A stretch of DNA of 32,000 nucleotides from assembly GCF_000012925.1 (NCBI RefSeq), contig NC_007517.1, positions 720,001 through 752,000 of the forward strand, in the 5' to 3' direction. This DNA is from Geobacter metallireducens GS-15. Its GTDB lineage: Bacteria > Desulfobacterota > Desulfuromonadia > Geobacterales > Geobacteraceae. Shown piece after piece: positions 1-32,000 of this stretch. The translations under genes and the position numbers were made by a program. The stretch's first letter is position 1. Each line of letters begins with the position of its first letter. Under the pieces are notes generated by a model. It worked only from the letters and a program-made list of their open reading frames with translations, had not been told where the DNA came from and made no database searches.

Positions 1-301
1 CCAGTTCCCGCAGATTCGCTGCCATGGCTTCCGTGTCACGCTCCCGCTGGGCCACTTCCAGGCGAAGGTCATCATCGTCAAGCCGTGCCACCACCTGCCC
101 CGCCTTCACCAGCTCACCCTCGTCAACGAGCCGCTCCCGTACCCGCCCAGGAATCTTGAAGCTCACCTCCACCTCGGTCAACTCGATGGTTCCTGAAACG
201 GCAACGGTGCTGCTGTCGTTCCCCGTGCGGCGGGTGACGAACCAGGCAATGGCCGCGACGGCCAGAAGCAGGATGGCGATCAGGGCTACCTTTTTCTTCA
301 T
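1..301 (-). CDS. HlyD-family periplasmic adaptor / membrane-fusion protein, N-terminal part (gene runs off the left edge)
   Basis: Own translation of the minus strand from ATG at 299-301, with GGAGG just upstream: MKKKVALIAILLLAVAAIAWFVTRRTGNDSSTVAVSGTIELTEVEVSFKIPGRVRERLVDEGELVKAGQVVARLDDDDLRLEVAQRE... This shows a signal-anchor helix followed by the G.IE..V.VS.K..GRV..L.V.EG..VK.GQ..A.LD pattern typical of HlyD/RND adaptors. It is absent from the ORF track because the window edge truncates it. Confidence 0.6.
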   Translation of the reverse strand, partial: MKKKVALIAILLLAVAAIAWFVTRRTGNDSSTVAVSGTIELTEVEVSFKIPGRVRERLVDEGELVKAGQVVARLDDDDLRLEVAQRERDTEAMAANLREL

Positions 302-407
302 GGATGATCCTCCGGAGCGGTGTGGCGCCCGCGGGCGCGTCAGCATCTATTGTGGCACCGTGGTGGGCATTGTAAAGGATGGCGGAGGGGAACGCCAGCC
401 CCTCCCT

Positions 408-423
408 TGGAACGGTTTATGCT
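408..423 (+). promoter_or_regulatory. Candidate sigma54 (-24/-12) promoter upstream of the ANTAR response regulator
   Basis: TGGAAC-GGTTT-ATGCT has the correct GG-N10-GC spacing. The predicted transcription start (TSS, ~433-435) leaves almost no leader before the ATG at 438, so either the promoter call or the annotated start is uncertain. Confidence 0.35.
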
Positions 424-437
424 GAAAGCCAAGGAGT

Positions 438-1046
438 ATGGAGGAGATTGCAGGTAAAAACATCAATAAGGCGGTGATTTCATTGAGAAGTGTTCTCGTG
501 TGCGATGATGAGCCGATTATCAGGATGAGCCTAAAAAATAAGCTCAAGGAGTTGGGCTTCGATGAAATCCGGGAGTGCGGGGACGGGGAGCAGGCTGTTG
601 CGACGGCGCTGGCCACCATGCCCGACATCATTATCCTCGATGTCTCGATGCCCAAGAAGGACGGGATCACGGCGGCCCGGGAAATCCGGCAGCGGCTGAA
701 GATCCCGATTATCCTCCTGACGGCCTGTTGTGACCCTGATACGGTCAGGCGGGCCAAGGAGAGCGGCATTGGCGGCTTTCTGGCCAAGCCGTTACGGGAG
801 CAGGACCTCTGGCCCGCCATTGAACTTGCCTGTGCCCATGCCGACGAGGTGGAAACTCTCAAGGAAGAGGTGGAGGACCTGAAGGAAATCCTGGAGAGCC
901 GCAAGGTTATCGAGAAGGCCAAGGGGGTCCTGATGCGGAACCAGGGGCTTTCGGAGCCCGAGGCGTTCCGCAGGATGCAGAAGCTGGCCATGGATAAGCG
1001 CAAGAGCATGCGGCAGATCGCCGAGGCGATTTTGCTTACGGAATAA
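438..1046 (+). CDS. Response regulator with an N-terminal receiver domain and C-terminal ANTAR RNA-binding domain (GnfR-like antiterminator)
   Basis: 202 aa. Receiver motifs are VLVCDDEP, ILDVSMPKKDG and AKP. The C-terminus is a coiled coil followed by ESRKVIEKAKGVLMRNQGLSEPEAFRRMQKLAMDKRKSMRQIAEAIL, a typical ANTAR sequence. AAGGAG ribosome-binding site (RBS) at 430-435. Confidence 0.9.
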   Translation: MEEIAGKNINKAVISLRSVLVCDDEPIIRMSLKNKLKELGFDEIRECGDGEQAVATALATMPDIIILDVSMPKKDGITAAREIRQRLKIPIILLTACCDPDTVRRAKESGIGGFLAKPLREQDLWPAIELACAHADEVETLKEEVEDLKEILESRKVIEKAKGVLMRNQGLSEPEAFRRMQKLAMDKRKSMRQIAEAILLTE

Positions 1047-1080
1047 AAAGGGGCGCCTCCCGCGAGGGGGCGCCCCTTTC
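1046..1080. terminator. Bidirectional intrinsic terminator between the convergent response regulator gene and carB
   Basis: AAAA-GGGGCGCC-tCCCgcgaGGG-GGCGCCCC-TTT. There is a T run on both strands, and it is stronger on the minus strand (TTTTTAT) that serves carB. Confidence 0.7.
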
Positions 1081-1122
1081 GTACGACTATTGTGTGGCGG
1101 AACTGAAGGGTAACGGTTCCCC

Positions 1123-4100
1123 TCAGCGGATGCCTGCGTGGTACTCCTGCAGGCTCATGACCGGTTCCTTGCCGTTGCGGCGGGCCGCGATCCCCTCGGC
1201 GGCGGCTACGGCGGCGGCCACGGTGGTGATGTGGGGGATCTTGTTGGCGATGGCGGCCTTGCGTATGTAGGAGTCGTCATGGGCGCTCTGCTTGCCGGCA
1301 GGAGTGTTGACTACCAGATGGATCTCCCGGTTCTTGATGGCGTCCACCAGGTTGGGGCGCCCCTCGTGAAGCTTGGTGACCGGCGTCGCGGCGATGCCGT
1401 GGCCGGCCAGGAACCGGCAGGTTCCTTCCGTGGCCCGGATGGTGAAGCCCAGTTCCGCGAAGCGGCGGGCCGCCGCCAGGGCACCCTCCTTGTCCCGGTC
1501 GGCGATGGTGAAGAGGACCGAACCGGAGAGGGGGAGTTGGGCGTTGGCCCCTTCCTGTGCCTTGTAGAAGGCGAGGCCGTAATTGCCCGCCAGCCCCAGC
1601 ACCTCGCCGGTGGAGCGCATCTCCGGGCCGAGCACCGGGTCCACCTCCGGGAACATGGGGAAGGGGAAGACCGCCTCCTTGACCCCGAAGTGGGGGAAGG
1701 TGCGGCGGGCGAGCCCCATATCCTTCAGCTTCGCCCCGAGCATGACCTGCACGGCGATGCGGGGCATGGGGATGTTGCAGACCTTGGAGACCAGGGGGAC
1801 GGTGCGGCTTGCCCGGGGGTTCGCCTCCAGGATGTAGACGGTGTTGTCAGCGATGGCGTACTGGATGTTCATGAGCCCCACCACCCCCATGGCCACAGCG
1901 ATCTTGCGGGTGTACTCATCAATCGTATCGATGTGTTTTTGGGGAATGCTGACCGGGGGGATGACGCAGGCCGAGTCCCCCGAGTGGACTCCAGCCAGTT
2001 CGATATGCTCCATGACCGCCGGCACGAAGGCGTCGGTCCCGTCGCTGATGGCGTCTGCCTCGGCCTCGATGGCGTTCTCCAGGAACCGGTCGATGAGGAT
2101 CGGTCGCTCCGGGGAGACATCCACGGCTTTGGTGACGTACTCCCGGAGCATCTCCTCGTCGTGGACCACCTCCATGGCTCTGCCCCCCAGTACGTAGGAG
2201 GGGCGCACCATGAGGGGGTAGTCGATCCGGCCCGCAACGGCCAGGGCCTCATCCAGGGTGCTTGCCATCCCCGATTCGGGCTGGGGTATCCCCAGCTCCG
2301 TCATCACCCTGGCGAAGCGCTGCCGGTCCTCGGCCAGGTCGATGGTCTCCGGCGTGGTGCCGATGATTCGCACTCCGGCCGCCTCCAGTTCGACGGCGAT
2401 GTTGAGGGGGGTCTGCCCCCCGAACTGGACCACCACCCCTTCGGGCTTCTCCTTGGCATGGATGGAGAGGACATCCTCCACGGTGAGGGGCTCGAAGTAG
2501 AGCTTGTCCGAGGTGTCGTAGTCGGTGGAGACCGTCTCCGGGTTGCAGTTGACCATGATGGTCTCGTAACCGGCCTCCCGCAGGGCTAAGGCGGTGTGGA
2601 CGCAGCAGTAGTCGAACTCGATCCCCTGGCCGATCCGGTTGGGGCCGCCCCCCAGCACCATGATCTTCTTCCGGTCGCTGACCGGCACCGTGTCCGGCGC
2701 GTTGTAGGTGGAGAAGTAGTAGGCGGCGTTTTCCACGCCGCTGACCGGCACCGCTTCCCACGCCTCGGTAAGCCCCAGGGCGAGGCGCTTTTCGCGGACT
2801 TGGGTTTCCGGGATCTCCAAAAGCTTCGCTAGGTAGCGGTCCGCAAAGCCGTCCCGCTTGGCCTGGAGGAGCAGTTCGTCCGGGGGGAGGCTCCCCCGGT
2901 GCCGGAGGATCTCCTCCTCCAGTTCCACCAGCTCCTTCATCTGCTGCAGGAACCAGAGCTTGATATGGGTCAGCTGGTGGAGCTGGTCCAGGTCGGCCCC
3001 CTTGCGGATGGCCTCGTAGAGGATGAACTGACGCTCACTGGATGGCTCGGCCAGCATCTCCAGGAGCTTGGGGAGCGATGTGGCGTTGAAGTCCCGGGCA
3101 AAGCCGAGGCCGTGGCGGCCGATCTCCAGTGAGCGGATCGCCTTCTGGAGCGCCTCCTTGTAGTTCTTGCCGATGCTCATGACTTCGCCCACGGCCCGCA
3201 TCTGGGTGCCGAGCTTGTCCTCGACCCCCTTGAACTTCTCGAAGGCCCAGCGGGCGAACTTCACCACCACGTAGTCGCCGCTCGGGGTGTACTTTTCCAG
3301 GGAGCCGTCCCGCCAGTAGGGGATTTCGTCCAGGGTAAGCCCCGCGGCCAGGAGCGATGACACCATGGCAATGGGGAACCCGGTGGCCTTGGAGGCCAGG
3401 GCCGAGGAGCGGGAGGTGCGGGGGTTGATCTCGATGACCACCACCCGCCCGGTTTTGGGGTCGTGGGCGAACTGGACGTTGGTGCCGCCGATCACCTCGA
3501 TGGCGTCGACGATCCGGTAGGCGTAGTCCTGGAGCCGGGCCTGGAGTTCAGAAGAGATGGTGAGCATTGGGGCCGTGCAGTAGGAGTCGCCAGTGTGAAC
3601 CCCCATGGCGTCCACGTTCTCGATGAAACAGACGGTGATCTTCTGGTTTTTGGCGTCCCGCACCACCTCCAGCTCCAGCTCCTCCCACCCCAGCACCGAT
3701 TCCTCCACGAGGATCTGGCTCACCGGGCTGGCGGCGAGTCCCCGAGCAACGATGGTCCGGAACTCCTCCATGTTGTAGGCGAAGCCGCCGCCGGTCCCCC
3801 CCATGGTGTAGGCGGGGCGGATCACCACCGGCAGCCCGATGCGGGACACCACGTCCAGGGCCCCTTCCATGGTTGTGGCAATCTCGCTCCGTGCGGTCTC
3901 GATGCCCAACCGCGTCATGGTCTCCTTGAAAGTTTCACGGTCTTCCCCCCGCTTGATGGCGTCGAGGTTGACGCCGATGACCCTGACCCCGTACCGGTCC
4001 AGCACCCCCGCCTGGGCCAGGGCCGACGAGAGGTTGAGACCGGTCTGGCCACCCAGGTTGGGGAGGAGGGCGTCGGGGCGCTCCTTGCGGATGATCTCGG

Positions 4101-4323
4101 TCAGGGTGTCCACATTGAGGGGTTCGATATAGGTGGCGTCGGCCATGCCGGGGTCGGTCATGATGGTGGCGGGGTTGGAGTTCACCAGCACGATCCGGTA
4201 GCCGAGCTTGCGCAGGGCCTTGCAGGCCTGGGTGCCGGAGTAGTCGAACTCGCAAGCCTGGCCGATGATGATGGGGCCGGAACCGATGATGAGAACCTTT
4301 TTGACGTCGTCGCGCCTGGGCAT
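1123..4323 (-). CDS. carB: Carbamoyl-phosphate synthase large subunit
   Basis: 1066 aa. The N-terminus MPRRDDVKKVLIIGSGPIIIGQACEFDYSGTQACKAL, the duplicated ATP-grasp halves and the MGS-like C-terminus are unmistakably CarB. Confidence 0.97.
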   Translation of the reverse strand: MPRRDDVKKVLIIGSGPIIIGQACEFDYSGTQACKALRKLGYRIVLVNSNPATIMTDPGMADATYIEPLNVDTLTEIIRKERPDALLPNLGGQTGLNLSSALAQAGVLDRYGVRVIGVNLDAIKRGEDRETFKETMTRLGIETARSEIATTMEGALDVVSRIGLPVVIRPAYTMGGTGGGFAYNMEEFRTIVARGLAASPVSQILVEESVLGWEELELEVVRDAKNQKITVCFIENVDAMGVHTGDSYCTAPMLTISSELQARLQDYAYRIVDAIEVIGGTNVQFAHDPKTGRVVVIEINPRTSRSSALASKATGFPIAMVSSLLAAGLTLDEIPYWRDGSLEKYTPSGDYVVVKFARWAFEKFKGVEDKLGTQMRAVGEVMSIGKNYKEALQKAIRSLEIGRHGLGFARDFNATSLPKLLEMLAEPSSERQFILYEAIRKGADLDQLHQLTHIKLWFLQQMKELVELEEEILRHRGSLPPDELLLQAKRDGFADRYLAKLLEIPETQVREKRLALGLTEAWEAVPVSGVENAAYYFSTYNAPDTVPVSDRKKIMVLGGGPNRIGQGIEFDYCCVHTALALREAGYETIMVNCNPETVSTDYDTSDKLYFEPLTVEDVLSIHAKEKPEGVVVQFGGQTPLNIAVELEAAGVRIIGTTPETIDLAEDRQRFARVMTELGIPQPESGMASTLDEALAVAGRIDYPLMVRPSYVLGGRAMEVVHDEEMLREYVTKAVDVSPERPILIDRFLENAIEAEADAISDGTDAFVPAVMEHIELAGVHSGDSACVIPPVSIPQKHIDTIDEYTRKIAVAMGVVGLMNIQYAIADNTVYILEANPRASRTVPLVSKVCNIPMPRIAVQVMLGAKLKDMGLARRTFPHFGVKEAVFPFPMFPEVDPVLGPEMRSTGEVLGLAGNYGLAFYKAQEGANAQLPLSGSVLFTIADRDKEGALAAARRFAELGFTIRATEGTCRFLAGHGIAATPVTKLHEGRPNLVDAIKNREIHLVVNTPAGKQSAHDDSYIRKAAIANKIPHITTVAAAVAAAEGIAARRNGKEPVMSLQEYHAGIR

Positions 4324-4589
4324 GTTTCCTCCTTGCCTGGAAAATGTGCATGAGTGAAAAATAATTGGGCAACTATCGCAAAAAAAGGAGGCAGCTGCAA
4401 GAGGTGAATACTTTACTCCTCAGCGCCAGGATGATACCGGGCCCTCGGCCTCCATTGCCATGGAGTCGAGGGCTTGTCATCGGAGGGGATTCCTTGCTTG
4501 TGCGATGGCTATTCCTTGAGCATGTGAACAGGAAAGAGGCGTGCATTAGGAGGGGGAAGGAGCAAAGTCAAGTAATTACAATGGGTTGA

Positions 4590-5627
<1,038 letters not shown>

Positions 5628-5801
5628 CGAACGCTTTTGGGCCATCTCGGCGTTTCCTGCGTCATCGCTTGTGCGACGTGGCGCGGCCACGCCTCCGCGC
5701 TCTTCCTTGGAAGCCGCCGACCTGACCTCGAAATCGTTCGCCAGTAGGTTTAACCCATTATATGTAAGGGTGCTGCTTCCTGTGCCCTTCAAGGAGCTTT
5801 T

Positions 5802-7247
5802 ATGTCAAAGGCAATCAGAAATATTGACGGGATAACCAAGGCGTCGACCCAGGAGATGATCGACAAGGTCTTGGAGGTCTATCCGGAAAAGGGGCGGAAG
5901 AAGCGGGCGCCCCACCTGGCTCCCAACGACCAGGCGAGTTGCAGCGCTTGCGTCAAATCCAACAAAAAGACAGTGCCCGGCGTCATGAGTGCCCGGGGCT
6001 GCGCCTATGCCGGCGCCAAGGGAGTTGTCTGGGGGCCGATCCGCGACATGGTCCACGTCTCCCACGGCCCGGTGGGGTGCGGCTGGTACTCCTGGGGAAC
6101 CCGGCGCAACCTCATGTCCGGCAAGCTGGGAGTCGACCAGTTCGGCATGCAGTTCACCTCCGACTTTCAGGAGAAGGACATCGTCTACGGCGGCGACAAG
6201 AAACTGAAGGTGCTGCTCAAGGAGGCGAAGGAGCTCTTCCCCCTGGCCAAGGGGATCTCGGTCCTCTCCGAGTGCCCGGTGGGGCTCATCGGCGACGATA
6301 TCAACGCCGTGGCCAAGACGAGTGCCAAGGAGCTGGACATCCCGATCATCCCCTGCAACTGCGAGGGGTTCCGGGGGGTCTCCCAGTCCCTGGGGCACCA
6401 TATCTCCAACGACACCATCCGCGACTACATCATCGAGACCCGCGAGTTCGCCGAGCCCGTGGGCCCCTACGACATCGCCCTCATCGGCGAGTACAACATC
6501 GGCGGGGACGCCTGGTCCACAAAGCCCCTGCTGGAGGAGTGCGGCTTCAACGTCAAGGCGGTCTGGACCGGCGACGGCGAGATGGAGAAGATCGCCGCCA
6601 CCCATCAGGTGCGGCTCAACGTCATCCACTGCTACCGTTCCATGAACTACATGTGCAAGGTGATGGAAGAAAAGTATGGCATTCCCTGGATCGAGCTGAA
6701 CTTTTTCGGACCCACCAAGATCCGGGAATCGCTCCGCAAGCTGGCCGAGCTCTTTGACGACACCATCAAGGAGAAGGTGGAGGCGGTCATCGCCAAGTAC
6801 GATCCGCAGATGCAGGCGGTGATCGAGGAGGTCCGTCCCCGGCTCGAAGGGAAGAAGGTGATGCTCTATGTCGGCGGCCTCCGCCCGCGCCACACAATTG
6901 GCGCCTATGAGGATCTCGGGATGCTCTGTGTCGGCTCCGGCTACGAGTTCGCCCATACCGACGACTACGACCGGACCGCCCCGGAGATGCCCGATGCCAC
7001 CGTGGTCTACGACGACGCGTCCGAGTTGGAGATGGAACAGTTCGCCCACGTGCTGAAGCCCGACTTGGTCGCCTCCGGCATCAAGGAGAAATACGTCTTC
7101 CAGAAGATGGGGCTGCCGTTCCGCCAGATGCACAGCTGGGACTATTCCGGCCCGTACCACGGCTACAAGGGGTTCCCGATCTTTGCCAGAGACATCGATA
7201 TGGCAATTAACTCGCCGACGTGGAATTTGGTCAGAAGCCCTTATTAG
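5802..7247 (+). CDS. nifD: Nitrogenase MoFe protein alpha chain
   Basis: 481 aa. Contains [48 protein letters not shown] and [11 protein letters not shown]. Confidence 0.97.
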
Positions 7248-7253
7248 TATTGA

Positions 7254-7333
7254 AACACAAGCAACTGAGCAACTGAGTAAGTTTAAAACACAATAAATTT
7301 TTGCTTTTCTCTGTTGCTCAGTTGCTCTGTGTT
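7254..7333. repeat. REP-like imperfect palindromic element in the nifD-nifK spacer
   Basis: Arms are AACACAAGCAACTGAGCAACTGAG (7254-7277) and CTCTGTTGCTCAGTTGCTCTGTGTT (7309-7333), giving ~22 paired positions around an AT-rich loop. Same family as the element at 16599-16691 plus 17852-17858. Confidence 0.7.
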
Positions 7334-7383
7334 GAAAATTTGCGACTGTGAACGGATGAGTTCCGGTCGAAAGGAGATATATC

Positions 7384-8853
7384 ATGGCAAACAATCTAGG
7401 GCTAGCTGTCAAGCCGGTGACCGAGACCCCCGTCGAGGAGATCGAGAGAGTCGCCGCCTGGATCAACACCGAGGAGTACAGGGACCTCAACTTCAAGCGG
7501 GAGGCGTTGGTGGTCGCGCCGCCCCATGCCTGCCAGCCCCTGGGGGCCGAACTGGCGGCCCACGCCTTCGAAGGAAGCCTCCCCTTCGTCCACGGCTCCC
7601 AGGGGTGCGCATCCTACTACCGCTCCACCCTGAACCGCCATTTCCGCGAACCTGCCCCGGCCGTCTCCGATTCCATGACCGAGGACGGCGCCGTGTTCGG
7701 CGGCCAGAACAACCTCCACGAGGGTCTGGAGAACGCCATTGCCCTCTACAAGCCGAAGATGGTCTCCATCTTTACCTCGTGCATGCCGGAGATCATTGGC
7801 GACGACCTGTCCGCGTTCATCAAGAATGCCCGCAACAAGGGGATCGTCCCTGCGGACATGCCGGTCCCCTATGCCAACACCCCGAGCTTCAGCGGCTCCC
7901 ACGTCCACGGCTACGACGCCATGCTCCTCTCCATCCTCCAGGCCCTGACCGAGGGGAAGAAGGTGGAGGGGCGCTGCACCGGCAAGATCAACCTGCTTCC
8001 CGGCTTTGACGCCAACACCGGCAACTTTAGGGAGTACAAGCGAATCTTCGAGGCTTTCGGCGTGCCGTACACCATCCTCGGCGACATCTCCGACGTCTTC
8101 GATTCGCCTCTGGACGGCACCTACCGCATCTATCCCGGCGGCACCAGGCTGGACGATGCTGCCGACTCCATCAACGGCAAGGCCACCATCAGCCTCGGCC
8201 CCTATTCGGCCACCAAGACCTATGCCTGGGCCAAGGACAACTATGCCGGCAAGCACACGGCGCTCCCCATGCCGCTGGGGATTGCCAAGACCGATGCCTT
8301 CCTCATGAAGATCGCCGAGGTCGCCGGCAAGCCGGTACCCGAGAGCTTCAAGGCCGAACGGGGGAGGGCGGTGGATGCCATGACCGACGCCCACCAGTAC
8401 ATGCACGGCAAGAAGTTCGCCCTCTACGGCGACCCGGACCAGCTCATCGGCTACGTCAGCTTCCTCTTGGAGATGGGGGCGGTGCCGTACCACATTCTCT
8501 GCAGCAAGGGGAGCAAGAAGGTGGAAAAGGAGATCCAGGCGCTCCTCGATTTGTCCCCGTACGGGAAGCAGGGGAAGATTTACATGGGCAAGGACCTCTG
8601 GCACATGAGGAGTCTCATCATGACCGACCCCGTGGACGCCATCATCGGGGACACCCACGGCAAGTTCATGGCCCGCGACGCGAAGATACCGCTGTTCCGC
8701 TTCGGCTTCCCTGTCCTTGACCGGGTGAACCTGCACCGCTACCCGATCATCGGCTACCAGGGGGTAATCAACATGGTGACGACCATCTGCAACAAATTTA
8801 TCGACATCACCGACGAGACTTGTGAGGATAGACAGTTTGAGATGATGCGCTAA
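7384..8853 (+). CDS. nifK: Nitrogenase MoFe protein beta chain
   Basis: 489 aa. Contains ACQPLGAELAAHAFEGSLPFVHGSQGCASYYRSTLNRHFREP. RBS AAAGGAG at 7371-7377. Confidence 0.97.
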   Translation: MANNLGLAVKPVTETPVEEIERVAAWINTEEYRDLNFKREALVVAPPHACQPLGAELAAHAFEGSLPFVHGSQGCASYYRSTLNRHFREPAPAVSDSMTEDGAVFGGQNNLHEGLENAIALYKPKMVSIFTSCMPEIIGDDLSAFIKNARNKGIVPADMPVPYANTPSFSGSHVHGYDAMLLSILQALTEGKKVEGRCTGKINLLPGFDANTGNFREYKRIFEAFGVPYTILGDISDVFDSPLDGTYRIYPGGTRLDDAADSINGKATISLGPYSATKTYAWAKDNYAGKHTALPMPLGIAKTDAFLMKIAEVAGKPVPESFKAERGRAVDAMTDAHQYMHGKKFALYGDPDQLIGYVSFLLEMGAVPYHILCSKGSKKVEKEIQALLDLSPYGKQGKIYMGKDLWHMRSLIMTDPVDAIIGDTHGKFMARDAKIPLFRFGFPVLDRVNLHRYPIIGYQGVINMVTTICNKFIDITDETCEDRQFEMMR

Positions 8854-8883
8854 CCGGCTGTAATTATTAAATATCGGTACGAA

Positions 8884-8944
8884 GGCCAGTGGCTATATTC
8901 TAGACGAAAATTTATAGAATACAGAGTCACTGGCCTTTTATTTA
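8884..8944 (+). terminator. Intrinsic terminator of the nifHDK operon
   Basis: GGCCAGTG...TATTCTA-loop-TAGAATA...CACTGGCC (8-bp and 7-bp stems with an internal loop) followed by TTTTATTTAT. Confidence 0.65.
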
Positions 8945-8950
8945 TGGTTC

Positions 8951-8981
8951 GGTGTACCTGGCGGTGTACTTCCGGGTGTAT
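8951..8981 (+). repeat. Three direct GGTGTAY repeats with a 12-nt period
   Basis: GGTGTAC at 8951 and 8963, GGTGTAT at 8975. Followed by a tandem GCGATGTC-GCGATGTC at 8996-9011. Confidence 0.5.
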
Positions 8982-9157
8982 CCAACGATTATCGTGCGAT
9001 GTCGCGATGTCTTGACGGCCGGCAGTTGTTGGAGTAGCTTGTATATCATTGATTGGGAACACCTTGGTAGATCGGATTGATCTCCCCTTTGCCCTGATGA
9101 TGGATTTTTTCGTGGCATGGATGCTTGTCGGAAACGAGGCCGCAATTGGTGGATCAA

Positions 9158-9202
9158 GCCGTTCGGGTCAGCGTGTAGCTGAACCGGACGGCTTTTCTGT
9201 TT
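9158..9202 (+). terminator. Orphan plus-strand intrinsic terminator with no preceding annotated gene
   Basis: GCCGTTCGGGTCAGC-gtgta-GCTGAACCGGACGGC (13 Watson-Crick pairs, 1 GU, 1 mismatch) followed by TTTTCTGTTT. The reverse complement has no T run, so the element is strand-specific. Confidence 0.6.
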
Positions 9203-9296
9203 GCTGACGGTGGTTGGGCGTTAATGTGATGACAAGAAAAATATCGACAGCTGTACGCGCTGCAGATTATGGAATCCGGGCACCGAGGTGTATCTA

Positions 9297-10163
9297 ATGA
9301 CCAGAACCGTCAACAAGGGGTTCCATGAGTTCCTTCACCGGATCGCTCCCCCGCGCACAGAGGCGGAATCTCTGAAAACACTCCATAGTTCCGTCGCGGA
9401 CTTCTTGAGAATCGGCTATGGACTGAATGATTTCATCATAACCGGTTCCTTGCGCAACGGGACGTGTATTAATGGCTGGAGCGGCTACGATTATTTTGCC
9501 GTGATGCCAACGGGGAAGTTGAAAGCGGATTCCGTGGCGACGGTTTCGGAGATAAAAAATTATCTGGATTTTCATCTGCAGGATGCCGAAGTGAGAATTC
9601 AGTATCCAGGAATAGAGGTGGCCGTTGGTGCTCAGGGGACAACCAAGGTTATCCCGGTCGATTTTGTCACGGAGGCGAACGGACAAAAAATATATGACAT
9701 GCCGGATGACACCGGCGGGTGGATGAGGACGAGTCCGGACGCCCATGGTGCGTACATAAAAACAATTGAGCAGCGGCTGGGTGTGGGGGGTAGAAATCTC
9801 ATGCGGCTCATGAAGGCGTGGAAATATTGTGGCGGCGTGCCGATCTCCTCGTTTTATCTGGAGTTAGCAGTAGCCAAATATTTGGAACATGCATCGTCTG
9901 TCGTTTATGATGTGGATGTACACGGCGTCTTTCAATATCTATTCAACAATGAAATGGCTCCGATCGAGGATCCGATGGGGGTGTCGGGATGCGTGAACCC
10001 TTGTTCAGCGCATTCCGATTACATGACAGTGAAAACGGAACTTACTGCCGCATTCATGCGAGCCGCTAGGGCACTGGAAGCGCGATTGAAATATAATGTC
10101 GCTGAAGCGTTCGAATGGTGGCGATTGCTGTATAACGGAAAATTCCCCTCGTATTACCGGTAG
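9297..10163 (+). CDS. Nucleotidyltransferase-fold protein (SMODS/CD-NTase/OAS-like), orphan gene in a low-GC insert
   Basis: 288 aa from the ATG at 9297, with GAGG 8 nt upstream. It has a pol-beta-like ITGSLRNGTCINGWSGYDYFAVM motif, a later VIPVDFV, and a helical region LMRLMKAWKY..ISSFYLELAVAKYL resembling CD-NTase/OAS C-terminal lobes. The G[GS]...DxD motif carries only one Asp. Local GC is ~47% (one 60-nt line counted). Confidence 0.5.
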   Translation: MTRTVNKGFHEFLHRIAPPRTEAESLKTLHSSVADFLRIGYGLNDFIITGSLRNGTCINGWSGYDYFAVMPTGKLKADSVATVSEIKNYLDFHLQDAEVRIQYPGIEVAVGAQGTTKVIPVDFVTEANGQKIYDMPDDTGGWMRTSPDAHGAYIKTIEQRLGVGGRNLMRLMKAWKYCGGVPISSFYLELAVAKYLEHASSVVYDVDVHGVFQYLFNNEMAPIEDPMGVSGCVNPCSAHSDYMTVKTELTAAFMRAARALEARLKYNVAEAFEWWRLLYNGKFPSYYR

Positions 10164-10201
10164 TGTTGTAGTATCTCGGGCGGAGTAGACGATGCGTCCC
10201 A

Positions 10202-10245
10202 AACACGAACGGCCCGCCAGGATAACTCGGCGGGCCGTTCGTGTT
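10202..10245. terminator. Bidirectional terminator hairpin between the NTase gene and the histidine kinase gene
   Basis: Perfect 17-bp stem AACACGAACGGCCCGCC / GGCGGGCCGTTCGTGTT with a 10-nt loop. Confidence 0.7.
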
Positions 10246-10315
10246 ACCTGGTGCCCGTTGCTGCGCTCACCTCCTGTCACCGGATTCTGCTTTATGCTTG
10301 TGGCCTGTTAAACGG

Positions 10316-12172
10316 TCATCTCTCCGGCAGGGTGAAGTAGAATGTCGCTCCCGCATCGACGCTCCCCTCGGCCCAGACCCGGCCCCCGTGGCGTTCGATG
10401 ATTCGCTTCACCGTGGCAAGGCCGATGCCGGTCCCCTGGAATTCGCTGCCGTGGAGCCGCTGGAAGGGGCGGAAGAGCTTGCTCACGTAGGCCATGTTGA
10501 AACCTGACCCATTGTCTTTGACAAAGAAGGCGCGTTCTCCTTCCACGTACGCGGTGCCGAACTCGATGAGGGCTTGAGGCGTTTTGGCGGAGTACTTCAA
10601 TGCATTTCCCAGCAGGTTCAGCAGGACCTGGCGAATGAGAATCTTGTCGGCCCGGGCCGTGAGGCCGTCGGCAATGACCCACTCAACGGTCCGGTCCGGC
10701 TCCGTTTCCCTGAACATGGCGACAATCATTGCTGCCGTTTTGCTGAGATTGATCGTGCTCCTGTGCAGTTCTACCCGGTTGACCCGCGACAGTTCCAGCA
10801 GGTCGTCGATGAGCTGGCCCATGCGGGCGCTTGCCATGCCGATGCGTTCCAGGTAGCGACGGGCCTCTGTCGGAAGCTGTTTCTCGAAATCCTCTATCAC
10901 CATGGCGCTGTAACTGTTGATGTGGCGCAGCGGAGCCCGCAGGTCATGGGAAACCGAGTAGCTGAAAGACTCCTGCTCCCGGATGGCAGCCTCCAGTTGG
11001 GCAGTCCGTTCTTCGACCCGCCTTTCCAGCGTTTCGTTCAGCGTGCGAATTTCTTCCTCGGCCAGCTTGCGCTCGGTTATATCCTGAGAGGTGCCGAAAA
11101 GGAATAGTTCGCCGGGAGCCTCCCCCGCCTCGCAGCGGCATGCCTCGAGTATCCAATGGATAGTGCCATTCTTTGCAATGATCCGGAATTCGTCAGAATA
11201 GGTTTCACCCGGCGCCAATTTCATGACATTGCTGCTCACCCGGTCCCGATCGTCGGGGTGTACCAACCTCATCCAACAGCCCCATTCATGAATCTGCTCC
11301 GCTGAATAGCCGGTTATCGCCTCCACCGCGCCACCCATCCACCGGACCCGGTAGGGGGAATCTCCTTGACGGCTGCAGAAATTGACATAGTCAGAGGTGA
11401 GCGATGAAAAGCGGCGGTAGCGCTCCTCGCTTTGCCGCAAGGCCTTATCCGCGTGTTTGTGATCGGTGATGTCCCGGAGAAAGGCCAAGAAGCAGTTCGT
11501 GGTGCGCTCGTACGTCGTGCTGATTTCCACGTCGATGATAGATCCGTCTTTACGGCGATGACGGGTTTCGAAACGGTCATAGCCGCTGTTGATGAGGGCG
11601 CGCATGTGTTTGGCGGTCTCTTCCGAGCTTTCGGCGGTTTCGATATCCCTGAGGTTGATGGCCAGGAGTTCTTCGCGGCTATACCCCAGCATCGCACAGC
11701 AGGCATCGTTCATTTCGATGATCTTGCCGTTCTGGTCAACCACCCAGAAACCGTCCATGGAGGTGCTGTTGAGGATCTGGTACCGCGCGGCATTCTCCTT
11801 CACCTGCTCCTGGGCAGACACCAGGTCGGTGATGTCGTGCATGATGTAGATGATCCGGTCTGTTCCTGAGGCGCTAAACTCAACGTGGCGGCGGCATCCG
11901 TCTTTCGTGGTGATGGCGACGCGTCGCGGGGCAGGGAACCCCGCAGTCCTGTCGGAATCGTAAATCTCTCGGATTTTTTTATTGCACGGGCCGTGGAGCT
12001 TTTGGAACCAGTCGTCGATTGATCTAATCTCGTCCATCCCGTAACCGATGAGACGCTCGGCAGCCCGGTTGAAGCAGATGTGGTCGCCTTCGGTGTACAA
12101 CGCGGCCACCGGCAGCGCCTCAACAATCGCCATGAGCGCTTCGCGGTCGGGATGAAAGATGTCGTACGGCAT
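10316..12172 (-). CDS. Multi-PAS sensor histidine kinase (HisKA + HATPase_c)
   Basis: 618 aa with several PAS/PAC repeats. H-box is SHDLRAPLRHI. N, G1 and G2 boxes are NLLGNALKY, DNGSGF and GTGIGL. No transmembrane segment is evident. Confidence 0.9.
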   Translation of the reverse strand: MPYDIFHPDREALMAIVEALPVAALYTEGDHICFNRAAERLIGYGMDEIRSIDDWFQKLHGPCNKKIREIYDSDRTAGFPAPRRVAITTKDGCRRHVEFSASGTDRIIYIMHDITDLVSAQEQVKENAARYQILNSTSMDGFWVVDQNGKIIEMNDACCAMLGYSREELLAINLRDIETAESSEETAKHMRALINSGYDRFETRHRRKDGSIIDVEISTTYERTTNCFLAFLRDITDHKHADKALRQSEERYRRFSSLTSDYVNFCSRQGDSPYRVRWMGGAVEAITGYSAEQIHEWGCWMRLVHPDDRDRVSSNVMKLAPGETYSDEFRIIAKNGTIHWILEACRCEAGEAPGELFLFGTSQDITERKLAEEEIRTLNETLERRVEERTAQLEAAIREQESFSYSVSHDLRAPLRHINSYSAMVIEDFEKQLPTEARRYLERIGMASARMGQLIDDLLELSRVNRVELHRSTINLSKTAAMIVAMFRETEPDRTVEWVIADGLTARADKILIRQVLLNLLGNALKYSAKTPQALIEFGTAYVEGERAFFVKDNGSGFNMAYVSKLFRPFQRLHGSEFQGTGIGLATVKRIIERHGGRVWAEGSVDAGATFYFTLPER

Positions 12173-12241
12173 AGTGGTCCTATCGTTGAAACCTTGAAGG
12201 GGGGGAGTAACAAAATCAGTATAGATACCTGGTAAAGGGTA

Positions 12242-12257
12242 AGCAACGGCTGTGCCG
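12242..12257 (-). promoter_or_regulatory. sigma54 promoter for the histidine kinase gene
   Basis: The minus strand reads CGGCAC-AGCCG-TTGCT with GG-N10-GC spacing, ~70 nt upstream of the kinase ATG and just downstream of the rubrerythrin terminator. Confidence 0.55.
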
Positions 12258-12278
12258 GAAAGGTCGTGTTTGTCACAA

Positions 12279-12319
12279 CAAAAGAGGACATCTCCCTTGC
12301 GGGGAAATGTCCTCTTTTG
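12279..12319 (-). terminator. Intrinsic terminator after the rubrerythrin gene
   Basis: CAAAAGAGGACAT.TCCC-loop-GGGA.ATGTCCTCTTTTG. On the minus strand it is followed by TTTTGTTGTG. Confidence 0.7.
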
Positions 12320-12346
12320 CCGTGTTACACGGAAACGTTCATCACG

Positions 12347-12922
12347 CTACCAGTTCTCCCCCAGGAGCTCGAAGTGGTCCTTGGGGTGGACGCAGGCAGG
12401 GCACTGCTCCGGGGCGCCGGTGGCGGTGTGGAGGTAGCCGCAGTTGCGGCAGCGCCAGACAACTTCGGCCTCACGGGTGAAGACCCGCTTGGCCTCGACG
12501 TTGGCCAGGAGGTCCCGGTAGCGCTTCTCGTGCTGCTTTTCCGCCACGGAGATGGCCCGCCAGGCCGCCGCGATGGCGGGGAACCCTTCCTCCTGGGCCA
12601 CCTGGGCGAAGCCCGGATAGAGAACGGTGTGCTCCTCGTGCTCACCCGTGGCTGCGGCCAGGAGGTTCTCGGCCGTGGTGCCGATTCTGCCGGCCGGGAA
12701 GCAGGCGGTTATCTCCAGGTCGCCCCCTTCCAGGAACTTGAAGAAGCGCTTGGCGTGCTCCTTCTCCTGGTTGGCGGTCTCCTCGAAGATGTCGGCGATC
12801 TGCACATACCCTTCTTTTTTTGCCGCGGCGGCAAAGTAGGTGTAGCGGTTGCGGGCCTGGCTCTCGCCGGCAAAGGATTTCAGGAGGTTCTGCTCGGTTT
12901 TGGTTCCCTTGACGCTGCTCAT
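12347..12922 (-). CDS. rbr: Rubrerythrin (diiron ferritin-like domain plus C-terminal rubredoxin-like CxxC...CxxC)
   Basis: Starts at MSSVKGTKTEQNLLKSFAGESQARNRYTYFA (ATG 12920-12922, GGAG RBS). Ends with WRCRNCGY...CPAC. Confidence 0.9.
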   Translation of the reverse strand: MSSVKGTKTEQNLLKSFAGESQARNRYTYFAAAAKKEGYVQIADIFEETANQEKEHAKRFFKFLEGGDLEITACFPAGRIGTTAENLLAAATGEHEEHTVLYPGFAQVAQEEGFPAIAAAWRAISVAEKQHEKRYRDLLANVEAKRVFTREAEVVWRCRNCGYLHTATGAPEQCPACVHPKDHFELLGENW

Positions 12923-12977
12923 CTGGTGATCTCCTTCATGGTGTTTTGTTGAGCGGGCACTGTGGCCGGATGCTCCA

Positions 12978-13478
12978 TCAGTCAATCAGGGTGAAGCGGT
13001 CCTTCGGCACCTGGCAGACCGGGCACTTGTCCGGTGCAAAGTCATAGACGGTGTTGCCGCAGATCTCACAGACGTAAACCTTGCGGGCCGGCAGGTCGCC
13101 GTCGTTCATGACTGCTGCTAAAGCCTTCTGGTACAGATCGTGGTGAACCTCCTCGACCGCCAGGGCGTTGCGGAAGGAGATTTCCGCCACACGGTTCCCT
13201 TCTGTCTTGGCCTCTTCCAGGTAGGGGGGATACATGGTCTGGAACTCGAACCCTTCTCCCTCTATGGCTTCCTTCAGATTTTCCACGGTTTCCCTTATCC
13301 CTCCCATGGCGCGCAGGTGGGCATGGGCATGGACGGTTTCGGCATGGGCGGCGGCCCGGAACAGTTTCGCCACCTGGGGGAAGCCGTCCACCTCGGCCTG
13401 TTTGGCGAACGCCAGATACTTGCGGTTGGCCTGGCTTTCGCCGGCAAAGGCATTTGCGAGGTTTTCCTTTGTGGACAT
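12978..13478 (-). CDS. Rubrerythrin-family protein (second paralog)
   Basis: Starts at MSTKENLANAFAGESQANRKYLAFA (ATG 13476-13478, GGGAGG RBS). C-terminal motifs are CEICG...CPVC. Confidence 0.85.
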   Translation of the reverse strand: MSTKENLANAFAGESQANRKYLAFAKQAEVDGFPQVAKLFRAAAHAETVHAHAHLRAMGGIRETVENLKEAIEGEGFEFQTMYPPYLEEAKTEGNRVAEISFRNALAVEEVHHDLYQKALAAVMNDGDLPARKVYVCEICGNTVYDFAPDKCPVCQVPKDRFTLID

Positions 13479-13523
13479 GTAATACCTCCCTGTCTGCAAT
13501 AATGTAGCGTTCTGTGAAACATT

Positions 13524-13552
13524 TTAATATCAGCATTTCCTTTCCGTGTCAA
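13524..13552 (-). promoter_or_regulatory. sigma70-type promoter for the rubrerythrin genes
   Basis: The minus strand reads TTGACA (13547-13552), a 17-nt spacer, then TATTAA (13524-13529). Confidence 0.5.
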
Positions 13553-13701
13553 AAGCATAGAGTGGACCCCCTCTGCGCTCCTGCCCGGACGATTACGAGC
13601 TGGCCACTGCTGCATAAAATGTGTGCATAATTGGCCGGAAGAAAGAATGGTGGGATCTGATTTTTTAGATAAATCAGGGTGTTGGCTGAGGATGGCGTCC
13701 T

Positions 13702-13717
13702 TGGCACGTCACCTGCT
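13702..13717 (+). promoter_or_regulatory. sigma54 promoter of nifEN
   Basis: TGGCAC-GTCAC-CTGCT with GG-N10-GC spacing. Confidence 0.7.
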
Positions 13718-13764
13718 AACAGTGATTCAACACGGAAGATGTATCCCGACGGTTTTCAGGCAAA

Positions 13765-13810
13765 GGCGCCGACCATTCCCCCCCCCGGAATGGCGGCGCC
13801 TTTTTTCTTT
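13765..13810 (+). terminator. Intrinsic terminator/attenuator inside the nifEN leader
   Basis: GGCGCCG(A)CCATTCC-CCCCCCC-GGAATGGCGGCGCC followed by TTTTTTCTTT. It has 14 bp with a bulged A at the same place as in the nifH leader terminator, and ends 18 nt before the ATG. Confidence 0.75.
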
Positions 13811-13827
13811 GTGCATTCGAGGTTGCC

Positions 13828-16587
13828 ATGGCCAAACCAGACTACTACGACGTATCCGAATGCGAAACCCACGAAAAAGGTGCCCCCAAGTTCTGCAAGA
13901 AATCGGAGCCGGGGGAGGGGGCCGAGCGCTCCTGTGCCTACGACGGCGCCCGGGTGGTGCTCATGCCGATCACCGATGTGATCCATCTGGTGCACGGCCC
14001 CATCGCCTGCGCCGGCAATTCCTGGGACAACCGGGGGGCCCGCTCCTCGGACTCCCAGCTCTACCGCCGGGGTTTCACAACCGAGATGCTGGAGAACGAC
14101 GTGGTTTTCGGTGGCGAGAAGAAGCTCTACCGGGCCATCCTGGAGCTGGCCGAGCGCTACGAAGGCCAGGCGAAGGCCATGTTCGTCTACGCCACCTGCG
14201 TCACCGCCATGACCGGCGACGACGTGGAGGCGGTCTGCGCCGCGGCCGGCAAGAAGGTCGCCATCCCCCTCATCCCCGTCAACACCCCCGGTTTCATCGG
14301 CGACAAGAACATCGGCAACCGCTTGGCCGGCGAGGTGCTCTTCAAGCATGTCATCGGCACCGCCGAGCCGCCGGTTCTGGGGGAGTATCCGATAAATCTC
14401 ATTGGCGAGTACAACATTGCCGGCGACCTCTGGGGGATGCTGCCGCTCTTTGAGCGCCTCGGCATCCAGGTCCTCTCCTGCTTCAGCGGCGACGCCACCT
14501 TCGAGGAACTCCGCTACGCCCACCGGGCAAAGCTCAATATTATCATCTGCTCCAAGAGCCTCACCAACCTCGCCAGGAAGATGCAGAAGAACTACGGCAT
14601 GCCCTATCTGGAGGAGTCCTTCTACGGCATGACCGACACGGCCAAAGCCCTGCGGGACATCGCCCGGGAGCTGGACGACGCCGTGGGGGGGCTGGAGAAG
14701 CGGATCATGCAGGACCGGGTGGAGAAGCTACTGGAGGAGGAAGAGGCGACGTGCCGCGAGCGCCTTGCCCCCTATCGGGCGCGGCTGGAGGGGAAGCGGT
14801 CGGTCCTCTTCACCGGCGGGGTCAAGACCTGGTCCATGGTGAACGCCCTGCGGGAGCTGGGGGTGGAGATCCTGGCCGCCGGCACCCAGAACTCCACCCT
14901 GGAGGACTTCTACCGGATGAAGGCCCTCATGCACCAGGATGCCCGGATCATCGAGGACACCTCCAGCGCCGGGCTCCTCCAGGTCATGTACGACAAGATG
15001 CCGGATCTCATTGTAGCCGGGGGGAAGACCAAGTTCCTGGCCCTTAAGACCAAGACCCCCTTCCTGGATATCAACCACGGCCGCTCCCACCCCTACGCCG
15101 GGTACGAGGGGATGGTGACCTTTGCGAAGCAGCTGGACCTCACGGTCAACAACCCCATCTGGCCGGTGCTGAACGCCAAGGCGCCCTGGGAGAAGACGGA
15201 GGAAGAGTTGACGGCCGCGGTGGCGCTTGCCGCCGGTCACGCCCGAGCCTGCCTGGATGAGGATCTGAAGGATTCCACGGTGAAGGTGCCGGCCAAGAAC
15301 GCCACGGTGAACCCCCAGAAGAACTCCCCGGCCCTTGGCGCGACCCTGGCCTATCTCGGCATCGACCAGATGCTGGCCCTTCTCCATGGCGCCCAGGGAT
15401 GCTCCACCTTCATCCGGCTGCAGCTCTCGCGCCATTTCAAGGAGCCCGTCGCCCTGAACTCCACCGCCATGAGCGAGGACACCGCCATCTTCGGCGGGTG
15501 GGAGAACCTGAAAAAGGGGCTGAAAAAGGTGATCGAGAAGTTCAGCCCGGAGGTGGTGGGGGTCATGACCTCGGGGCTCACCGAGACCATGGGGGATGAT
15601 GTCCGGAGCGCCATCGTCCACTTTCGGCAGGAGTACCCCGAGCACGACGGGGTCCCCGTCGTTTGGGCTTCGACCCCTGACTACTGCGGCTCGCTGCAGG
15701 AGGGGTACGCGGCAACGGTGGAGGCCATCGTGAGGAGCGTCCCCGAGCCGGGGGAGACGATCCCGGGCCAGGTGACGGTCCTGCCCGGTGCCCACCTGAC
15801 CCCGGCCGACGTGGAGGAGGTGCGGGAGCTCTGCGAGGCCTTCGGGCTCGACCCCATCATCGTCCCCGACATCGCCAACGCCCTGGATGGCCACATCGAC
15901 GAGACAGTGTCGCCGCTTTCAACCGGCGGGGTTTCCATGGCCCGGATCAGGCAGGCGGGGCAAAGCGCGGCGACCCTCTTCATCGGCGATTCCCTGGCCA
16001 AGGCTGCCGAGGCCATGACGGAGCGGTGCGGCATGCCCAGCTATGGCTTCACCTCCCTCACGGGGCTTGCCCAGGTGGACCGCTTCATGGAGACCCTCGC
16101 GGCCATCGCGGGGCGGCCGATCCCCGAGAAGTTCCGCCGCTGGCGGAGCCGCCTCATGGACGCCATGGTGGACAGCCACTACCAGTTCGGCCTCAAGAAA
16201 GTCACGGTGGCCCTGGAGGGAGACAACCTGAAAACGCTGGTGAACTTCCTGGCGGGGATGGGGTGCGAGATACAGGCGGCCATCGCGGCGACACGGGTCC
16301 GGGGGCTCGACGGGCTGCCGGCTAGGGATATCTTCGTGGGGGATCTGGAGGACCTGGAAACGGCGGCTAGGGGAAGCGACCTGATCGTGGCCAACTCCAA
16401 TGGCCGTCAGGCCGCGGCAAAGCTGGGGATCAAGGCCCACCTGCGGGCGGGGCTTCCGGTCTTCGATCGCCTTGGCGCCCACCAGAAGATGTGGGTGGGG
16501 TACCGGGGGACCATGAACCTTCTGTTCGAGACGGCGAACCTGTTCCAGGCCAACGCGGGAGAGGGGCAGAAGCTGGCGCATAACTGA
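13828..16587 (+). CDS. nifEN: Fused NifE-NifN FeMo-cofactor biosynthesis scaffold
   Basis: 919 aa. The N-terminal half is NifE-like (CAYDGARVVLMPITDVIHLVHGPIACAGN). The C-terminal half is NifN-like (NPQKNSPALGATLAYLGIDQMLALLHGAQGCSTF). One continuous frame. Confidence 0.95.
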   Translation: MAKPDYYDVSECETHEKGAPKFCKKSEPGEGAERSCAYDGARVVLMPITDVIHLVHGPIACAGNSWDNRGARSSDSQLYRRGFTTEMLENDVVFGGEKKLYRAILELAERYEGQAKAMFVYATCVTAMTGDDVEAVCAAAGKKVAIPLIPVNTPGFIGDKNIGNRLAGEVLFKHVIGTAEPPVLGEYPINLIGEYNIAGDLWGMLPLFERLGIQVLSCFSGDATFEELRYAHRAKLNIIICSKSLTNLARKMQKNYGMPYLEESFYGMTDTAKALRDIARELDDAVGGLEKRIMQDRVEKLLEEEEATCRERLAPYRARLEGKRSVLFTGGVKTWSMVNALRELGVEILAAGTQNSTLEDFYRMKALMHQDARIIEDTSSAGLLQVMYDKMPDLIVAGGKTKFLALKTKTPFLDINHGRSHPYAGYEGMVTFAKQLDLTVNNPIWPVLNAKAPWEKTEEELTAAVALAAGHARACLDEDLKDSTVKVPAKNATVNPQKNSPALGATLAYLGIDQMLALLHGAQGCSTFIRLQLSRHFKEPVALNSTAMSEDTAIFGGWENLKKGLKKVIEKFSPEVVGVMTSGLTETMGDDVRSAIVHFRQEYPEHDGVPVVWASTPDYCGSLQEGYAATVEAIVRSVPEPGETIPGQVTVLPGAHLTPADVEEVRELCEAFGLDPIIVPDIANALDGHIDETVSPLSTGGVSMARIRQAGQSAATLFIGDSLAKAAEAMTERCGMPSYGFTSLTGLAQVDRFMETLAAIAGRPIPEKFRRWRSRLMDAMVDSHYQFGLKKVTVALEGDNLKTLVNFLAGMGCEIQAAIAATRVRGLDGLPARDIFVGDLEDLETAARGSDLIVANSNGRQAAAKLGIKAHLRAGLPVFDRLGAHQKMWVGYRGTMNLLFETANLFQANAGEGQKLAHN

Positions 16588-17826
<1,239 letters not shown>

Positions 17827-17876
17827 TTTGTTGACTGAGAACACGGTTGCTCTGTGTTTCAAGAAAGGGGTTATCC

Positions 17877-18260
17877 ATGAAAGTCGCATTCACAAGTACC
17901 ACCGGCGAGATGATCGACGAGCACTTCGGCATGGCCAAGAATTTCCATATCTGGGAGATCGGGCCGGAGGCCTCATCATTTCTGGAGACGGTCACCATCG
18001 GCGCCCACGGCGATGACGAGGAGGACAAGATCGCGGCCCGGGCCGCCGCCCTCAGGGAGTGCGCCATCGTCTACACCATGGCCATCGGCGGGCCGGCGGC
18101 TGCCAAGCTCGTGGCCCTGAAGATCCATCCCATGAAGACCAACTCCCCCGTGAGCCTCCCCGAAACGGTCAACCGGCTTCAGGAGGTGTTGAAGGGGAAC
18201 CCTCCACCGTGGCTGCGCAAGGCCATGAACAAAGGGGAGGAAACTTCGTTCGAGGAATAA
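17877..18260 (+). CDS. nifX: NifX (FeMo-cofactor carrier/maturation protein)
   Basis: MKVAFTSTTGEMIDEHFGMAKNFHIWEI...IGGPAAAKLVALKIHP...NPPPWLRKAM. ATG at 17877 with AAAGGGG RBS. Confidence 0.9.
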   Translation: MKVAFTSTTGEMIDEHFGMAKNFHIWEIGPEASSFLETVTIGAHGDDEEDKIAARAAALRECAIVYTMAIGGPAAAKLVALKIHPMKTNSPVSLPETVNRLQEVLKGNPPPWLRKAMNKGEETSFEE

Positions 18261-18262
18261 CC

Positions 18263-18322
18263 GTAGGGGCGCTGCTTGCCGCGCCCTGTCATATCAATGG
18301 GCGCGGCAAGCAGCGCCCCTAC
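18263..18322. repeat. Perfect 24-bp GC-rich hairpin (12-nt loop) between nifX and the ferredoxin gene
   Basis: GTAGGGGCGCTGCTTGCCGCGCCC (18263-18286) pairs with its exact reverse complement at 18299-18322. No T tract follows on either strand. Confidence 0.8.
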
Positions 18323-18345
18323 ACAACCATAATGGAGGAAGCACC

Positions 18346-18609
18346 ATGGCCTACATCACCGGATTGAGAAGAAACAAGAGCGAGTACACCCCCCAGTTCG
18401 TCGTTTCCGTCGACGAGGAGACCTGCATCGGCTGCGCCCGCTGTTTCAAGGTCTGCGCCCACGACGTGCTCACCTTCGAGGAGGTGGACGAGGACGATTC
18501 GGCCAAGATGTTCATGAAGGTCACGAATCCCGGCAACTGTATCGGCTGCCAGGCCTGCGGGCGGACCTGTTCGAAGAAGTGCTTCAGCTTCGAGCCGGTA
18601 GTTATCTGA
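18346..18609 (+). CDS. fdxB: nif-associated 2x[4Fe-4S] ferredoxin (ferredoxin III type)
   Basis: 87 aa. Contains YTPQFVVSVDEETCIGCARCFKVCAHDVL and NCIGCQACGRTCSKKC. Confidence 0.8.
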   Translation: MAYITGLRRNKSEYTPQFVVSVDEETCIGCARCFKVCAHDVLTFEEVDEDDSAKMFMKVTNPGNCIGCQACGRTCSKKCFSFEPVVI

Positions 18610-18629
18610 TCGGAAAATGGAGGTTTCCC

Positions 18630-18959
18630 ATGCTCATTGCCGTAGCATCCAAGGATGGAAGGGAGATCAATCAGCACTTCGGCCATGCGGAGCGGTTCCT
18701 CATCTATGAGGTGGAGGGAGACGACGCGAAGCTGGTGGACGAGAAGAAGGTGGAGCGCTACTGCTCCTACGATGTGGACCACCCCCTGCGGAGCCACATC
18801 CTTGAGGCCATTGCCTGCGCCCTTGCCGGCTGCCGGGCCGTGGTCTGCGCCCAGATCGGCCAGGCTCCCCAGATGGCGATGGAGCGGCTTGGTATTGACG
18901 CCTATGTGGCCGATGGCCTTATCAAACCGACCCTGGTGGAGATAGCCAGGGTCCTGTAG
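18630..18959 (+). CDS. NifB/NifX-family FeMo-cofactor-binding domain protein (second paralog)
   Basis: 109 aa from the ATG at 18630 (GGAGG RBS). Begins MLIAVASKDGREINQHFGHAERFLIYEV. Confidence 0.8.
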   Translation: MLIAVASKDGREINQHFGHAERFLIYEVEGDDAKLVDEKKVERYCSYDVDHPLRSHILEAIACALAGCRAVVCAQIGQAPQMAMERLGIDAYVADGLIKPTLVEIARVL

Positions 18960-18988
18960 GGGCGGAATTCACAACGAGGTGATGACCC

Positions 18989-19786
18989 ATGCACAACTCG
19001 GGATTCAATCTCTGCAACCTGCCGCCGTGGGTCATCGCCTCCCGCCACTTCAACGACAACCCTCACCCCCTGGAGGTCCAGGGAGTCCGCCTCGCCAACC
19101 GCTTCCTCTTCGAGCGGCTTGACGCCATTGCTTCGCCCGATGAGCGGGGCACCGTCTTCAACGACTACATGTCGGTGAAATTCCAGCTCCACCTCTGGCA
19201 GGAGCAGGCAACGCCATCGGCCCGCAAGAGCCTCAAAAACAGCTACCTCCGCTATCTCCGGGGCTGGATGATGGATTCAAATTCCGTGGAGGGGGCCGTC
19301 CTCAAGGGGTGGGTCGAGAGCCGCATGGGGATCGTCCCCTCGTTCCACAAAGCCCGCATCACCGGTATCCACACCGAATCCTACTACGGCTACGTGGTGG
19401 ACCGCACCGCCGGCAGCAAGCGGACCAGCGCCATCAACTCCCAGCTGGACATCCTCTACGAGTTCTGTCAGTACGAACTGGCCCGCCGCTTTCCCGGCGA
19501 ACTGTGGGTGACTCTCTATCGGGGGACCTTTGCGGCTGACGACTACGACGTGGTGGAAGAGCTCGGCAGGCGGGAGAAAATCATCCGCTTCAACAATCTC
19601 GTCTCCTTCACTTCCCATGAGGAGCGGGCCTGGGAGTTCGGTTCCACGGTCTGGGAGATCCGGGCGCCCTTGTCCAAGGTCTTTTTCTTCGACGATCTCC
19701 TCCCTGGCAGCATCCTCAAGGGGGAGGGGGAGTACCTGGTCATCGGCGGCGAGTACCGGGTGCGGAGGGTCATGTGTACGGTGTGA
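18989..19786 (+). CDS. draT: NAD+-dinitrogen-reductase ADP-ribosyltransferase (DraT)
   Basis: 265 aa. The N-terminus NLCNLPPWVIASRHFNDNPHPLEVQGVRLANRFLFERL resembles DraT. R-S-E ADP-ribosyltransferase signature candidates are TLYRG, VSFTS and GEGEYLVIGG. The location is the end of the nifX operon. Confidence 0.75.
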   Translation: MHNSGFNLCNLPPWVIASRHFNDNPHPLEVQGVRLANRFLFERLDAIASPDERGTVFNDYMSVKFQLHLWQEQATPSARKSLKNSYLRYLRGWMMDSNSVEGAVLKGWVESRMGIVPSFHKARITGIHTESYYGYVVDRTAGSKRTSAINSQLDILYEFCQYELARRFPGELWVTLYRGTFAADDYDVVEELGRREKIIRFNNLVSFTSHEERAWEFGSTVWEIRAPLSKVFFFDDLLPGSILKGEGEYLVIGGEYRVRRVMCTV

Positions 19787-19789
19787 GGA

Positions 19790-19811
19790 GGGGAGAGTGA
19801 AGGCTCTCCCC
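19790..19811. terminator. Short hairpin shared by the convergent draT and res genes
   Basis: GGGGAGAG-tgaagg-CTCTCCCC. The 3' arm overlaps the res stop codon. No clear T tract. Confidence 0.4.
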
Positions 19812-22507
19812 TATGAATTCCTGCTGATTACATCCTCAATCTGCTGTTCCACGCCGCGCCCCTGTCCGTCCTCCATAACCGCCAAGAGGAACAGACAGCG
19901 TCCGCTGCTGGATTCCTGCCACTGGTACCCTATCTGAACCTTCTCTCGCGAATCATCGTTGGTCTTGTAAGGCTCGCCCTTGTACTCAACCGTCAGCACG
20001 CGGCCATCAGTTAGCTCACACACAAAATCCGGGTAAAAATAATCAGTTGCGGTTGGCAGCCAGAAGGAGAACCGCTCCTCCCTCTCCACGTTGCGCACCC
20101 ACTGTTTCACCGCCGGATGCCGGTCAATGGCCCGGGCGCAGAGAAATTCCTCCGATGGCGTCCCATCCGCCCGCTTCTCGCGGAGGTCGTGAATCACGGG
20201 ATAGTAATGCTTCCTGAACCGGTAGCGTCCCGAATAGTAGGGGGGGCGGGCCGGATAGTGGGTCGGGTGAAAGGTGAAGGCGTATTTGAAGCTGTCTTCC
20301 AGTCTCGGAGCAGACATGAAGCCGGGGAGGGATCGCTGAAAACCCGTGGCGACGGCCTTTCCCCGGCGCCACTCGATTTCCCGGCGGATTGCCTCCGCCA
20401 GGGGGTACTTGGCCCGGAGCAGCGCGGTCAGGGAGAAGCCGCGATCCGCCTGAAGGTGACGAGTCAGCGCCAGTAGCCATTTGATGAGGGTCGGCTGTCC
20501 CACGTCGATCTGGCGGCATTCGCGGTCGAGCCAACGCACCAGATCGTTTTCGGTGGCATGGGGGGCAACCTCGTTCAGGTGGAGTTGTTCGCTGTCCGTT
20601 TCCCCGTACACCACCCGCCCGCCATCAACGTCAATCTCAAAGGCCGCGCCCCGCTCCACGAGGGAAAATCTCGCCAGGCACACCGGCTCGGCAAAGAGAT
20701 CGAACTCGCCCAATTCGGAGAGGAGCCGTTTTTCAACTGGCTGAAGCTCACCGTCCCAGTCAAGGCAGAGCTGCGGCAGCGGGGCGAACCTCTCCCCACG
20801 TGCCGATGGCGCTGTCAGGGCCGCCCGCCGCACCCGCTCGGTGTCGATGGCGTCCTTCACCCCCTGGCGGTGCCGGGCGTTGCAGGCCGTCAGCAGAAAT
20901 TCCTCAACCTCTTCCGACAGTTCACCCCGCACAATCGCCGTTGCGCCGGAAGTTGTCGGCCGTATTTCAACGGACTCCTTCAACTCCTCGGGCACCGGCA
21001 GCGTCGGCGCGGCGGGGAGTGAAATAACCGCTTCCGCCGGTCGCGGGCGGGTATATTCGCCCGACTCCGGCAGAGGGAGAACGTCTTGCGCCGGCGCGAT
21101 GGCTTGGGCAGCTTCGTAAGACTCGAACCCCATGTTGTTCACCAGCCGGTCGGCCAGTTGATCCGCAACCCGTGCGAAGCCCTGCGCCACGATGTGCGCG
21201 TAGGCCTTGGCCAGCTCTGTCTGGTGGCGGGGCCGGGCATGGGGCATCCGCAGCACGCGGCCCAGAAGCTGCTCCACATCCTTGGCGCTTCTGGCGTCCT
21301 GTAGGCTGCACAGCACATAGGCAAAGGGGCAATCCCACCCCTCCTTCAGCGCCTCAACGGTAATCACGTAGCGGATCGGGCAGAGGGGGTCCGCCAGCAC
21401 GATTCCGTCCAGCTCCTTCTGGTCGCCGGTCGCCACGGCAATCTGCCGGCGGTCCAGCTTTTCGCCGTCGGGGCTCGTCAGGTGCTCCAGCAGCCTCTCC
21501 ACTGTAACCTCGCCGTTCTTCGGCTCGGCCTGGAACAGCAGCACCGGGCGGATATAGTCCGGCTCCCCGGCTGCCAGCTTCTCCAGCCGGTCGCGGGTCA
21601 GGATGGCGTCGCGCACGGCATCCTTCCAGCCGGTCGGGTGCTCCATCAGCACGATGGGGAGCTTTATCATGTCTTCCCGCTGCAGGGCGCTCGCCCCCAC
21701 GTGATAGAGCACGTTGCTGCTTGCGGCGGGGGTGGCGGTCAGCTCGATGACGCAGGCCGGGTGCAGGTTTTTCAGCGTGCGGAATGCCTGGTCGGTCCGG
21801 TTGTTATGGGCCTCGTCCACCACCACGATGGGGCGGTTGAGGGTCAGCCAGTTGGCCAGCGACGCCTTCACCCGACCCAGGTCCGTTGCCGTCAGGTAGG
21901 GCTGGGCGGCAATGTCCGCTTCGGTCACCCGGTCGAGCCGCGCCTCTTGCCGGGGGGTGAGCCCCTGAAAATGGCGGGAGAAATTCTCGTCGAAGGAATA
22001 AACGGTGCGCTGGGTTTTTTCCTTTACGTTGAAGGACTGGATCGTCGCCACCACAATAATGGCCGACTGCCCCACCTCCTGGGGGCCCACCGTGGCCAGG
22101 TCGTCCAGGGCGCATACACGCACCCGTTCGCCGAAATAGCTCGTCAGGGCTTCGCGGCAGGGGTTGCGCGGCGTGGAGAGGGCCGCAAGGGTCTGGCTGC
22201 GGATGGCGTCGGAGGGGACCAGCCACAACGCCACTGGCGCATCGGTATCCGCCAGGGTCTTGCCGATTCGCGCCACCGCGTGGGCCGCCAGAAACGTCTT
22301 GCCCCCGCCGGTAGGGATGCGCACGCAGACGGCCGGGGTTTCACCCAGGGTTTCGGCGTTGTAGGCTGCCTGCCGTGCTTGTCCCTGCTTCTCCTGCACC
22401 GGTGCGCAGTGCCGCCACGCCTCGGCCAGGCCCGACATGCGCAGTTGACGGAAAAACCCGTCAAGGGCCGTAAGGGCATTTTCCTGATAATCCTTAAGTT
22501 TGAACAT
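19811..22507 (-). CDS. res: Type III restriction enzyme Res subunit (SF2 helicase plus PD-(D/E)xK nuclease)
   Basis: 898 aa. Contains IPTGGGKT (Walker A), VVDEAHNN (DEAH box) and C-terminal YPDF...TVEYKG (PD..ExK). The start lies 2 nt after the mod stop. Confidence 0.9.
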   Translation of the reverse strand: MFKLKDYQENALTALDGFFRQLRMSGLAEAWRHCAPVQEKQGQARQAAYNAETLGETPAVCVRIPTGGGKTFLAAHAVARIGKTLADTDAPVALWLVPSDAIRSQTLAALSTPRNPCREALTSYFGERVRVCALDDLATVGPQEVGQSAIIVVATIQSFNVKEKTQRTVYSFDENFSRHFQGLTPRQEARLDRVTEADIAAQPYLTATDLGRVKASLANWLTLNRPIVVVDEAHNNRTDQAFRTLKNLHPACVIELTATPAASSNVLYHVGASALQREDMIKLPIVLMEHPTGWKDAVRDAILTRDRLEKLAAGEPDYIRPVLLFQAEPKNGEVTVERLLEHLTSPDGEKLDRRQIAVATGDQKELDGIVLADPLCPIRYVITVEALKEGWDCPFAYVLCSLQDARSAKDVEQLLGRVLRMPHARPRHQTELAKAYAHIVAQGFARVADQLADRLVNNMGFESYEAAQAIAPAQDVLPLPESGEYTRPRPAEAVISLPAAPTLPVPEELKESVEIRPTTSGATAIVRGELSEEVEEFLLTACNARHRQGVKDAIDTERVRRAALTAPSARGERFAPLPQLCLDWDGELQPVEKRLLSELGEFDLFAEPVCLARFSLVERGAAFEIDVDGGRVVYGETDSEQLHLNEVAPHATENDLVRWLDRECRQIDVGQPTLIKWLLALTRHLQADRGFSLTALLRAKYPLAEAIRREIEWRRGKAVATGFQRSLPGFMSAPRLEDSFKYAFTFHPTHYPARPPYYSGRYRFRKHYYPVIHDLREKRADGTPSEEFLCARAIDRHPAVKQWVRNVEREERFSFWLPTATDYFYPDFVCELTDGRVLTVEYKGEPYKTNDDSREKVQIGYQWQESSSGRCLFLLAVMEDGQGRGVEQQIEDVISRNS

Positions 22508-22509
22508 GG

Positions 22510-24072
22510 TTAGCGCGCCTTGATATCGTAAGGGATTTGTTTGAACGTGATGCCTGCCTCGCGCAGCCGGGCTTCCCCCAGCCGGGTGGTTTCACCGTAG
22601 ATCACCCGGGGGCCGTGGTGGGGATAGGCCTCGTCCAGATGGGCCAGCACGGCCGAGGTGAGCACGTTGCCCCCCTGGGGCCGCCGGTCGCCGAGGATAC
22701 CGTTGTAGAGGAGATACCAAGCCGTGCCCCCATGGGTGCCGAGCAGCGGGGTGGTGAAGGTCTGCCGCGCCGGTTCCCCCGTCTCGAAATGCCAGAGATA
22801 GGCGGCCAGGGCCGGGAAACGGACCGCTGGGTGGATGCCGCCGTCGGCGTCGAACACCGGCTCCCCGAGGGAGTGGAAGCGGAAGCCGCCCCCCCCCTGC
22901 CAGTCCACCGCCTTGGAAATTCCCCCTGGCTCTCCGCCGATGACCTTTTCCAGGCGCGGCAGGCAGTGGGTCACGGCGTGCTCCCCCATTTCGATACCGA
23001 TCCAGCGGCGGCCCATCTTGTGGGCCACGGCGGCGGTGGTGCCGGAGCCGAGGAAGGAGTCGAGGACGAGGTCGCCGGGGTTAGTGGCGATGTGTATGAT
23101 GCGTTGAAGCAATGCTTCAGGCTTTGGTGTTTCAAAAGCTGCCTTTTCACCAAATAGTTTCTCTATTTCAGAGCTAGCATGCTGATTTAACCCTGTATCG
23201 CTCCATATAGAGGGGGTAGTCATCCCCTGCTTTGCTTCATCCAAAAAGAGCTTGCGCATAGGAGTCTTGGCGGTCCCGTTTACTCCCCAATATAGGCGTT
23301 TTTCAGCTTGAAGGCGTTCCATCTCTTCTTTGCTATGCCGCCAGCATGTACCTTGACGAGGCCAAACTTCTTCAGCGGTGTAAGGGTTTTTAATAGGGTA
23401 AAATAGGCTAGTTACAAACCGTCCACCCTTGCCGTTAGCTGTTGTGTCTATCTTGCGGAAAGGTCCTCGCTCATCCGGTCCATCGGGTTCTTTGAATACA
23501 TCATATTGCGAGTTTGCTTTTTCCGTACGTGGCATAAGGTTGAACGCCTCTTCAGCTAACGTCTTTTTGCTGTTACCGCTTTTCCCCTTGCCCCAAACAA
23601 GAATATGCTCATGGATTGCTCCGATTTTTCGATCGTTTGGTGGGCCATCTCGTTTTTGCCACGAGACGTCAATTATAAAATTTAGTCTTCCAAAAATCTC
23701 ATCGACAATGACCTTGATGTAATGTGCTTCGTTGTCATCACACGAAATCCATAAACTACCATCTTCCTTCAGCAGTTCCCGCAGCAGCACCAACCGGGGA
23801 TACATCATCGACAGCCACTGGGAATGCTCCAGCTTGTCGTCGTAGTGGGCAAAGGCCGACTGGGTGTTGTAGGGGGGGTCGATATAGATGCACTTCACCC
23901 GTCCCCGGTAAAAGGGGAGCAGGGCCTTGAGGGCCTTGAGGTTGTCTCCCTGAATGAGAAGGTTGTCGGCCCCCGCGTCTCCGTGGGCCGTCCGGAATTG
24001 CAGCAGGTGATAGGGAACGTCGGCGGTGCTGCTCACCGCCTGGGTCTTGTTGACCCAGTCAAGAAAGGGCAT
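22510..24072 (-). CDS. mod: Type III Mod DNA methyltransferase (beta-class N6A/N4C)
   Basis: 520 aa. Motif IV IYIDPPYN is near the N-terminus and motif I LDSFLGSGTTAAVA is near the C-terminus, with a central variable region. Confidence 0.9.
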   Translation of the reverse strand: MPFLDWVNKTQAVSSTADVPYHLLQFRTAHGDAGADNLLIQGDNLKALKALLPFYRGRVKCIYIDPPYNTQSAFAHYDDKLEHSQWLSMMYPRLVLLRELLKEDGSLWISCDDNEAHYIKVIVDEIFGRLNFIIDVSWQKRDGPPNDRKIGAIHEHILVWGKGKSGNSKKTLAEEAFNLMPRTEKANSQYDVFKEPDGPDERGPFRKIDTTANGKGGRFVTSLFYPIKNPYTAEEVWPRQGTCWRHSKEEMERLQAEKRLYWGVNGTAKTPMRKLFLDEAKQGMTTPSIWSDTGLNQHASSEIEKLFGEKAAFETPKPEALLQRIIHIATNPGDLVLDSFLGSGTTAAVAHKMGRRWIGIEMGEHAVTHCLPRLEKVIGGEPGGISKAVDWQGGGGFRFHSLGEPVFDADGGIHPAVRFPALAAYLWHFETGEPARQTFTTPLLGTHGGTAWYLLYNGILGDRRPQGGNVLTSAVLAHLDEAYPHHGPRVIYGETTRLGEARLREAGITFKQIPYDIKAR

Positions 24073-24130
24073 GGGTGGTATCCTTGTTGATTTGTGTACA
24101 AAAAACGGCGTCGGTGGCCGAGGCGGAACG

Positions 24131-24457
24131 TTACCGCGTCAATCTCTCCAGCAGAATATCCTCAAGGTTACGGCGGGAATCGAAGAGGGCCAGCACGAGT
24201 ACCTCCCCCTCGCCGATCCGGTACATGAGCCGCCACGGGGGAATAATCAGTTCACGGTAGGTCGGGATGCCGTGGGCCAGCAGCTCCGGCACCACCCTCC
24301 CCCGGTGCGGCGTTGACGACAGGGTGGCGGCCCCGTCGCGCAGCTTCGCTAGGATGCGAAGCGCCGCGTCAATGCTGTCCTGGGCAATGTAGTCGATAAT
24401 CGCCTCAAGGTCCTGTTCGGCGGTCCTTGCCCAGTGAACGGCGTATCTACGGGGCAT
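24131..24457 (-). CDS. ParE/RelE-family type II toxin
   Basis: 108 aa. Contains AEQDLEAIIDYIAQDS...GRVVPEL...YRELIIPPWRLMYRI.GEVLVLALFDSRR. The start overlaps the antitoxin stop by 11 nt. Confidence 0.8.
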   Translation of the reverse strand: MPRRYAVHWARTAEQDLEAIIDYIAQDSIDAALRILAKLRDGAATLSSTPHRGRVVPELLAHGIPTYRELIIPPWRLMYRIGEGEVLVLALFDSRRNLEDILLERLTR

Positions 24458-24746
24458 CGGAATCGCCCTTCGCGCCGTTTCTCAGCTTTCTTTCCAGCCG
24501 GGCAAAGATTTCATCCTGCTCGCTGACGCGGCCAGCGCGCACGTCTTCCTCCCCTTGAGCCACCAGTTTAAGCAGGCCGATTGCGGCCCGCATCTGCTCG
24601 TAGGATTCGGGGTCCTGGAGCACGGCCCGGGCCTCGCCATTCTGGGTGATGATGACTGGACGATGGGTTTCGTTGACCTGGGCCAGCAGGTCTGCGGCCC
24701 GGGACTTCAGGTAGGTGACGGGACGAATGTCTTCGTTGATTTTCAT
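24447..24746 (-). CDS. Phd/YefM-family antitoxin
   Basis: 99 aa from the ATG at 24744-24746 (GGAGG RBS). Begins MKINEDIRPVTYLKSRAADLLAQVNETHRPVIITQNGEARAVLQD. Confidence 0.8.
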   Translation of the reverse strand: MKINEDIRPVTYLKSRAADLLAQVNETHRPVIITQNGEARAVLQDPESYEQMRAAIGLLKLVAQGEEDVRAGRVSEQDEIFARLERKLRNGAKGDSDAP

Positions 24747-24822
24747 GGGCGGCCTCCGGTCCGTAAAAGGTACCACAGGTGGTCCGGCTGGGCAACGGCG
24801 TTGACGGCGGGTGCATAAAAAA

Positions 24823-24848
24823 GGCCCCGACTCGGCAGCGTCGGGGCC
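24823..24848 (-). terminator. Intrinsic terminator of the cytochrome gene
   Basis: GGCCCCGAC-loop-GTCGGGGCC, followed on the minus strand by TTTTTTAT. Confidence 0.75.
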
Positions 24849-24857
24849 TTTGTATCA

Positions 24858-26330
24858 TCAAGAGGCGGAGCTCGTATCCACCGTCACCTGCTTCACCGCC
24901 ATATCAACCACGGGGAGGGGGGGGACTGCCTTGAGGCCGTACGTCTGCTCCAGGTTGATGTCCTTGGGCACGGCGGCCAGGAGTGCTTCGGCCACCTTCT
25001 GGTCGGCCTGGCGGAACCGGAGCTTGGCTTCGATGGTGACCTTCTTCAGGCCTGCCGGGAAGTGCAACCCGTAGTATGTCTCCCGGTACCCCTTGGGCGG
25101 AATGGTGTCGTGTTTGGAGAAACTGACAAGACTCCATGGGTCGACGGTGAAGTGGAAGTCTTTGGTCATGCCGTCGGAGGCGAAGTTGCGGGCGACTTCG
25201 GAAAGTGATCCATCGGGGTTGAGGGTGCCGCTCGTCATGACCACCTTGCCGTTCTCGTCCTTGGCGGTGATCTCCAGCCACATCTGACGCACGTTGGTGA
25301 GAGACGTGGGGAGGTTGTGTCCGGCCCGGATGTTCTTTACCCGCACCTTCAGTTCGTCGAGCTTCCCGTTGTGATAGATGGGGAATAGTTCCAGGTCCGC
25401 CGCGGATTTCAGCCGCTCCACGGCCATCTCGTACTGGTTCATCATGCTCTTGGCCAGTTCCTCGTCCCCTGCCTTTTTGGCGGCGCCGGAGGCCAGATAG
25501 GTGAGGAGGTAGTTGGCACCGCTGAAGTAGTGCTTGTACTCTTTGCGCTCGGGCTTCACGAACTGGTCGGCGGTCCGCTTGAAGGTCTGGACGTCGACCA
25601 TGTGGCAGTCCTGGCACATGATCCCCTTCTGGGCGTAGGGGCCGGCAATCCACTCGTTGTACGTGGCCTCGATGGGGAAGTGGTCATCGTAGTGGTAGAC
25701 CTGGTGGCAGGAGGCGCAGAGGTTCGCCTGGAGGTGGAGAGGGGATTCTTCGCACTGGTGGAACCCTCCGCCGCACTCCTTGTGGTTGGGGATGGGGCCG
25801 CGCTTGATGAGGGCCTGGCCGCTGGTTGTCTCCACGCCGGGGGTCATGATGAAGGAACCGTTCTCGGCGACCCGCGCCGGTGTCTGCTGGTGGGTCACAC
25901 CGCTGATGGAGTGGCAGACATCGCAGGAAACGCCGGCAAGGGCGATGGCGGAAAGCCCCGCAAGACCCGGTGCCTTGACCTCGCCGGTGACCACGCCGAT
26001 GGGGGTGTGGCATCCCTCGCACTGCCGTGCGATGTCATGGCCCACGGCCTTGACTGCCTTGTTGAGTTCACCCTGGTAGACCGGATCCTTGAAGGCGAGG
26101 CTGTGAACCGAGCCGTTCCACTCCTTGTATTGCTTCTCGTGGCAGCCTCCGCAGACCTCGGGGGCATTGAAGGGGACGGACGACTTGTTCCACTTGATGA
26201 GGGACGGATAGTAGGGGTAGAACTCCCGGTCCACGGGGAAGACGGGCGAGGTGGCCTGGGCCGCAACGGCGGCACAGATGATGGCGAAACAGACGAAGAG
26301 AGTGGCGGCGAGGCGCGACGTTCGCTTCAT
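24858..26330 (-). CDS. Secreted multiheme c-type cytochrome (five CXXCH motifs)
   Basis: 490 aa from MKRTSRLAATLFVCFAIICAAVAAQA (signal peptide; ATG 26328-26330, AGGAGG RBS). Heme motifs are CGGCH, CEGCH, CDVCH, CASCH and CQDCH. Confidence 0.85.
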   Translation of the reverse strand: MKRTSRLAATLFVCFAIICAAVAAQATSPVFPVDREFYPYYPSLIKWNKSSVPFNAPEVCGGCHEKQYKEWNGSVHSLAFKDPVYQGELNKAVKAVGHDIARQCEGCHTPIGVVTGEVKAPGLAGLSAIALAGVSCDVCHSISGVTHQQTPARVAENGSFIMTPGVETTSGQALIKRGPIPNHKECGGGFHQCEESPLHLQANLCASCHQVYHYDDHFPIEATYNEWIAGPYAQKGIMCQDCHMVDVQTFKRTADQFVKPERKEYKHYFSGANYLLTYLASGAAKKAGDEELAKSMMNQYEMAVERLKSAADLELFPIYHNGKLDELKVRVKNIRAGHNLPTSLTNVRQMWLEITAKDENGKVVMTSGTLNPDGSLSEVARNFASDGMTKDFHFTVDPWSLVSFSKHDTIPPKGYRETYYGLHFPAGLKKVTIEAKLRFRQADQKVAEALLAAVPKDINLEQTYGLKAVPPLPVVDMAVKQVTVDTSSAS

Positions 26331-26444
26331 GATTGGTTCCTCCTTGACCAAAACCGGTAGTGATTATGCTGCGTTGATTAATCGACGCTTAAGGTGTAAC
26401 AGCAAAAGCACCTATCGTCAAGGAGGAGGCTACAAAATACCGGT

Positions 26445-27371
26445 TTATTCGCGAAGGGGCGTTGACAGGGCGATTAGGCGAGTAGAAAGCTCTGCGATTT
26501 CGGCCATGGTTTTTCGATCCATTTTCTTTAGCCACCTTTGGGGAATTCCCTCCATCCCGTAGAATGCCCCGGCCACCATGCCGCAGATGGCACCGGTGGT
26601 GTCGGCATCCCCCCCCTGGTTCACGGTTCCCACGAGGCATTCCTCGAAGCTGCGTCCCCGGAAGAAATGGTGGAAAACGGTCTGTACGGTGTCGGCCACG
26701 TAGCCGGTGGCGAGTCCCCGGTAAGGGGTGAAGGTGAAGGCGGGAAGGTCGGCGACGAGGAGGTCTGCCTCCCGGTGGAGACGGTTCTTGGATGCGCCTC
26801 GGAGCGCCAGGTGGACGATGCGCCCGAGGGTGATGCAGGCGGCGTCGGAAAGGGGGTGGTTGTGGGTGATGCGGGCCTGCTCCAGGGCGCAGCGCTGCAG
26901 GAGGTCATCGTCGCCGAGGGTGTAGAGGGCCGCCGGGAGCATCCGCATGGCGGCGCCATTGCCGGCGTCCCACTGGTTGAAGGGGGTTTCGAGGCTTCCC
27001 TTGAGCATGAAGTTCCGGATGCCCCGGCGACAGGTGTCCCCCACATCCACCGGTTTTGTCCTGAGCCATCCGGCGAACTCTTCGGCGATGCCGCGCAGGG
27101 ACCATCCGCCAGCGGCAACGATGGCCCGGGCCACGCAGAGAGACATCTCGGTGTCGTCGGTCACCTGGCCCGGTTTGAGCCGCAGCCATCCGCCACCGAC
27201 GATCTCCCGCAGGACGCCGTACTTGGACCGTATCTCCCCGGCCGTCATGAATTCCACCGGCGCGCCGAGGGCGTCTCCCACCGCCAGCCCGATGAAGGCG
27301 GCCCGGGCCCGGGAGCGGATATCGTGATGATCGAGGAGGTGGGGCATGGTGGAAGGTGCTGCAATAAACAA
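26445..27371 (-). CDS. draG: ADP-ribosyl-[dinitrogen reductase] glycohydrolase (DraG, ARH family)
   Basis: Contains FIGLAVGDALGAPVEF, TDDTEM and GGDADTTGAICGMVAGAFYG. The start is uncertain: TTG at 27371 or ATG at 27347. Confidence 0.8.
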   Translation of the reverse strand: MFIAAPSTMPHLLDHHDIRSRARAAFIGLAVGDALGAPVEFMTAGEIRSKYGVLREIVGGGWLRLKPGQVTDDTEMSLCVARAIVAAGGWSLRGIAEEFAGWLRTKPVDVGDTCRRGIRNFMLKGSLETPFNQWDAGNGAAMRMLPAALYTLGDDDLLQRCALEQARITHNHPLSDAACITLGRIVHLALRGASKNRLHREADLLVADLPAFTFTPYRGLATGYVADTVQTVFHHFFRGRSFEECLVGTVNQGGDADTTGAICGMVAGAFYGMEGIPQRWLKKMDRKTMAEIAELSTRLIALSTPLRE

Positions 27372-27561
27372 GCCTTGGTGGAACGAGGTGTTGTGGGCGC
27401 AAGGTGGCGGGTTGGCGAAGCAGCGGGGGTAACTCCTTGCTCGCGTTGTTGCCTGTTTTTTAATCCACCGTGGAAAAAACGGGCAGAAAAATAATTTTTA
27501 GCATGACTAAAAAACCGCTAGATGTAAGGCGTTACAGTCACTTCCTCGGTTAGGGACGATC

Positions 27562-27577
27562 TGGCACGCTTCATGTT
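27562..27577 (+). promoter_or_regulatory. sigma54-like promoter of nifB with a degenerate -12 element
   Basis: TGGCAC-GCTTC-ATGTT. The -24 element is perfect, but the -12 position reads GT instead of GC. Confidence 0.4.
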
Positions 27578-27630
27578 AATGGATAAGCAAAGGCCACACG
27601 ACGAAGTGTGGAGAGGAAGACAGGCACAGG

Positions 27631-27664
27631 AGCCCGGCGCGAGAAATCCGCCGGGCTTTTTTTC
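27631..27664 (+). terminator. Intrinsic terminator/attenuator inside the nifB leader
   Basis: AGCCCGGCG-cgagaaatc-CGCCGGGCT (9 bp) followed by a T run (TTTTTTT counting the last stem T). It is preceded by the hexaloop hairpin CCACAC-GACGAA-GTGTGG (27594-27611) and CAGGCA (27621-27626). Confidence 0.75.
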
Positions 27665-27697
27665 GTTCAGGCAGCCCATTCGGGCACGGAGGCAGAG

Positions 27698-28570
27698 ATG
27701 GCCACATCATGCGACCAGTTGAAGAAGATCCAGGGGCACCCCTGCTTCGGCGGCAACCACCACAAGAACGGCCGGATGCACCTGGCCGTGGCGCCCCGCT
27801 GCAACATCAAGTGCGGCTACTGCACCCGCAGGCACGACTGCGCCAACGAGTCCCGCCCCGGCGTCACGAGCCGGCTTATCACTCCCGCCGAGGCCATCGC
27901 CAAGGTTCGCGAGGTGATGGCGAGCTCGGTGATGGGGCCCATCATCAAGGTGATCGGCATTGCCGGCCCCGGCGACCCCTTGGCCAACGAAGAGACTTTC
28001 GAGACGTTCCGCCTCGTGGGGGAAGAGTTCCCGCATCTCATGAAGTGCATGAGCACCAACGGGCTCCTCCTCCCTGACGCCATCGAGCGGCTCCACCAAC
28101 TGGACCTCCACAGCCTCACCGTTACCCTCAACGCCCTCGATCCGGCGGTGGGGGCGCGGATTTACGGACACATCAGCTATCAAGGCCAGGTTTTTCGGGG
28201 CGTCGAGGCGGCGGAGATCCTGGTGGCCAACCAGCTGGAGGGGATCCGGCGGGCCGTGGGATACGGGATGACGGTGAAGGTGAACACCGTCTACATCCCC
28301 GGGGTCAACGAGGAGCAGGTGCCCCTTATCGGAAGAAAAATCAAGGAGCTCGGCGCCTTTGTCATGAATATAATGCCGCTCATACCCCAGGCTGATTTCG
28401 CCCATATCAGCCCGCCGCCGCCCGAAGAGCTGGACCGGGTGCGGCAGCGAAACGAGTCGATCATCGGCCAGTTCAAGCACTGCCGCCAGTGCCGGGCCGA
28501 CGCCGTGGGGCTCATCGGCCGGGATGCCACCGTGACGGAGTCTGGCACTCCGCTTACCGTTGCCGTTTGA
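27698..28570 (+). CDS. nifB: NifB, radical-SAM domain only (no C-terminal NifX-like domain)
   Basis: 290 aa from the ATG at 27698 (GGAGG RBS). Contains HPCFGGNHHKNGRMHLAVAPRCNIKCGYCTR and the CxxxCxxC motif. Confidence 0.92.
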   Translation: MATSCDQLKKIQGHPCFGGNHHKNGRMHLAVAPRCNIKCGYCTRRHDCANESRPGVTSRLITPAEAIAKVREVMASSVMGPIIKVIGIAGPGDPLANEETFETFRLVGEEFPHLMKCMSTNGLLLPDAIERLHQLDLHSLTVTLNALDPAVGARIYGHISYQGQVFRGVEAAEILVANQLEGIRRAVGYGMTVKVNTVYIPGVNEEQVPLIGRKIKELGAFVMNIMPLIPQADFAHISPPPPEELDRVRQRNESIIGQFKHCRQCRADAVGLIGRDATVTESGTPLTVAV

Positions 28571-28577
28571 GGCTGGC

Positions 28578-29387
28578 ATGAGGATCAGGCCCTTTTATCC
28601 CGATGACGTTTCCCTGTTTCTAGCCCTTGCCGCCGCCGAGGGGTGGATCAGCGACCCGTGGGAGTTTGCATTCATCCTCGAAAGCTTTCCCTGTGGTTGC
28701 CTCGCCGTGGAGGAAAACGGGCGGCCCGTGGCGTTCGCCACCGCGGTCCGCTACGGCGCGAGCGGGTGGATCGGCAATCTGATCGTGGCGGAGGAGTATC
28801 GCGGACGGGGATACGGAACCCTCCTCATGGGCCGAGCCATGGACCAGCTTCTGGACTCCGGAGCCAGGACCGTCTGGCTCACCGCGTCGGCGCAGGGACG
28901 TCCCCTTTACGAGAAAATGGGGTTCCGGGAAATGGACGGCGTGGTTCGCTGGTGCGGAACGGCCACGGGGGGGACGCAATGGCACGATGACCCCGTTGCT
29001 CCGGACGAATTGGTTCCCCTCGATCGTGCCGGATGGGGTGATGACCGCAGGTGTGTCCTGAGTGCCGTGGCTGCTCGAGGAATAGTGCTGCGGGAGAACG
29101 GAGGCTTCCTGGTGACCCAGCCGTGCGGAAGCGGCTTCCAGCTGGGCCCTTGGGCGGCAGAGGGGCGGGGCGTTGCCGGGGAGCTCCTGGGGCGGGCGCT
29201 CTCCCGCCTGCAGGGGGGGGCGCAGGTTCTCCTCGACGTGCCGGTCCGCAATGGTGCCGCCGCCTCTGTTCTCGCTCATGCCGGCTTTGCCGCCTGCGGG
29301 CGGACGGTCCTCATGTGCGTGGGTGACGAGCCGGCCTATAAGCCGGAAAAGATTTTCGCCCTTGCCACATTGGGGAGCGTGGGGTGA
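28578..29387 (+). CDS. GNAT-family N-acetyltransferase
   Basis: Contains IGNLIVAEEYRGRGYGTLLMGRAMDQL...YEKMGF (acetyl-CoA binding motif A). ATG at 28578. The track ORF begins at a TTG that overlaps the end of nifB. Confidence 0.7.
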   Translation: MRIRPFYPDDVSLFLALAAAEGWISDPWEFAFILESFPCGCLAVEENGRPVAFATAVRYGASGWIGNLIVAEEYRGRGYGTLLMGRAMDQLLDSGARTVWLTASAQGRPLYEKMGFREMDGVVRWCGTATGGTQWHDDPVAPDELVPLDRAGWGDDRRCVLSAVAARGIVLRENGGFLVTQPCGSGFQLGPWAAEGRGVAGELLGRALSRLQGGAQVLLDVPVRNGAAASVLAHAGFAACGRTVLMCVGDEPAYKPEKIFALATLGSVG

Positions 29388-29440
29388 ATATAAATTTTAT
29401 TCACAATAAAAAATATGCCTAAAATTTGAGCAAACTATTC

Positions 29441-29470
29441 TTGAAATCGAATTTGATTTTTTGATATTAT
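29441..29470 (+). promoter_or_regulatory. sigma70-type promoter upstream of etfB
   Basis: TTGAAA, an 18-nt spacer, then TATTAT, in an AT-rich spacer. Confidence 0.4.
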
Positions 29471-29551
29471 TATCTGCTGCTGAAGATGGAGGCAATGACC
29501 CGTTGACTCCGTCTCTAACTTTTGAGCCCTTCACCGGGCGGGAGGATTTTC

Positions 29552-30370
29552 ATGCTCGCCATTGCCTGTATCAAACAGGTGCCGGACACTACCCAGGTAA
29601 AGATTGATCCAGTCACCAACACCCTCGTCCGCGAGGGGATCCCGTTCATCGTCAACCCGTACGACACCCATGCCCTGGAGGAGAGCCTCCGGATCAAGGA
29701 CCGCTTCGGCTTCCGGGCCGTGGCCCTCTCCATGGGTCCACCCAACGCCGAGGCCGCTCTTCGCAAGGCCCTCTCCATGGGGGCCGATGATGCCATTCTC
29801 TGCTCCGACCGCTGCTTCGGCGGCGCCGATACCCTCTCCACGAGCAATGTACTCGCCGCTGCCATCAAGCGGATCGCCCAGGAGACCGGGGAAGAGGTGG
29901 GGATCGTCTTCTGCGGCAAACAGACTATCGACGGCGACACCGCCCAGGTGGGCCCCGGCATTGCCGTGCGCCTCGGCTTTACCCCGCTGACCCTCGTGGA
30001 CCGCATCGAGGCACTGGACCCGGTCAACCGACGGATCAAGGTCCGGCGCAAGCTGGAAGGACGCTACGAGGTCGTTGAAGCCTCCCTGCCGGTCATGATA
30101 ACCGCCGTGCGGGAGCTGAACCGCCCCCGCTACCCCTCCGTTCCCATGCGCCTTGCTGCCGCCGATGCCCAGGTAACGGTCTGGACCAACGAGGTGCTGC
30201 GGATGGACGTGAACAGCGTTGGCCTCAAGGGGTCACCCACCTGGGTGAGCCGAATCTTCTCCCCCGAGCGGGACAAGGGGGAGATCATCGGCGACGGCAT
30301 GGCCGATCCGACGGGAACGGCCCGCCTGCTCATCGACCAGCTGCTGGCGAAGGATCTGCTGGCGGTGTGA
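29552..30370 (+). CDS. etfB: Electron transfer flavoprotein beta subunit (FixA/EtfB)
   Basis: MLAIACIKQVPDTTQVKIDPVTNTLVREGIPFIVNPYDTHALEE. ATG at 29552 with GGAGG RBS. Confidence 0.9.
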   Translation: MLAIACIKQVPDTTQVKIDPVTNTLVREGIPFIVNPYDTHALEESLRIKDRFGFRAVALSMGPPNAEAALRKALSMGADDAILCSDRCFGGADTLSTSNVLAAAIKRIAQETGEEVGIVFCGKQTIDGDTAQVGPGIAVRLGFTPLTLVDRIEALDPVNRRIKVRRKLEGRYEVVEASLPVMITAVRELNRPRYPSVPMRLAAADAQVTVWTNEVLRMDVNSVGLKGSPTWVSRIFSPERDKGEIIGDGMADPTGTARLLIDQLLAKDLLAV

Positions 30371-30374
30371 TGAT

Positions 30375-30477
30375 GTTCGATCGCTGACGCTCGTTGATGT
30401 GCTTCGCACGTTCGTGCGGCGAGCGCCGCGTTCGAAACGTTCGAGACGAAGTAAACGAACGAGCGAAGTGATCAAAC
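30375..30477 (+). repeat. ~100-nt rod-like imperfect palindrome in the etfB-etfA spacer
   Basis: Outer stems: 30375-30395 pairs with 30458-30477, including a perfect 8 bp CGCTCGTT/AACGAGCG. Inner stems: CTTCG/CGAAG, and GCGGCG-ag-CGCCGC at the tip. Built from reiterated GTTCG/CGAAC/CGAAG pentamers. Confidence 0.5.
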
Positions 30478-30515
30478 GCGCGAAGCGCCCGAACAAGAAT
30501 ACGGAGTATTCACCC

Positions 30516-31847
30516 ATGACTGAACCAAAGAAGATAAAGAAGCCCCGGGGCACAGCCCGGCCCATCCCGGGAAAGTGCATCGCCTGCGGCGCCCGGTGCC
30601 AGAGCGCCTGCCCCGTGGATGCCATAGAGATGAGCGATGCGGGGGAACCGATCATCCTCTCCGAGAAGTGCATCGGCTGCCTTAAATGCGTGAAGGTCTG
30701 CCCCGCCGATGCCCTGGAGATGTTCTTCACCCCCGAGGAACTGAAGATTCTGGAGGAACTGGCCAGGCAGCAGGCCGCCGGAGCGGCCCCCGCTGTCGAG
30801 GAAGAGGACGCCGAGGAGGCCGCCCTGGCGCAGATGCTCGCCGCTTACCGGGGGGTCTGGGTCTTTGTGGAGCAGACCGAAGGGGAGCCCGCCAAGGTCT
30901 CCTGGGAGCTGATGGGGGTCGGTGCCCAACTGGCCCGGGACATCGGCACCGAACTCTGCGCCATCGTCATCGGCCACGGCGTGGAGCACCTTTGCCGCGA
31001 GGCCTTCAGCTACGGCGCCACCAAGGCGTACCTCATGGACCAGGACGTCTTCCGCTTCTACCGCACCGAGCCCTACCTCGACGCCTGCTGCCACCTGATC
31101 GACAAATACAAGCCCGAGATTATCCTCATGGGGGCCACCGGCATGGGGCGCGACCTTGCCGGGGCCGTTGCCACGCGGGTCAAGACCGGCCTCACCGCCG
31201 ACTGCACCGGCCTCGACGTGGACGACAAGCGGAACCTCCGCCAGACCCGCCCCGCCTTCGGTGGCAACATCATGGCCACCATCATGTGCGACAAGTTCCG
31301 TCCGCAGATGGCCACGGTCCGCCCCCACGTGATGCCGATGCCCGAACGGATGGAAGGCGCCACCGGCGCGATCGTCCGGGAGCAGATTACCCTCAACGAG
31401 GCCGACATCCTCACCAAGGTCATTGAAATCATCAGGGACACGAAGGTAGGGGTCGACATCGCCGGGGCCGAGTTCATCGTTTCCGGCGGGCGCGGCCTGA
31501 TGGGACCGGAGAACTTCGCCATGCTCCAGGAGTTGGCCGATGAGCTGGGGGGGGTGGTCGGCGCGTCGCGCAGCGCCGTGGACGCCGGCTGGATGCCCCA
31601 CGACCGCCAGGTCGGGCAGACCGGCAAGACCGTGCGCCCAAAGATCTACATAGCCTGCGGCATCTCCGGCGCCATCCAGCATCTCGTCGGAATGCAGGAT
31701 TCCGACGTGGTCATCGCCATAAACCGCGACAAGGAGGCCCCCATCTTCCAGGTGGCCACCTATGGCATCGTGGGAGACCTGTTCAAAATCGTCCCGGCCA
31801 TCACCAGCCAACTGCGGGAACTGAAAGCATCGAAAAGAAAGGGCTGA
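30516..31847 (+). CDS. etfA: Electron transfer flavoprotein alpha subunit (FixB/EtfA) with an N-terminal 2x[4Fe-4S] ferredoxin domain
   Basis: 443 aa from the ATG at 30516. Cluster motifs are [13 protein letters not shown] and [12 protein letters not shown]. An Ala/Glu-rich linker follows, then the EtfA core (VWVFVEQ..., [24 protein letters not shown]). Confidence 0.9.
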
Positions 31848-31932
31848 TGGATAAAGGTCAAGGGAGTTCGCTCCATTCTCTTTAACCCCAGGCCCAAAAA
31901 CTAGCCCTTAGATTGGCACCGAAAGGTTCGCT

Positions 31933-32000
31933 ATGACCATTTTCACTCCACTGTTCCTCATTGCCATCGGCGTCTTCATCTGGCAGTGCGGCAAGAAACT
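31933..32000 (+). CDS. Start of a membrane protein gene (truncated by the window edge)
   Basis: ATG at 31933 after GAAAGG. MTIFTPLFLIAIGVFIWQCGKK is a hydrophobic helix. Only 22 codons are visible. Confidence 0.35.
   Translation, partial: MTIFTPLFLIAIGVFIWQCGKK

What the first reader, a model, noticed from the sequence alone, without database searches (positions are those of the whole stretch)
8945..10250. Low-GC insert inside the nif cluster encoding an orphan CD-NTase/SMODS-like nucleotidyltransferase with an incomplete catalytic motif
A ~1.3-kb segment lies between the nifHDK terminator and the kinase terminator. It drops to about 45-50% GC, against about 60-65% in the flanks, which suggests horizontal acquisition. 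Its only sizeable ORF (9297-10163) has a pol-beta nucleotidyltransferase fold signature and an OAS/CD-NTase-like helical lobe. Where GS-x(9-13)-DxD is expected, it reads GS-LRNGTCINGWSGY-D-Y-F, so only one of the two motif carboxylates is present. No effector, sensor or Cap-like gene is adjacent, unlike CBASS operons. The only neighbours are a repeat-rich non-coding stretch and an orphan terminator (see the next two findings). This could be a solitary or RNA-partnered defence or toxin-type module, or a degenerate remnant.
Basis: partly seen in the sequence, partly recalled or inferred. Interest (0 to 1): 0.65.

Follow-up and report, generated by a model that had tools for sequence, protein, structure and literature searches.

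The report
Effector-less CBASS cyclase relic in nif cluster
A Geobacter nitrogen-fixation gene cluster carries a lone relative of the bacterial cGAS-like anti-phage enzymes that has lost its killing partner and one catalytic residue, yet is still kept intact by selection, so it has probably taken on a new, unknown job.

Summary
ORF 9297-10163 (+) encodes a 288-aa CD-NTase/SMODS protein: PADLOC cyclase PDLC00776 E 2e-78, AlphaFold pLDDT 92.7, Foldseek TM 0.84 to P. aeruginosa CdnD. The segment is low in GC (ORF GC3 0.58 vs 0.88 in nifD/K). The motif register needs correcting: the family reads GS-x11-D-V-D and the window reads G63-Y-D65, so the first Asp is missing, not the second. Its canonical relatives (40-46% identity) all keep that Asp (114/114), and the three loci examined have an S_4TM effector gene just downstream (type I CBASS). 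The window protein belongs to a small monophyletic clade of seven known sequences, at least six of them between nifK and nifEN of Geobacter nif clusters. None has an adjacent effector. Asp63 was lost at least twice (Gly in 3, Ile in 1, Asp kept in 3), yet pairwise dN/dS is 0.15-0.26, including between members that both carry Gly63. The gene has its own conserved sigma70-like promoter and a leader of about 250 nt with a terminator-like hairpin. It is therefore not a recent insert, not a decaying pseudogene and not a CBASS system. It is most likely a repurposed, probably non-catalytic, CD-NTase. Any functional link to nitrogen fixation is unproven, because the nifK-nifEN gap is a variable pocket.

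The parts
8881..8946 (+). nifK (nifHDK) intrinsic terminator: 14+7 bp hairpin followed by TTTTATTT. It forms the upstream boundary of the unit.
   Evidence: -28.9 kcal/mol, z -6.25; inverted repeats I4 and I6
8951..8988 (+). Three GGTGTAY copies at exact 12-nt phasing (8951, 8963, 8975). The last extends to a 14-nt copy of the sequence over the start codon (9287-9300). Specific to this window and absent from all orthologous loci.
   Evidence: similarity to L002 starts only at 8990
9012..9040 (+). Conserved sigma70-like promoter: TTGACG (9012-9017), 17-nt spacer, TAGCTT (9035-9040). Found as CCTTGAC-N18-GTAGnTTG in five of the other six loci; L006 has CCTTGCA at the -35 position.
   Evidence: missed by the consensus scan (-10 is TAGCTT); inference from sequence conservation
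9042..9296 (+). Conserved untranslated leader of about 250 nt. It has an invariant TGGCATGGATGC block (9113-9124), a small hairpin AGATC/GATCT (9069-9083), and a 5' segment (9052-9068) complementary to the RBS region (9282-9298). It is not protein-coding: the indels between orthologues are not multiples of three.
   Evidence: MFE -98.1 kcal/mol, z -4.4; I1, I3; no Rfam family; no GnfR motif
9156..9203 (+). Terminator-like hairpin inside the leader (arms 9156-9172 and 9178-9194, 88% complementary) followed by CTTTTCTGTTT. Kept in most of the six loci that have the long leader (L008 lacks about 10 nt of the apical part). Candidate attenuator.
   Evidence: -22.8 kcal/mol, z -3.2; I2
9285..9290 (+). 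Ribosome-binding site GAGGTG, 6 nt before the ATG.
   Evidence: conserved purine-rich GGAGG/GAGGTG in the orthologues
9297..10163 (+). CD-NTase (SMODS) homologue, 288 aa. GS motif at codons 50-51 (9444-9449). Gly63 (9483-9485, GGC) replaces the first catalytic Asp. Asp65 (9489-9491) and Asp122 (9660-9662) are retained.
   Evidence: purifying selection
10202..10245 (.). 20-bp G+C-rich hairpin shared by the convergent cyclase and histidine-kinase genes. A U-tract follows it only on the minus strand. It forms the downstream boundary.
   Evidence: -40.4 and -40.8 kcal/mol, z about -6.9

Best explanation
The ORF encodes a vertically inherited, effector-less descendant of a type I CBASS cyclase. Its canonical relatives are CdnD-like CD-NTases that are normally paired with an S_4TM membrane effector. 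An ancestor of a small Geobacter lineage acquired the cyclase gene without, or later lost, the effector, in the variable interval between nifK and nifEN. Since then the protein has evolved on a long branch under purifying selection. In this genome the first metal-binding Asp of the GS...DxD motif is Gly63, so the protein most likely no longer makes cyclic oligonucleotides, or does so very poorly. Because the GS loop, Asp65, Asp122 and the conserved K173/K176/S184-E189 block stay invariant, I infer that it still binds a nucleotide and works as a non-catalytic, pseudoenzyme-type binding or regulatory protein and not as a defence signal generator. It is transcribed on its own, insulated from nifHDK by the nifK terminator. 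Transcription starts at a conserved sigma70-like promoter and passes through a conserved leader of about 250 nt whose internal hairpin plus T-run probably attenuates expression. SHOWN: homology, fold, residue substitution, absence of an effector, synteny, purifying selection, conserved promoter and leader. INFERRED: loss of cyclase activity, retained nucleotide binding, attenuation, and any new role.
For: Family and fold: PADLOC cyclase PDLC00776 E 2.3e-78 over the full length; Pfam SMODS above cutoff; AF2 pLDDT 92.7, pTM 0.88; Foldseek top hits PaCdnD TM 0.84, then CdnC, CdnD, CdnB and DncV. Register: the family D-V-D aligns to N62-I-N64 of the PaCdnD D62N/D64N mutant. Position 63 is Asp in 114/114 canonical relatives but Gly (3), Ile (1) and Asp (3) in the clade, while D65 and D122 are 7/7. 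Canonical context: SMODS(-SMODS)-S_4TM in 3 of 3 loci checked. Clade context: no effector in 7 of 7, and at least 6 of 7 lie between nifK and nifEN. Selection: dN/dS 0.15-0.26 with dS 0.5-1.7, including window vs P0002, which both carry Gly63 (0.22; 106 non-synonymous vs 100 synonymous differences). The clade is monophyletic (100% bootstrap) on a long stem, with Asp63 lost at least twice. Own promoter and leader are conserved at 70-81% nucleotide identity; the leader folds with z -4.4 and the hairpin plus T-run is conserved.
Against: No biochemical data exist. A two-carboxylate site might keep some activity, and three clade members keep an intact DxD, so the clade as a whole may not be inactive. 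The very recent lineage (window vs P0001) has too few differences to show constraint (10 non-synonymous, 6 synonymous; dN/dS 0.43). Only seven sequences are known, one from a named isolate. An effector encoded elsewhere in the genome cannot be excluded from a 32-kb window. Leader covariation is weak (covariation term about 0), and one orthologue (L009) lacks the long leader.
Confidence: 0.55

Rival explanations
1. It is still an active cyclase. Gly63 is tolerated (or the remaining Asp65 and Asp122 plus water or another ligand suffice), and the protein produces a nucleotide signal for a receptor or effector encoded elsewhere, either for defence in trans or as a housekeeping second messenger.
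For: The fold, GS loop, D65, D122 and most family-invariant residues are retained. Three clade members keep the full DxD. Purifying selection shows that the protein matters.
Against: Asp63 is invariant in 114/114 canonical relatives and corresponds to PaCdnD D62, one of the two residues mutated to obtain an inactive enzyme for the ATP-bound crystal (6p8j title). It was lost twice independently, to Gly and to Ile, with no compensating acidic residue. No effector is adjacent in any of the 7 loci, and none was found among the larger ORFs of the window.
Confidence: 0.2
2. It is a non-functional leftover of a degraded CBASS operon that has simply not yet accumulated disabling mutations.
For: The effector is gone, a catalytic residue is gone, codon usage is atypical (GC3 0.58), the clade is rare (7 clusters among 5.8 billion), and window vs P0001 gives dN/dS 0.43 on few differences.
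Against: All seven ORFs are intact and full-length at dS up to 1.7, with dN/dS 0.15-0.26. There are 128 invariant columns out of 288 within the clade. The promoter, RBS and leader are conserved.
Confidence: 0.12
3. It is a nitrogen-fixation accessory or regulator: the CD-NTase-like protein has been recruited to sense or signal something relevant to nitrogenase (nucleotide or energy status, oxygen stress).
For: At least 6 of 7 clade members sit between nifK and nifEN, four of them immediately upstream of the nifEN leader. Neighbours in the same gap are rubrerythrins, a PAS kinase and catalase/Fur in relatives.
Against: The leader lacks the GnfR target CAGGCAANGGCGCC, which is present upstream of nifH (4663) and nifEN (13757) (PMC2995071). 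It has no correctly spaced -24/-12 element (by inspection; TGGCAT-GGATGC has GG-N7-GC, not GG-N10-GC). The nifK-nifEN gap is a variable pocket with quite different cargo in Geobacter sp. SVR, so synteny among close relatives may be inheritance only. Most Geobacter nif clusters lack the gene, since only 7 clusters are known.
Confidence: 0.1
4. It is an RNA-partnered defence or toxin module: the upstream repeat-rich non-coding stretch encodes a trans-acting RNA partner of the NTase.
For: The leader is conserved and structured (z -4.4) and ends in a terminator-like hairpin before the ORF, so a short stand-alone RNA of about 150 nt could be released.
Against: The promoter-leader-terminator-RBS-ORF arrangement on one strand is that of a cis-acting attenuator. 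There is no Rfam match. L009 keeps the gene and promoter without the long leader. The GGTGTAY repeats are specific to this window. There is no toxin or effector.
Confidence: 0.03

Closest known systems
Type I CBASS operons with a clade-D-type CD-NTase and a 4TM effector (e.g. EcCdnD12-4TM; bioRxiv 10.1101/2023.05.21.541620). The canonical relatives seen here are L003, L010 and L011.
   Same: Same protein family: best PADLOC model PDLC00776, 40-46% identity over the full length, same length of about 290 aa with no extra domains, same fold.
   Different: No S_4TM or any other effector. First catalytic Asp replaced. Long divergent stem branch with fixed changes at positions that are at least 95% conserved in the family (G53R, N151G, H29L, R30H, R93H, K248E). 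Located in a nif cluster, whereas two of the three canonical loci checked also carry restriction-modification genes. Scores only 261 bits on PDLC00776, against 387-414 for canonical members.
Pseudomonas aeruginosa CdnD (type III CBASS, HORMA/TRIP13-regulated; PDB 6P82, 6P8J, 6P8U)
   Same: Closest solved structure: profile E 4e-30, Foldseek TM 0.84, 20% identity. The GS...DxD...D positions align one to one.
   Different: PaCdnD has D62/D64 intact and works with HORMA and TRIP13 partners and a NucC effector (the partner details are established knowledge, not tested here). None of these genes is present in the window.
Catalytically inactive members of the eukaryotic cGAS/OAS/Mab21 family (OASL, MAB21L1); comparison from general knowledge
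   Same: They keep the CD-NTase/OAS fold, have lost active-site carboxylates, and are maintained by selection for non-catalytic roles.
   Different: Eukaryotic, with no direct relationship. The analogy is conceptual only and was not tested here.
Degenerate second cyclase in tandem SMODS-SMODS-S_4TM operons (L003:7272-8156)
   Same: Same family. One catalytic carboxylate is lost (third Asp to Asn, PANY). 9 of 114 canonical members lack D122.
   Different: Those copies remain inside a CBASS operon next to an intact cyclase and an effector, and a different catalytic residue is affected.

Membership tests
CD-NTase / SMODS superfamily | Pol-beta-like nucleotidyltransferase core plus C-terminal helical lobe (cGAS/OAS-like fold) | tested here: met
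   AF2 pLDDT 92.7, pTM 0.88; Foldseek: PaCdnD TM 0.84, E 6.5e-18; the top 28 hits are all CD-NTases
CD-NTase / SMODS superfamily | Significant match to curated family profiles | tested here: met
   Pfam PF18144 SMODS 28.5 bits vs cutoff 26.5; PADLOC Cyclase PDLC00776 E 2.3e-78 over residues 1-287 of 287
CD-NTase / SMODS superfamily | Complete catalytic signature G-S...[DE]-x-[DE]...[DE] | tested here: not met
   GS (50-51), D65 and D122 are present, but position 63 is Gly, where 114/114 canonical relatives and PaCdnD (D62) have Asp
NCBIfam CBASS oligonucleotide cyclase (equivalog NF041117) | Score at or above the curated equivalog cutoff (200 bits) | tested here: not met
   68 bits
CBASS anti-phage system (type I) | Cyclase gene adjacent to a Cap effector gene (4TM, 2TM, patatin, endonuclease, TIR, etc.) | tested here: not met
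   Window neighbours are nifK and a convergent PAS kinase. No PADLOC or Pfam effector was found among the larger ORFs of the window that were scanned, and none in the other six clade loci. Canonical relatives have S_4TM.
CBASS anti-phage system (type I) | Synthesis of a cyclic oligonucleotide signal | not testable with these tools
   Needs an enzyme assay. The sequence predicts impairment (Gly63).
CBASS anti-phage system (type I) | Protection against phage infection | not testable with these tools
   Needs phage challenge.
GnfR (ANTAR)-controlled nif leaders of Geobacter (PMC2995071) | Conserved CAGGCAANGGCGCC overlapping a leader terminator | tested here: not met
   Exact motifs at 4663 (nifH leader) and 13757 (nifEN leader), none within 8855-9296 even with 2 mismatches
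Known cis-regulatory RNA or riboswitch families (Rfam 15) | Match to a covariance model at or near the gathering score | tested here: not met
   No hit at gathering threshold in the whole window; only chance miRNA-model hits with E above 1 in 8800-10320

The most novel reading that the evidence does not exclude
A bacterial counterpart of OASL/MAB21: a CD-NTase that left its CBASS operon, lost catalysis and was domesticated by Geobacter as a nucleotide-sensing regulatory protein. It would be wired into the nitrogen-fixation and oxidative-stress gene neighbourhood and controlled by a previously undescribed riboswitch-like or attenuator leader (invariant TGGCATGGATGC block plus terminator).
Probability: 0.12. 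Interest if true: 0.7.

Novelty: new variant of a known kind. Interest (0 to 1): 0.42.

Why it matters
CD-NTases are studied almost only as signal generators of CBASS defence. A lineage that has shed its effector and a catalytic Asp, yet stays under purifying selection across species, would be a natural example of a bacterial immune enzyme being repurposed, in parallel to the inactive cGAS/OAS relatives of animals. On the practical side, defence-annotation pipelines will flag this gene as a CBASS cyclase, and this analysis shows that it should not be counted as a defence system. It also documents that the nifK-nifEN gap of Geobacter nif clusters is a pocket that accumulates foreign and accessory genes.

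Tried and rejected
(1) A remnant of a lost partner gene. The 424-aa gene that precedes the cyclase in G. pickeringii leaves no trace in the window (tblastn best E 0.9). It proved to be a widespread Geobacteraceae gene (more than 500 homologues at 73-93% identity) that occurs without the cyclase and outside nif clusters, so it is not a dedicated partner. It has no Pfam, PADLOC or PDB sequence match.
(2) Leader peptide or small TM effector. The 52-codon ORF 9049-9207 has no PADLOC hit, and the indels among orthologues break its frame.
(3) GnfR/ANTAR control: no motif in the leader.
(4) Sigma54 promoter: the invariant TGGCATGGATGC has the wrong GG-GC spacing (by inspection).
(5) Known RNA family: none.
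(6) Riboswitch-grade covariation: only 4 of 34 predicted pairs show double changes and the covariation term is about 0, so this is not claimable.
(7) More clade members or leader copies. The genome-contig scan gave only two distant relatives.
(8) A compensating acidic residue in members that lack Asp63: none.
(9) The GGTGTAY phased repeats as a conserved operator: absent from every other locus.
(11) G53R next to the GS motif looked like a disabling change, but PaCdnD itself has Arg nearby (GSYARYT), so I draw no conclusion from it.
Full report
OBSERVATION. nifK ends at 8853 and is followed by a strong hairpin plus T-run (8881-8946; -28.9 kcal/mol, z -6.3). A 20-bp hairpin at 10202-10245 is shared with a convergent PAS histidine kinase (10316-12172, minus strand). 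GC falls to 0.46-0.53 in 300-nt windows, against 0.56-0.66 in the flanking nif genes. The only sizeable ORF is 9297-10163 (+), 288 aa. Its GC is 0.506 and its GC3 0.578, against GC3 of 0.88-0.89 in nifD, nifK and nifEN.

WHAT THE PROTEIN IS. It is a CD-NTase. Pfam SMODS scores just above threshold (28.5 vs 26.5 bits). The PADLOC CBASS cyclase model PDLC00776 matches end to end (E 2.3e-78). The closest solved sequences are P. aeruginosa CdnD (E 2e-10 alone; E 4e-30 with a family profile). An AlphaFold2 model built on 121 sequences is confident (pLDDT 92.7, pTM 0.88). Its best structural matches are PaCdnD (TM 0.84), then E. coli CdnC, Enterobacter CdnD, Bacteroides CdnB and DncV. It falls below NCBI's equivalog cutoff for CBASS cyclases (68 vs 200 bits).

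THE CATALYTIC MOTIF. The family reads GSFGNGTSISGYS-D-V-D-YF and the window reads GSLRNGTCINGWS-G-Y-D-YF. In the profile alignment to the PaCdnD D62N/D64N mutant, the family D-V-D lines up with N62-I-N64. Gly63 therefore replaces the first Asp, Asp65 is the second, and the third Asp (D122, PVDF) is present. Among the 114 canonical relatives in the top 120 hits, position 63 is Asp in 114 of 114.

RELATIVES AND THEIR CONTEXTS. The homologue search shows two tiers. The large canonical tier (40-46% identity) belongs to type I CBASS. All three loci I examined have an S_4TM effector gene just downstream of the cyclase(s): SMODS-SMODS-S_4TM or SMODS-S_4TM. Two of these loci (L003, L011) also carry restriction-modification genes. 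This agrees with the literature statement that type I CBASS mostly pairs clade D, E or F cyclases with 2TM or 4TM effectors, for example EcCdnD12-4TM (bioRxiv 10.1101/2023.05.21.541620).

The close tier is only six other clusters (59-97% identity), which with the window protein form a 100%-supported clade on a long stem branch. None of the seven loci has an effector. Their positions are notable:
- G. pickeringii: nifHDK, a 424-aa gene, the cyclase, nifEN.
- L002 (97% identity): nifK, FKBP, the cyclase, then kinase and rubrerythrin as in the window.
- L008: nifK, the cyclase, the nifEN leader.
- L007: the 424-aa gene, the cyclase, the nifEN leader.
- L009: rubrerythrin, the cyclase, nifEN.
- L006: non-nif DNA upstream, on a short contig.

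So the gene is an old resident of the nifK-nifEN interval in a small Geobacter lineage and not a recent insert.

IS IT STILL A GENE? Yes. Pairwise Nei-Gojobori dN/dS among the seven orthologues is 0.15-0.26, with dS of 0.5-1.7, and all ORFs are intact and full-length. Within the clade, position 63 is Asp in three members (P0003, P0004, P0005), Gly in three (window, P0001, P0002) and Ile in the basal P0006. On the tree this needs at least two independent losses, and no compensating acidic residue appears. The window and P0002 both carry Gly63, group together (67% bootstrap) and still show dN/dS of 0.22 (106 non-synonymous vs 100 synonymous differences). Purifying selection therefore continued after the Asp was lost. 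The clade also carries fixed substitutions at positions that are at least 95% conserved in the canonical family (G53R/H, N151G, H29L, R30H, R93H, K248E), while GS, D65, D122, K173, K176, S184-E189, D225 and R255 remain invariant. This is the pattern of a functional shift and not of decay.

REGULATION. The upstream 'repeat-rich non-coding stretch' and the 'orphan terminator' belong to the same gene. Six of the seven loci share the following:
- a sigma70-like promoter (TTGACG 9012-9017, 17 nt, TAGCTT 9035-9040; L006 has CCTTGCA at the -35 position);
- a leader with an invariant TGGCATGGATGC block (9113-9124);
- a long hairpin (9156-9194) followed by CTTTTCTGTTT (partly deleted in L008);
- a purine-rich RBS.

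The leader folds better than shuffled controls (z -4.4; hairpin z -3.2). It is not coding, because the indels between orthologues are out of frame. It matches no Rfam family. It lacks the GnfR/ANTAR target CAGGCAANGGCGCC that Ueki and Lovley defined (PMC2995071), which does occur upstream of nifH (4663) and nifEN (13757) in this window. Covariation support is too thin to call a riboswitch, and L009 keeps the promoter but not the long leader. The three phased GGTGTAY repeats at 8951-8981 are specific to this window.

IS THE nif LINK FUNCTIONAL? That is not shown. The nifK-nifEN gap is a variable pocket. In this window it also holds a PAS kinase and two rubrerythrins. In Geobacter sp. SVR it holds about a dozen unrelated genes and no cyclase. 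Compared with G. pickeringii, this window's nif cluster has also taken up an IS110 transposase and a complete type III restriction-modification system. Shared position among close relatives can be inheritance alone.

MECHANISM, WITH CONFIDENCE. My best reading (0.55) is an effector-less descendant of a CdnD-4TM type I CBASS cyclase. It is transcribed on its own through an attenuator-like leader. In this lineage it has lost a metal-binding Asp, so it most likely does not make a cyclic-oligonucleotide signal, but it is retained as a nucleotide-binding pseudoenzyme or regulator. Homology, fold, substitution, missing effector, synteny, selection and the conserved promoter and leader are shown. Inactivity, ligand binding, attenuation and the new role are inferred. 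The rivals are:
- a still-active cyclase signalling in trans (0.20);
- a not-yet-decayed remnant (0.12);
- a genuine nif or oxidative-stress accessory role (0.10);
- an RNA-partnered module (0.03).

NOVELTY AND SCORE. I found no paper linking SMODS or CD-NTase genes to nif clusters or to Geobacter. The G. pickeringii orthologue is annotated only as 'nucleotidyltransferase family protein'. This is a new variant of a known kind: a CD-NTase clade that does not meet two defining features of CBASS (complete catalytic triad, adjacent effector). It is of moderate interest (0.42). The evolutionary pattern is clean and somewhat unexpected, but the clade is tiny, the nif association may be positional, and no function can yet be assigned.

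Noticed in passing
window 19811-24072 (-): A complete type III restriction-modification system (Res 898 aa, PADLOC REase_III 2170 bits; Mod 520 aa, MTase_III 782 bits) is inserted between draT and the cytochrome/draG genes of the nif cluster. It is absent from the syntenic G. pickeringii locus.
   Followed up: partly
window 16687-17826 (+); repeats 7296-7326 and 16661-16691: An IS110-family transposase lies directly after nifEN and is absent in G. pickeringii. The 31 nt just upstream of it (..TTTTCTCTGTTGCTCAGTTGCT) are 87% identical to a stretch in the nifD-nifK intergenic gap. This could be an IS end, a target site or a shared nif intergenic element.
   Followed up: no
window 4663-4676 and 13757-13770 (+): Exact copies of the published GnfR/ANTAR target CAGGCAANGGCGCC lie upstream of nifH and nifEN. 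A GnfR-like ANTAR response regulator is at 438-1046. The window therefore carries the Geobacter antitermination circuit of Ueki and Lovley 2010.
   Followed up: partly
window 8951-8988 and 9287-9300 (+): Three GGTGTAY copies at exact 12-nt phasing lie just upstream of the cyclase promoter. A 14-nt copy (GGTGTATCCAACGA) of the sequence spanning the cyclase start codon (GGTGTATCTAATGA) sits at the point where similarity to the closest relative (L002) begins. These features are specific to this window. They could be a rearrangement scar or a strain-specific operator.
   Followed up: partly
window 9052-9068 vs 9282-9298 (+): The 5' end of the leader is 76% complementary (a 9-bp core, CACCUUGGU/ACCGAGGUG) to the RBS and start-codon region, and the two pair in the MFE fold. 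This is a possible anti-Shine-Dalgarno element. Its conservation in other loci is unclear.
   Followed up: no
L001:6347-7621 (G. pickeringii), also L012 and L013: A 424-aa protein lies between nifK and the cyclase in G. pickeringii. It is very highly conserved across Geobacteraceae (more than 500 homologues at 73-93% identity) and usually follows a rhomboid gene. It has no Pfam, PADLOC or PDB sequence match, although a few sources label it 'DAC domain-containing' or DisA-like. It is an uncharacterised conserved family.
   Followed up: partly
L003:6001-9181: A canonical relative forms a tandem SMODS-SMODS-S_4TM operon in which the second cyclase has Asn at the third catalytic Asp (PANY). 9 of 114 canonical family members lack that Asp. 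Degenerate cyclase paralogues may be a recurrent feature of this CBASS family.
   Followed up: partly
L002:449-1029: In the 97%-identical metagenomic relative, an FKBP-type peptidyl-prolyl isomerase gene with its own terminator sits between nifK and the cyclase promoter, replacing window 8854-8989. This is further evidence that the interval turns over quickly.
   Followed up: yes
window 27608-29387 (+): A radical-SAM protein (weak PADLOC pVip hit, E 2e-7) is followed by a GNAT acetyltransferase. This matches the 'radical SAM plus acetyltransferase' nif-regulon operon mentioned in PMC2995071, so the viperin-like hit is probably only superfamily similarity.
   Followed up: no
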